Part shown: positions 1-32,000 of the stretch, one piece after another
How positions within the stretch are numbered: the stretch's first letter is position 1
How the letters are laid out: each line of letters begins with the position of its first letter
Origin: Trichlorobacter lovleyi SZ
GTDB lineage: Bacteria > Desulfobacterota > Desulfuromonadia > Geobacterales > Pseudopelobacteraceae
Assembly (NCBI RefSeq): GCF_000020385.1
Contig: NC_010814.1
Span: 3,300,001 to 3,332,000, forward strand
Length of the DNA: 32,000 nucleotides
Reading direction: 5' to 3'
Made by a program: the position numbers and the translations under genes
The notes under the pieces: model-generated
What the model saw: only the letters and a program-made list of their open reading frames with translations
What the model was told of the DNA's origin: nothing
The model's database searches: none

Positions 1-2
1 TC

Positions 3-1919
3 ATGGTGGAGAACTGCTACCGCCGCCTGTCCGAGCTGTCCGAAGAGGAGCGCAAGGCGCAGCGCCTGGAGGTGGTTATTGCCAGCGCCAAACAGGTGGG
101 CCGGGCGATCTTCTTCTCCCTGGCGATCATCGTGCTCTCCTTTGTGCCGGTCTTCCTGCTGGAGGGTCAGGAGGGCAAGCTGTTCCATCCGCTGGCCTTT
201 ACCAAGACCTTCTCCATGATCGGCTCGGCCTTTATCGCCATCACCCTGGTGCCGGTGCTGATGTACTACTTCATGCGGGGCAAGATGCCGCGGGAGGAGT
301 CCAACCCGGTTTCCACCTTCTTTATCCGGCTCTATTCGCCGGTGATCCGCTGGGTACTGGTCTGGAAAAAGACCACCATCGCCCTCAACATCGTTGCGCT
401 GCTGGTGGCGGTGCCGCTCTTCATGCGGCTGGGCAGCGAATTCATGCCGCCCCTGGACGAGGGTTCGCTGCTCTACATGCCGGTGACCCTGCCCAACGTC
501 TCGATCACCGAGGCCAAGCGGATCATCCAGGTGCAGGACAGCATCATCAAGGGTGTGCCTGAGGTGGAATCGGTGCTGGGCAAGGTGGGACGGGCCGAGA
601 CCTCCACCGACCCGGCCCCGGTCTCGATGTTCGAGTCGATCATCATCCTGAAGCCCAAGCAGCAGTGGCGCCCCGGCATCAAAAAGGCCGATATCGTGGC
701 CGAGCTGGACAGCAGGCTGCAGCAGGTGGGGGTCCGTAACGGCTGGACCCAGCCGATCATCAACCGGATCAACATGCTCTCCACCGGGGTGCGGACCGAC
801 CTGGGGGTCAAGATTTTCGGATCAGACCTGAATGTGCTGCGTGACCTGGCGATCCAGGCCGAGGGGATCCTCAAGCCGGTCAAGGGGGCAGCCGACGTGG
901 TGGCTGAGCGGGTCACCGGCGGCAACTACCTGGATATCGAGATCGACCGTGAGGCCGCTGCCCGTTACGGGGTCGGGGTGGAAGAGATCCAGAACGTGAT
1001 CAGCACCGCCCTGGGGGGTGAGATGCTGACCACCACCGTGGAAGGGCGTAACCGCTTCCCGGTCCGTCTGCGCTACCTGCGGGACTACCGTGACAACATC
1101 CCGGCCATCCGCCGCATCCTGGTGGCCGGCATGGGAGGCAGTCAGGTACCGCTCTCGCTGGTGACCAGGCTGAAGGTCTCCACCGGTGCACCGGAGATCA
1201 ACAGCGAAGGCGGCCTGCTGCGCTCGATCGTCTTCCTGAACGTGCGGGGCCGCGACATGGGCGGGTTTGTCAACGAGGCCAAGCAGGTGCTGGAGAAACA
1301 GCTCAAGCTGCCCCCCGGCTACTACGTGGCCTGGTCCGGCCAGTGGGAAAACCAGGTGCGGGCCAAGGCGAGGCTGCAACTGCTGGTGCCGCTGGGGATG
1401 GTGATCATCTTCATCCTGCTCTACTTCACCTTCCACTCGGCCCTGGAGGCCAGCATGGTGATGCTCTCGGTGCCGTTCGCCCTGGTGGGCGGGGTCTATC
1501 TGGTGGCAGCCCTGGGGTACAACATGTCGGTGGCGGTCTGGGTCGGCTTCATCGCCCTCTACGGCATTGCCGTGGAGACCGGGGTGGTGATGGTGATCTA
1601 CCTGCACGAGGCCCTGGACAAGCGTCTGGCCAAGGGTCCGGTCACGGAACAGGATATCTATGATGCCACCTTTGAAGGAGCCGTGCTGCGGCTGCGGCCC
1701 AAGCTGATGACCGTAGCGGTGGCCCTGCTCGGCCTGGTGCCGATCATGTGGTCCAGCGGTACCGGCGCTGACGTGATGAAGCCGATCGCCGCGCCGATGA
1801 TCGGCGGCATGATCTCATCGGCAGTACACGTGCTGATCATGACCCCGGTAATCTTTGTACTGATGAAAAAGCGAGAACTGAAAAAGGGTGCGTTGCACTA
1901 CAGCGGCATGAAGCACTGA
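3..1919 (+). CDS. cusA: CusA/CzcA-family heavy-metal (Cu/Ag) efflux RND inner-membrane pump, C-terminal 638 aa; the 5' end lies outside the window
   Basis: The ORF is open to the window edge. The translation is collinear with the C-terminal half of E. coli CusA as I recall it (NRINMLSTGV, VPFALVGG, AAPMIGGMISS, RPKLMTVAV) and shows RND-type TM blocks. Antisense ORFs at 473-925, 822-1607 and 1000-1191 are Arg/Pro/His-rich GC-shadow ORFs. Confidence 0.9.
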   Translation: MVENCYRRLSELSEEERKAQRLEVVIASAKQVGRAIFFSLAIIVLSFVPVFLLEGQEGKLFHPLAFTKTFSMIGSAFIAITLVPVLMYYFMRGKMPREESNPVSTFFIRLYSPVIRWVLVWKKTTIALNIVALLVAVPLFMRLGSEFMPPLDEGSLLYMPVTLPNVSITEAKRIIQVQDSIIKGVPEVESVLGKVGRAETSTDPAPVSMFESIIILKPKQQWRPGIKKADIVAELDSRLQQVGVRNGWTQPIINRINMLSTGVRTDLGVKIFGSDLNVLRDLAIQAEGILKPVKGAADVVAERVTGGNYLDIEIDREAAARYGVGVEEIQNVISTALGGEMLTTTVEGRNRFPVRLRYLRDYRDNIPAIRRILVAGMGGSQVPLSLVTRLKVSTGAPEINSEGGLLRSIVFLNVRGRDMGGFVNEAKQVLEKQLKLPPGYYVAWSGQWENQVRAKARLQLLVPLGMVIIFILLYFTFHSALEASMVMLSVPFALVGGVYLVAALGYNMSVAVWVGFIALYGIAVETGVVMVIYLHEALDKRLAKGPVTEQDIYDATFEGAVLRLRPKLMTVAVALLGLVPIMWSSGTGADVMKPIAAPMIGGMISSAVHVLIMTPVIFVLMKKRELKKGALHYSGMKH

Positions 1920-1963
1920 CTCAAAACCGGCACCAAACCGAACAAAACAAAAGGAGAAACACC

Positions 1964-2434
1964 ATGAAGAAACTGGTACTCACACTTGCAGCAGTCCTGG
2001 CCCTGGCCGCTCCGGCAGCCTTTGCAGCCGAACATGGCGGTCATGCCGGACACGACATGGCAGGTATGGCCAAGATGGAGGGGGTAGCCTATGAAGCGGT
2101 CATCGATGGCGTCAAGACCACCTTTACCGTGCAGACCATGAAGGAGGCGATGGCAGCGATGGGGATGAAGATGCCGGCCGGGGTCAAGGATACCCATCAT
2201 ATCTCGGTGACCTTCAAGGATCCCAAGAGCGGCAAGGCACTGACCGGCGGCGAGGTGAAGGTCAAGCTGCTGAGCCCTGACAAATCAGAGCAGGTCAAGG
2301 ATCTGATGGGGATGCACGGCCACTTTGGCGGCGATTTCGTGATGACCCAGAAGGGAAAATACGGGGTCATGGCCAAGTTCAAACTGGCTGACGGCAAGAT
2401 ACGCAGCGCCAAGTTCTGGTACAGCGTCAACTAG
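1964..2434 (+). CDS. Periplasmic His/Met-rich putative metal (Cu) binding protein with a signal peptide
   Basis: RBS AAGGAG lies 7 nt upstream of the ATG. The signal peptide is MKKLVLTLAAVLALAAPAAFA|AE. The mature N-terminus is HGGHAGHDMAGMAKME, with further MxM/HxH clusters (MAAMGMKM, MGMHGH). The gene sits 45 nt downstream of cusA. Confidence 0.7.
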   Translation: MKKLVLTLAAVLALAAPAAFAAEHGGHAGHDMAGMAKMEGVAYEAVIDGVKTTFTVQTMKEAMAAMGMKMPAGVKDTHHISVTFKDPKSGKALTGGEVKVKLLSPDKSEQVKDLMGMHGHFGGDFVMTQKGKYGVMAKFKLADGKIRSAKFWYSVN

Positions 2435-2462
2435 GCCGGCATCCTGTGGCGTTGGAAGCCAA

Positions 2463-2491
2463 TTGACATTTATCCGGCCCGCTGTTACAAA
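2463..2491 (+). promoter_or_regulatory. Sigma70-type promoter for the riboswitch-cob operon
   Basis: TTGACA (2463-2468), a 17-nt spacer, then TACAAA (2486-2491), immediately upstream of the riboswitch core. Confidence 0.5.
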
Positions 2492-2494
2492 ACA

Positions 2495-2698
2495 GACTCT
2501 GTGCCAGACAAGGGGAAGCGGGTGCAACTCCCGCGCTGTCCCGCAACTGTAACCATCAGACCGGATCTGATGGGAGCCAGAACACCTTTCTGACACGCGC
2601 TTCAAGGAACCTCCGGGGAAAGAGGGACCGAAGCCGTGGTCTGTTCAACATGGTTTCCGTGCCCCTGTTCCTTTTTTGGGAACAGGGGTTTTTATTTT
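2495..2698 (+). promoter_or_regulatory. Cobalamin (AdoCbl) riboswitch with a terminator expression platform
   Basis: The conserved core aaggggaagcgggtgcaactcccgcgctgtcccgcaactgtaa lies at about 2510-2552. A B12-box-like gggagccagaacacc lies at 2572-2586. An intrinsic terminator follows, directly upstream of cobU. Confidence 0.85.
2662..2698 (+). terminator. Rho-independent terminator (riboswitch OFF-state)
   Basis: Stem cccctgttcc (2662-2671) pairs with ggaacagggg (2679-2688) and is followed by tttttatttt. Confidence 0.8.
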
Positions 2699-2715
2699 GA
2701 CGGCAGGAGGTTCAG

Positions 2716-3249
2716 ATGGCCAACAACACCCTGATCACCGGCGGTGCACGCAGCGGCAAGAGCCGCTTTGCCGAGGAATTGACCCGCAGTTTCGGCCCGT
2801 CACTCTGCTATCTGGCCACAGCCCAACCTCTGGATGATGAAATGGGTGAGCGGATTCACCGGCATCAATTGCGGCGTGGCACCGCCTGGGAAACCCTTGA
2901 GGAACCGCTGATGATCCCCCAGACCCTGGCCCGGATCGACGGCATCTACAGCGCCATTCTGCTGGATTGCGTCACACTCTGGCTCTCAAACCTGCTGCTG
3001 TCCTGCGACGAAAACGATCCCGGCTGCGAAGAACAGGTCTTGAGCCATGTCCACCGGCTGGCCGGTACCCTGCGGGGGATGTCCACTCCGGTGGTGCTGG
3101 TGACCAATGAAGTCGGCCAGGGCATTGTGCCGGAAAACCGTCTAGGGCGGCTCTACCGCGACATTGCCGGGCAGGCCAACCAGCTGCTGGCTGCCGGCTG
3201 TGATGCCGTCTACGTCACGATCAGCGGCATCCCGCTGAAACTCAAATAA
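2716..3249 (+). CDS. cobU: Bifunctional adenosylcobinamide kinase / adenosylcobinamide-phosphate guanylyltransferase
   Basis: RBS AGGAGG is present. The N-terminal P-loop is [15 protein letters not shown]. The length is 177 aa and the gene is first after the B12 riboswitch. Confidence 0.9.
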
Positions 3250-3265
3250 CCTGAAGGACTCTTCC

Positions 3266-4324
3266 ATGAACCTGCTAGAAACCACGCTTGCCCGGATCAC
3301 CCCCCTTGACGCCGACCTGCTGCAACAGACCCAGCTCCGGCTGGATAACAAGACCAAACCACCGGGGTCACTGGGCCGGCTGGAGGAATTTGCCCGCCGG
3401 GTGGTTGCCATCAGCGGCAAAGCAGTCCCTGACCTCGCCAAAAAAGTGATCTTCACCTTTGCCGGTGACCACGGCGTGGTTGAGGAAGGGGTATCGGCCT
3501 TTCCCAAGGAGGTGACCCCCCAGATGGTGTTCAACTTCCTGCGCGGCGGGGCCGGGGTGAATGTGCTGGCCCGCCATGCCGGGGCCGAGGTGCGGGTGGT
3601 GGATGTGGGGGTTGATTTTGATTTTGAAGACTGCCCCGGCCTGCTGCATAAAAAGGTGGCCCGCGGCACCCGTAACCTGGCCAAAGGCCCGGCCATGACC
3701 CGCGACGAGGCCCTGGCTGCCCTGGCTGTCGGGATTGAGCTGGCTGAGCAGTGCAGCCGGGACGGGGTCGGTCTGGTGGGGACCGGCGAGATGGGGATCG
3801 GCAACACCACCCCCTCATCGGCCATTATCGCCGCCATTGGCGGTTTCTCGCCGGAGCAGGTCACCCATCGCGGCACCGGTATCAACGACCAGGCCCTGCA
3901 GATCAAGATCACTGCCATCAAGAAAGGGCTTGAACTGAACCGGCCCGACCCGACGGACCCGCTGGATGTGCTGATCAAGGTGGGCGGGCTGGAGATTGCC
4001 GCCATTGCCGGACTGGTGCTGGGCTGCGCGGCCAACCGGATTCCGGTGGTGGTGGACGGCTTTATCTCCACCGCCGGGGCGTTAATCGCCTCGGAACTGC
4101 ACCCCCAGGTGCGGGAATACCTGTTTGCCGCCCACGAGTCGGTTGAGGTGGGCCACCGCTTCATGCTGGAGCGGATCGGCGCCCGCCCCATGCTGGCCCT
4201 AGACCTGCGACTGGGGGAAGGGACCGGCGCAGCCCTGGCCATGCACCTGATTGAGGCCGGGGTCAAGATCCTGCTGGAGATGGCCACCTTTGAACAGGCC
4301 GGTGTCACCGGGAAACAGGAGTAG
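3266..4324 (+). CDS. cobT: Nicotinate-nucleotide--dimethylbenzimidazole phosphoribosyltransferase
   Basis: Typical CobT strings are present: [41 protein letters not shown]. The 388-aa antisense ORF (3142-4308) is Ser/Arg/Pro-rich shadow. Confidence 0.9.
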
Positions 4325-4332
4325 GGCCGACG

Positions 4333-5088
4333 ATGCGCCGCTTCCTGATCGCGCTGCAGTTTCTGACGATTCTGCCGGTCCCCTCGCCCAAAAGCTGTGA
4401 GGCCGACGACCTGGGCCGTTCAACCGCCTGGTTTCCGCTGGTGGGGCTGTGCATCGGCGGACTGCTGCTGCTGGCTGATCTGGCGCTGACCCCGCTCTTC
4501 CCCCGGCACCTGACCGATGCCCTGCTGGTGGCCCTGCTGGCCATTATCACCGGCGCCCTGCACCTGGATGGTCTGGCCGACGTCTGCGACGGCCTGGCAG
4601 CCCGGGGCAGTAAAGAGCGTTTTCTGGCGATCATGAAGGACTCCCGCACGGGAGCGATCGGCGCGGTTGGCCTGATCCTGCTGCTGCTGCTCAAGTATGC
4701 GGCCCTGCTGGCGGTGCCGATCTACCTGAAACGGGCCACCCTGCTGCTGTTCCCGCTTCTGGGCCGCTTCACCCAGGTGCTGGTCATGACCGGCGCCCGG
4801 GCCGCCCGGAGCGATGGCCTGGGGCTCTGTTTCCTCTCCGGCATCACCGGCACCCAGTTCTCACTGGCAGCGGCCTGCACCATCCCGCTCTGCTGGCTGC
4901 TCGGCCACTCAGGCGGGGTTGTTGCCCTCGGCCTGACCGCGGTCTGGGGCCTTGCCGTCAGACGCTACTTCACCCGGCGTCTGGGCGGCATCAGCGGTGA
5001 CATTGTCGGCTTCAGCAGTGAAATTGCCGAGCTGCTGGCCCTGCTTGCCGTTACCGCAACCACTACACTACTGACGAGGTACCTATGA
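4333..5088 (+). CDS. cobS: Adenosylcobinamide-GDP ribazoletransferase (cobalamin synthase)
   Basis: The N-terminus is FLIALQFLTILPVP. The protein is polytopic and carries the HLDGLAD motif. Its stop overlaps the cobC start (ATGA). Confidence 0.9.
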   Translation: MRRFLIALQFLTILPVPSPKSCEADDLGRSTAWFPLVGLCIGGLLLLADLALTPLFPRHLTDALLVALLAIITGALHLDGLADVCDGLAARGSKERFLAIMKDSRTGAIGAVGLILLLLLKYAALLAVPIYLKRATLLLFPLLGRFTQVLVMTGARAARSDGLGLCFLSGITGTQFSLAAACTIPLCWLLGHSGGVVALGLTAVWGLAVRRYFTRRLGGISGDIVGFSSEIAELLALLAVTATTTLLTRYL

Positions 5089-5687
5089 CCAGCATGACCC
5101 GCCTCTACCTGATCCGCCATGGTCAGGTGCAAGGCTTTGAACAGCGCCGCTACAACGGACACGCCGATGTTGCCCTGACCGACCTGGGGGTTGAACAGTA
5201 CCATCTGCTGAAGGATCGACTGGCTGACAGCCATATCTCGGCCTGCTACTCCAGCGACCTGACCCGCTGCAAGATCGGCGCAAACATCATCTGTGAACAG
5301 TTCGGGATAGAGCCGGTCCACCGTTCAGAGCTGCGCGAACTGAATATCGGTATCTGGGAAAGCCTGACCTGGCAGGAGATCCAGAGCCGCTGGCCCAATG
5401 AATGGCAGGCCCGCCTGAACGACCTGGTCAACTACCGGGTGCCGGAGGGGGAAAACCTGCTGGATGTGGAGGCCAGGGCCATGCCGGTGGTACGTGAAAT
5501 GCTGGAACGCCATCGTGGGCAGGAACTGCTGTTGGTGGGACACGGCGGTCTGAACCGGATCATCCTCTTGAATGCCATCGGGGCACCGCTGATCAACATG
5601 TTCAACATTGAGCAGAACTACGGCTGCCTGAATATCATCGACTACTATGCCGACGGCCGGGCAACGGTCAAGTTGCTGAACGGCTAA
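5085..5687 (+). CDS. cobC: Alpha-ribazole phosphatase (histidine phosphatase family)
   Basis: RHG motif (LYLIRHGQ) and GHGG motif are present. The length is 200 aa and the gene is translationally coupled to cobS. Confidence 0.8.
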   Translation: MTSMTRLYLIRHGQVQGFEQRRYNGHADVALTDLGVEQYHLLKDRLADSHISACYSSDLTRCKIGANIICEQFGIEPVHRSELRELNIGIWESLTWQEIQSRWPNEWQARLNDLVNYRVPEGENLLDVEARAMPVVREMLERHRGQELLLVGHGGLNRIILLNAIGAPLINMFNIEQNYGCLNIIDYYADGRATVKLLNG

Positions 5688-5716
5688 TCAACGACGTACT
5701 CTCCTTCAAACAAACT

Positions 5717-5758
5717 ATCCCCCGGCTTCACTCAACCGAAACCGGGGGATGTTTTGTT
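5717..5758 (+). terminator. Rho-independent terminator of the cob operon
   Basis: Stem atcccccgg (5717-5725) pairs with ccgggggat (5742-5750) and is followed by gttttgtt. Confidence 0.7.
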
Positions 5759-5784
5759 GGCACGCGCTCACGATTCCAATTACA

Positions 5785-5888
5785 GTTCAAGGATGATAGC
5801 ACGGCGGCGAAGGGCTCGGCGACGCAGGCGTACCTGCAGTACGTCGAGAAGCCGAGGCCAAGCCAACAAAGCTAGCGCCTTGAAATGG
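5785..5888 (+). repeat. Structured repeat family, copy A (core 5803-5867)
   Basis: Collinear blocks ggcggcga, ggcgacgcaggcgtacc, cgtcgag and aagccaac are shared with the reverse complement of 24599-24664 and, more loosely, with 26781-26846. The internal hairpin is cgtac-ctgca-gtacg. The copy overlaps the last ~5 codons and stop of the 5872-8772 gene. Confidence 0.7.
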
Positions 5889-8772
5889 AATTGGACTTGC
5901 GCTGAATATCCACCGTGGTCATCAACCCCTCCGGCGTAAACGTCAGCCGGGCATTAACCCGCTCCAGCGAATTGATCAGCCGCATGGTGGCTGAACTCTG
6001 ATCACTGAAGGCCGGCTGTTTGGGATGGTAGCGGTTACCGTGGACGGAACAGACAACCGCGCCGCTGGCCTCATCCAGACGGTATGTTCCACCTGACGGG
6101 CAGTAGGGCTGATAGCCGCGCAACGCCTCGGCGGTGGAGGCGAAGCTGTCCGGCGGCAGGCCCAGATTGCGCATCAGGATCGCGGCCAGGGGAAGATTCT
6201 TCTGGCAGGCATGGCGGAGATCCTCCTGATAACCGATACTGGAGGCCTCTTCCAGCTGCTTGAAGGCGGAACGGTAGACCGACAGCTCCATGTTCCCCGC
6301 ATGTTTTTCCACCTTTTGGGTTGTTCCCTTGGCCGAGGCATCCAGCAGGTCGGTCACGATATCACGCCGGGAGGCGATCACCAGCCGGTCATTCACCACT
6401 GCGGCATAGAGCCGCAGCTTGACCACAAACAGGGTGAAGTTGGCCACGTAGACCGGCTTGCCACGATGGTTTTCCAGGCTGTAGGTCTCCAGAGAAAGCT
6501 CATCCCGGCTGGAGTTTCCGGGGCCGACGGCCTGAAACAGCGCCGGGATGGACTGTTCCGCCTTTTTAGGGTCAGTGACCTTGACGGTCAGGTAGGTCGG
6601 CAGGTTGATGGCCGAGGCCAGATAGCCGATCACCAGCGGCTCAATCGAAGATGATCGTCCCACTTCCCGTCCCAGCAGCCCTGCAGCGCGGCCATCGGCA
6701 CTGAACAGGATCTGGCCGTCACACAGGTTGATGGCGACCTCATTTCCCAGCCAGTCCAGCTGCAGGTTGTTCCGGTAGATCCGTTTGTTGCCCAGCAGAT
6801 TCTTTTCCAGCCAATCCTGGGCCATGTGTCCCCGCAGGGAGAAGACCGTCCGCGGCAGCAGGGCGCTGTCGGTAACAACGCCGGGGTTCCGGCCCGAGAA
6901 GGCGGCCAGACCGTCATACCAGGAGTTTTCAATCAACGGCAGGATGCAGGTCTGGATACGGATGTTCCGGCCCAGCTTGACCCGGATGCCGATCGGATCA
7001 AAGAACTGGGTCCAGTAGCGGTTGTAGTTCTCGACAAAGCCCTTGTACTGTGCCGCCTCTTCAGGCGTTACTGCGGCAAGTTTCAGCTCGTTCAGCGGCG
7101 TCAGTCTTCCGGGACGGTTGTGCACCGGGCAGTAGACCTCACCCCGGGCATCGATTGCGTAGGCGCCATGTTCAGGGCAGACCGGCGGGTTCTTGCCCAG
7201 ATACCCGCCTGCCACCAGTTCAGCCATGCCGGGTTCCCGCCGCCTCTCTGCCTTGAACCAGAGCCGGGCATTGGCAATCAGCCCCATGTTGGCGCTGCAC
7301 TGCATCCGGCGGGCCTCGGCAATCTTCCAGTGCGGCCCCACCAGGTTGCGGATATGGGCATCGGAAAGGTAGATGAAGATATCCTCTTCCTTGGCATCCT
7401 GGGGAAAGATGGTGCGCATGTAGCGGAAGTCATCGGCCTGGGCCAGGGCCGGCGCCTGCCGTGCCTCCACCGCCAGCACCCGCTCCAGGGCGGCCTGACT
7501 GGTGGATACCACGGCAAGGTTCTTGATGATCACGGCGTAGGACGATACCCGGCGATCGGCGGAGACCGCAGCAATAACGTTCCTGCCGTGCAGTTCCGAG
7601 ACCGACTGGACAGCACCGCGACTACGGGCAGCCTCGGCATACTGTTTTTCCAGCTGCTTGCGAAACCGGCCGGCATCCTTGAGGCTGAACAGCACGGTAA
7701 CCGCCGTCCCCTCCTTCAGAAAGGGATCGCTGCCGGTAATGGCCATATCCGCCACCACCCGGTCACCAAACATCCGTGTCAACAGGCTGTTCTCAAGACA
7801 GAGCTGCCTGCTGACCTTCTCCCGCACCTTGAAATCCTGGGCACTGCTTTCCACCTGGCGCAACAGGTTGCCGCCCCATTCGTCCATCAAGTCGGCCAGT
7901 TCGATCTGTTTGTTGATATCATTAAAGAACACGGCATACTGGTCATCAGGTATAGAGGATGCCAACAGCGGCAGCGCAGGACTCCTCCCCTTCAGCATCT
8001 CCTTGAAGGGGTGCGATTTGATCTGCGGCCCCTGCAGGCCTACAAGGCTGACAGGTTGTTCCCTGCTAGCGGCAACGCGGGCATTGGCCCCGTTCAACAG
8101 CTCCAGCTGCAGCGTCTCCTGAATCGCCGCAGCACCGGTAAAGACGCTGTAGAGGTCGGGGCTTTCGCGGCGGGAACGGTTTCTGCTACCGGGCAGCTGA
8201 GCTTCAAGGCCATAGCGGGGGGCGATCGCCAGATTCCAGTACTGGCTGTAGGCATCATCGCCCTCGGGGTCTGACCTCCAGAGCGACCATTGGTACTGCT
8301 TGGCCCACTCGCTCCTGATGGTGGCATCGCCGGTGGCATCGGCATCCGGCAGGGTAAAGGCCAGGCGCAGCAGATCACCCTTTGCGGTACGGCTCTGAAT
8401 GGCAAGCTGAGCCGGGCCGGGCTTCAGGTACCGGCCGGTAACCGTAATCATTTCTTCGGTCTGCTCAAGCCGGACCTGTCCTGCTTCGTCAGCATCCGTA
8501 TGGGTATGCCGCCCCTTTGCAGGGGTCAGCAGGTTGACGGTCACCAGAAAGATATCACCATCCTCAACCCTGGGGGTAAGTAGCAGGGGCTGCTTTGTGC
8601 TGCTCTTTGGCAACTTCGTTACAATCCGGAAATACCCCTCATCACCGTTCCTATAGATCTCCGGCACAACCGTAACAGCGGGGGGTGCGCTGATCTTGAC
8701 CGCTGCAACGGCCCCCAGGGCGGCAACGACCAACAACGCGGCCAGCAACGGCACCACTAGACGTCGAGACAT
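5872..8772 (-). CDS. Large secreted protein of unknown function (966 aa) with two pseudopilin-like Cys modules
   Basis: RBS AAAGGAG lies 6 nt upstream of the ATG at 8772, which is preferred over the ORF-track start at 8805. The signal peptide is MSRRLVVPLLAALLVVAALGAVAA. Amino-acid composition is balanced, unlike the 482-aa antisense ORF (6826-8274). An internal duplicated module is present (see findings). Confidence 0.8.
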   Translation of the reverse strand: MSRRLVVPLLAALLVVAALGAVAAVKISAPPAVTVVPEIYRNGDEGYFRIVTKLPKSSTKQPLLLTPRVEDGDIFLVTVNLLTPAKGRHTHTDADEAGQVRLEQTEEMITVTGRYLKPGPAQLAIQSRTAKGDLLRLAFTLPDADATGDATIRSEWAKQYQWSLWRSDPEGDDAYSQYWNLAIAPRYGLEAQLPGSRNRSRRESPDLYSVFTGAAAIQETLQLELLNGANARVAASREQPVSLVGLQGPQIKSHPFKEMLKGRSPALPLLASSIPDDQYAVFFNDINKQIELADLMDEWGGNLLRQVESSAQDFKVREKVSRQLCLENSLLTRMFGDRVVADMAITGSDPFLKEGTAVTVLFSLKDAGRFRKQLEKQYAEAARSRGAVQSVSELHGRNVIAAVSADRRVSSYAVIIKNLAVVSTSQAALERVLAVEARQAPALAQADDFRYMRTIFPQDAKEEDIFIYLSDAHIRNLVGPHWKIAEARRMQCSANMGLIANARLWFKAERRREPGMAELVAGGYLGKNPPVCPEHGAYAIDARGEVYCPVHNRPGRLTPLNELKLAAVTPEEAAQYKGFVENYNRYWTQFFDPIGIRVKLGRNIRIQTCILPLIENSWYDGLAAFSGRNPGVVTDSALLPRTVFSLRGHMAQDWLEKNLLGNKRIYRNNLQLDWLGNEVAINLCDGQILFSADGRAAGLLGREVGRSSSIEPLVIGYLASAINLPTYLTVKVTDPKKAEQSIPALFQAVGPGNSSRDELSLETYSLENHRGKPVYVANFTLFVVKLRLYAAVVNDRLVIASRRDIVTDLLDASAKGTTQKVEKHAGNMELSVYRSAFKQLEEASSIGYQEDLRHACQKNLPLAAILMRNLGLPPDSFASTAEALRGYQPYCPSGGTYRLDEASGAVVCSVHGNRYHPKQPAFSDQSSATMRLINSLERVNARLTFTPEGLMTTVDIQRKSNSISRR

Positions 8773-8817
8773 ATACGCTCCTTTCACCTGCACAAATTCA
8801 AACACGGGATTCCTCTT

Positions 8818-8833
8818 TGCACAGAGCGAACCA
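8818..8833 (-). promoter_or_regulatory. Candidate sigma54 -24/-12 element upstream of the 966-aa gene
   Basis: The minus strand reads TGGTTCGCTCTGTGCA. GG and GC have the correct 10-nt spacing, and the element lies about 45 nt upstream of the ATG. The match to TGGCACG-N4-TTGCW is only partial. Confidence 0.3.
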
Positions 8834-8970
8834 AGCCCCTAAAATTTAAAAAACAAAGCAATTTCAAATGAACACCGGCAGCCAGAGGCGACACCGCCCT
8901 GCGCCATCAGGCATTGGATGCACAACCGGCCAACATGCCATGTACTGCCATTCCGGTAGCCACGTCCCGG

Positions 8971-9006
8971 AAAACAAAAATGGGCTGCCCCAAAGGGCAA
9001 CCCATT
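8971..9006 (-). terminator. Rho-independent terminator after the DUF3467-like gene
   Basis: The minus strand reads aatgggttgccc-tttg-gggcagcccatt followed by tttttgtttt. Confidence 0.7.
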
Positions 9007-9077
9007 TCGTTACTGCATTCTGTCAGCTGGATAGCGTCATGCCGGCACGCCGGTAACCTGCTGCACGGTTGGCTGTC

Positions 9078-9464
9078 CTAGCCTTCCTGAGCAGCCTCTG
9101 CAGCGCCGCCTTCCATAAATTCCTGTTGTGCCTTCATAATGGCCTGCATCTGGCCCAGTTGCTCCCCCAGCCAGGCGTGGATCATGGCAGCGGTCTGGAA
9201 GTTCATGGTCACGCCGGTTTCAATGAAACGGACCATGGAGCCATTCAGGTTTTTGGGATCAGACTCAACCAGGGCGCCGATACCGCCTTCCGGGGTGATT
9301 TCGTGGGTCAGCTCCTTGGGCAGCGCAGGACGCTCCTGGTAGAAATGCATGACCAGTTCACCCCTGGGGCTGAAGCCGCCCTGCACACCATTGGTATAGA
9401 CCGGGTTATAGCTGTAGTTGTAGATGTAGTTAAAGTTGATCTCCGGCTTGCGCTGATGACTCAT
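9078..9464 (-). CDS. Small cytoplasmic protein, DUF3467-like (128 aa)
   Basis: RBS GAGGAAGGA lies upstream of the ATG at 9464; the ORF-track start at 9569 would run through a terminator hairpin. The family call comes from remembered DUF3467 features (aromatic-rich N-terminus, ...GELVMHFYQ...) and is not verified. Confidence 0.6.
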   Translation of the reverse strand: MSHQRKPEINFNYIYNYSYNPVYTNGVQGGFSPRGELVMHFYQERPALPKELTHEITPEGGIGALVESDPKNLNGSMVRFIETGVTMNFQTAAMIHAWLGEQLGQMQAIMKAQQEFMEGGAAEAAQEG

Positions 9465-9540
9465 TGTGGTTCCTTCCTCATGGCTTGAATGTGCAACAAA
9501 GGCCCGATTGTATAGCATATTTCCGCACTGTCTGACAAGC

Positions 9541-9588
9541 GCAAGAAAAGACAGGAAAGGCCCGGTCAAAAACCGGGCCTTTCCTGTC
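9541..9588 (-). terminator. Rho-independent terminator after the tandem small-peptide genes
   Basis: A perfect 16-bp stem: gacaggaaaggcccgg (9550-9565) pairs with ccgggcctttcctgtc (9573-9588). On the minus strand it is followed by ttttcttgc. Confidence 0.75.
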
Positions 9589-9619
9589 TCGCGGCCTGCC
9601 TGATGTCGGGATGCTTTTC

Positions 9620-9766
9620 TTAACCGATCAACCGGCTTCCGATATGACTGAGGGCCGGCCAGGCGATGTTGAGGGCAGCACCGGCGGCAAACATGCCGAA
9701 GACCACCAGGGTCCTGCCGATATACTTACGGTCATTCAGGTCAGAGTAACTCAGTTTTGCTTTCAT
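9620..9766 (-). CDS. Small membrane peptide, 48 aa (MKAKLSYSDLNDRKYIGRTLVVFGMFAAGAALNIAWPALSHIGSRLIG); absent from the ORF track
   Basis: I translated this by hand. RBS GGAGGAT lies 6 nt upstream of the ATG. It has one C-terminal TM segment and is a paralogue of the 9812-9964 peptide. Confidence 0.6.
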   Translation of the reverse strand: MKAKLSYSDLNDRKYIGRTLVVFGMFAAGAALNIAWPALSHIGSRLIG

Positions 9767-9811
9767 GGCTGTATCCTCCGGTGTACGCAGCGCAGCAACC
9801 TGCAGCGTTGA

Positions 9812-9964
9812 TTAGTTGAACAGGCTGGCAAGACCGCTGATGGCACCTGCTGCCGACCAGGTAATGAAACCGCCCAGGAATACTGCTACGCCTGCAAAGA
9901 TTGCCAAGCTGCCTTTTGCGGTGGTTTCTGCCAACAGGACCGAGAAATTGTTTTTTGCTTTCAT
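9812..9964 (-). CDS. Small membrane peptide, 50 aa (MKAKNNFSVLLAETTAKGSLAIFAGVAVFLGGFITWSAAGAISGLASLFN)
   Basis: RBS AAAGGAGGAT lies 5 nt upstream of the internal ATG at 9964. The 172-aa ORF-track version (to 10330) crosses the promoter and repeat region with implausible composition. It shares the MKAK...S.L...G..L..F...A.....I.W.A...I..L pattern with the 9620-9766 peptide. Confidence 0.6.
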   Translation of the reverse strand: MKAKNNFSVLLAETTAKGSLAIFAGVAVFLGGFITWSAAGAISGLASLFN

Positions 9965-10045
9965 GACATCCTCCTTTGGTTTGTTAAACCGTGTGTAGTG
10001 GGTGAACCGGTAATCGTCCGGGTGCGTTGCTTTTGTTTTTACCAT

Positions 10046-10061
10046 TACAAGGCACGTGCCA
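10046..10061 (-). promoter_or_regulatory. Sigma54 (RpoN) -24/-12 promoter candidate for the small-peptide operon
   Basis: The minus strand reads TGGCACGTGCCTTGTA, against the consensus TGGCACG-N4-TTGCW (one mismatch in the -12 box). It lies about 80 nt upstream of the ATG at 9964. Caveat: GGCACGTGCC is itself a 10-bp palindrome. Confidence 0.55.
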
Positions 10062-10172
10062 AAAAGCTGCAGCCCATCAAATATTATTAAAAATAAAGCA
10101 ATTACAGCATATTGCAAAACACCAGCGTCACAAAGCTCCGCACTATGCCGACCGGACGTCCGGCCCGGATAG

Positions 10173-10270
10173 CGTTGCAGATGCAACAGCAACATGCCGC
10201 CCCTTTCTGCAACATGCCAGCCAGACTGACACAACAGCGATCGTTGCATTGCAACAACGCTGCATTGCAA
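10173..10270. promoter_or_regulatory. Cluster of GTTGCA..TGCAAC inverted repeats, a putative enhancer-binding-protein UAS
   Basis: Three sites are present: gttgcaGAtgcaac (10173-10186), gttgcaTtgcaac (10242-10254) and tgcaTtgcaac (10260-10270). They lie 110-210 nt upstream of the sigma54 element, with an AT-rich tract (10075-10110) in between. Confidence 0.45.
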
Positions 10271-10387
10271 CAACGCCCGCCACCATTCCATCAAGATACC
10301 ACGCAGCGCAAAACAGGCGGTCCGGCCCACACCGCAAAACCTGCCTGAACCGTCCGAAACAACAGGCCCTTTTCAGATAAAATCAAA

Positions 10388-10417
10388 TTGACAGCCACCG
10401 GACAGCACTGCTACAAC
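10388..10417 (+). promoter_or_regulatory. Possible sigma70 promoter for the ComEA-like gene
   Basis: TTGACA (10388-10393), an 18-nt spacer, then TACAAC (10412-10417). Confidence 0.3.
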
Positions 10418-10455
10418 CGGCAGCAGAAGAACCCCATGCCAAGGAGGAACCAGCA

Positions 10456-10872
10456 ATGAGAACACTCTGGATCAAGGTTATCACCACCGTTGTTGCCCTA
10501 ACCCTTTCTGCAGCCATTGGCCTTGCCGCAGAACCGGCCCCAAAAGCCGCGGGTGGTGCAAAGGCCCTGGCAAAGACCGGACCGGCCAAACCGGCTGACG
10601 CCAAGGCCCCGGCTGCCAAGCAGGAGCCGGTGGATATCAACAGCGCCAGCGATGCCGAACTGAAGGCCATCCCCGGGCTTGGCGACGCCTACATAGCCAA
10701 AATCGTGGTCAACCGCCCCTACGCCAACAAGGCCCAGCTGGTTTCCCGCAAGGTACTGCCGGAATCAGTCTACGAAAAGATCAAGGACCGGATCATCGCC
10801 AAGCAGATCAAGAAAGAGGATAAAAAGGCCGACCCCAAGGCAGCTGCCAAACCGGAACCAAAGAAGAAATAA
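10456..10872 (+). CDS. Periplasmic helix-hairpin-helix DNA-binding protein, ComEA-like
   Basis: RBS AAGGAGGA is present, with a signal peptide. The HhH motif is DINSASDAELKAIPGLGDAYIAKIV. The protein has Ala/Pro/Lys-rich linkers and a Lys-rich tail. Confidence 0.75.
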   Translation: MRTLWIKVITTVVALTLSAAIGLAAEPAPKAAGGAKALAKTGPAKPADAKAPAAKQEPVDINSASDAELKAIPGLGDAYIAKIVVNRPYANKAQLVSRKVLPESVYEKIKDRIIAKQIKKEDKKADPKAAAKPEPKKK

Positions 10873-10892
10873 TCCGCCGCCCGCCAACACCG

Positions 10893-10919
10893 AAGGGCAG
10901 CCCTCCGGCTGCCCTTTTT
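10893..10919 (+). terminator. Rho-independent terminator
   Basis: gggcagcc (10895-10902), loop ctcc, ggctgccc (10907-10914), followed by ttttt. Confidence 0.75.
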
Positions 10920-10942
10920 CACCTTCAACCCCTGTACCATGC

Positions 10943-10972
10943 TTGACTTTTACCCGGCAACTCCTCTATTGT
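10943..10972 (+). promoter_or_regulatory. Possible sigma70 promoter for hpnJ
   Basis: TTGACT (10943-10948), an 18-nt spacer, then TATTGT (10967-10972). Confidence 0.35.
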
Positions 10973-11003
10973 ATATCATTTCGCCAACAGTCAAGGAGTT
11001 GTA

Positions 11004-12434
11004 ATGAAACCGCTTTTTCTCAATCCCCCTACCTTTGAGGATTTTGATGGTGGCGCCGGTGCCCGTTATCAGGCCTCACGGGAAGTCACCTCATTCTGGT
11101 ATCCCACCTGGCTCTGCTTTCCTGCCGGCATGATTGAAGGCAGCCGCGTGGTGGATGCCCCGGTACAAAAACTCACCCTGGAAGACTGCCTGACCATTGC
11201 CAAAGGATTTGACATGGTGGTGATGTACACCTCCACCCCCACCCTGGCAATCGACATTGAGACCGCCCGCAGGATCAAAGAGGTAAAGCCGGATATCGTC
11301 ACGGTCCTGACCGGCCCCCATGTCTCGATCCTGCCGGAAGAGTCGCTCAAGGCCGGCCACGGCATCATCGACATTGTCTGCCGCGGCGAGTTCGACTACT
11401 CCACCAAGGAGCTGTGCGAAGGGCGCGATTGGTCAAAGGTGGACGGTATCAGCTTTATCAAGGACGGCAAGACGATCCATACCCCGGACCGTCCCCTGAT
11501 TGAGGATCTGGACGCCCTGCCGTTTGTGGCACCGATCTACAAGCGTGATCTGCCGATTTCTGAATACGTGATCCCCCACTTCAAGAACCCCTATGTCTCG
11601 ATCTACTCCAGCCGGGGCTGCCCCTCCAAGTGCATCTACTGCCTCTGGCCGCAGACCTTCTCCGGCCGTCAGATGCGCCTGCGCTCGCCGCAGAACGTCT
11701 ATGAAGAGGTTAAGTGGATTGTGGACAACATCCCGGAGATGCGTGAGCTCTCCTTTGACGACGACACCTTCACCGCCAGCCGGGAGCATGCCCGCAATGT
11801 GGCCAACCTGCTCAAGCCGCTGGGGATCTCCTGGACCATCAACGCCCGGGCCAACTGCGATTACGAGACCCTCAAGGTCATGCGTGAGGCAGGCCTGCGC
11901 CATGTCGTTGTCGGGTATGAAAGCGGCAACGAGCAGATCCTGAAGAACATCAAAAAGGGGGTCACCAAGGAACAGGCGATCCAGTTCACCAAGGATTGCA
12001 AGAAGCTTGGGCTGTCCGTCCACGGCGCCTTTATCATGGGACTGCCCGGTGAGACCAAAGAGACCATCCGCGAGACGATTGAGTACGCCAAGCAGCTGGA
12101 CCTGAACTCGATTCAGGCCTCGCTGGCCTCCCCCTACCCCGGCACCGAGTTTTACACCCTGGCCAAGGAGCAGGGCTGGATCGCCTCCGATGACTTCATC
12201 GACAGCACCGGTCACCAGAAATGCGTGATCAACTACCCCAACCTGACCAACGCCGAGATCTTCAACTCGGTGGAGGAGTTCTACGACAAGTTCTACTTCC
12301 GCCCCAAGTACATCCTGCGCAGCATCGGCAAGATGATCGTGGATGGCGAGGAACGCCGCAAGCTGCTCAAGGAAGGCAAGCAATACCTGGAGTACATGCG
12401 CAAGCGGAAGCAAGGCCAGGCTTGCGAAAGCTGA
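11004..12434 (+). CDS. hpnJ: B12-binding-domain radical SAM protein, hopanoid-biosynthesis-associated HpnJ type
   Basis: The N-terminus LFLNPPTFEDFDGGAGARYQASREVTSFWYPTWL matches HpnJ as I recall it. The radical SAM Cys cluster is CPSKCIYC. The length is 476 aa and a YdjC-type (HpnK) gene follows directly. Antisense ORFs (11433-12413 and others) are shadow ORFs. Confidence 0.75.
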   Translation: MKPLFLNPPTFEDFDGGAGARYQASREVTSFWYPTWLCFPAGMIEGSRVVDAPVQKLTLEDCLTIAKGFDMVVMYTSTPTLAIDIETARRIKEVKPDIVTVLTGPHVSILPEESLKAGHGIIDIVCRGEFDYSTKELCEGRDWSKVDGISFIKDGKTIHTPDRPLIEDLDALPFVAPIYKRDLPISEYVIPHFKNPYVSIYSSRGCPSKCIYCLWPQTFSGRQMRLRSPQNVYEEVKWIVDNIPEMRELSFDDDTFTASREHARNVANLLKPLGISWTINARANCDYETLKVMREAGLRHVVVGYESGNEQILKNIKKGVTKEQAIQFTKDCKKLGLSVHGAFIMGLPGETKETIRETIEYAKQLDLNSIQASLASPYPGTEFYTLAKEQGWIASDDFIDSTGHQKCVINYPNLTNAEIFNSVEEFYDKFYFRPKYILRSIGKMIVDGEERRKLLKEGKQYLEYMRKRKQGQACES

Positions 12435-13288
12435 TTGTCAATGCCGATGACTTCGGGCTCTCCTCCGGCGTCAACCGGGCCGTGGAACAGGCCTGGCAGC
12501 AGGGCATCCTGACCCAGGCCTCGCTGATGCCGGGCGGGGCCGCCTTTGACGAGGCGGTGGCGATTGCCAAACGTAATCCAGGCCTGCAGATCGGCCTGCA
12601 CCTGACCCTGGTACAGGGCAGACCGGTGCTGCCGCCGGAGATGATTCCCGGCCTGGTTGCCGCCAACGGCTGCTTCCCGGACAATCCGGTGGCTGTGGGG
12701 ATGAAGCTGTTCTTTGATCCCACCATCCGCATGCAGCTGCGTTGCGAGATCGAGGCCCAGATCCTCAAGATCAAAGAGACCGGCCTCCCCCTTTCGCACA
12801 TTGACGGCCACCTCAATATCCAGATGCACCCCACGGTTTTTACACTGCTGACCGAACTGATGCCGCTGCACGGCATCACCAGCTTTCGGATTACCCGGGA
12901 GCGGTTGCTTGAAAACCTGCGGATTGATGGCTCCCGCCTGCTGGGTAAAACCATCGAGCGGGGTATCTTCGGCTCCCTGGCTCACTATGCTGAAAACACA
13001 TTCAAACGCCAGGAGATCGAGACTGCGGTGGAGGTCAAGGGAGTACTCAACTCCGGCTGCATGACCGAGGCGTACCTGCTGGCCATCCTTGATCGTCTGC
13101 AACCCGGCACCTCTGAGATCTACTTTCACCCCGGCTGCCTGCCGGATGCCGAGATCAGCCGCCGGATGCCGGACTACAAGCATGCAGAAGAACTGGCCGC
13201 CCTGCTCTCACCCAAGGTGCGGGAACGGCTGCAACAGCTTGAGATTGCATTAACTAACTATCGCGGAGAGACCAAACCGTATGTTTAA
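12422..13288 (+). CDS. hpnK: YdjC-family carbohydrate deacetylase, hopanoid-associated HpnK type
   Basis: The family-typical N-terminus (M)RKLIVNADDFGLSSGVN starts at TTG 12422, in frame with ORF-track 12221-13288. The upstream part of that ORF overlaps hpnJ and is spurious. The conserved string GLHLTL is present. Confidence 0.7.
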   Translation: MRKLIVNADDFGLSSGVNRAVEQAWQQGILTQASLMPGGAAFDEAVAIAKRNPGLQIGLHLTLVQGRPVLPPEMIPGLVAANGCFPDNPVAVGMKLFFDPTIRMQLRCEIEAQILKIKETGLPLSHIDGHLNIQMHPTVFTLLTELMPLHGITSFRITRERLLENLRIDGSRLLGKTIERGIFGSLAHYAENTFKRQEIETAVEVKGVLNSGCMTEAYLLAILDRLQPGTSEIYFHPGCLPDAEISRRMPDYKHAEELAALLSPKVRERLQQLEIALTNYRGETKPYV

Positions 13289-13724
13289 GACCATTGTCAT
13301 TATGCTGCTGGCCGTCACCGCCGGTACGGTCGGCGATATCCTGCTGGCTAAAGGGATGAAACAGCTGGGAGACCTCTCCACCATGAACCTGCGCGGCATC
13401 ATGGAGGTGGCCTTCCGGGCCATGACTGAATGGAAGATAGTGGTGGGCACCGCCATGCTGGCGCTGTTCTTCTTCCTCTGGCTGGCAGTGCTTTCCTGGG
13501 AAGACCTCTCGGTGGCCCTGCCGATGCAGGCCCTCAACTACGTGCTGGTGGCGGTACTGGCAAAATATATCCTGCACGAAGAGGTTTCTCCCTTACGCTG
13601 GGGCGGTATTGCGCTGGTCTGTATCGGGGTGATGCTGATCACCAAGAGCAGCACCAGTGACAAGAAGCCGGCAACAGAACTGGCACAGCCAATCCCAATC
13701 GAAAGCAGAACCGGAGACACCTAA
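13281..13724 (+). CDS. Small 4-TM EamA/DMT-superfamily membrane protein
   Basis: Four hydrophobic segments in 147 aa, with an EamA-like N-terminus (AVTAGTVGDILLAKGMK). The start overlaps the hpnK stop (ATGTTTAA) and the stop overlaps the proC start (TAATG). Confidence 0.65.
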   Translation: MFKTIVIMLLAVTAGTVGDILLAKGMKQLGDLSTMNLRGIMEVAFRAMTEWKIVVGTAMLALFFFLWLAVLSWEDLSVALPMQALNYVLVAVLAKYILHEEVSPLRWGGIALVCIGVMLITKSSTSDKKPATELAQPIPIESRTGDT

Positions 13725-14545
13725 TGTTACTGAACAGCACCGTAGGTTTTATCGGCGGCGGCAACATGGCAGAGGCGATCATCAAAGGCCTGATCTCCGG
13801 CGGCATGGCACCCCGCAACATCATTGTTTCAGACCCGGTCCAGGACCGCCGCGCCCTGCTTGCCTCAACCCTGTCGGTCCGCACCACTGATGAGAACAGC
13901 GAAGTCGCCCAGCAGGCCGAGCTGATCGTACTCTCGATCAAGCCCCAGATGGCAGCCAGCGTGCTCACGGCCCTTGAAAATACGATTACCGCCCAGCAGC
14001 TGGTGCTCTCCATCATGGCCGGCATCTCCACCACCATCATTGAGGAATCGCTCCAGAATGGCGTGCGGGTGGTACGGGCCATGCCCAACACCCCGGCCCT
14101 GGTACAGGCCGGCGCCACCGCCATCTGCGGCGGCAGACGGGCCGGCGAGGCCGATCTTGCCCTGGCCAAAGAACTGTTTAGCCTGGTAGGCACCGTCTAC
14201 CAGGTGGGTGAACGCCAGATGGATGCCGTCACCGGCGTCTCCGGCAGCGGCCCGGCCTATGTCTTCTCCTTCATCGAGGCACTGTCCGATGCCGGGGTCA
14301 AAAACGGCCTGCCCCGCGATGTTGCCACCGGCCTGGCTGTCCAGACCGTACTGGGCTCGGCCCAGCTGCTGCAGCAGAGCAACGAACACCCGGCTGTGCT
14401 GCGAGACCGGGTCAGCTCCCCCGGCGGCACCACCATTGCCGCCCTGCATACCCTTGAAAACGGCCGTCTGCATGGCCTGCTGATGGATGCCGTGGATGCG
14501 GCGGTCAAGCGCTCCAAGGAACTGGCCGGGATCAAGCTGCTGTAG
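13724..14545 (+). CDS. proC: Pyrroline-5-carboxylate reductase
   Basis: Rossmann motif GFIGGGNMAEAII is present, with C-terminal VSSPGGTTIAAL. The length is 273 aa. Confidence 0.9.
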   Translation: MLLNSTVGFIGGGNMAEAIIKGLISGGMAPRNIIVSDPVQDRRALLASTLSVRTTDENSEVAQQAELIVLSIKPQMAASVLTALENTITAQQLVLSIMAGISTTIIEESLQNGVRVVRAMPNTPALVQAGATAICGGRRAGEADLALAKELFSLVGTVYQVGERQMDAVTGVSGSGPAYVFSFIEALSDAGVKNGLPRDVATGLAVQTVLGSAQLLQQSNEHPAVLRDRVSSPGGTTIAALHTLENGRLHGLLMDAVDAAVKRSKELAGIKLL

Positions 14546-14570
14546 TTCTTCGCTTTAAAACTTTTCACTA

Positions 14571-14610
14571 AAAAGCGGGTGCGACCATCATGGTTGCACC
14601 CGCTTTTATT
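14571..14610 (+). terminator. Rho-independent terminator after proC
   Basis: aaaagcgggtgc (14571-14582) pairs with gcacccgctttt (14596-14607), followed by att. Confidence 0.8.
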
Positions 14611-14803
14611 CTTTCATGCTGTCCCACAAAAAACCTTTGTTTGTTATAAAATTTTCAATCTGCTCCCAAAGCCGCTTACCCGCTGCAATATTCTATCTTT
14701 TGAGTTTCACCGCAAGACCACTTTTTCACAGTTCACGAGCAACGAAATCAACATCATTGTCAGCATTATCTGTCCAAGTATAGGTTATCCAAATTGTAGC
14801 CAC
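14606..14803 (-). pseudogene. Degenerate N-terminal stub of a TIR/STIR-like domain gene, with two in-frame stops, truncated at ~65 codons
   Basis: My hand translation of the minus strand, after RBS GAGAGGAGAG, is (V/M)ATIWITYTWTDNADNDVDFVAREL*KSGLAVKLKR*NIAAGKRLWEQIENFITNKGFLWDSMKE*. The pattern hhISYsW.D......fV..L...L...G..V..D..ni..G..lw..Ie..I is that of bacterial TIR-like N-termini. The region is lower in GC. Confidence 0.45.
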
Positions 14804-15013
14804 CTCTCCTCTCTTAAGGACTAGCGGTGTAAGCGCTGATCAGGCTAGCCCTGTTCATCAAAATGGTTTTTCCGGGTCGGGCTGCACCGATGTCAACGCT
14901 AACTCGTACAGCTTGCCTTTTTAGTACAGGGTTGTTGCCGGTACGAGCGGTTCAACTGAGGCTATTTGCGCTTCCCCATCAAAAAAATTCAACAAATTTC
15001 GACCCAAAATTAT

Positions 15014-15211
15014 TCAGGAGCTTTTTACGCCGACAATCACAACCTGTGTAAAATGCAGATCATAGCGGCAACTGGAATCTACCCCTTCCAGGGTCACAGC
15101 ATCGTCAGTAATATTGGTAATAGTCACAAGCTTTTCAGTTCCGTTGCAGGCCGCCACAAACTGTTTGTTGGTGTGTTTGAGTTGTTGCAGCATGGTTAGA
15201 TAAACGCTCAT
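15014..15211 (-). CDS. Hypothetical small protein (65 aa)
   Basis: RBS GAGGTG lies 6 nt upstream of the ATG. The gene sits in the lower-GC islet downstream of the amylase gene. I recognise no family. Confidence 0.4.
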   Translation of the reverse strand: MSVYLTMLQQLKHTNKQFVAACNGTEKLVTITNITDDAVTLEGVDSSCRYDLHFTQVVIVGVKSS

Positions 15212-15310
15212 TTTTTCACCTCATCAGCATCTTGTTGAGCTTTTTTCTTGATCAGCAACCGGACAGCAGCATCGTCAACGGCTTTTTGCGCCTTTCCGGA
15301 CCCCACGGAC

Positions 15311-16636
15311 TCAATCCCCCGAATACAGCCACATCTGCGCCTCGCGGGGTGGAATGGCAAAGACGAAAGTATCGCCGGTCACGTTCATTTCGTGGCCGTG
15401 AATCTGGCAGCGGTATTTTCCCTGCCGCATTCCCCGGGTCCAGATGACCGGATGCTGCCACTTGTTGGTCTTGTTGATGGCGACGATGCCACGATCTCCC
15501 CGGGCAAAGACCAGAAATCCGTCCGCTTCGTACAGAGCACGTTGCGGCATGCCATGCACGGCGTTATGGAAGCGGATCATGGCGGCAATATCGTGACGCT
15601 GCCAGGCATCGGCCCAGCGGTCCCTGTCTTCGGGATAACGGCCGGCGCTCTGGTTGTTGTCGGAATAGACCAGCGGCACCCCGCCGTCCCGTCCCATCAG
15701 ATAGACGTGGGCCAGATATTCATCCTGGGGCTCCAGCAAGACCCCGCGAAAACCATCGTTGTTGGGGATGTCATGGGTGACGGCCACCGTCACCGCCCGG
15801 TACCAGGGCAGGGCCTGACCGAAGGCGGCGGGGTCCACCAGTTCACGCATGCTGCCTGATGGCGCGAATGCCTTGCGCAGGGTTTCCTGCAACACAAAGT
15901 CGTAGCAGGGAAAATCGGTCGTTTTCATCACCGGCCAGAGGAACGTGGCTTCCTGATTATCATTGAAGGTCAGAACCTCGCCGAAAACGAACTTGTCCTG
16001 CATTCCTTCCGTTTCAAATACCGCCTCCAGATGGGCAACCGGCAGATGTTTCAAGGCATCGATCCGGTAACCGGAAAAGCCAAGCCCGTTCAGCGCACTC
16101 AGGCACTCACGCTGCTGCTGCACCACCTTGTCACAGAATTCAAGATCAGGCAGCCCACCCAGACTGCCTTCTTCGACCTCCCATGGGTCATTGTAGTTCT
16201 TTATTTCGCCGAGCTTGTTGAATTCATCCGGTGAGAACAGCCCCTCGTTCAGGTTGCCATACAGGCAATCATCCTTGAATCCCGCCCCTTCTTCTGCACT
16301 CGAGTAGCGTTGCAGCACCGCTTCGCCCGGGAAATTGAAGCGATCTCTGCGGTTCTCATTGGCCATGTGATTGAAGACCACATCCGCATAGGCCCGCACC
16401 CCGCACTTCTTAAGCGCGTCAACAGCACGCTTGAGATCTGCCTTGCGCCCGAGATACGAGCGAATCACACGGTAATCCCTGGGCTGGTAGCGTTGCCACC
16501 ACTCCTGACCATTTTCATCGCTATAGAGCGGCGGTGGAAATAACACCGCACCGAAGCCCATATCCCCGATCCGTTGGGCATTGACTTCGTTATCCTTGTA
16601 GCGCCAGTCAAAGGCGTGCAAAATGACGTCGTACAT
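15311..16636 (-). CDS. Cytoplasmic alpha-amylase-family glycoside hydrolase (GH13)
   Basis: RBS AGGAGA is present. GH13 conserved regions are DVVFNH (I), GYRIDALKH (II), FGEV (III) and VTHD (IV). There is no signal peptide. Confidence 0.85.
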   Translation of the reverse strand: MYDVILHAFDWRYKDNEVNAQRIGDMGFGAVLFPPPLYSDENGQEWWQRYQPRDYRVIRSYLGRKADLKRAVDALKKCGVRAYADVVFNHMANENRRDRFNFPGEAVLQRYSSAEEGAGFKDDCLYGNLNEGLFSPDEFNKLGEIKNYNDPWEVEEGSLGGLPDLEFCDKVVQQQRECLSALNGLGFSGYRIDALKHLPVAHLEAVFETEGMQDKFVFGEVLTFNDNQEATFLWPVMKTTDFPCYDFVLQETLRKAFAPSGSMRELVDPAAFGQALPWYRAVTVAVTHDIPNNDGFRGVLLEPQDEYLAHVYLMGRDGGVPLVYSDNNQSAGRYPEDRDRWADAWQRHDIAAMIRFHNAVHGMPQRALYEADGFLVFARGDRGIVAINKTNKWQHPVIWTRGMRQGKYRCQIHGHEMNVTGDTFVFAIPPREAQMWLYSGD

Positions 16637-16766
16637 AGCAGAATCTCCTATCTGGTTGTTCCCCGGTCATCAACCGGCAGATAACTCCCCGTTACACTCC
16701 GGTAAACACGTGTCCATGGTCAGAGCTATGCGTTCGTACCAGTAGTGCCGTGCCATGGAAAGACCG

Positions 16767-17126
16767 CTAGCTTAAAGGACTGATAACAAAACGCAGTACA
16801 CCGGCAATGCCCGGCGCTTGATTGCTTGCAAATGCAACCGATACAACCGCCCTGCCCTGCTCATCACTGGATAGAACCGCCTGCTGGATTGTTTGCCCGC
16901 TACTCCCCCAACGATACCTCACACTCCAGCCCGTGTCTGCCTTGGGCGGTGTTATTTCTACCATAAACTCATCACTGTACAACTTGTTACCTGCATAGTG
17001 CCCGTCAAACCAGAAGGCGCGGTTTACCTCGTAATCCGGTGTCCTCACGGCGAACATCAGGCTGTAGCTAAGCGTGAGATACGCGTGTCTAAAGCGGAGC
17101 GATGCCCAGTGGGATCTGCAGGGCAT
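16767..17126 (-). CDS. Hypothetical protein (up to 119 aa; start uncertain, possibly M24 at 17057, or a frameshifted longer gene)
   Basis: The C-terminal ~95 aa have a plausible beta-rich composition, and the gene is co-directional with the amylase gene. No convincing RBS is present. ORF 17057-17245 overlaps its 5' end in another frame. Confidence 0.3.
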   Translation of the reverse strand: MPCRSHWASLRFRHAYLTLSYSLMFAVRTPDYEVNRAFWFDGHYAGNKLYSDEFMVEITPPKADTGWSVRYRWGSSGQTIQQAVLSSDEQGRAVVSVAFASNQAPGIAGVLRFVISPLS

Positions 17127-17558
17127 ACGTTATGGGATGTGTGTTGTGTGGAGTCTGCAGACATTGTCACTTCCCCCGGCGTATGATGGAAAAAACAGTT
17201 CACACAGCGTGCCATTGTCGAATCGGCAAATTCAGCTGATATCATTACAATTATTTTTTATGTTTTTTCCGGCAGCTGTAAAGTTTCTTGCCATTCGGCC
17301 CGTCAACCCAAAAAAATCAAACAACTCCATGTTGTTAATAAAATTATAAATTTCTTACCATCTAAAAATTCTTTACACTCCACAGGTCAGCCGTTTTCTG
17401 TGCCGCTGATCAGGCCGGATAAGGTTTCAGTCCGGCAAAGGCTGCGGCACAATCCAGCTACTGGTGAGACAAGAGCGGTTTTCCACTGGACAGTGCCACG
17501 GCAATGGACTACATACCGCTGATAGCAAAGCAGCTACCGAGACCAAGCGAGGGACACA

Positions 17559-18092
17559 ATGCCCCGGCCCCCTTCAAATATTGTCCTGATCGGCATGCCG
17601 GGAGCCGGCAAAAGTACGCTGGGGGTTATCCTGGCCAAGCTGGCTGCACTGCAGTTTGTGGATACGGATATCCTGATCCAGACCGCCCTGCAGCGCAGTC
17701 TGCAGGAGATTGTGGACAGGGACGGCTATCTGGCCCTGCGGCAGGCCGAGGAACGGGTGCTGCTGGAGTTGACGGTGCATAATGCGGTGATTGCCACCGG
17801 CGGCAGCGCCGTCTACAGCCGGCGGGCCATGACCCGGCTCAAGTCCGATGGGCTGGTGGTGTTTCTTGATCTGCCGCTGGCGGTGCTGGAGAGACGCATT
17901 CACAACTACTGCACCCGCGGCCTCGCAAAGCCTCCTGAACAGAGTTTTGCGGATATGTTTCAGGAACGCCGCCCGCTCTACAGCAGGTACGCGGATATCA
18001 CGATTACCCCGGCCGGACTGCCACAGGAAGAGGTCTGCGGGCAGATCATGGCACAGGTACGGACCAGGCGGTCCGGATTTCAATCCCGATAA
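17559..18092 (+). CDS. aroK: Shikimate kinase
   Basis: The Walker A motif is IVLIGMPGAGKSTLG, followed by FVDTD. The length is 177 aa. Confidence 0.85.
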   Translation: MPRPPSNIVLIGMPGAGKSTLGVILAKLAALQFVDTDILIQTALQRSLQEIVDRDGYLALRQAEERVLLELTVHNAVIATGGSAVYSRRAMTRLKSDGLVVFLDLPLAVLERRIHNYCTRGLAKPPEQSFADMFQERRPLYSRYADITITPAGLPQEEVCGQIMAQVRTRRSGFQSR

Positions 18093-18122
18093 CACTAACA
18101 GCTTCAGTCAACCACAATCCGG

Positions 18123-18161
18123 AAACGGGTGATGCTACTCAGCAGCACCCGTTTTGTTTTT
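18123..18161 (+). terminator. Rho-independent terminator after aroK
   Basis: aaacgggtg (18123-18131) pairs with cacccgttt (18146-18154), followed by tgttttt. Confidence 0.7.
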
Positions 18162-18278
18162 CCGGCCGGATGCCTGACAGCAGGCCGGTATCACGGCCAA
18201 ACTCTTTCGGACGGATACCGCGCATCCATGTTAGTATGGCAGAGCCTGTCGGATTGGGCGGATCAAGGAGAGTACCGA

Positions 18279-19544
18279 ATGGAGCACGGCATCAGCACAG
18301 TGAAGACAGGCAACGACCCGGGAGACCATCCGAACCGGTTCCATCTGCTGCCGTTTGAAGACAAACGCAGCTATCTGGGCAGCCTGCCCGCCGGGGACAA
18401 AGTGGAGCTGCTGCTGGAAGACCCAGAGGCCACCAGGCTGCTGCGGGCAATGCCGCCCCAGGAGCTGTACTGGCTGCTCAAGGAGATCGATGCTGCCGAT
18501 GCACTGGAGCTGCTGGGGGTGGCAAACCCACGTCAGTGTATCTTTATTCTGGATATGGAACTCTGGAAGGGCTGGAACTTTGAAGAGGACAAGGCGGTCG
18601 AATATCTCGGTTATCTCATTCAGGGGTCTGATGAGCATTTTCTGGAACTGCTGCCCCATCTGGATTTTAACCTGCTTTCCCTGTTGCTGGGCAGGGAGCT
18701 GATTGTCACAGGAGGGGTCGGTGATCTTAATAACGATGAAGAACGCCAGACAGACGGGGATCATACCTTTGATGATATGTTCCTGATCAAGTTCAAGAAC
18801 CCCAAACATGCCCCGGTAATCGGCGCCTTTCTTGAGCTGGTCTGCCGCTTTGACAATCCACTGTATGTGGCGCTGATGGAAAGCGTCAGCGGCGAGATCG
18901 ATATCGAATCGGAAGAGGAGTGCTATCACCTGAAATCAGGACGTCTGGCCGAGCTGGGGTTCCCACCCCATGATGAGGCGCTGGAGCTCTATTCCCGCAT
19001 CAACCCGGAGAGCTTTGTCCCCGGCCAGACCAAACTGCTGATACAGGCCGGTGAAGCGGGTACGCTGCCCGGGCCCCTGTTGACCGGCACGACTTTTTTG
19101 GAACGGGTGATGCTGCTGACGGACTCGGAGCTCTTCCGGATGGAGCTGAGTTACCTCGTCAATACGGCCCTGGTGGCAGACCAGGCCCACCTGGCCGACA
19201 CGGACCAGATAAAATCAGTCGTTGCAAGGGTGTACGGTTATCTGAACATCGCTCTGGAGCAGCTCTGCCGGGGGGATGAGGCCAAGGGGGTGGAGATCCT
19301 TACCGGTGAACATCTGAAACGGCTGTTCCAGCTGGGGTTCAGCATCGTGCTTGGCCTGAAGTTCAAGGCGGACAGACTTTCAGATACAAGCTATGCCACC
19401 GGCAAGGTCCTGCTGGGTCTGAAGAGCGCCAGACCGCGCTACTACCGCGGCCTTGATCCGGACGGTATTGACGACTACCGGGAATTCCGGGAGCTGCAGG
19501 ATGTCAGGAACATGGCTGATTTTCTTGCAGAGCTGAAGGCCTGA
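18279..19544 (+). CDS. Acidic conserved-looking hypothetical protein (421 aa)
   Basis: RBS AAGGAGAG lies 8 nt upstream of the ATG at 18279. The ORF-track start at 18129 lies inside the aroK terminator. Composition is coherent, and the antisense ORF (18231-18929) is less plausible. I cannot name a family confidently. Confidence 0.7.
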   Translation: MEHGISTVKTGNDPGDHPNRFHLLPFEDKRSYLGSLPAGDKVELLLEDPEATRLLRAMPPQELYWLLKEIDAADALELLGVANPRQCIFILDMELWKGWNFEEDKAVEYLGYLIQGSDEHFLELLPHLDFNLLSLLLGRELIVTGGVGDLNNDEERQTDGDHTFDDMFLIKFKNPKHAPVIGAFLELVCRFDNPLYVALMESVSGEIDIESEEECYHLKSGRLAELGFPPHDEALELYSRINPESFVPGQTKLLIQAGEAGTLPGPLLTGTTFLERVMLLTDSELFRMELSYLVNTALVADQAHLADTDQIKSVVARVYGYLNIALEQLCRGDEAKGVEILTGEHLKRLFQLGFSIVLGLKFKADRLSDTSYATGKVLLGLKSARPRYYRGLDPDGIDDYREFRELQDVRNMADFLAELKA

Positions 19545-19574
19545 CCATCGCAGGGACGTAACGCTCTCAGGTGA

Positions 19575-19745
19575 CTACTCCTGCTTCCGGTTCAGCTCTT
19601 CATACAGCGCAATCTGTTCCTGCAGCGACAACTGCTTGCGGCAGCAGTCTTTTCTGAGGCACAGGCTGCAACGCTCATCAGAACACCACTGGCAGAAGCG
19701 GCAGTCCGGGCAGGGATGTTTTTGGGCAGGTTTGTCCCGGGTCAT
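19575..19745 (-). CDS. Cys-rich small protein, 56 aa (MTRDKPAQKHPCPDCRFCQWCSDERCSLCLRKDCCRKQLSLQEQIALYEELNRKQE); absent from the ORF track
   Basis: I translated this by hand. It has 8 Cys in a regular CxxCxxCxxC-x4-CxxC-x4-CC array followed by an amphipathic helix. The RBS is weak (GAG). Confidence 0.4.
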   Translation of the reverse strand: MTRDKPAQKHPCPDCRFCQWCSDERCSLCLRKDCCRKQLSLQEQIALYEELNRKQE

Positions 19746-19860
19746 AGGCTCGCAGTCCGTACCTTACAACGGCAGTGTGCCACAGGATAACGGTGGCACA
19801 GGCGAAAGCGGATGAAGAAGGCTGGTTGCCGTGCGCAGAGCCAGCCTCCGCAGCCGTTTT

Positions 19861-20649
19861 CTAATACGCCACATTCCTCTTCACCGCATTCCCCTGCATC
19901 AACTGAGCAAAGGCCTTTTCCTTATCGGCATTCACCAGCAGGTAACGGGGCAGAATCTGCAGCTTCTCCCTGGCCGTGGCATGACGGCGCTCAATGGAGA
20001 AGGTGCTGACAAAGCCGGCTTCTTTGGCTTTTTGCAGCAGGTGATCATCATAAATACCGAACGGCCAGGCCAGCAAATCCACCGGTCCACCCACCTCCTG
20101 TTCCAGCTTCTTGCGCGACTTCAGCAACTGCTCCAGCACCAGCTTGTCATAGGCTGCCGGAGCCAGCTTGCGCTTTTCACGTTTGAAGTTGGGGTGCCAG
20201 TAGGTGTGGGACTGGATATCAAACAGCCCGGTCTTTTTCAGCTCGCGCAGCTGATCCCAGGTCATGGCGTACTTGGCATTTGAGATGGCCGACGGGTAGA
20301 CAAAGATCGTGACCGGGTAGCGGTATTTCTTGATGATCGGCAGCATGTCGCTGTAGACCGTCTTATGGGCATCATCCTCGACAATGATCACGGATTTTGG
20401 CCTGGGGGCCGCGGCTTTACCTTGATACCACAGGACCAGCTGGCGCAGCGGGATCACCTTGTAGCCGTTGTCATGCAGATACTTCATATGGGATTCAAAG
20501 ACCGGGGTGGTGATGGTCATGCCATCGGCCACGGTGGGACCAAAGCGGTGGTAGAGCAGGATCGGGACAGAGACGTCAGGAGCTACGGAAGAAAAAGCGG
20601 GACAGGACAGGGAAAGCAGCACAACCAGAACAAGCACAAAACGGGACAT
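19861..20649 (-). CDS. Secreted polysaccharide deacetylase (NodB homology domain)
   Basis: A signal peptide is present. Motifs are ILLYHRF, IIVEDDAH and QSHTYWHP. The ATG at 20649 follows AAAGGTG; a GTG at 20652 is an alternative start. Confidence 0.8.
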   Translation of the reverse strand: MSRFVLVLVVLLSLSCPAFSSVAPDVSVPILLYHRFGPTVADGMTITTPVFESHMKYLHDNGYKVIPLRQLVLWYQGKAAAPRPKSVIIVEDDAHKTVYSDMLPIIKKYRYPVTIFVYPSAISNAKYAMTWDQLRELKKTGLFDIQSHTYWHPNFKREKRKLAPAAYDKLVLEQLLKSRKKLEQEVGGPVDLLAWPFGIYDDHLLQKAKEAGFVSTFSIERRHATAREKLQILPRYLLVNADKEKAFAQLMQGNAVKRNVAY

Positions 20650-20767
20650 CACAACACCTTTCAGAATGTAGATACGGGGAGACCCCAGCCAAACAAGCTA
20701 CAAACATGCGAAAATACCAAAAAACTTAAAGACCGGACACCGGGGCAGCCAGTGGGATCGAGACGGT

Positions 20768-21223
20768 TTATGCCCGCACCAGATACACCGAGCAGGGTGC
20801 CAGCTCAGCCACCCGGCGGGAGACAGAGCCCTTCAGACGACGCTCCAGAAAACCTTTACCGGAACTGCCGATCACGATCACGTCCACTCCCTCCTGCCTG
20901 GCAAATTCCACCAGCTTTTCCGCCGGTTCACCTGCCTCAACAATCATCTCAAGGGGCACATCGTATTCGGCAGCAGACTTTTCGACAATATAGAAGATCC
21001 GCTTACGCAGCTCATCCCACTGTTCGGTCTCGGTCAACGGCTTGACCGGTACGAAGTCGGAATAGCTGGAACTCTGGGCATTGGGTACCACCAACAGGGC
21101 AAAGACCTTGCTTTTGAACTGGCTGCGATTACCTGCCGCCATCCGAACCGCCTCTTCAGCCGCCTTATCCGAGTACGGCGAACCGTCAATTGCCACCAGA
21201 ATTTTCTTTCTCAAGTTCAGCAT
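20768..21223 (-). CDS. Universal stress protein (UspA family)
   Basis: RBS GGAG precedes the ATG at 21223. The sequence includes KILVAIDGSPYS, and the ATP motif is GSSGKGFLERRLKGSVS. Confidence 0.85.
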   Translation of the reverse strand: MLNLRKKILVAIDGSPYSDKAAEEAVRMAAGNRSQFKSKVFALLVVPNAQSSSYSDFVPVKPLTETEQWDELRKRIFYIVEKSAAEYDVPLEMIVEAGEPAEKLVEFARQEGVDVIVIGSSGKGFLERRLKGSVSRRVAELAPCSVYLVRA

Positions 21224-21309
21224 GTCTGCTCCGCTTTGTTTTATTTTTAGGCAGATCGTATATCGCAAGCACAGACGTTACGATAAAAATATAATGCAAT
21301 TATTCATAC

Positions 21310-21340
21310 TTGACAATTATAAAACAAGATTCTATATAAT
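21310..21340 (+). promoter_or_regulatory. Strong sigma70 promoter for the IclR-family gene
   Basis: TTGACA (21310-21315), a 17-nt spacer, then TATATA/TATAAT (21333-21340), in a ~30% GC divergent intergenic region. Confidence 0.6.
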
Positions 21341-21401
21341 AGTCCTAACAGTATGTTAAGTTACAACAAACTCCACACCATGCCCCTCAGGAACCACACA
21401 A

Positions 21402-22184
21402 ATGGCAAAAAAAGAAAAATCAGAATATCTTATTCAGGCAGTATCCCACGCCCTTGACCTGCTGGAGCAGTTCCACGGGGAGACCGACGAGCTGGGCGTC
21501 ACCGAACTTTCAAAACGGCTGAAACTTCACAAAAACAACGTCTTCCGCCTGCTGGCAACCCTCGAATCACGTGGTTATATTGAGCAAAACAAGGTAACCG
21601 AAAACTATCGGCTTGGCCTGAAAACCCTGGAACTGGGACAAACCTTTATCAAACAGATGGGGCTTTTGCGTCAATCAAAACCGGTCATTGAAGACCTGGT
21701 CAGGACCTGCAACGAAACCACCTATGTGGCGGTACTGAAAGATTTCCACATCATTTATCTGGACAGCGTTGAAACCAGCATGACCGTCCGGGTTGTCCCC
21801 AGAGTCGGGTCCCGTCTGCCTGCCTACTGCACCGCAGCCGGCAAGGTGCAGATCGCCTATATGAGCAGCGACGAGATCGACCACTACCTGCCGAACCGCG
21901 AACTGCAGAAGTTTACTGCCAACACCATCGGAGACCGGGAAGAACTGAAAAAACAGCTGGCCGAGATTGCAGAACAGGGCTTTGCCATTGACAACGAAGA
22001 GCTTGATGAAGGGGTTAAATGCGTCAGCGCCCCGATCCGTGACTATACCCGCCGGATCATTGGAGCGGTCAGCATCTCCGGCCCATCCATGCGTTTTTCG
22101 GATGAGCGGATCGCCAAAGAACTGATCCCGCTGGCAACCAAGGCAGCAGAAGAGATCTCCACCAAGCTGGGCTACCAGAAATAG
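21402..22184 (+). CDS. IclR-family transcriptional regulator
   Basis: The N-terminal wHTH is GVTELSKRLKLHKNNVFRLLATLESRGYI. A C-terminal IclR effector domain is present (GAVSISGP). The length is 260 aa. Confidence 0.9.
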   Translation: MAKKEKSEYLIQAVSHALDLLEQFHGETDELGVTELSKRLKLHKNNVFRLLATLESRGYIEQNKVTENYRLGLKTLELGQTFIKQMGLLRQSKPVIEDLVRTCNETTYVAVLKDFHIIYLDSVETSMTVRVVPRVGSRLPAYCTAAGKVQIAYMSSDEIDHYLPNRELQKFTANTIGDREELKKQLAEIAEQGFAIDNEELDEGVKCVSAPIRDYTRRIIGAVSISGPSMRFSDERIAKELIPLATKAAEEISTKLGYQK

Positions 22185-22210
22185 ACTCGGCCCTGCCCCA
22201 TCTACCAGTA

Positions 22211-22241
22211 AGGGGATACCGGAAACCGGTATCCCCTTTTT
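22211..22241. terminator. Bidirectional rho-independent terminator between convergent genes
   Basis: aggggataccgg, loop aaa, ccggtatcccct, with a T-run on the plus strand and a partial A/T context on the other strand. Confidence 0.7.
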
Positions 22242-22274
22242 GTTTGGCAACAGGCCATTAACAACCAACAGTTC

Positions 22275-22715
22275 CTAAAACAAGGTCTCGCGGTTCATCA
22301 GACTGTCAATAAATCCTGCCCCCTTGGGCCCCTTGTAATCAACACATTTGGCCCAGGCAACCAGGGCGAGATCAATATCCTTTTTCTGCTCTGCCGACAT
22401 GGCGTCATACCCCAACTCCTTTGACGGGGTCAGCAGCACCTGTACAAACTGACGGTAGTCAACCGCAGCGGGCAGTTTCTCAACCACGCAGGTACAGTAA
22501 CTCTCGACACCGACCACCTTCATGCACTGGTCCCGCTTGACCGGCAAAGTCTGTTTTTTCAGCTTTAAAGCGGTCAGCTCGGCGATCTGCTGTTCCAGCT
22601 TCTGAATCTTCTCCAGCAACTCGGCCTGTTTCTTAGGATCCAGCTCAGCAGCCCGGACCGGGGCATGCCACAGTAGCGCATTCAAGACCAGCAGGCAGAT
22701 CACCATCTTTTTCAT
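22275..22715 (-). CDS. Periplasmic hypothetical protein with a coiled-coil segment and 4 Cys (146 aa)
   Basis: RBS GAGGTGAAGA is present. The signal peptide is MKKMVICLLVLNALLWHAPVRA|AE. It is the last gene downstream of the ABC-2 operon. Confidence 0.65.
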   Translation of the reverse strand: MKKMVICLLVLNALLWHAPVRAAELDPKKQAELLEKIQKLEQQIAELTALKLKKQTLPVKRDQCMKVVGVESYCTCVVEKLPAAVDYRQFVQVLLTPSKELGYDAMSAEQKKDIDLALVAWAKCVDYKGPKGAGFIDSLMNRETLF

Positions 22716-22793
22716 TCTTCACCTCGTTGCATTTGATACCTAGTGGCTGGGCGACCTTAACGAGTCAAGGACGGCTTGTCAACCAGAACAAAG

Positions 22794-23921
22794 TCATCCG
22801 ACGGTCTTCCTGAAGCGCGCCACCGCCACCCCCAGCACCACTGAACCGATCACCAGCAGCATCCCGAACTGTTTCCAGAGGATCGCCAGCCCCACCCCCT
22901 TCAGGTACAGCCCACGGATGATCTCCATAAACCAGCGCACCGGGTTGATCTGGGTCAGCCACTGCACCGGCAGCGGCATGTTCTCCACCGGAAAGGCGAA
23001 GCCGGACAGCAACATGGCGATAAAGATAATGAAAAAGGCTGACATCTTGGCCTGCTGCTGGGTCTGGCTGATGGTGGAGAGGAACAGGCCGGTCCCCAGC
23101 GAACTCATCAGGAACAGGCCGGTGGCCACGATCAGCAGCGTGATGCTGCCCCGCACCGGCACCCGGAACACCAGCCAGCCCACCAGGCTGATCAGGAAGA
23201 CGTTGGCATAGCCGATCAGCACGAACGGCAGGGTCTTGCCCAGAATGAACTCGTATTTACGGATCGGGGTTACGATCACCTGCTCAATGGTGCCGATCTC
23301 CTTTTCCCGCACCACCGCCATGGCAGACAACAGCATGGTGATGATGTAGAGGATATTGGCGATCACTGCCGGTACATAGAACGGCGGACTGGCCAGATCG
23401 GGGTTGAACCAGGCCCGAGCCTCCATCCGCACCGCACCGGACAGCAACGGAAAGCCGCTGCGACCGGTCTGTTCCGTCAGCAGCCTGATGTTCTGAGCCT
23501 CGGCAAAGCGGGAGAGATAGCCCAGGATCACCCCGGCGGTGTTTGAGTCGGAACCATCCACCAACGCCTGCACGGTGGCGGCCTTGCCCGCTCCCAACTG
23601 CCCGGCCAGGCCGTGGTTGATCACCAGTGCCACCCGCACACTGCCGCTATCCAGCAGCCGGGCGGCCTGCTGCTCGTTCTCAAGCCGGATACTGTCACGG
23701 AAGTGCCCCGAGGCGAACAGCACCTGCAGCAGCTCACGGCTTTGAGGGGAGTTGTCGCGGTCGATCACTGCCGTGGGGATCTTGCGCACATCCATATTGA
23801 CCGCATAGCCGAAGATCACGGTCTGCACCATCGGCAGGATAAACAGCACCACCCGCATCCGCGGGTCGCGGAAGGTCTGGATGAACTCTTTAATCAGCAT
23901 CGCTTTCAGACGTTCGAACAT
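22794..23921 (-). CDS. ABC-2 type transporter permease (YbhR/YbhS-like), 375 aa
   Basis: The start MFERLKAMLIKEFIQTFRDPR is at 23921, 2 nt after the upstream permease stop. The 547-aa ORF-track version is an artefactual upstream extension. The protein has six TM segments. Confidence 0.85.
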   Translation of the reverse strand: MFERLKAMLIKEFIQTFRDPRMRVVLFILPMVQTVIFGYAVNMDVRKIPTAVIDRDNSPQSRELLQVLFASGHFRDSIRLENEQQAARLLDSGSVRVALVINHGLAGQLGAGKAATVQALVDGSDSNTAGVILGYLSRFAEAQNIRLLTEQTGRSGFPLLSGAVRMEARAWFNPDLASPPFYVPAVIANILYIITMLLSAMAVVREKEIGTIEQVIVTPIRKYEFILGKTLPFVLIGYANVFLISLVGWLVFRVPVRGSITLLIVATGLFLMSSLGTGLFLSTISQTQQQAKMSAFFIIFIAMLLSGFAFPVENMPLPVQWLTQINPVRWFMEIIRGLYLKGVGLAILWKQFGMLLVIGSVVLGVAVARFRKTVG

Positions 23922-23923
23922 GA

Positions 23924-25207
23924 CTACCCCAGCTTCTTCTTGAACCTGCGCACAGAGATCCCCAAAATCAACAGGGCGAAGCCCAGCAGGAACAGGGCCT
24001 GGGGCCAGAGTACCCCTAGCCCGACATCTTTCAGGTAGATCCCTCGCAGGATGTTGACAAAGTAGCGGGCCACCACGATATGGCTGACCGCCTGGATCGG
24101 GGCCGGCATGTTCTCCAGCGGAAAGATGAAACCGGACAGCAGAAAGGCAGGCAGCACCGTCACCAACAGAGCCAGTTGACTGGCCAGCAGCTGGCTCTTG
24201 GCAATGATGCTGATCAGCATCCCCACTGCCAGCGCCCCCACCAGGAACAGTAGCGACAGGGCAGAGAGCAGCAGCAGACTGCCTTTCAACGGCACACTGA
24301 ACACGAAATAACCGACCCCCACCGACAGCAGCAGGTCCACCACCCCGATGCAGAAATAGGGGGCCAGCTTGCCGATGATCAGCTCCCACTTGCGCACCGG
24401 CATGGTCACGATCTGCTCCATGGTGCCGGTCTCCCACTCCCGTGCCATGCTGAGCGAGGTCAACAGCGCCGCCACGATCATCATGATCACCGGGATCAGG
24501 CCAGGGAAGATGAAGTTTCTCGATACCAGGTCGGTGTTGAACCAGACTCGGGGCCTGATCTCAAGCTGTGGTGAGGCCATATCCGGCCGGATACGTTCGT
24601 TGGCTTCGTCGGGTCCTCCTCGACGTGCTGCTCGGTACGCCTGCGTCGCCCCCTCCTCGCCGCCTGCTTCTCCGACCGCCTCTGACCTCACTATAACGGT
24701 TTGTTTCGTATAGTTACGTTGCAACTGCTGGATAACTATCTGGCGCGACCAGGTCAGTATGATCGCCTCGGCATAGCCCTGGGCGATGGTGGCGGTGCTG
24801 GGGTCGCTGCCGTCCAGGATCACCTGCAGGCTTGGGCTGTCCCCGGTCTCCAGCCGGTTGGCAAAATCAGGCGGGATCACCAGGGCGATCAACGCCTCAC
24901 GCCGGTCCACCGCCCGTTCCAGGTCGGCGTAGGACAGGGCATGGGAGCGAAGTGAGAAGTAGCGCGAGCCCTCAAACCTGCTGATCAGCTCCCGGCTCTG
25001 GCTGGTACCACTCTGGTCCCAGACCGCCAGTGGTACCCGATCCACATCCAGAGTCAGGGCGTAGCCGAACAGAAACAACATGATCAGCGGCATCAGAATA
25101 CCCAGCGCCAGACTGCGCGGGTCCCGCAGCACATGCAGAAATTCCTTGCGCCCCACTGCGCTGATCCGCCGCAGAGAGGCGTTTGCCACAGAGGACACAG
25201 AGTTCAT
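23924..25207 (-). CDS. ABC-2 type transporter permease (YbhS/YbhR-like), 427 aa, carrying a repeat-derived insertion
   Basis: It is a paralogue of the downstream permease (RKEFLHVLRDPRS, WFNTDL, six TM segments). Its start overlaps the ATPase stop (ATGA). The extra G/E/A/R-rich segment coincides with repeat copy B. Confidence 0.85.
   Translation of the reverse strand: MNSVSSVANASLRRISAVGRKEFLHVLRDPRSLALGILMPLIMLFLFGYALTLDVDRVPLAVWDQSGTSQSRELISRFEGSRYFSLRSHALSYADLERAVDRREALIALVIPPDFANRLETGDSPSLQVILDGSDPSTATIAQGYAEAIILTWSRQIVIQQLQRNYTKQTVIVRSEAVGEAGGEEGATQAYRAARRGGPDEANERIRPDMASPQLEIRPRVWFNTDLVSRNFIFPGLIPVIMMIVAALLTSLSMAREWETGTMEQIVTMPVRKWELIIGKLAPYFCIGVVDLLLSVGVGYFVFSVPLKGSLLLLSALSLLFLVGALAVGMLISIIAKSQLLASQLALLVTVLPAFLLSGFIFPLENMPAPIQAVSHIVVARYFVNILRGIYLKDVGLGVLWPQALFLLGFALLILGISVRRFKKKLG
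24575..24700 (-). repeat. Structured repeat family, copy B (core 24599-24664), inside a coding sequence
   Basis: The reverse complement shares ggcggcga, the exact 17-mer ggcgacgcaggcgtacc (24634-24650 against 5818-5834), cgtcgag and aagccaac with copy A, in the same order and spacing. Confidence 0.7.
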
Positions 25208-26739
25208 CAGGTTCCTCCTTCCTGCGCGTCCCGCTGCTCGATCAGGTCGATGAAGACCTGCTCCAGGCTGGGCAGCAGACCGTCCACGGCTTGTTGCCGC
25301 TTCAGCTCCAACGGTGTACCGACTGCCACCAGCTCACCCCGGTAGATCAGGGCCAGCCGGTCGCAGTACTCAGCCTCGTCCATGTAGTGGGTCGTCACGA
25401 AGATCGTCACCCCTTCGGAAGCCAGGTTGTGAATCAGTTGCCAGAAACGGCGGCGGTTGAGTGGATCGACCCCGGCGGTCGGTTCATCCAGAAAGATGAT
25501 CGGCGGGCGGTGCAGCAGGGCACAGCCCAGGGCCAGGCGCTGCCGCCAGCCGGCGGAGAGTTCACCGGCTTTGGAATTGCGACGTTCAGTCAGTCCGGCC
25601 ATCTCAATGACCCAATCAGCCCGTTCGGCCAGTTCTTTTGCAGGCAAACGGTAGATGCCACCGTAAAAGGCAATATTCTCTGCCACAGTCAGGTCTTCGT
25701 AGAGCGAGAACTTTTGACTCATGTAGCCGATGTTCTCCTTGATCAGCTCGGCCTGACCGGCAACATCGAAACCGGCCACCATCCCGTTGCCGCTGCTCGG
25801 CTCCAGGATACCGCACAGCATCCGGATGGTGGTGGATTTACCGGCCCCGTTGGGGCCCAGGAAACCGAAGATCTCCCCCTTGGGCACGGTCAGGCTGATG
25901 CTGTTGACCGCCACGAAATCGCCGAAGCAACGGGTCAGACCGGCAAGCGTCACTGCCGGGGCTGCTGCGTGCAGTTCCGGCGCAGGACGCCGCCTGACCG
26001 CAGTATCGGCCCCTTTTCCCAGCACTGTGATAAAGACATCCTCAAGAGTCGGATTCTGGATGGCCGGATCTGCCAGCGCTTTCAGGTTCTGCGGCCGGTC
26101 GCAGGCCAACAGCCTGCCATGGTGCAACAGCCCCACCCGGTGGCAGCGCTCGGCCTCATCCAGATAGGCGGTGGCTACCATGATGGTAACCCCTTCCGCC
26201 AGCAGGGTGTCAAGGATGCGCCAGAAATCGCGGCGCGAAACCGGATCGACGCCGTTGGTCGGCTCATCCAGAAACAGCACTTGGGGGGTGTGGATCAGGG
26301 CGCAGCACAGCCCCAGCTTCTGCTTCATCCCGCCGGACAACGCCCCGGCCCTGCGTTTGGTGAAGGGAGTCAAGCCGCTCATCGCCAGCAACCGCTCGGC
26401 CCGGGCGGTCCATTCGGCCTTGGGAACACCGAAAATATCTGCGTGGAAGCGGATATTTTCCATCACAGTCAGATCAGGGTAAAGCCCGAAGCGCTGGCTC
26501 ATATAGCCGATCCGGGAACGGACCGGCTCCAGGTCATGGCAGGGAAAACCCAGCACCGTGGCATCACCGCTGCCGGCATCCAGTACCCCGGTCAGCATCC
26601 GCAGGGTGGTGGTCTTGCCGGCGCCATCTGATCCGACCAGACCGAACAGCTCACCCTTGGGGATGCTAAGGTCAAGACCATCCACAGCGGTCAGTGCGCC
26701 AAAGCGTTTGGTGAGATTGGAGAGTTCAATAGCATTCAT
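25207..26739 (-). CDS. ABC transporter ATP-binding protein with duplicated ATPase domains (YbhF-like)
   Basis: Two Walker A motifs (GSDGAGKTT, GPNGAGKST) and two signature motifs (LSGGMKQK, LSAGWRQR) are present. The ATG is at 26739; a TTG one codon upstream is possible. The 482-aa antisense ORF is shadow. Confidence 0.9.
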   Translation of the reverse strand: MNAIELSNLTKRFGALTAVDGLDLSIPKGELFGLVGSDGAGKTTTLRMLTGVLDAGSGDATVLGFPCHDLEPVRSRIGYMSQRFGLYPDLTVMENIRFHADIFGVPKAEWTARAERLLAMSGLTPFTKRRAGALSGGMKQKLGLCCALIHTPQVLFLDEPTNGVDPVSRRDFWRILDTLLAEGVTIMVATAYLDEAERCHRVGLLHHGRLLACDRPQNLKALADPAIQNPTLEDVFITVLGKGADTAVRRRPAPELHAAAPAVTLAGLTRCFGDFVAVNSISLTVPKGEIFGFLGPNGAGKSTTIRMLCGILEPSSGNGMVAGFDVAGQAELIKENIGYMSQKFSLYEDLTVAENIAFYGGIYRLPAKELAERADWVIEMAGLTERRNSKAGELSAGWRQRLALGCALLHRPPIIFLDEPTAGVDPLNRRRFWQLIHNLASEGVTIFVTTHYMDEAEYCDRLALIYRGELVAVGTPLELKRQQAVDGLLPSLEQVFIDLIEQRDAQEGGT

Positions 26740-26764
26740 CAAGACCAGTCCAGGCGATGTCAGA

Positions 26765-26868
26765 ATTCAGATGATACCAAGGCGGTGAGGAGCAATCGAC
26801 GCAGGCATAGTTAAGCGCTATGTCGAGGAGTTTTCGACGAACCAACGCCGGTAGCGCTGGATTATGGC
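26765..26868 (+). repeat. Structured repeat family, copy C (core 26781-26846)
   Basis: Blocks are ggcggtga, cgacgcaggc, gtcgaggag, cgacgaaccaac. The hairpin is catag-ttaagcg-ctatg, compensatory relative to copy A. It fills the spacer between the adaptor and ATPase genes and contains the adaptor gene's stop codon. Confidence 0.65.
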
Positions 26869-27845
26869 ATCGTAATCACCGCATCCACCGGCATGCCCGG
26901 CTTCAGTTCCTGCTTCGGATTGGCAATCGTGACCTTGATACGATAGACCAGCTTGACCCGTTCAGCCTCGGTCTGTACGTTGCGCGGGGTGAATTCGGCC
27001 TCGGAGGCTATGAAGCTGACCGTGCCCTGATAGGTGCGCCCCTTCCAGGTATCACTGCTGACGGAAACCTGCTGACCCAGCTTAATCTTGCCCAACTGGG
27101 GCTCCGGCAGGAAGGCCCGCACCCAGACCTCGTCGAGACGGGCCACAGTGATCACCGGGCTGCCGGCAGCCAGCAGCTCACCCGGCTCGGCATGTTTAGC
27201 AAGCACCGTACCGTTGAGCGGAGCGGCCAGCACCGCCTGGGACAAGCGGATATCGGCCAGTGAACGGGATGCCGTTGCCCCTTCCAGGCGGGCCCGGGCG
27301 GCCCGCACCGCGTCAGGCCGGGGACCGGCCTTGGCCAGCTGCAGGCGCTGTTCTGCCTCACGCACCGCCGCAGCGGCAGCATCCCTGACTGCCCGGGCAG
27401 CATCCAGCTCCTTGCGGGGAATCACCTCTTTCCTGAACAACGCCTCGGCCCGGACAGCATCCTGGGCGGCCCGCTCTGATTCGGCCTTGAGCCGGGCAAG
27501 GGTGGCAGCAGTGGCGGCAATCTCCTCCTGGCGGCTACCGGCCCTCAGGTCGGCAAGCACAGCCTGAGCTGCCTGTTGATCAGCGGCACGGGCCAAACGC
27601 TCGTCCTTCAGCTCGTCATCCTCCAGCCGGGCTACAACCTGACCGGCCCTGACCTGCTGCCCTTCATCCACCAACCGTTCTTTGAGACGGCCCGGCACCT
27701 TGAATGAAACCGCTACCGTGGTGGCCTCTATCGTGCCGGTTAGCCTGAGCCTCCCGTTGGCAGCCTGCGTACGGCGCATAACCATTACAGCCAGCACTCC
27801 CAGCACCAAAACAGCAAGCAGACCAATCAGTACCTTTTTTTTCAT
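26862..27845 (-). CDS. HlyD-family periplasmic adaptor (YbhG-like), 327 aa
   Basis: RBS AAAGGGAG precedes the ATG at 27845. The N-terminal TM anchor is MKKKVLIGLLAVLVLGVLAVMV. An Ala/Arg/Glu-rich coiled-coil hairpin and a beta-barrel C-terminus are present. Confidence 0.85.
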   Translation of the reverse strand: MKKKVLIGLLAVLVLGVLAVMVMRRTQAANGRLRLTGTIEATTVAVSFKVPGRLKERLVDEGQQVRAGQVVARLEDDELKDERLARAADQQAAQAVLADLRAGSRQEEIAATAATLARLKAESERAAQDAVRAEALFRKEVIPRKELDAARAVRDAAAAAVREAEQRLQLAKAGPRPDAVRAARARLEGATASRSLADIRLSQAVLAAPLNGTVLAKHAEPGELLAAGSPVITVARLDEVWVRAFLPEPQLGKIKLGQQVSVSSDTWKGRTYQGTVSFIASEAEFTPRNVQTEAERVKLVYRIKVTIANPKQELKPGMPVDAVITMP

Positions 27846-27980
27846 CCTGCTACTCCCTTTTGACTTCATAGCGCGTGCATATCTGTTCATACCATAACAG
27901 CCGGCATGCTGCCAGACCTGTGCAGGCATGCACCACCCTCCATACACGCCGGCATCACAAAATTCTGCAGGAGAAACAGC

Positions 27981-28020
27981 AAAAAAAAAAGACTCCTGAA
28001 ACGATCTTGTTTCAGGAGTC
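27981..28020 (-). terminator. Rho-independent terminator after the YjfB-like gene
   Basis: The minus strand reads gactcctgaaac-aagatc-gtttcaggagtc followed by a T10 run. Confidence 0.85.
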
Positions 28021-28062
28021 ACGATGGTATTCTGACTTTCTGCTCAGATGTACTGAATACGG

Positions 28063-28254
28063 TCAGGCGTAGGTAGAGAATCCATAATCAGGACTTTTTA
28101 CCGCTTGCGGTGCCTGCTTGGAATTATTCTGAATCATGGAAGCAATCTGATTCTGTGCATCAGCGTTCTGTTTGATCATTGATGCCGACAACGCCTGCTG
28201 GGTCTGCGACGACTTCATAAGACTGGCTGCACCTGCTATTGAACTAACGTCCAT
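28063..28254 (-). CDS. YjfB-family putative motility protein (63 aa)
   Basis: RBS AGGAAGGAGG precedes the ATG at 28254. MDVSSIAGAASLMKSSQTQQALSASMIKQNADAQ matches the remembered YjfB_motility pattern (MDISSI...Q.....S..v.K.a.d.q). Confidence 0.65.
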   Translation of the reverse strand: MDVSSIAGAASLMKSSQTQQALSASMIKQNADAQNQIASMIQNNSKQAPQAVKSPDYGFSTYA

Positions 28255-28414
28255 AATGCACCTCCTTCCTAGTGCTTTTATTATTTCACCAGAGCCTGAA
28301 GAATGCAAATATTTTTTGACTACTCTGGTGTAGTTACTTTTTAATGTGGCTTTTCAAGCGTAAATCTTCTGCTATACTTTTGTCCAACAAGCTGCCGCTA
28401 CAAGGGAGGCACAA

Positions 28415-28861
28415 ATGAAAATCGAGTGGTGGTACTGGTTACTGGCTGGCTTTATACTGATTGGACTTGAGTTGGTAATCCCCTCATTTACCATTATCTG
28501 GTTTGGGTTAGGCGCCCTGCTGGTCGGCATCCTGGTCGTATTACTTCCCTCATTACCCGACTGGTTGCAGGTACTGCTCTGGGCGCTGGCCTCGGTGGCC
28601 TTTACCGTGATGTGGTTCAAGTATCTCAAGCCCAAGGGAGACCGTACCCATGCTGGCCTTTCTAAGGAAGGGATCATCGGCGAGACCGGCATTATTATCA
28701 AGGGCACATCTGACAGCTACGCCAAAGGTAGGCTCAGATTCAGGATATCCATTCTGGGAGCGGATGAATGGGCCTGTTTTGCCGAAGAACCGCTGAATGT
28801 TGGTGATACAGTCATCGTTGAAGACATTGAAGGCCAAATTTTAAAAGTACGGAAGTTTTAG
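28415..28861 (+). CDS. NfeD-family membrane protein
   Basis: RBS AGGGAGG is present. The N-terminal TM helices are followed by a C-terminal OB-like soluble domain (GRLRFRISILGADEWACF...GDTVIVEDIEGQILKV). The gene is immediately upstream of an SPFH gene. Confidence 0.8.
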   Translation: MKIEWWYWLLAGFILIGLELVIPSFTIIWFGLGALLVGILVVLLPSLPDWLQVLLWALASVAFTVMWFKYLKPKGDRTHAGLSKEGIIGETGIIIKGTSDSYAKGRLRFRISILGADEWACFAEEPLNVGDTVIVEDIEGQILKVRKF

Positions 28862-28870
28862 GAGGAAGAG

Positions 28871-29719
28871 ATGCCAGCACTATTCGTTGTTGCAGTCCTG
28901 TTTATTGTTGTTGCCGCCACCATCTTTGCGGGAGTCAAAACGGTCCCACAGGGTCAGGAATGGGTGGTTGAGCGGCTTGGCAAGTTTCATAAGGCGTTAA
29001 AGCCGGGACTTAACTTTATTGTCCCCTACATCGACAATGTTTCCTACCGGGTCTCCACCAAAGGGGATGTACTCTCAATCGGCTCTCAGGAGGTCATCAC
29101 CAAGGATAATGCCGTAATTATTACCAACGCCGTGGCCTTTATCAAGGTAACGGACCCCACCCGCGCCGTCTACGAGATCCAGAACTATGAATATGCCATC
29201 CAGAATCTGGTGATGACCTCCTTACGGGCCATTATCGGCCAGATGGATCTTAACAATGCCCTGTCGGAGCGCGAGCATATCAAGGCACGCCTGCAGGAAA
29301 ACATTGCCAAAGAGGTCGCCAACTGGGGTATTTATGTCCAGTCCGTTGAAATCCAGGATATCAAACCCTCAGAATCAATGCAGCGGGCGATGGAGCAGCA
29401 AGCCAGTGCCGACCGCTTCAAGCAGGCCACCATCCTTGAGGCAGAAGGCAAGCGCGAAGCGATGATCCGCGAGGCGGATGGAAAGCTTGAGGCTGCCAAG
29501 CGTGAGGCAGAAGCCCAGGTCCGCCTGGCACAGGCCTCGGCACGTGCAATTTCGGACATCAGTGAATCGGTCAAGGACCGTGACCTGCCGACCCTGTTCC
29601 TGCTGGGCGATCGCTATATCAGTGCAATTCAGAAAATGGCAACCTCCCAGAACTCAAAAATGGTCATGCTGCCGGCAGACCTCCCTGCTGCCATACGGGG
29701 CATGATGGGGAAAAGCTAG
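28871..29719 (+). CDS. SPFH/band-7 (stomatin-like, QmcA-type) membrane protein
   Basis: An N-terminal TM segment is present, with the SPFH core (VPQGQEWVVERLGKFHK...IITKDNAVI) and a C-terminal coiled-coil rich in A/E/R. Confidence 0.85.
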   Translation: MPALFVVAVLFIVVAATIFAGVKTVPQGQEWVVERLGKFHKALKPGLNFIVPYIDNVSYRVSTKGDVLSIGSQEVITKDNAVIITNAVAFIKVTDPTRAVYEIQNYEYAIQNLVMTSLRAIIGQMDLNNALSEREHIKARLQENIAKEVANWGIYVQSVEIQDIKPSESMQRAMEQQASADRFKQATILEAEGKREAMIREADGKLEAAKREAEAQVRLAQASARAISDISESVKDRDLPTLFLLGDRYISAIQKMATSQNSKMVMLPADLPAAIRGMMGKS

Positions 29720-30193
29720 GTGCAACGTACCCATGACTACTGGATGGACAAGGCAATCGCCGAGGCCCGTAAGGCTGAGGTGATTGCCGAGGTACCGATC
29801 GGCTGCGTAATTGTTCAGAACAATCGAATCATTGCCCGTGCCCATAACCTGCGTGAGGCCAAACAGGACCCCGCTGCCCACGCCGAGCTGCTGGCCATCC
29901 GCAAGGCAGCACGCAAACTGGGCAACTGGCGCCTGCTTGAGACCACGTTATATGTCACCCTTGAACCCTGCCTGATGTGCATGGGGGCCATTCTGCTGGC
30001 ACGCATCCCCACGGTGGTCTTCGGCTGCCATGATCCCAAGGCCGGCGCTGCCGGCTCTCTCTACGACCTTTCCAATGACCCACGCCTCAATCACCGCTTT
30101 GAACTTGTCAGCGGCATCCGCCGGCAGGAATGCTCAAGCATGCTCTCTGAATTTTTTGCTGCACTGCGCCTCAAAAGGCGTAGCGACCAATGA
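29720..30193 (+). CDS. tadA: tRNA adenosine(34) deaminase
   Basis: A GTG start is needed to include the conserved HDYWM N-terminus. The deaminase motifs are HAELLAI and PCLMCMGA. The start directly abuts the SPFH stop. Confidence 0.85.
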   Translation: MQRTHDYWMDKAIAEARKAEVIAEVPIGCVIVQNNRIIARAHNLREAKQDPAAHAELLAIRKAARKLGNWRLLETTLYVTLEPCLMCMGAILLARIPTVVFGCHDPKAGAAGSLYDLSNDPRLNHRFELVSGIRRQECSSMLSEFFAALRLKRRSDQ

Positions 30194-30229
30194 CAGGGTT
30201 GAGTTTTTCAGCGGTATGATGTATAGACA

Positions 30230-30259
30230 AACCGGCCTGAGCAATCAGGCCGGTTTTTT
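30230..30259 (+). terminator. Rho-independent terminator after tadA
   Basis: aaccggcctga, loop gcaa, tcaggccggtt, followed by tttt. Confidence 0.8.
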
Positions 30260-30261
30260 CA

Positions 30262-30349
30262 GGAGGGGTGTCCGAGAGGTCGAAGGTGACAGACTCGAAA
30301 TCTGTTGTACCGCAAGGTACCCAGGGTTCGAATCCCTGCCCCTCCGCCA
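30262..30349 (+). tRNA. tRNA-Ser (anticodon CGA)
   Basis: I folded this by hand. The acceptor is ggagggg/cccctcc. The anticodon stem is acaga/tctgt with loop ctCGAaa. The long variable arm is tgtaccgcaaggtacc. The T-arm is cagggttcgaatccctg, and the 3' CCA is encoded. Confidence 0.9.
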
Positions 30350-30385
30350 TAGAATAATCCGGATTAGTCCGGCGTAGTAAATAAA

Positions 30386-30415
30386 GCCTCGAATTTTCGG
30401 GGCTTTTTCTTTTTC
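30386..30415 (+). terminator. Hairpin with a T-run downstream of the tRNA
   Basis: gcctcg, loop aatttt, cggggc, followed by tttttcttttt. Confidence 0.5.
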
Positions 30416-30435
30416 TGTTGTTCTGGCTAGTCCGT

Positions 30436-30528
30436 ATTGGTATGCTTGAGTCAGGTCTGTTTGTTGGTATATCAGTTGGTGCTCACTTCATACCAACAAA
30501 ACAAATACCAACAAAAAGAATACCAACA
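30436..30528. promoter_or_regulatory. Array of ATACCAACA / TGTTGGTAT repeats, putative integrase arm-type or regulatory sites
   Basis: Direct copies lie at 30490-30498, 30505-30513 and 30520-30528, with a 15-nt period. Inverted copies lie at 30462-30470 and, partially, 30436-30443. Confidence 0.45.
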
Positions 30529-30545
30529 TGGGAGGAACAGCAGCC

Positions 30546-31784
30546 ATGCCACGTCAAAACGCCCCCCTCGCGGACATTCAAGTCAATAAAGCCAAGAAAA
30601 AAGAAAAAGATTACAAGCTGTCAGACGGCGGTGGTTTGCACTTGCTGGTAACCAAAACGGGCGGGAAACTGTGGCGGATGCAATATCGTTTCGACGGCAA
30701 ACAGAAAATGTTGTCTTTCGGGGCGTATCCAGCCATTTCCCTGGCTGATGCACGGCAACGCAGGGAGGATGCACGCAAGCTGCTGGCAAATGGTCAAGAC
30801 CCGGCAGCGGTTAAGAAAGCTGTTCAGGAGGCCGCTGTTGTAGCCGCTGCGTCCACCTTTGCGATTGTGGCCGGTGAATGGTTCCAGAAGCGCAAGCCGG
30901 AATGGGTAGACAGCCACGCCGTATCCGTCAAGGGGCGGCTTGATAACTATATTCTGCCAGCGTTCGGCAGCAAACCAATTGTAGAGGTCACGGCGGCAGA
31001 TGTTCGCACCATGTTGTTAAAGATTGAGGCACGGGGGACTATAGAGGCAGCCAAACGGGTAAAGGTCATCTGCGGGCAGGTTTTCAGGTATGCGGCAGCC
31101 CATGACCTGATTCAGCATGACCCATCGGCAGCACTCAAGCCGTCTGAACTATTCCGCAAGGTAGAAAAACGGCACTTTGCAGCCGTTACAGACCCGAAAG
31201 AACTTGCACCACTGCTGCGGTCAATCGAGGGCTACACTGGCAGCATTGAAACCCGTTGTGCCTTGCGACTGCTGCCTATGTTGCTGATGCGTCCCGGTGA
31301 ACTCAGGCATTTAGAATGGTCTGAAATAGACCGTGAAGCAGGACAGATAAATATTCCAGCCGAAAAAATGAAGATGAGAACTGCCCACACCGTACCGCTT
31401 TGCAAACAAGCTCTGGCTATTCTGGAAGAGATCAGGCCACTGACCGGACACGGCAAATATGTTTTCCCTTCCACCAGATCAGCAGAACGTCCCATTTCTG
31501 ATAACACCCTGAATGCCTGTTTCCGGCGGATGGGGTACGATAGCGACACCGTGACAGCTCACGGATTCCGCGCAACTGCCAGAACCATTCTGGATGAAGT
31601 GCTGGGGTTCCGCCCTGACATTATTGAGCATCAGCTTGCACATGCTGTGAAAGATCCAAACGGCAGGGCTTACAACCGGACGGCTTTTATCGATGATCGA
31701 CGGAAGATGATGCAGCAATGGTCAGACTATCTGGACAGCCTGAAGGCCGGGGCGAAGGTGATACCAATATCAAAGGCGGCATGA
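30546..31784 (+). CDS. Tyrosine recombinase, P4/CP4-57-type phage integrase
   Basis: RBS GGGAGGAA precedes the ATG at 30546. The DUF4102-like N-terminus is YKLSDGGGLHLLVTKTGGKLWRMQYRF. The catalytic region includes HGFRATARTIL and the HQLAH..NGRAYNR Tyr motif. The gene is adjacent to a tRNA gene. Confidence 0.9.
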   Translation: MPRQNAPLADIQVNKAKKKEKDYKLSDGGGLHLLVTKTGGKLWRMQYRFDGKQKMLSFGAYPAISLADARQRREDARKLLANGQDPAAVKKAVQEAAVVAAASTFAIVAGEWFQKRKPEWVDSHAVSVKGRLDNYILPAFGSKPIVEVTAADVRTMLLKIEARGTIEAAKRVKVICGQVFRYAAAHDLIQHDPSAALKPSELFRKVEKRHFAAVTDPKELAPLLRSIEGYTGSIETRCALRLLPMLLMRPGELRHLEWSEIDREAGQINIPAEKMKMRTAHTVPLCKQALAILEEIRPLTGHGKYVFPSTRSAERPISDNTLNACFRRMGYDSDTVTAHGFRATARTILDEVLGFRPDIIEHQLAHAVKDPNGRAYNRTAFIDDRRKMMQQWSDYLDSLKAGAKVIPISKAA

Positions 31785-32000
31785 ATCATTAGCCGCACTT
31801 CTATTCCCCCAAACGGGGAGAACCACAACATGCTTCTCATATTATTGCCACCCCACCCCCTACATTTTTATTCTGCCATGGGGGGATGGGGGGATATTTT
31901 AAGCGCCCCGGTGCAGGTGGTTATGTTTCCCGTAATACCTGCTTGAAATTTGGCTGACAGAGTGTAGTGTATACAACACAGCAATCAAAACGACCAAGGG

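Follow-up and report, generated by a model that had tools for sequence, protein, structure and literature searches.

Three segments of a 32,000-nt stretch of Trichlorobacter lovleyi SZ DNA (hereafter the window) share a series of short sequence blocks arranged around a hairpin, which raises the question of what kind of element they are. The three copies, denoted A, B and C, carry the blocks GGCGGYGA, CGACGCAGGC, GTCGAG and AA(G)CCAAC in collinear order, as the initial annotation had reported. The pattern CGACGCAGGC-N8-24-GTCGAG matches at 5820–5848 (+), 24619–24648 (−) and 26797–26827 (+), i.e., three times in the window compared with none in 100 dinucleotide-preserving shuffles. The exact 17-mer GGCGACGCAGGCGTACC is indeed common to copies A and B and is absent from C. 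The central hairpin of copy A (5827–5845, +) consists of GGCGTAC, the loop CTGCA and GTACGTC, and that of copy C, GGCATAG/CTATGTC, differs from it by two compensatory pair changes, again as had been noticed.

The repeat was originally taken to be 65 nt long. This segment is a real central part, but a full copy extends over ~120–123 nt and is closed by an outer stem of ~25 bp, which the earlier reading had missed. Copy A is complete at 5774–5896 (+, 123 nt; covariance-model score 103.6 bits) and belongs to the TTCCGATT...AATCGGAA subfamily; its ends were set by comparison with subfamily members and with an empty/filled pair of cobU sites, and its last base is mutated. Copy B occupies 24571–24691 (−, 121 nt; 92.9 bits) and falls in the G(T/C)GAGGTC subfamily together with a copy in locus L019. 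Copy C, at 26754–26873 (+, 120 nt; 106.1 bits), is of the GGCGATGTCAGAATTCAG subfamily, as is the copy in L005. When the window is scanned with the covariance model at full sensitivity, these three copies alone are recovered, at 93–106 bits, and the next match scores 14.7 bits. Folded as RNA, copy A reaches −56.6 kcal/mol (z = −7.0). The inner stem of copy C is partly decayed; the related loci L121 and L122 share the same copy (109.5 bits) with the inner stem, GAAAGC/GCTTTC, intact.

Across the family, a single copy forms one long imperfect hairpin of ~120–125 nt. The outer stem of ~25 bp constitutes terminal inverted repeats whose sequence varies by subfamily (TTCCGATTYCAG.., TACCAAGTTGCATTC.., TACGGAGTTGCATTC..), giving the termini classes TTCC.., TACC.. 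and TACG.., and in most of the family copies compared the terminal 8-mers are complementary. Flanking A...T nucleotides are universal. The interior is a nearly invariant, purine-rich and G+C-rich core, GGCGGCGAGGAG..GCGACGCAGGCGTAC-loop-GTACGTCGAGGAG..GACGAAGCCAAC, in which loop length varies such that the pattern region spans 45–47 nt. In a variant at L087:5690–5829, the outer core motifs (AAGGCG..CGCGAGGAGG / CCGACGAAGCGCAAC) are kept and the central hairpin is different. The copy in L023 carries an internal insertion of ~100 nt.

The element brings no coding sequence of its own. A protein-coding repeat was considered and rejected, given that loop length shifts by 1–2 nt between copies and that stops occur in most frames of most copies. 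A weak alignment (~50%) between the right arm of copy B and empty-site sequence prompted the idea that the outer stem arose by inverted duplication of target DNA. This origin was rejected: an unrelated insertion, that of L019, has arms matching those of B, and arms are shared within subfamilies.

The three copies belong to a wider family. With the covariance model, at least 49 further copies were identified at 45 loci from Geobacter, Trichlorobacter, Syntrophales, Syntrophobacteraceae, Desulfobacteraceae, ORM2a and related metagenome-assembled genomes (MAGs), one of which holds at least 13; these copy numbers and the taxonomic range are lower bounds. About 75 of the 120 rows listed in a pattern scan of the genome collection were chance matches in high-G+C actinobacteria and other taxa. 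Plasmids, phages and IMG/VR gave no matches to the element. In line with the initial annotation, which had seen no transposase nearby and could name no family, no transposase was found in the window, and the only Rfam families matched there at the gathering threshold are tRNA and the cobalamin riboswitch, with nothing relevant around copy A at E ≤ 10. The core strings were likewise not found in the literature searched or in the text supplements of three Geobacter genome papers. Solitary arms beside a transposase were not seen in ~0.95 Mb of loci. Pairs of copies that might flank a transposase or cargo (L052, L013) were examined and discarded, the genes between and around them being ordinary metabolic and signalling genes.

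Taken as a whole, the observations are best explained if A, B and C are copies of a family of non-coding MITEs (transposable elements of the miniature inverted-repeat kind), ~123 bp long, that occurs in Thermodesulfobacteriota, formerly Deltaproteobacteria, targets TNA and behaves like the palindromic elements of Rickettsia (RPEs). We put the probability of this reading at roughly 85%. Counting against it, ordinary MITEs conserve their termini while the interior drifts, and here the situation is reversed.

The element is mobile. Matching 3-bp TNA direct repeats, likewise absent from the earlier reading, flank ~20 copies on both sides and differ in their middle base (TAA, TGA, TCA, TTA); the insertion target is 5′-TNA-3′, duplicated as 3 bp. 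The A...T flanks had suggested TA or AT as the target duplication, a candidate that the 3-bp TNA evidence replaced. The TNA rule was established on relatives, and the duplications of window copies A, B and C are degenerate (cga / ttg for A, unclear for B and C). Empty sites are seen as well. The cobU gene of the window is an empty site with one TCA, and its filled counterpart in L039 reads TCA + 123 nt + TCG, making it 126 nt longer. An orthologue of the permease that hosts copy B (P0004) is 96% identical, lacks the copy and is shorter by exactly 40 aa (120 nt); L121 provides the DNA of the empty copy-B site, and L122 holds a version of B with a 36-nt internal deletion. Decay is visible in copy C and in B as found in L122. 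Two loci orthologous to the 977-aa gene beside copy A (L123, L124) have no copy A, and the C-terminus of the encoded protein differs. Clean junctions for A and B were not obtained, as L121, L123 and L124 are diverged or rearranged beside the insertion points.

These data also bear on whether the repeat could be of REP/REPIN type, with a RAYT or an IS200/IS605-type Y1 transposase moving it as single-stranded DNA. Such an origin would suit the strand-specific folding preference and G–T wobbles described below, the siting of copies at the 3′ ends of genes and between genes that converge, and the lack of an adjacent transposase. REP/REPIN–RAYT and IS200/IS605-type systems, however, insert without target duplication, whereas the present family shows a 3-bp TNA duplication in ~20 copies and in the cobU pair. 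Moreover, each copy folds as one 123-nt hairpin whose conserved loops are asymmetric, in place of two inverted ~25-nt REPs, and in-frame intragenic copies are common. We consider this origin highly improbable, and REP proper is excluded because REPs make no target duplications. The initial proposal of a REP/MITE- or RPE-like mobile element otherwise holds, with target duplications, empty sites and in-frame insertion into genes.

The position of copy B within a gene had been missed: it lies inside an ABC-2 permease ORF (23924–25207, −; ABC2_membrane_3, E = 1.9e-49), in sense orientation and in frame, where it adds 40 residues and is translated as ...VRSEAVGEAGGEEGATQAYRAARRGGPDEANERIRPDMA... 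At least eight independent copies are intragenic and in frame, every one of them sense, with hosts comprising the ABC-2 permease, CobU, a GGDEF response regulator, a UvrA-like protein, an AMP-binding enzyme, MutS2, an HD-domain protein and a thioesterase. The insertion in the UvrA-like protein occupies the identical site in two species. Domains are intact on either side of the inserts, and orthologues without the insert exist for the permease and cobU. Hydropathy differs between the strands: GRAVY values range from −0.5 to −2.1 in the sense frames, most copies falling between −1 and −2, compared with −1.0 to +0.6 in the antisense frames.

Copies between genes occur in both orientations, about equally sense and antisense relative to the flanking genes, which are unrelated housekeeping genes. 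Most lie within a few nucleotides of a stop codon, a relationship that the earlier reading had anticipated should be mapped, and in ~8 copies the target duplication itself is the neighbour's stop codon. Copies A and C each provide a neighbouring gene with its stop codon. On the opposite strand, the right arm of copy A encodes the end of a conserved hypothetical gene (5872–5896, −), namely the last eight codons and the stop (5872–5874), with NSISRR as the final six residues; orthologues with the element end in ...RKSNSISRR* and those without it in ...RKSGKKSW*. The overlap with the last codons and stop of this gene, as noted in the earlier reading, holds for the full element and not for the central part alone. 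The listed ORF has 977 aa, and its orthologues are called at 966–971 aa. A terminator-like hairpin at 5717–5750 adjoins copy A between this gene and the convergent cobC-like gene and lies outside the element; it is kept in L123, which lacks the element. Copy C sits between an HlyD-like gene (26862–28022, −) and an ABC ATPase gene, which form one minus-strand operon, and is antisense to both; the stop codon of the HlyD-like gene (TAA, 26862–26864, −) falls within its right arm.

This distribution is difficult to reconcile with a structured non-coding RNA gene or cis-regulatory RNA (a small RNA, a riboswitch-like leader or a 3′-UTR element) that is merely present in multiple copies. A strong fold with covariation, conserved unpaired nucleotides and the frequent occurrence of copies in transcribed intergenic regions of operons, e.g., copy C, are what such an RNA would display. 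Copies are nevertheless translated within eight unrelated protein-coding genes, take either orientation relative to their neighbours, share no common function among the genes beside them, differ in presence or absence between close orthologues and are accompanied by target duplications; nor is there an Rfam family match. We judge this explanation very improbable. The free-standing small structured RNA module offered in the initial annotation finds no support, since copies take both orientations relative to their neighbours and lie inside unrelated genes.

We then consider the fold itself. RNAalifold on the raw MAFFT alignment recovered a partial structure with the outer arms out of register, and the alignment was redone with an imposed structure followed by covariance-model realignment. 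In the resulting family alignment, all 25 pairs of the outer stem have changed on both sides, and 85% of positions are paired compared with ~35% in slid controls. Double changes affect each of the six pairs of inner stem P3, and helices P1, P3 and P4 covary. The central hairpin is 97% paired family-wide, and its double changes are confined to columns 71/117 and 74/114, the same two pairs that differ between copies A and C. The claim that a fold rather than the primary sequence is under selection therefore finds support in stems that covary.

Fold z-scores range from −2.4 to −10, and the two strands are not equivalent. In 26 of 26 clusters the top strand is the more stable, by 12 kcal/mol on average. 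Counted on one representative per 85% cluster, G–U/U–G pairs outnumber A–C/C–A by 62 to 10, and purine–purine mismatches outnumber pyrimidine–pyrimidine mismatches by 69 to 18. This one-strand bias points to a single-stranded stage, of DNA or RNA, that is relevant to the spread or persistence of the element. The core is nearly invariant across classes and its unpaired nucleotides are conserved, whereas the termini are subfamily-specific. This invariance is in part ascertainment, the relatives having been fetched by an exact pattern over 24 core positions, but conservation also holds at core positions outside the pattern and in four extra copies found by the model alone.

Together, these properties raise the possibility that the MITE additionally carries a functional single-stranded module, in which invariant, purine-rich internal loops on covarying helices would serve either as the top-strand DNA structure that the mobilising enzyme recognises, in a hairpin-dependent transposition, or as an RNA motif useful to host or element, e.g., for processing, stability or protein binding. 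Such a module extends the MITE explanation and does not exclude it. It would account for a near-invariant core amid covarying P1, P3 and P4, for the excess of G–U pairs and purine–purine mismatches, for the consistently better folding of the top strand and for the retention of the outer core motifs in L087 despite its different central hairpin. On the other hand, the roughly equal orientation of intergenic copies shows no link to transcription, no Rfam family matches, the invariance of the core is inflated by the way relatives were gathered, and copy C is decaying, as is B in L122. The window copies contain neither promoter nor terminator signals, the sole exception being a weak promoter-like match that overlaps A at its left end. 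On balance we hold the module to be unlikely, though the least unlikely of the alternatives weighed here.

How might a non-coding element of this kind spread? IS5-family groups IS1031/IS427/ISL2 and eukaryotic PIF/Harbinger elements make a 3-bp staggered cut at TNA/TWA. Mobilisation of the element may depend on a DDE transposase that acts in trans, cuts with a 3-bp stagger and is encoded elsewhere in the genome, both the enzyme and its IS5-type assignment being drawn from the target-duplication signature. The strand bias is unexpected for double-stranded cut-and-paste. TNA stands for four triplets, namely TAA, TGA and the complements of both, so that an element landing in a stop codon regenerates the stop and would be nearly neutral; we propose that the pile-up at gene 3′ ends, and the stops provided by A and C, arise for this reason. 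Within genes, all three frames of the purine-rich top strand would encode hydrophilic, acidic, glycine-rich peptides, and a sense insertion of 123 + 3 = 126 nt in a protein loop could consequently be tolerated and translated, as in copy B. Antisense intragenic insertions would presumably be purged by selection.

For annotation, the family matters in that its copies add ~40 residues to real proteins, including the ABC-2 permease, CobU, MutS2 and the UvrA-like protein, and change the 3′ ends and stop codons of genes. A family model would account for many unusual insertions, and for C-termini that are extended or altered, in genomes of Geobacter, Trichlorobacter and syntrophic bacteria and in MAGs. 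In-frame invasion of genes by palindromic repeats, best known from the RPEs of Rickettsia, is also present in free-living anaerobes. With a documented TNA rule and clean empty sites, the element offers a tractable system for studying how proteins tolerate inserts and gain new peptide segments, and the stop-codon target logic provides a simple account of how repeats build up at gene ends. The conserved core and one-strand folding bias could bear on the mobilisation of orphan MITEs such as ERIC and Correia elements.

A repeat of related bacteria, the Chunjie MITE, is known from Geobacter uraniireducens; PMC3184786 describes it as 178–235 bp long, A+T-rich and equipped with terminal repeats of 21 bp and direct repeats of 9 bp. 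According to the accounts of Chen et al. (2008) in PMC3184786 and PMC10969869, it enters operons without disruption, and some copies overlap genes. Chunjie is thus a MITE of the same bacterial family; going by that description, the present element differs in its length of 123 bp, its G+C-rich core and its 3-bp TNA repeats. Further multicopy families of Geobacter are palindromic and intergenic, and others lie in protein-coding genes without frameshift (Aklujkar et al.: PMC2700814, PMC2996986, PMC3543383). The intragenic families among them, e.g., the GGACCGG heptanucleotide repeats, are different from the present element. IS5-family elements (IS1031/IS427/ISL2) with their MITEs, and PIF/Harbinger–Tourist elements, share the 3-bp duplication and the TNA/TWA consensus; here, by contrast, ~0.95 Mb of loci contained neither a transposase gene nor a full-length parent insertion sequence with matching ends.

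The enterobacterial ERIC, or IRU, and neisserial Correia families deserve closer comparison, as the element could be a distant member of one of them rather than a separate family. ERIC is a 127-bp imperfect palindrome, alike in size and architecture, that occurs in either orientation in transcribed intergenic regions. The Escherichia coli copy L125 shares TAC termini and, ~26 nt in from the left, AAGGCG(A/G)C; counted from the right end, AACGCAG and CTTGAA fall at comparable distances, and eight of eight best pairwise alignments have the same orientation. This resemblance is not significant at the sequence level: a 344-nt search of L125 gave 7.8 bits with the covariance model (E = 0.12), the best global alignment score was reached in 10 of 200 shuffles, the central ~50 nt are unrelated, and the host group differs. 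The target duplication reported for ERIC and Correia elements is TA instead of TNA. Intragenic ERIC copies with open reading frames have been described (PMC10969869).

Correia elements (CREE/NEMIS) of Neisseria are MITEs of ~104–157 bp whose long terminal inverted repeats form hairpins (PMC3184786, PMC5039591), and their 26-bp terminal repeat begins TATAGTGGATTAA(A/C)... (PMC5039591). The present element resembles them in MITE size and in its long, hairpin-forming terminal inverted repeats but lacks the 26-bp repeat, which is absent from 952 kb including all copies even with up to six mismatches allowed, and it duplicates TNA instead of TA. In their interiors, Correia elements may carry strings akin to GGCGACGAAGCC and GGCGAGGCAACGCCGTAC, similar to the present core; the GGCGAGGCAACGCCGTAC-like string was confirmed in one gonococcal repeat paper, and the GGCGACGAAGCC-like string was not found in the Correia literature searched. 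Homology to Correia is unproven, and we regard membership in either family as improbable, if somewhat less so than the REP/REPIN and structured-RNA explanations. A more speculative view, which we consider doubtful, combines a functional single-stranded DNA or RNA module, based on the covarying helices and the one-strand fold, with a shared ancestry in which ERIC, possibly Correia and the present family may form one ancient superfamily of hairpin elements spanning several phyla. In that scheme the hairpin could be recognised by a mobilising enzyme that still produces the 3-bp TNA duplication, or it could be a host-level RNA motif.

In behaviour, the nearest counterparts are the RPEs, which the summary of Ogata et al. 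(2000) in PMC10969869 portrays as 100–150-bp palindromic repeats of several subfamilies that are found between genes and also in frame within genes, where they are translated. Both are palindromic hairpin repeats with subfamilies that lie between genes and in frame in unrelated functional genes, both yield a translated, conserved hydrophilic peptide that does not destroy the host protein, and no transposase is known for either. The differences are that clear TNA duplications and empty sites are documented for the present element, that its intragenic copies are exclusively sense in the present sample, and that RPEs are hosted by Rickettsiales. We therefore class the element as RPE-like rather than as an RPE, because its hosts are Thermodesulfobacteriota and the likeness concerns behaviour. 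The family is new, and its kind, a MITE that behaves like the palindromic elements of Rickettsia, is already known.

Three loci in the window had been described as sharing collinear sequence blocks, and the pattern CGACGCAGGC-N8-24-GTCGAG does occur there three times, at 5820-5848 (+), 24619-24648 (-) and 26797-26827 (+), versus no occurrence in 100 dinucleotide-preserving shuffles of the window. The remaining blocks are likewise evident in the sequence itself, as are the exact 17-mer that copies A and B have in common and the pair of compensatory base-pair changes that distinguish the central hairpin of copy A from that of copy C. The blocks are real but represent only the middle of the element: alignment of relatives shows that a full copy is a hairpin of ~120-123 nt that includes a further outer stem of ~25 bp. 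Copy A thus extends over 5774-5896 (+), copy B over 24571-24691 (-) and copy C over 26754-26873 (+), with fold energies, computed on single strands, of -56.6, -50.1 and -45.6 kcal/mol and z-scores relative to shuffles of -7.0, -2.4 and -3.9, respectively. A covariance model of the family, built from 47 sequences and run at full sensitivity, matches exactly these three copies in the window (93-106 bits). The next best match, at 14.7 bits and involving the outer stem only, is a perfect-looking hairpin of ~20 bp right after a proC-like gene (14560-14618), which is probably an ordinary terminator.

Relatives were sought with the pattern GGCGGYGA-N6-11-CGACGCAGGC-N8-24-GTCGAG in one genome per species. 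At least 120 loci matched, and about 45 of the matches listed are true relatives that have the remaining core and the long outer stem in common; the other listed matches are chance occurrences in high-G+C genomes. Among the matches listed, hosts of the relatives include Geobacter, Trichlorobacter, Geobacteraceae MAGs, Syntrophales and Syntrophus, Desulfobacteraceae, ORM2a and 'delta proteobacterium' MAGs, i.e., several classes within the phylum Thermodesulfobacteriota by NCBI taxonomy, and one Syntrophobacteraceae MAG carries at least 13 copies. The window itself is of Trichlorobacter-like Geobacteraceae origin, its proteins sharing about 80% identity with those of Trichlorobacter. The search for further copies with a covariance model, as proposed in the initial annotation, yielded 49 copies in related loci, 4 of which do not fit the exact search pattern. 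The repeat had not been assigned to a named family, and an Rfam search of the element likewise gave no match; nor was the element matched in plasmid, phage and IMG/VR collections. Two divergent copies were observed in relatives. The weak model match in locus L087 (5690-5829; 30.7 bits) retains AAGGCG..CGCGAGGAGG and CCGACGAAGCGCAAC from the outer core, and its central hairpin is different and longer, a hint that the middle of the element can be exchanged. In locus L023 (2629-2848), ~100 nt of unrelated sequence lie between the core and the right arm of the outer stem, and the split may reflect either nested insertion or rearrangement.

In the model-based family alignment, the outer stem has 25 pairs, every one of them changed on both sides, and it is 85% paired compared with 31-36% in controls in which the partner column was slid by 1-3 positions; these figures are somewhat inflated because the alignment was fitted to the structure, yet the contrast to the slid controls is very large. 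Double changes are also found in 6/6 pairs of the inner stem P3 (e.g., TTCGGC/GCCGAA, GTTGC/GCAAC, ATTAC/GTAAT, GAAAGC/GCTTTC and GCAAAC/GTTTGC) and in 2 pairs of the central hairpin. The purine-rich internal loops that separate the helices (GAGGAG, GACGCA, GAGGAG and GACGAAG) are nearly invariant. Part of this invariance is ascertainment, because 24 core positions are fixed by the search pattern; core positions not covered by the pattern are also conserved. With sequences clustered at 85% identity and each of the 26 clusters represented once, the outer stem contains 62 G-U/U-G versus 10 A-C/C-A combinations, and its mismatches comprise 69 purine-purine versus 18 pyrimidine-pyrimidine pairs. 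The GGCGG strand folds more stably in all 26 clusters, by a mean margin of 12 kcal/mol. The fold is strand-specific.

Within subfamilies, similarity ends sharply (TACCAAGTTGC...GCGACTTGGTA, TACGGAGTTGC...CTTCGTA and TTCCGATT...AATCGGAA), and in about 20 copies the 3 bases flanking both ends are identical, a target-site duplication whose triplet varies from copy to copy (TAA, TGA, TCA or TTA). The cobU gene provides a clean pair of sites: that of the window (2716..3249) is empty, ...GGCCCG TCA CTCTGCTATCTGG..., and that of a Trichlorobacter MAG (L039) is filled, ...AGCGCT TCA [123-nt element] TCG CTTTGCTACCTGG..., so that 126 nt (42 codons) are added with the reading frame preserved. The permease that hosts copy B has 427 aa in the window versus 387 aa in an orthologue; outside the insert the two are 96% identical, and what the orthologue lacks is exactly the 40 residues that copy B encodes. 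The homologue of copy B in the related locus L122 (10414-10700) is kept within the gene with an in-frame deletion of 36 nt that removes precisely the central hairpin together with part of the core and shortens the inserted peptide by 12 residues; it captures decay in progress under the constraint of an open reading frame. L122 also has a PDDEXK_3-family gene (9639-10004) between the ABC ATPase and permease genes, which is absent from the corresponding window operon. Copy C is found at the same position in two relatives and is therefore older than copy B. In a UvrA-like gene, the same intragenic copy occupies the same site in two Geobacter-family genomes (L042, 3178-3300; L094, 288-410), so intragenic copies can persist through speciation; these two copies are separated by one compensatory pair change (G-C to A-T), several one-sided changes and some pair-breaking ones.

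Intergenic copies occur in both orientations relative to neighbouring genes about equally, and mapping against stop codons placed most of them within a few bases of one. In about 8 copies the duplicated triplet itself is the stop codon of the adjacent gene, and in window copies A and C and in locus L005 the neighbour's stop codon lies inside the right arm. The noted overlap of copy A with the end of a minus-strand gene is of this kind: orthologues of this 977-aa conserved hypothetical protein end in either ...RKSNSISRR* or ...RKSGKKSW*, the first ending, with its stop, being encoded by the right arm of copy A on the opposite strand, and loci with the second ending show no model match to the element. 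The gene itself (5872..8805, -; Geob_0069 family, about 966-977 aa) has some 100 homologues, among the Geobacteraceae and in a few other phyla, gave no Pfam or NCBIfam domain, and is named by one source 'uncharacterized Zn finger protein (UPF0148 family)'. Of the four TNA triplets, TAA and TGA are stop codons, and TTA and TCA are their complements, so an element that inserts into a stop codon restores the stop; this would account for why copies cluster where genes end.

At least 8 independent copies are intragenic, with the Pfam domains of the host continuing on both sides. The hosts are an ABC-2 permease (window copy B), CobU, a GGDEF response regulator, the UvrA-like protein (same site in two Geobacter species), an AMP-binding enzyme, MutS2, an HD-domain protein and a thioesterase. 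All are in sense orientation (8/8), and most use the frame ...QGGEEGATQAY..VRRG.PDEAN.... All three sense frames encode strongly hydrophilic peptides (GRAVY between -1 and -2 in most copies), whereas the values for antisense frames, even open ones, lie between about -1.0 and +0.6; selection on the host protein would thus suffice to explain why intragenic copies are sense-only.

The element is a non-coding hairpin repeat of ~123 bp with terminal inverted repeats, a 3-bp TNA duplication and empty sites, and therefore fits the definition of a MITE. We infer that it would be mobilised in trans by a DDE transposase cutting its target with a 3-bp stagger at TNA, by analogy with the established behaviour of the IS1031, IS427 and ISL2 groups of the IS5 family and of PIF/Harbinger elements. 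As the initial annotation stated, no transposase is nearby: none is encoded in the whole window, and the 0.95 Mb of sequence examined yielded neither a parent element nor a transposase. The sole recombinase in the window is a phage-type integrase at its far end (30528..31784, +; Arm-DNA-bind_3, Phage_int_M and Phage_integrase domains) beside tRNA-Ser(CGA) (30262-30349, +), probably the edge of an integrated element; at the equivalent position L122 has an integrase and small phage-like genes. Genes adjoining the copies have no common theme (pta, cytochrome bd, histidine kinases, cob genes, ABC transporters and others). A cobU-cobT-cobS-cobC-like operon (2716..5687, +), which ends just before copy A, lies downstream of a cobalamin riboswitch aptamer (2513-2586, +; Rfam RF00174, 40.1 bits). 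A plain MITE would not be expected to have an interior better conserved than its termini, nor a fold that favours one strand. Both features suggest a single-stranded stage (ssDNA or RNA) in which the hairpin and loops matter. The element is not a new kind of system and belongs among MITEs; its practical value lies in annotation and in the study of how proteins absorb such inserts.

The closest known element in architecture is ERIC, a 127-bp imperfect palindrome. In an E. coli copy (L125, ybhJ-ybhI intergenic region, 110-236), the ends and the motifs AAGGCGAC, AACGCAG and CTTGAA lie at distances from the termini nearly as in the present family. The model scores only 7.8 bits on this copy, and the best global alignment was equalled by 10/200 shuffles, so that overall similarity is not significant and homology to ERIC is not established by sequence comparison. 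The Correia terminal repeat was absent on search; a remote kinship with ERIC or Correia elements is conceivable. The earlier description as REP/MITE-like or RPE-like was borne out in essence by the target duplications, empty sites and in-frame insertion. Its REP component did not stand: TNA is duplicated here, and REP/REPIN elements are not known to make target duplications. Chunjie, a Geobacter MITE, is set apart by its described size (178-235 bp), A+T richness and 9-bp direct repeats (PMC3184786). Geobacter genome papers describe multicopy sequences, including families inside genes (PMC2700814, PMC2996986, PMC3543383); the core strings of the element were not found in their supplements or elsewhere in the literature searched. 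Closest in behaviour are the Rickettsia palindromic elements, described as inserting in frame into genes and encoding a conserved peptide (PMC10969869). In-frame insertion is common to both, but the hosts differ and the likeness is one of behaviour, not of compared sequence, so membership cannot be claimed. The repeats are a hitherto unnamed, TNA-duplicating MITE family of the former Deltaproteobacteria with RPE-like in-frame insertion.

Follow-up and report, generated by a model that had tools for sequence, protein, structure and literature searches.

The 32-kb stretch of Trichlorobacter lovleyi SZ DNA analysed here (hereafter the window) carries on its minus strand two small adjacent genes, pepA and pepB, surrounded by a series of putative control elements (Table 1). 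The first-pass annotation had found these genes by hand translation and had reported for both a good ribosome-binding site and a common MKAK start. Their coordinates and the length of the gap between them held on re-checking, and the GGAGGA-type sites and MKAK starts are present for both genes. It had also stated that they were missed by the ORF track, which is correct for the mechanical ORF list but not for public gene callers, as both genes have been called in many assemblies. A 172-aa ORF (9812-10330) does conceal pepA. The upstream extension of that ORF shows no conservation, and an in-frame stop is found 1-57 codons upstream of Met1 of pepA in relatives. In the window's own public record, pepA is called as a 5'-truncated protein of 40 aa (P0018). 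The best explanation of the sequence features collected in Table 1 is that the locus forms a self-contained, bicistronic transcription unit under sigma-54 control, hereafter called the cassette.

Table 1. Features of the pepA-pepB cassette and of its putative control region (positions are those of the window; UAS, putative activator-binding sites).
Feature	Position	Strand	Remarks
Distal UAS	10243..10271	(-)	GTTGCAATGCAGC at 10271-10259, one mismatch; palindrome GTTGCA-A-TGCAAC at 10255-10243, perfect
Proximal UAS block	10174..10218	(-)	Direct repeat GGCATGTTGC at 10218-10209 and 10198-10189; half-site at 10213-10208
Proximal UAS block, perfect palindrome GTTGCA-TC-TGCAAC	10187-10174	(-)	
A+T-rich spacer between UAS and promoter	10066..10118	(-)	From sequence alone
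Predicted sigma-54-type promoter TGGCAC-GTGCC-TTGTA	10046..10061	(-)	-24 GG canonical; -12 is GT, not GC
Predicted 5' untranslated region, ~70 nt	9965..10035	(-)	Transcription start inferred from promoter position
pepA ribosome-binding site AAAGGAGGAT	9977-9968	(-)	
pepA, 50 aa, predicted single-helix membrane protein	9812..9964	(-)	Protein MKAKNNFSVLLAETTAKGSLAIFAGVAVFLGGFITWSAAGAISGLASLFN
Intergenic spacer pepA/pepB, 45 nt	9767..9811	(-)	pepB ribosome-binding site GGAGGA at 9779-9774
pepB, 48 aa, predicted single-helix membrane protein	9620..9766	(-)	Protein MKAKLSYSDLNDRKYIGRTLVVFGMFAAGAALNIAWPALSHIGSRLIG
Intrinsic-terminator-like hairpin and T-rich tail	9538..9590 (hairpin 9590-9548)	(-)	Evidence: folding energy

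Rfam matches in the window are limited to one tRNA and one cobalamin riboswitch, neither of which lies in the pepA-pepB locus. A simple promoter and terminator scan listed zero terminators, and its sole sigma-70-like site is that of the next gene. Downstream ORFs of 129 and 977 aa were considered as potential partners of the cassette and dropped because they are syntenic at this single chromosomal position only.

To collect evidence on conservation, we retrieved 46 cassettes from Trichlorobacter and Geobacteraceae genomes, some of them stand-alone (type 1) and others embedded in an operon (type 2, see below). The gene order pepA then pepB is found in all of them, and indels are absent but for a single extra residue: PepB has 48 residues and PepA 50 throughout, the sole exception being one 51-residue PepA. 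The median dN/dS ratios are 0.13 (pepA) and 0.09 (pepB), and synonymous differences are plentiful along both genes. The intergenic spacer ranges from 30 to 68 nt among relatives, and a Shine-Dalgarno sequence is always present. Conserved features of PepA include its N-terminus, MKAKxN(F/Y)SxLxAETTAKGS, and an invariant Trp36, and those of PepB are the N-terminus MKAKxSYSDL(N/D)DRKYIG and a C-terminal (I/V)AWPALSHIG motif. At 90% identity, relatives of PepA and PepB form 19 and 77 clusters, respectively. These sequence comparisons, which go well beyond chance expectation, confirm that pepA and pepB are genuine, strongly conserved genes.

The two peptides had been described as paralogues. Early comparisons gave weak signals (BLASTP E = 0.015; 46% probability with narrow profiles), but with broad family profiles the two align in the same register, without gaps in 43 columns, at 95% probability and E = 2.5e-8, which confirms the claim. 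PepA is a diverged paralogue of PepB. In two Desulfuromonadales loci (L054 and L055), the tandem pair consists of two clearly similar pepB-type copies. Single-copy exceptions to tandem pairing were found in L046 and in the Desulfuromonas soudanensis locus L051.

PepB belongs to an unnamed family, here called 'AWPAL', whose members are 44-50 residues long, with one hydrophobic helix and a C-terminal (I/V)AWPAL(S/A)(H/Y)(I/L)G.KL motif that reads IAWPALSHIGSRLIG in the PepB of the window. A profile search collected 43 representatives, almost all of 44-50 residues. Clustering at 50% identity divides the family into ~40 groups, and all members that are named or whose gene context was checked come from the Desulfuromonadales. 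The PepB of the window is 96% identical to T. thiogenes SAMN02745119_01209 and falls into one profile family with D. soudanensis DSOUD_0208, both of which are annotated as 'hypothetical protein'. From the exhaustive pepB search, 20 representative clusters were looked up, and none of them belongs to G. sulfurreducens. Across the family, no feature is as widely conserved as the AWPAL motif, and more distant pairs that are still found within the operon have lost the MKAK start (L052). An 'ammonium transporter' present in one pepB cluster harbours no PepB-like sequence and was discarded as a clustering artefact. As in the first-pass annotation, no known family could be recognized: PepA, PepB and ten distant relatives of PepB were scanned against Pfam and NCBIfam without any family match, the hits being sub-threshold noise such as ATP synthase c, CcmD and Coa3. 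A PDB sequence search with both family profiles yielded nothing meaningful, and we found no literature on PepA- or PepB-type peptides or on the AWPAL family.

Hydrophobic helices with small-xxx-small patterns were confirmed in both proteins, each of which is predicted to form a single long helix. AlphaFold similarly models one helix for each of them, with pLDDT values of 87 for PepA and 76 for PepB. The hydropathy windows have GRAVY scores of 1.95 (PepA) and 1.68 (PepB). The N-terminal segments, where conservation is highest, have net charges of +2 and +3, respectively. Both proteins are thus predicted to start with a conserved, positively charged segment of ~18 residues on the cytoplasmic side and to cross the membrane with one long helix. 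They would probably pair or oligomerize via their small-xxx-small faces. Neither protein shows a strictly conserved residue that could serve as a ligand of haem or quinone; PepA has no His residue, and distant members have Tyr at the position of PepB His41.

The perfect 16-bp hairpin reported downstream of pepB proved to be the G+C-rich core of a stem of 20 pairs. It folds with -46.5 kcal/mol (z = -5.8), better than each of 200 shuffled sequences. It was not listed by the simple terminator scan because part of the T-run is located inside the stem. All 46 cassettes have a hairpin just 3' of pepB. In 45 of them it is strong, with predicted energies between about -17 and -39 kcal/mol, and the remaining one, L040, has a weak hairpin more distant from pepB. 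Type-2 operons keep it although more genes come downstream.

Three features had been missed at first pass, namely the putative sigma-54 promoter with its palindromes, the dispersal of the cassette in multiple copies and its link to an operon encoding a CbcL-like cytochrome. The window and 22 of the 26 type-1 loci besides it have the promoter motif at 93-119 nt upstream of the ATG, and the 5-nt spacer within it is variable. L020, L024, L036 and L039 were recovered with relaxed scans, and the motif of L021 is TGGCAC-N5-TTGA. In stand-alone cassettes, TGGCAC-N5-yTGy is conserved while its spacer varies. All 27 type-1 cassettes have a perfect -24 half and perfect spacing, with the fixed 10-nt distance expected for sigma-54. 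In contrast, the -12 dinucleotide, canonically GC, is non-canonical in most of them, with GT in the majority, GC in nine and GA in L021. The promoters of type-2 operons read TGGCAC-N5-TTGGA, which corresponds to GG at -12.

Palindromes of the GTTGCA-N0-2-TGCAAC type are found 110-200 nt upstream of the promoter, at a conserved distance in all type-1 loci. They are also present upstream of most type-2 operons, a few of which have half-sites only. In the window, six GTTGCA/TGCAAC half-sites are concentrated within 98 nt (10174-10271), compared with 30 in the whole 32 kb. The same palindromes precede a third gene of the locus, which codes for a soluble protein of 89 residues. This protein is otherwise unrelated to PepA and PepB, but it has the same 8-residue start (MKAKxNYS...) and its own UAS and sigma-54 promoter. 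A reading of the palindromes as NifA-type TGT-N10-ACA sites was rejected, as the spacing does not fit. Judged from its sequence, the A+T-rich segment that separates the promoter from the UAS may bend the DNA or act as an IHF-type region. The promoters of the Desulfuromonadales pairs look sigma-70-like, indicating that sigma-54 control is lineage-specific.

In 19 genomes, we counted zero to four stand-alone cassettes per genome. Type-2 copies are present exactly once in 15 of these genomes and twice in one; none was found in the MAGs UBA6169 and MiH-14oct19-241 or in the genome of the window, the latter being seen through its 32-kb window only. The type-2 operons code, in this order, for a NifX-like protein, PepA, PepB (followed by the hairpin), a Zn-ribbon protein, a 615-aa cytochrome, an 84-aa membrane protein, an activator and a TPR protein. 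This order is kept in T. thiogenes and out to distant Geobacteraceae, with control sites like those of the stand-alone cassettes. The 615-aa cytochrome contains nine CXXCH motifs, gives a weak FdnI-like match and has several hydrophobic helices towards its C-terminus. Published CbcL consists of a nine-haem c domain and a dihaem b domain (bioRxiv 10.1101/2022.08.31.506072), and given this matching layout the operon cytochrome is predicted to be a CbcL-like c/b-type quinol oxidoreductase. The activator has a PAS-PAS-Sigma54_activat-HTH_8 domain composition (AAA type), and the TPR protein resembles the peptide-binding chaperones LcrH/SycD (E = 2e-11). Genes for NapC/NirT-type and NrfD/FeS/c7 quinol oxidoreductases surround the pair in Desulfuromonas-type loci, and in D. 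soudanensis a pepB-type gene is found ~5 kb from that of a 617-aa multihaem cytochrome.

Neither an activator nor a cytochrome gene is present in the 32 kb of the window, and most cassettes adjoin unrelated housekeeping genes. Phage carriage was considered because two cassettes (L007 and L056) adjoin phage genes, and it was rejected after a scan of viral contigs revealed no relative. We found no literature on the neighbours of cbcL (GSU0272-0276). In G. sulfurreducens, cbcL is reported to be constitutive (bioRxiv 10.1101/2021.04.15.440034; 10.1101/2022.08.31.506072), and the regulatory logic may thus differ between genera.

The cassette is made of real genes, with paralogous products of one-helix architecture and conserved control sites, and it occurs in multiple copies and is linked to a cytochrome operon. 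From there, we infer which activator binds, the signal it senses, the association between PepA and PepB and their functional tie to the cytochrome. An activator bound at GTTGCA-N-TGCAAC palindromes would switch on the sigma-54 promoter, giving rise to a transcript with two efficiently translated genes that would end at the intrinsic terminator. The founding copy of the cassette would be the one at the head of the CbcL-like sigma-54 operon, and the others would be extra copies. As all copies share promoter type and palindromes, the PAS activator of the operon may turn them on jointly, probably in response to a redox-type signal. The window's cassette would belong to this regulon by virtue of the DNA motifs that it has in common with its relatives. 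The terminator that follows pepB even inside the operon, together with the extra copies, implies that the peptides should far outnumber the cytochrome. Since the founding copy heads a CbcL-like cytochrome operon, PepA and PepB are probably unrecognized small partners of the electron-transfer machinery. They would most likely serve as accessory or modulatory membrane partners of the CbcL-type branch of inner-membrane electron transfer, with roles in assembly, stabilization or gating. Altogether, we give an about even chance to PepA and PepB being abundant single-pass membrane proteins of the regulon of the cytochrome-operon activator that are accessory to quinol oxidation at the inner membrane. 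Co-location with cytochrome genes could nevertheless reflect co-regulation without physical interaction. A bolder version, which we regard as unlikely, is that PepA and PepB form an abundant hetero-oligomeric scaffold or gate in the inner membrane for the low-potential quinol-oxidation branch of CbcL in extracellular electron transfer. A redox-sensing PAS/sigma-54 activator would set their dosage through several dispersed cassettes, together with the in-operon terminator. If this were true, the supply of the two peptides would parallel that of antenna peptides to photosynthetic reaction centres.

Other readings of the cassette were weighed against this one. The first-pass annotation had evoked small stress membrane proteins, a possible but less specific interpretation. 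In such a case, PepA and PepB would be controlled by the same sigma-54 activator and would act on the bilayer or on the proton-motive force, by stabilizing the membrane or deliberately making it leak, rather than as cytochrome partners. Sigma-54-controlled small membrane proteins are known elsewhere, such as PspG of the Psp response. The stand-alone, dispersed and multi-copy nature of the cassettes, their strong expression signals, their mostly unrelated neighbours and helices rich in small residues that are fit for self-association are all consistent with a general role of this kind. However, the activator of the related operon has two PAS domains, unlike PspF, which has no sensory domain, and the loci harbour no gene of the PspA family. 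Moreover, genes for quinol oxidoreductases and cytochromes are the most consistent neighbours across the order, and a stress function therefore has a low probability in our estimation. The conservation of the N-termini raises the alternative that PepA, PepB and the 89-aa protein, through their MKAKxNYS... starts, dock the TPR protein or the PAS activator, thereby tethering or titrating the regulator at the membrane in a feedback loop. The recurrence of this 8-residue start on an otherwise unrelated protein with its own UAS and sigma-54 promoter, and the presence in the operon of a TPR protein similar to LcrH/SycD, are in keeping with signalling adaptors. Nevertheless, the distant pairs that have dropped the MKAK start keep the operon, and over the whole family it is the C-terminal AWPAL motif that is most widely conserved. 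A-rich early codons also favour translation, and part of the N-terminal motif may therefore be an expression signal. An adaptor function is thus quite unlikely.

Two further readings treat the peptides as membrane-active agents. Small tandem hydrophobic peptides with small-xxx-small (GxxxG-like) motifs are reminiscent of class IIb two-peptide bacteriocins, or of other secreted membrane-active pairs, as had been hinted at first pass. That suggestion fared poorly, in that no Gly-Gly leader was found, nor a GA or GS variant at the expected position, and the N-terminus is instead the most conserved segment, positively charged and presumably cytoplasmic. The charge distribution obeys the positive-inside rule, as befits resident membrane proteins. 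In ~10 annotated loci we identified neither a C39 peptidase/ABC exporter nor a modification enzyme nor a recognizable immunity gene, and the window likewise has no such exporter or immunity gene. Bacteriocins diversify, whereas pepA and pepB are under very strong purifying selection and have near-identical copies in one genome, making a bacteriocin very improbable. Small hydrophobic peptides encoded by several dispersed copies per genome could also be toxins of type I toxin-antitoxin-like systems, silenced by antisense RNA. Yet both genes have strong, exposed Shine-Dalgarno sequences, the predicted promoter is of an activator-dependent type, there are always two genes, and the founding copy resides within a respiratory operon. 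In addition, the intergenic spacer varies in length and so offers an antisense gene no conserved space, and we give toxins hardly any credence.

The reading that we favour, accessory proteins of a quinol-oxidizing cytochrome, has partial precedents. CydX of cytochrome bd is a small single-pass accessory subunit of a respiratory complex. Like CydX-type subunits, PepA and PepB have fewer than 50-60 residues and one helix, are encoded with a quinol oxidoreductase and belong to a class of proteins usually overlooked in annotation. They differ from them by the absence of sequence similarity, by forming a paralogous pair, by the terminator that follows their genes and by their amplification into dispersed sigma-54 cassettes. 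The light-harvesting alpha/beta peptides offer an analogy of layout only. In that system, pufBA is followed by a hairpin and then by pufLM, pucBA is present in multiple copies, and the peptides are in large excess over the complex. Tandem genes for ~50-aa helices, a stable hairpin before the genes of a larger complex and dispersed copies are common to both. However, the hosts of PepA and PepB are not phototrophs, and the peptides have no conserved pigment-binding His, no sequence similarity to the antenna peptides and no Pfam match.

A close published layout is that of the cbcBA operon of G. sulfurreducens, which has a sigma-54 promoter, starts with two hypothetical proteins and requires the activator BccR; one of these proteins, GSU3489, is a predicted inner-membrane protein (bioRxiv 10.1101/2021.04.15.440034; PMC7726332). 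By published layout, the head of this operon (GSU0597 and GSU3489) resembles the Trichlorobacter-type operon in having a sigma-54 promoter, two small proteins before a bc-type inner-membrane cytochrome and an activator encoded at the locus. In cbcBA, CbcA and CbcB are separate, whereas the Trichlorobacter-type operon codes for a fused nine-haem c/b protein of the CbcL type. BccR has a receiver domain and is encoded by a divergent gene, while the Trichlorobacter-type activator has PAS sensor domains and is co-transcribed. The extra stand-alone cassettes are a feature of pepA/pepB that also sets them apart from cbcBA.

The locus illustrates how small proteins get lost or mis-started in annotation, with pepA hidden behind a 172-aa ORF and called as a 40-aa protein. 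Its regulation, multi-copy dispersal and link to a cytochrome operon give it a likely biological meaning. It bears on how Geobacter-type bacteria select among their inner-membrane quinol oxidases (ImcH, CbcL and CbcBA) as the potential of the acceptor shifts. Work on CbcL invokes an unexplained, potential-dependent 'switch-off' (bioRxiv 10.1101/2022.08.31.506072). PepA, PepB and the cis-element GTTGCA-N-TGCAAC represent concrete candidates for the regulation or assembly of the CbcL branch in Trichlorobacter and related Geobacteraceae.

Both small genes proposed by the first-pass annotation were recovered from the minus strand between 9538 and 10271, together with their ribosome-binding sites and the hairpin. 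We named them pepA and pepB, and refer to the pair with its control sites as a cassette. The overlapping 172-aa ORF is a mechanical artefact; its in-frame extension crosses the promoter region, and in relatives an upstream stop occurs 1-57 codons before Met1. Direct searches at 90% identity yielded 19 clusters for pepA, 78-96% identical to the window copy and including the window's own recorded protein (P0018, a 5'-truncated 40-aa form), and 21 for pepB, or 77 with a profile. All named members are 'hypothetical protein' entries from Trichlorobacter, Geobacteraceae or Desulfuromonadaceae.

Features of the window and of the cytochrome operons (L numbers denote related loci)
Feature	Position	Strand	Description
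pepA	9964-9812	minus	50 aa, preceded by AAAGGAGGAT
pepB	9766-9620	minus	48 aa, GGAGGA before start, 45 nt beyond pepA
Putative sigma-54-type -24/-12 element	10061-10046	minus	TGGCACGTGCCTTGTA, 97 nt before pepA start codon
Palindromes	10255-10243, 10187-10174	minus	Sequence match
Imperfect palindrome	10271-10259	minus	Sequence match
Hairpin	9590-9548		-46.5 kcal/mol, z = -5.8
172-aa ORF	9812-10330		Mechanical artefact
129-aa ORF	9078-9467	minus	3' of cassette
Promoter of 129-aa gene	9534-9507		Sigma-70-like, CAGACA-16-TACAAT
977-aa ORF	5872-8805	minus	3' of cassette
HpnJ gene	11004-12434	plus	Hopanoid-associated B12 radical SAM enzyme, clear match, 790 bits
Cobalamin riboswitch aptamer	2513-2586	plus	Rfam, 40.1 bits
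tRNA	30262-30346	plus	Rfam, 52.4 bits
Operon gene 1	L027:5613-5960; L045:5646-5957; L052:7224-7535	plus	NifX/MrpORP-C-terminal-like protein, ~105 aa (103-115)
Operon genes 2-3			pepA, pepB, then hairpin
Operon gene 4	L027:6339-7142; L045:6436-7197; L046:8182-8952	plus	Zn-ribbon protein, about 250-265 aa
Operon gene 5			Cytochrome, ~615 aa
Operon gene 6			Membrane protein, ~84 aa
Operon gene 7			PAS-PAS-Sigma54_activat-HTH_8 activator
Operon gene 8			TPR protein
89-aa protein gene	L027:11838-12107; L048:15653-15922 (upstream region 15923-16145)	minus	Convergent at end of operon locus

A scan of species-representative genomes provided 45 further loci, and thus 46 cassettes with the window. All have pepA followed by pepB, with a gap of 30-68 nt, Shine-Dalgarno sequences on both genes and lengths of 50 and 48 aa, except for a single 51-aa pepA. 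No frame-breaking changes were found in either gene among the 46 cassettes, pairwise dN/dS has a median of 0.13 in pepA and 0.09 in pepB, and synonymous codon variation spans the full gene length, N-terminal motif included; the proposed reading frames therefore withstand comparison across relatives. pepA and pepB are real genes coding for paralogous, single-helix small proteins.

Their paralogy, also proposed at first pass, is confirmed by broader family profiles. Direct comparison of the two proteins reveals weak similarity; the profiles match in register across 43 columns (95% probability, E = 2.5e-8). In Desulfuromonadales the pairs consist of two plainly similar copies, both pepB-type, indicating that pepA is the first copy and has since diverged. 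Both proteins begin with a segment of ~18 residues carrying a net charge of +2 or +3, followed by a hydrophobic stretch with many small-xxx-small spacings, and AlphaFold predicts one continuous helix for each (pLDDT 87 for pepA, 76 for pepB). From the positive-inside rule, we infer that they are inserted in the membrane with the N-terminus inside, and they may associate with each other. No relatives were found in Pfam, NCBIfam or the PDB. When 1.84 billion representatives were searched exhaustively with a profile, only 43 clusters emerged; nearly all are of 44-50 aa and have the motif (I/V)AWPAL(S/A)(H/Y)(I/L)G.KL in common, and Desulfuromonas soudanensis DSOUD_0208 is among the members. This is a genuine small-protein family absent from curated family libraries.

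The cassette occurs at several dispersed sites, with up to four copies per genome (four each in UBA6169, UBA6802 and co309_23; three in T. thiogenes ATCC BAA-34, L007, L015 and L027), and clustering of the flanks defines approximately six chromosomal positions. The window cassette is orthologous to L015, L017, L018, L023 and six more, among them L001, L004, L008, L011 and L022, with shared synteny of hpnJ, an HhH protein, the cassette, a 129-aa ORF and a 200-aa ORF; the 977-aa ORF is present in only some. The window HpnJ is 97-98% identical to its closest Trichlorobacter orthologues (L015, L018, L023), which assigns the window to this genus. Other stand-alone cassettes adjoin unrelated genes, for NifU and IspF, CobD and a chromate transporter, or a chemoreceptor. 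The 129-aa ORF, which has its own promoter, and the 977-aa ORF are 80-92% conserved at this chromosomal position only, and neither matched Pfam or NCBIfam. Locus L042 (JAAXWV010000300.1), labelled 'Candidatus Roizmanbacteria', yet of Geobacteraceae type and near-identical to L041 and L044, is probably a mis-binned contig. Two cassettes adjoin phage-like genes, one for a tape-measure protein in T. thiogenes (L007:2297-5473, plus strand) and a terminase cluster in L056 (204-6603, minus strand). As a scan of a viral contig collection found no relative, this probably reflects prophage insertion next to the cassette, and phage carriage is unsupported.

Stand-alone cassettes share a putative sigma-54-type control region, which is conserved. 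In the window and in 22 other stand-alone loci, TGGCAC-N5-yTGy is found 93-119 nt before the start codon, with constant hexamers and a variable 5-nt spacer, a pattern that would mark a functional -24/-12 element. At -12, most of these loci read GT in place of the canonical GC, and L021 has TGGCAC-N5-TTGA. With relaxed criteria the element was also seen in L020 and L024, and in L036 and L039 at 59-70 nt from the start. GTTGCA-N1-2-TGCAAC palindromes lie 110-200 nt upstream of the element, with matching ones at equal distance in every stand-alone cassette; the window control region has 6 half-sites within 98 nt, against 30 across the whole 32 kb. A hairpin follows pepB in 46/46 cassettes, strong in 45 and with a clear T-tail in many; none of 200 shuffles of the window hairpin folds equally well.

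The cassette is also genetically linked to a CbcL-like operon. Among 19 genomes, 15 have exactly one in-operon copy, one has two, and the remaining three (UBA6169, MiH-14oct19-241 and the window's own genome, as viewed through the window) show none; L046 is a variant without pepA. Nine CXXCH motifs were counted in the cytochrome, along with several hydrophobic helices towards the C-terminus and a weak FdnI-like match, an architecture matching that published for CbcL (bioRxiv 10.1101/2022.08.31.506072). CbcL is typically single-copy and occurs in no fewer than 84% of Desulfuromonadia species. Desulfuromonas pairs are linked to NapC/NirT-type and NrfD-type quinol-oxidoreductase clusters. Operon gene 1 weakly matches the NifX-like C-terminal domain of the Fe-S carrier MrpORP (E = 9e-5) and has no Pfam match. 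The Zn-ribbon protein, whose gene keeps its place between pepB and that of the cytochrome, gave weak IS1595/IS1 transposase matches and may be a domesticated transposase-derived protein. Neither the dispersal, nor the cytochrome link, nor the promoter and palindromes had featured in the first-pass annotation.

Most of the operons start from a putative promoter, TGGCAC-N5-TTGGA, with the same GTTGCA..TGCAAC palindromes ahead of it. Five leaders (L025, L027, L029, L030, L037) also harbour an inverted TGCAAC-N7-11-GTTGCA just 3' of the -12 element, ~385-400 nt before pepA, which may serve as an additional protein-binding site or form a leader hairpin. The 89-aa soluble protein begins with MKAKTNYS like pepA and pepB, is otherwise unrelated to them, and its gene has its own palindrome and a putative TGGCAT-N5-ATGCT sigma-54 promoter; judged by these motifs, it looks like a third regulon member sharing only the N-terminal tag. 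Because the cis-elements are shared, the PAS activator likely governs all dispersed cassettes and the 89-aa gene as well as its own operon, and would do so in response to a redox-type signal. The pepB hairpin is retained even where cytochrome genes come next, and together with the extra cassette copies this would be expected to yield far more peptide than cytochrome.

We propose that pepA and pepB might assist or modulate the CbcL-type branch as its partners. We are highly confident in the structural and regulatory description of the locus, their functional connection with the cytochrome is tentative, and the explanation as a whole stands at even odds. A general membrane or energy-stress role is unlikely, and a signalling-adaptor role of the conserved N-termini, possibly via the TPR protein, is a little less probable again. 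The two-peptide membrane-active system hinted at initially fares poorly: a bacteriocin pair is highly improbable given the purifying selection, the lack of a leader, and the lack of an exporter or recognisable immunity gene in the window and the annotated related loci. A type I toxin is equally improbable, at odds with the strong Shine-Dalgarno sequences and the predicted activator dependence of the promoter.

The nearest precedent is the cbcBA operon of G. sulfurreducens, which is sigma-54/BccR-dependent and whose first two genes likewise encode small hypothetical proteins, one predicted to be membrane-bound (bioRxiv 10.1101/2021.04.15.440034; PMC7726332); the likeness drawn here is one of layout. 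The regulatory and genomic signature of the pepA/pepB locus is unusually clear, and its products, as candidate small accessory membrane proteins, may bear on extracellular electron-transfer biology.

Follow-up and report, generated by a model that had tools for sequence, protein, structure and literature searches.

Several kinds of small, multicopy bacterial repeats resemble, in one respect or another, the element analyzed here. In Geobacter metallireducens, 24 predicted (regulatory) short RNA elements of group 1 have been annotated as Gmet_R1001-R1024, with GSU0160.1 as the G. sulfurreducens counterpart (Aklujkar et al. 2009, PMC2700814, Additional files 4 and 5). All these copies were described as intergenic, mostly located 5' of genes, and were interpreted as regulatory RNAs; mobility, target duplications, cross-phylum distribution or intragenic copies are not described in that report (PMC2700814). 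The RPEs of Rickettsia (Ogata et al. 2000, as summarised in PMC10969869) are palindromic repeats of ~100-150 nt that are inserted in-frame in unrelated genes. Bacterial MITEs, such as Correia/NEMIS, ERIC, Nezha, and Chunjie, are small, non-coding, multicopy elements with terminal inverted repeats, target duplications, and a stable hairpin, and sometimes overlap or fuse with ORFs (PMC3184786, PMC10969869); the family described below has these features as well, the duplications at its copies in other genomes.

For the window, that is, the entire 32-kb stretch of Trichlorobacter lovleyi SZ DNA analyzed here, the original prediction held that a copy of a palindromic repeat lies in-frame inside a YbhS/YbhR-like ABC-2 permease gene, and that such insertions are rare outside Rickettsia. 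The former claim was borne out: a full-length, 121-nt repeat copy (copy B) is embedded in the gene, and the frame remains open. The latter is too strong: in-frame insertions are listed for ERIC, BOX, Coxiella QMITE1, and Anabaena MITEs (reviewed in PMC10969869 and PMC3184786), and other multicopy sequences are found inside genes in Geobacter itself, namely, the GGGACCG x4 family of G. metallireducens and a G. bemidjiensis family (PMC2700814, PMC2996986). These Geobacter families consist of tandem heptanucleotide repeats, and their sequence differs from that of the hairpin element in the window. As argued below, copy B is most probably a MITE-type mobile repeat, non-autonomous and hairpin-forming, that entered the permease coding sequence, was tolerated there, and later spread by recombination.

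The repeat family in the window and across phyla

The core pattern CGACGCAGGCRTA-N6-16-GTCGAGRAG has three matches in the window, at positions 5820-5851 (+), 24616-24648 (-), and 26797-26830 (+), compared to none in 100 dinucleotide shuffles of the window. As delimited with blastn and nhmmer, the respective copies, A, B, and C, extend over positions 5773-5898, 24570-24695, and 26752-26879 (E-values in these searches from 1e-21 to 4e-25), and the element is 117-134 nt long in the window vs ~190 nt or more in other phyla. Copy A (5773-5898, plus strand; nhmmer E=4e-25) is located between convergent ORFs, and copy C (26752-26879, plus strand; E=8e-23) between the HlyD-family and ATPase genes, antisense to the operon, with the HlyD stop codon included in its outer stem. 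The intergenic copies A and C contain stop codons in 5 of the 6 frames, whereas copy B is stop-free in 4 of the 6. A target duplication is not visible at any of the three window copies. Copy A also overlaps the stop codon of an unannotated ORF (5872-8805, minus strand), for which searches of Pfam and NCBIfam profiles gave no match. Copy C is present at the homologous loci L121 and L122 as well; locus L125, which retains just ~23 nt of its 3' end, was considered as an empty site and rejected because the preserved end of the element marks it as a deletion derivative.

The window repeat shares with the Gmet elements a multicopy distribution, a length of ~113 nt, and a central palindrome, GRCGTAGC...GCTACGYC. 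When compared to the profile of window-type copies, Gmet_R1010 matches with E=1e-11 across model positions 13-114, and R1013, R1015, and R1003 with E values of 6e-08, 1e-06, and 5e-06, respectively; R1013, R1015, R1003, and R1021 match the core CGCAGGCGTAG...CTACGTCGAGGA. Judging from these profile and core matches, the window repeat belongs to the Gmet_R1001-R1024 family. Most of the Gmet copies represent a variant, TTGTGCGCGTAGC...GCTACGCCTCCGCG, for which the window-type profile gives a weak score or none. Like the Gmet copies, A and C are intergenic; copy B, in contrast, is intragenic.

Beyond Geobacter, the core is shared by at least 120 loci from many phyla, and near-identical copies recur within single genomes: MAG VGTG01 has at least 12 and chromosome OY761158 at least 7, and a number of these copies sit at contig ends. 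Whereas the 33-nt apical core is conserved across many phyla, the terminal inverted repeats, which form a long outer stem, are lineage-specific, with sharply defined inverted ends common to the copies within one genome. The apical module is nearly invariant between phyla and comprises a 7-bp stem, GGCRUAC/GUAYGUC, with purine-rich internal loops (C-GA-C opposite G-GA-G; GCA opposite GA; and, further out, AAGG often opposite AACG). The hairpin is supported by covariation: 92.5% of the cells are paired vs 28-45% in slid controls, 111 cells are compensatory vs 32 in shuffles, and double changes occur in 9 of the 9 pairs of the outer helix. Because the spacer between the arms is only 9-13 nt long, the repeat family is not protein-coding.

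Clustering of the 2024 ORFs in the 8-kb flanks of 120 loci detected neither a conserved neighboring gene nor a recurrent transposase; the clustered neighbors belong to generic families only (sensor kinases, sigma-54 activators, ABC ATPases). Rfam 15 gave no match at the three window copies under the gathering thresholds, nor, at E<=1, at five loci whose copies are well formed; searches of viral contigs and plasmids yielded no match to the repeat; and a literature search with the core sequence retrieved unrelated primers and miRNAs only.

Members of the family outside the window bear signs of mobility. TNA duplications flank copies in one MAG (TAA/TAA, TAA/TAA, TGA/TGA, and TCA/TCA) and Syntrophus-type copies (TTA, TAA, and TGA), and CTAG is found on both sides of copies in two other genomes; these duplications we take to be the mark left by a cut-and-paste DDE transposition like that of IS5/Harbinger elements. 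On this sequence evidence, the repeat behaves like a MITE: it is small and non-coding, has terminal inverted repeats, and is present in multiple copies at non-orthologous sites. In a MITE that is driven by a transposase, the ends rather than the center are expected to be conserved; here, the conservation is reversed, with a conserved center and variable ends, which counts against the MITE reading. Likewise, classical MITEs have conserved ends that match a known IS, whereas this family combines a conserved center and lineage-specific ends with no parent IS in the flanks of the 120 loci. REPs show no target duplication and co-occur with a RAYT (Y1 transposase) gene. The family resembles REPs and REPINs in being multicopy and mostly extragenic and in consisting of imperfect palindromes that form long hairpins, but relatives of the window copies are flanked by TNA or CTAG duplications, and no neighboring gene recurs. 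Chunjie, from Geobacter uraniireducens, was considered as well and set aside on its published description as an AT-rich element of 178-235 bp, the inverted repeats of which measure 21 bp and the direct repeats 9 bp.

Conservation of the 33-nt stem, which has tandem G.A and asymmetric purine loops, extends from Geobacteraceae to Acidobacteriota, Nitrospirota, and Planctomycetota. It is conceivable, albeit not likely, that the repeat is a horizontally spreading carrier of this module, which would be functional and, in the form of RNA or single-stranded DNA, would be recognized by a conserved factor of the cell or of transposition, and that, jointly, its intragenic copies are doubly constrained or have been co-opted as flexible linkers. 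If so, the family would represent an unrecognized, widespread class of mobile structured element.

Copy B and its host gene

Permease 1, the host of copy B, is a YbhS/YbhR-like protein of 427 aa (23924-25207, minus strand; PF12698, E=2e-49). On the same strand are its paralogue without an insert, permease 2 (22794-23921; 35% identity; start deduced from the gene call for its L121 orthologue), and the other genes of the permease operon, those for a YbhF-like, tandem-domain ABC ATPase (25207-26739; PF00005 twice; start inferred from alignment) and a HlyD/YbhG-like membrane-fusion protein (26862-27842; PF16576 and PF13437; start tentative). The PF12698 match, together with the modelled TM1-ectodomain-TM2-6 topology, assigns permease 1 to the ABC-2 permeases with a large ectodomain; Foldseek matched it to ABCH-9C (E=3e-10), and the 3cni ectodomain was also matched by fold.

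Copy B (24571-24691, minus strand; nhmmer E=9e-21) encodes residues V173-S212 of permease 1 (VRSEAVGEAGGEEGATQAYRAARRGGPDEANERIRPDMAS); the predicted tryptic peptide of the filled-allele product is SEAVGEAGGEEGATQAYR. The extra stretch of the protein is indeed encoded by the repeat, as had been suggested, but it is not confined exactly to a core at 24599-24664: the element spans all 121 nt. Its conserved apical core, CGACGCAGGCGTAC-CGAGCAG-CACGTCGAGGAG (24616-24648, minus strand), is an exact match to the pattern. The terminal inverted-repeat arms, namely, the 5' arm in the orientation of the element (24671-24691, minus strand; GTGAGGTCAGAGGCGGTCGGA) and the 3' arm (24571-24591, minus strand; TCCGGCCGGATATGGCCTCAC), are 21 nt long each and 76% complementary; compared to the copy B arm, the homologous copy in a YhaM gene (see below) carries a compensatory pair, GCGAGG/CCTCGC. 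The predicted RNA fold of copy B has an energy of -52.6 kcal/mol (z=-4.07), so that the hairpin is kept within the coding sequence.

The closest orthologue of permease 1 (P0004, locus L121), with 96% amino acid identity and 93.8% DNA identity, lacks the segment and is shorter by exactly 40 residues (120 nt); compared to the paralogue, permease 2, there are ~42 extra residues, at the site where 35-40 had been predicted. About 70 further orthologues have a loop of 30-32 residues at this site. The loop is variable in length, and orthologues hold other insertions in it, including Gly/Pro-rich expansions, so the extra residues could be thought of as a native, lineage-specific expansion of a low-complexity loop, with only an incidental similarity to intergenic repeats. 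This explanation is effectively refuted, given that copy B is matched from end to end by a profile built on 30 repeat copies (E=9e-21), retains the terminal inverted repeats and the hairpin, and is missing from a 96%-identical orthologue, and that the same nucleotide element is found in intergenic positions at more than 100 loci of other phyla. Moreover, no distant orthologue was found to carry the segment, and, in an exhaustive phmmer search of 1.84 billion representatives with the insert peptide, the only other protein found also carries the nucleotide repeat. Some other orthologues contain a GC-rich palindrome in the same loop; a search for multiple copies found it, among the loci examined, only in those permease genes.

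The insertion of copy B was not clean. The DNA alignment with L121, L122, and L123 indicates that an AT-rich sequence of 24 nt adjoining the element (24692-24715, minus strand; AACTATACGAAACAAACCGTTATA, encoding NYTKQTVI) stands in place of the ancestral CGTGCTCCGCAGGCCGTGTCGGCA (RAPQAVSA), with 5 of the 24 bases matching the empty allele (counted on the alignment). The event thus swapped 24 nt of host sequence for an unrelated AT-rich 24 nt plus the element. Two points go beyond the original prediction, the replacement of host sequence and the MITE-like family across phyla, as opposed to a local palindrome.

A foreign 121-nt hairpin in a membrane-protein gene could be harmful, and the gene might be decaying as a disrupted pseudogene. 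However, the ORF is open over 427 codons, the reading frame continues uninterrupted through copy B, and the start/stop overlaps with the operon neighbors are intact. Outside the insert, dN/dS is 0.09-0.11 in every allele pair, including pairs of filled alleles at dS ~0.35. Further filled alleles are found at L123, L128, and L122, and L127 and L129, which are independent metagenome contigs, share an identical sequence across the insert region. A single indel was observed, the in-frame deletion of 36 nt within the element in the L122 allele, which removes the left half of the core. Because the filled alleles are intact, with dN/dS ~0.1, and come from several independent assemblies, and the deletion in L122 is in-frame, permease 1 does not appear to be a pseudogene, and its disruption is very improbable, being already contradicted by the data. 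The low dN/dS and the several intact alleles further suggest that the insert is tolerated by the transporter, as originally proposed, and it is presumably neutral.

The position of the insert fits with tolerance in that proposal, which placed it at the end of the large extracytoplasmic loop after TM1. The AlphaFold model, along with the fold matches to ABCH-9C and the 3cni ectodomain, agrees: the insert is modelled between a helix (136-178) and a strand (216-221), ahead of TM2 (230-260), with pLDDT of 49-64 over residues 171-210. It is thus predicted to form a low-confidence loop between TM1 and TM2, closing the extracytoplasmic domain immediately ahead of TM2, and this 40-residue loop is probably disordered.

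In-frame copies in other genes

Two other genes harbor the element in the same frame. In a YhaM-family exoribonuclease, a full-length copy (121 nt) is located in the C-terminal linker or tail; in the E2 component of a 2-oxoacid dehydrogenase, a copy is found in the linker that joins the E3-binding domain to the catalytic domain (nhmmer E=1e-25). Each of the three intragenic copies is sense-oriented and reads in the common frame ...GATQAY...RRG.PDEAN.... Among the 123 core matches sampled, 1 is intragenic; altogether, the three host genes come from different assemblies. Spanning ORFs at L003, L084, and L094 were examined as additional in-frame candidates and rejected as Arg/Pro-rich antisense artefacts or as an upstream extension of a real BirA-like gene.

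As with RPEs, there are orthologues without the element, the host genes are intact, and the insertions are found where they are expected, in a loop or linker (permease, YhaM, and E2). Going by the summary cited above, the differences are substantial. RPEs are mostly intragenic and occupy dozens of genes per genome, whereas here 1 of 123 matches is intragenic, so that colonization of many genes is not seen; RPEs are confined to Rickettsia, whereas this family spans many phyla; and the RPEs described there show no sequence relationship to the window repeat.

The shared orientation of the three copies is relevant to another explanation, whereby the element is retained in the permease mRNA for the role of its RNA or single-stranded DNA structure, for instance, as a signal for the processing or stability of the operon transcript or as a site bound by a conserved host protein, the peptide being a by-product. 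Such a role is compatible with a MITE-type origin. It would fit with the hairpin kept in the coding sequence (z=-4.07), the conservation of the apical core and internal loops between phyla, the annotation of the G. metallireducens elements by the curators as predicted regulatory short RNAs, and the low divergence of the element, which shows 5 differences over 121 positions when the window is compared to L123, as opposed to 10.6% for the gene as a whole (counted on the alignment). Nevertheless, we consider it unlikely. The structure is dispensable at L122, where the left half of the core is deleted, and in the YhaM allele L133, where 42 nt of the core are lost, because both genes are intact, and there is no Rfam match. 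Recent recombination can account for the low divergence: the window and L122 have the same sequence over ~34 nt just downstream of the element. As the alleles are mosaic, the low divergence was not attributed to purifying selection on structure.

Origin, spread, and significance of the inserted segment

The dS of the window allele is 0.18 vs the empty L121 and 0.35-0.38 vs the filled L122 and L123. Because the window allele is closer to an empty allele than to the filled ones, its history appears to involve recombination rather than vertical descent alone. A substantially different origin can be envisaged, in which illegitimate or microhomology-mediated recombination, or repair from another copy, introduced the segment together with the AT-rich 24 nt, and homologous recombination then spread it. 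Copy B has no recognizable target duplication, the left flank being ATA or CTA and the right flank CAC or CTC, and a 24-nt piece of host sequence was replaced; the relations among the alleles are mosaic; and, in both the permease and YhaM genes, the native sequence beside the element resembles the element ends (GCCTCA vs TCGGCA and GCCGAGGC vs GCGAGGCC). Still, such an origin seems quite improbable: the element is complete between its inverted repeats, and its length of 121 nt equals that of the YhaM copy, as transposition predicts; other family members have clean target duplications; and, in an old insertion in a fast-evolving loop, the duplication would have mutated away.

Under the preferred reading, the entry of a MITE-type mobile repeat, transposition would be the presumptive mechanism for copy B itself. 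The element would have inserted at the close of the extracytoplasmic domain, in a variable linker flanked by the long helix and by the final strand ahead of TM2, in the single orientation and frame that reads GGEEGATQAY...RRGGPDEANE, where copy B has no stop. Because 121 is not a multiple of 3, retention of the frame required an extra adjustment; the element and the 24-nt replacement together would give a net gain of 120 nt and thus preserve the frame. The replacement of 24 nt of host sequence by AT-rich sequence implies that simple transposition is insufficient, which counts against this reading. The product would gain an additional acidic, Gly-rich loop of 40 residues outside the membrane, and the filled allele would later have moved among related Trichlorobacter-like lineages by homologous recombination.

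In-frame insertion of a repeat is an event type that is already known; the cross-phylum family and at least two further host genes with the element in the same frame extend it. The permease gene provides a clean, datable case, outside Rickettsia, of a mobile hairpin repeat turned protein segment. Filled, empty, and partly deleted alleles all occur naturally, and three unrelated proteins carry one element in a common frame, each time within a linker, which makes the system useful for studying how selfish DNA creates peptides and which positions in proteins tolerate new segments. The family entered the literature in 2009 as a Geobacter "predicted short RNA" and is not known to have been pursued since; it now emerges as mobile and as shared by anaerobic and groundwater bacteria of many phyla. 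It breaks metagenome assemblies at contig ends and can mislead gene callers and annotators by producing longer, apparently "novel" loops and spurious ORFs.

Repeat copies in the window and the host operon

Sensitive self-comparison of the window detected three copies of one hairpin-forming repeat, A (~5798-5870), B (24596-24668, inverted on the plus strand relative to the other two and hence sense to the permease gene) and C (26780-26847). A profile of 30 family members extended these copies to 5773-5898, 24570-24695 and 26752-26879, respectively (full-extent E-values, 4e-25 to 9e-21), and found no fourth copy in the window; the core pattern CGACGCAGGCRTA-N6-16-GTCGAGRAG matches exactly the same three copies, with no matches in 100 shuffles. 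Self-comparison, pattern and profile thus bear out the original prediction of a repeat copy lying in-frame in an ABC-2 permease gene. The extra protein stretch, attributed there to the repeat core (24599-24664), is indeed repeat-encoded, but the element is larger, namely, 121 nt with 21-nt inverted repeats at the ends (24571-24591 and 24671-24691), its whole length forming a single hairpin fold (-52.6 kcal/mol, z=-4.07).

The host gene belongs to a four-gene, minus-strand operon (22.8-27.9 kb of the window) encoding an HlyD/YbhG-like membrane-fusion protein (26862-~27842), a tandem ABC ATPase (25207-26739), ABC-2 permease 1 (427 aa; 23924-25207) and ABC-2 permease 2 (22794-23921). As originally noticed, the two permeases (35% identity) align end to end except for ~42 extra residues in permease 1 that directly precede the RVWFNTDL motif; residues V173-S212 are encoded by the copy B element. 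The outer stem of copy C contains the stop codon and the last codons of the HlyD-family gene; in the relative L125 (3790-3820), ~108 nt of this element are deleted and the 3' ~23 nt (GGCAGCGCTGGATTACGG...) are kept, so that the end of the gene is element-derived. Convergent ORFs flank copy A, which overlaps the stop codon of one of them, a 977-aa putative gene (5872-8805, minus strand) that has no match in Pfam or NCBIfam. Elsewhere, the window contains a cobalamin riboswitch aptamer (RF00174, 40.1 bits; 2513-2586, plus strand), 5' of the ORFs from 2716 on, and a tRNA-Ser (CGA; 30262-30349, plus strand).

An AlphaFold model of permease 1 built from an 80-sequence alignment (mean pLDDT 76.5) has TM1 (residues 30-53), a mixed alpha/beta ectodomain (58-~166), a long helix (136-178), a low-confidence segment (~171-210, pLDDT 49-64), a strand (216-221) and TM2 (230-260). 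The model matched best to the insect ABCH-9C transporter, whose ectodomain separates TM1 from TM2, and to the ABC-2 ectodomain 3cni; together with the model topology, these matches support the proposed location of the insert where the extracytoplasmic loop ends. In other clades of orthologues, the same loop contains a different, GC-rich palindrome in-frame, CCCCCCCTGTCTCCCCCCCTGAATCAGGGGGGGAGACAGGGGG..., giving PPLSPPLNQGG... or PPPESGGGARQGGGG; in orthologous permeases at L124 (~790-880), L125 (~5810-5870) and L126 (~6470-6550), the in-frame palindrome (CCCCCCCTGAATCAGGGGGGG plus GGTGCCCGACAGGGTGGGGG) encodes PPPESGGGARQGGGG-type peptides. This palindrome was looked for as a multicopy sequence and, among the loci covered, was found in these permease genes only. 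Still other orthologues show a third type of expansion in this linker. The linker at the ectodomain end is a hot spot for insertions.

Filled, empty and partly deleted alleles

Of the permease 1 orthologues, which come from Trichlorobacter-like Geobacteraceae, the segment is confined to the closest, namely P0001 (100% identity, on 7 contigs), P0002 (427 aa) and P0003 (415 aa). Aligning orthologues, the check initially proposed, places P0004 (387 aa, 96% identity in aligned columns) among those without it, reading ...QQLQRRAPQAVSAPQLEVRPRVWF; the usual loop length at this site is 30-32 residues (80 orthologues). DNA alignment of the filled and empty alleles (with and without the repeat) yields a net gain of 120 nt: in place of an ancestral 24 nt (CGTGCTCCGCAGGCCGTGTCGGCA), the filled allele has 24 nt of unrelated, AT-rich sequence (24692-24715) and then the 121-nt element. 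The event was thus more than a simple insertion, and copy B shows no target duplication. The AT-rich stretch (29% GC inside a ~60% GC gene) contains a small inverted repeat, AACTATA/TATAGTT, and is only ~58% identical between filled alleles, compared to ~96% for the element. In the filled allele L122 (P0003), an in-frame 36-nt deletion takes out the left half of the repeat core. At the same locus, an extra PDDEXK_3 (PF13366) gene (5639-6004), absent from the window, separates the permease 1 gene from that for the ABC ATPase. In a metagenome scan, contigs L127 and L129 are identical to the window across the insert region, so the insert sequence is no assembly artefact, and L128 is a further filled allele.

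Excluding the insert, dN/dS is 0.09-0.11 in all allele pairs, including filled-filled pairs at dS ~0.35, which contradicts a disrupted pseudogene; the gene is under purifying selection. Overall, the window permease is nearer to the empty allele L121 (dS 0.18) than to either of the filled alleles L122 and L123, yet shares the insert with L122 and is identical to it over the ~34 nt immediately 3' of the element. The alleles are mosaic, which implies that recombination has carried the filled patch from one lineage to another. Between the window and L123, 5 of the 121 element positions differ, compared to 10.6% of the whole gene; selection on structure as the cause of this low divergence was set aside in view of the recombination.

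Other host genes and the reading frame

Among 123 core matches sampled, only copy B lies in-frame inside a real gene; the remaining ORFs spanning core matches proved to be artefacts. A subfamily-specific metagenome scan, which also recovered permease alleles, identified a second host gene, for a YhaM-family 3'-5' exoribonuclease (HD and OB fold), with a 121-nt copy, 74% identical to B, in the C-terminal linker and in the same frame, reading EGAGGEEGTTQAYTDVRRGAPDAANARIQANPVSP (L130, 1995-2103; L131, 4441-4549; L105, 6696-6813; L133, ~1450-1570). YhaM orthologues lack the repeat, the L133 allele has an in-frame 42-nt internal deletion of the core, and, at the left junction, the native sequence GCCGAGGC is similar to the element end. 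With the 40-residue peptide as query, phmmer run exhaustively against 1.84 billion representative proteins returned a single further protein, a 2-oxoacid dehydrogenase E2 acyltransferase (P0241; L134, 652-757); the linker that joins its E3-binding and catalytic domains holds a same-frame copy (E=1e-25 for the DNA against the repeat profile) and reads GGKEGATQAYDLVRRGVPDEANEGRRPD.

Intragenic copies of the repeat family are thus rare yet recurrent, and all three are in sense orientation, in the same frame and in a flexible linker. Copies B and YhaM are stop-free in four of the six frames; the intergenic A and C are open in one of six because of TAA, TAG and TGA in their AT-rich outer stems. Given four open frames, the chance of three-fold frame agreement is roughly 0.06, so the agreement is no more than suggestive; we infer that an extremely Arg-rich alternative sense frame may explain the preference.

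A mobile, structured repeat family

A scan of one genome per species found the core pattern at at least 120 loci; those listed include Deltaproteobacteria (among them Geobacteraceae and Syntrophus), Acidobacteriota (Thermoanaerobaculia), Nitrospira, Planctomycetota, Gemmatimonadota, Myxococcota, Spirochaetaceae, a Sporomusaceae MAG and others. Viral contigs, plasmids and Rfam 15 yielded no match. Copies within a genome are near-identical, and contigs frequently terminate in them (for MAG contigs, at L021, L037, L038, L040, L042, L053 and other loci), so the family interrupts short-read assembly and probably has more copies than are counted. Alignment of copies from one genome reveals sharp ends and target duplications: TAA/TAA (twice), TGA/TGA and TCA/TCA in MAG CAVTQE01, TTA, TAA and TGA in Syntrophus-type copies, and, in VGTG01 and the complete Thermoanaerobaculia chromosome OY761158, CTAG flanking the copies on either side. 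Because the TGA and TCA pairs (TGA/TGA, TCA/TCA) are direct rather than inverted, they represent duplicated target and do not extend the inverted repeats. Three-base TNA and 4-base CTAG duplications are the usual footprint of DDE transposases of the IS5 family and of PIF/Harbinger; clustering of 2024 neighbouring ORFs turned up no transposase and no recurrent linked gene.

The element ends differ between lineages and remain complementary: in a 30-sequence alignment, 92.5% of cells are paired (28-45% with slid partners), 111 are compensatory (32 in shuffles), and double changes occur at all nine outer-stem pairs. The almost invariant apex is a 7-bp stem (GGCRUAC/GUAYGUC) with three loop sets, including a GCA/GA internal loop and C-GA-C facing G-GA-G; at a greater distance from the apex, the 5' side has an AAGG-like motif in 54-63% of copies (control 22%), which faces AAC(G/A) on the 3' side (79%, control 8%). 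The inter-arm spacer varies from 9 to 13 nt, so the family is not protein-coding. Conservation of the centre, rather than the ends, between phyla would fit a module acting there as RNA or single-stranded DNA, and the repeat may contain one; the two natural alleles that lost part of the core while the genes were kept argue against a need for structure inside host genes. The best-supported scenario for permease 1 is that a MITE-like element of the Gmet_R10xx family (below) entered the permissive ectodomain linker, with the frame kept (121 nt of element, but a net change of +120 nt) and the resulting acidic, Gly-rich loop tolerated, and that the filled allele spread by recombination.

This element belongs to the same family as the Gmet_R10xx "predicted short RNA" elements of Geobacter metallireducens: the window-type profile matches Gmet_R1010 almost over the full length (E=1e-11) and R1013, R1015, R1003 and R1021 in the core. 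Chunjie, a Geobacter MITE, is a different element. In-frame repeat insertion, originally considered rare outside Rickettsia, is documented for ERIC, BOX, Coxiella QMITE1 and Anabaena MITEs as well as RPEs (PMC10969869, PMC3184786), so the permease insertion is a fresh example of a known phenomenon. The Gmet_R10xx family had been catalogued without being characterised, and neither its mobility nor its broad occurrence had been reported. What is added here is a mobile, phylum-spanning repeat family with recurrent same-frame insertions in linkers, for which experiments can draw on alleles of all three kinds, filled, empty and partly deleted.
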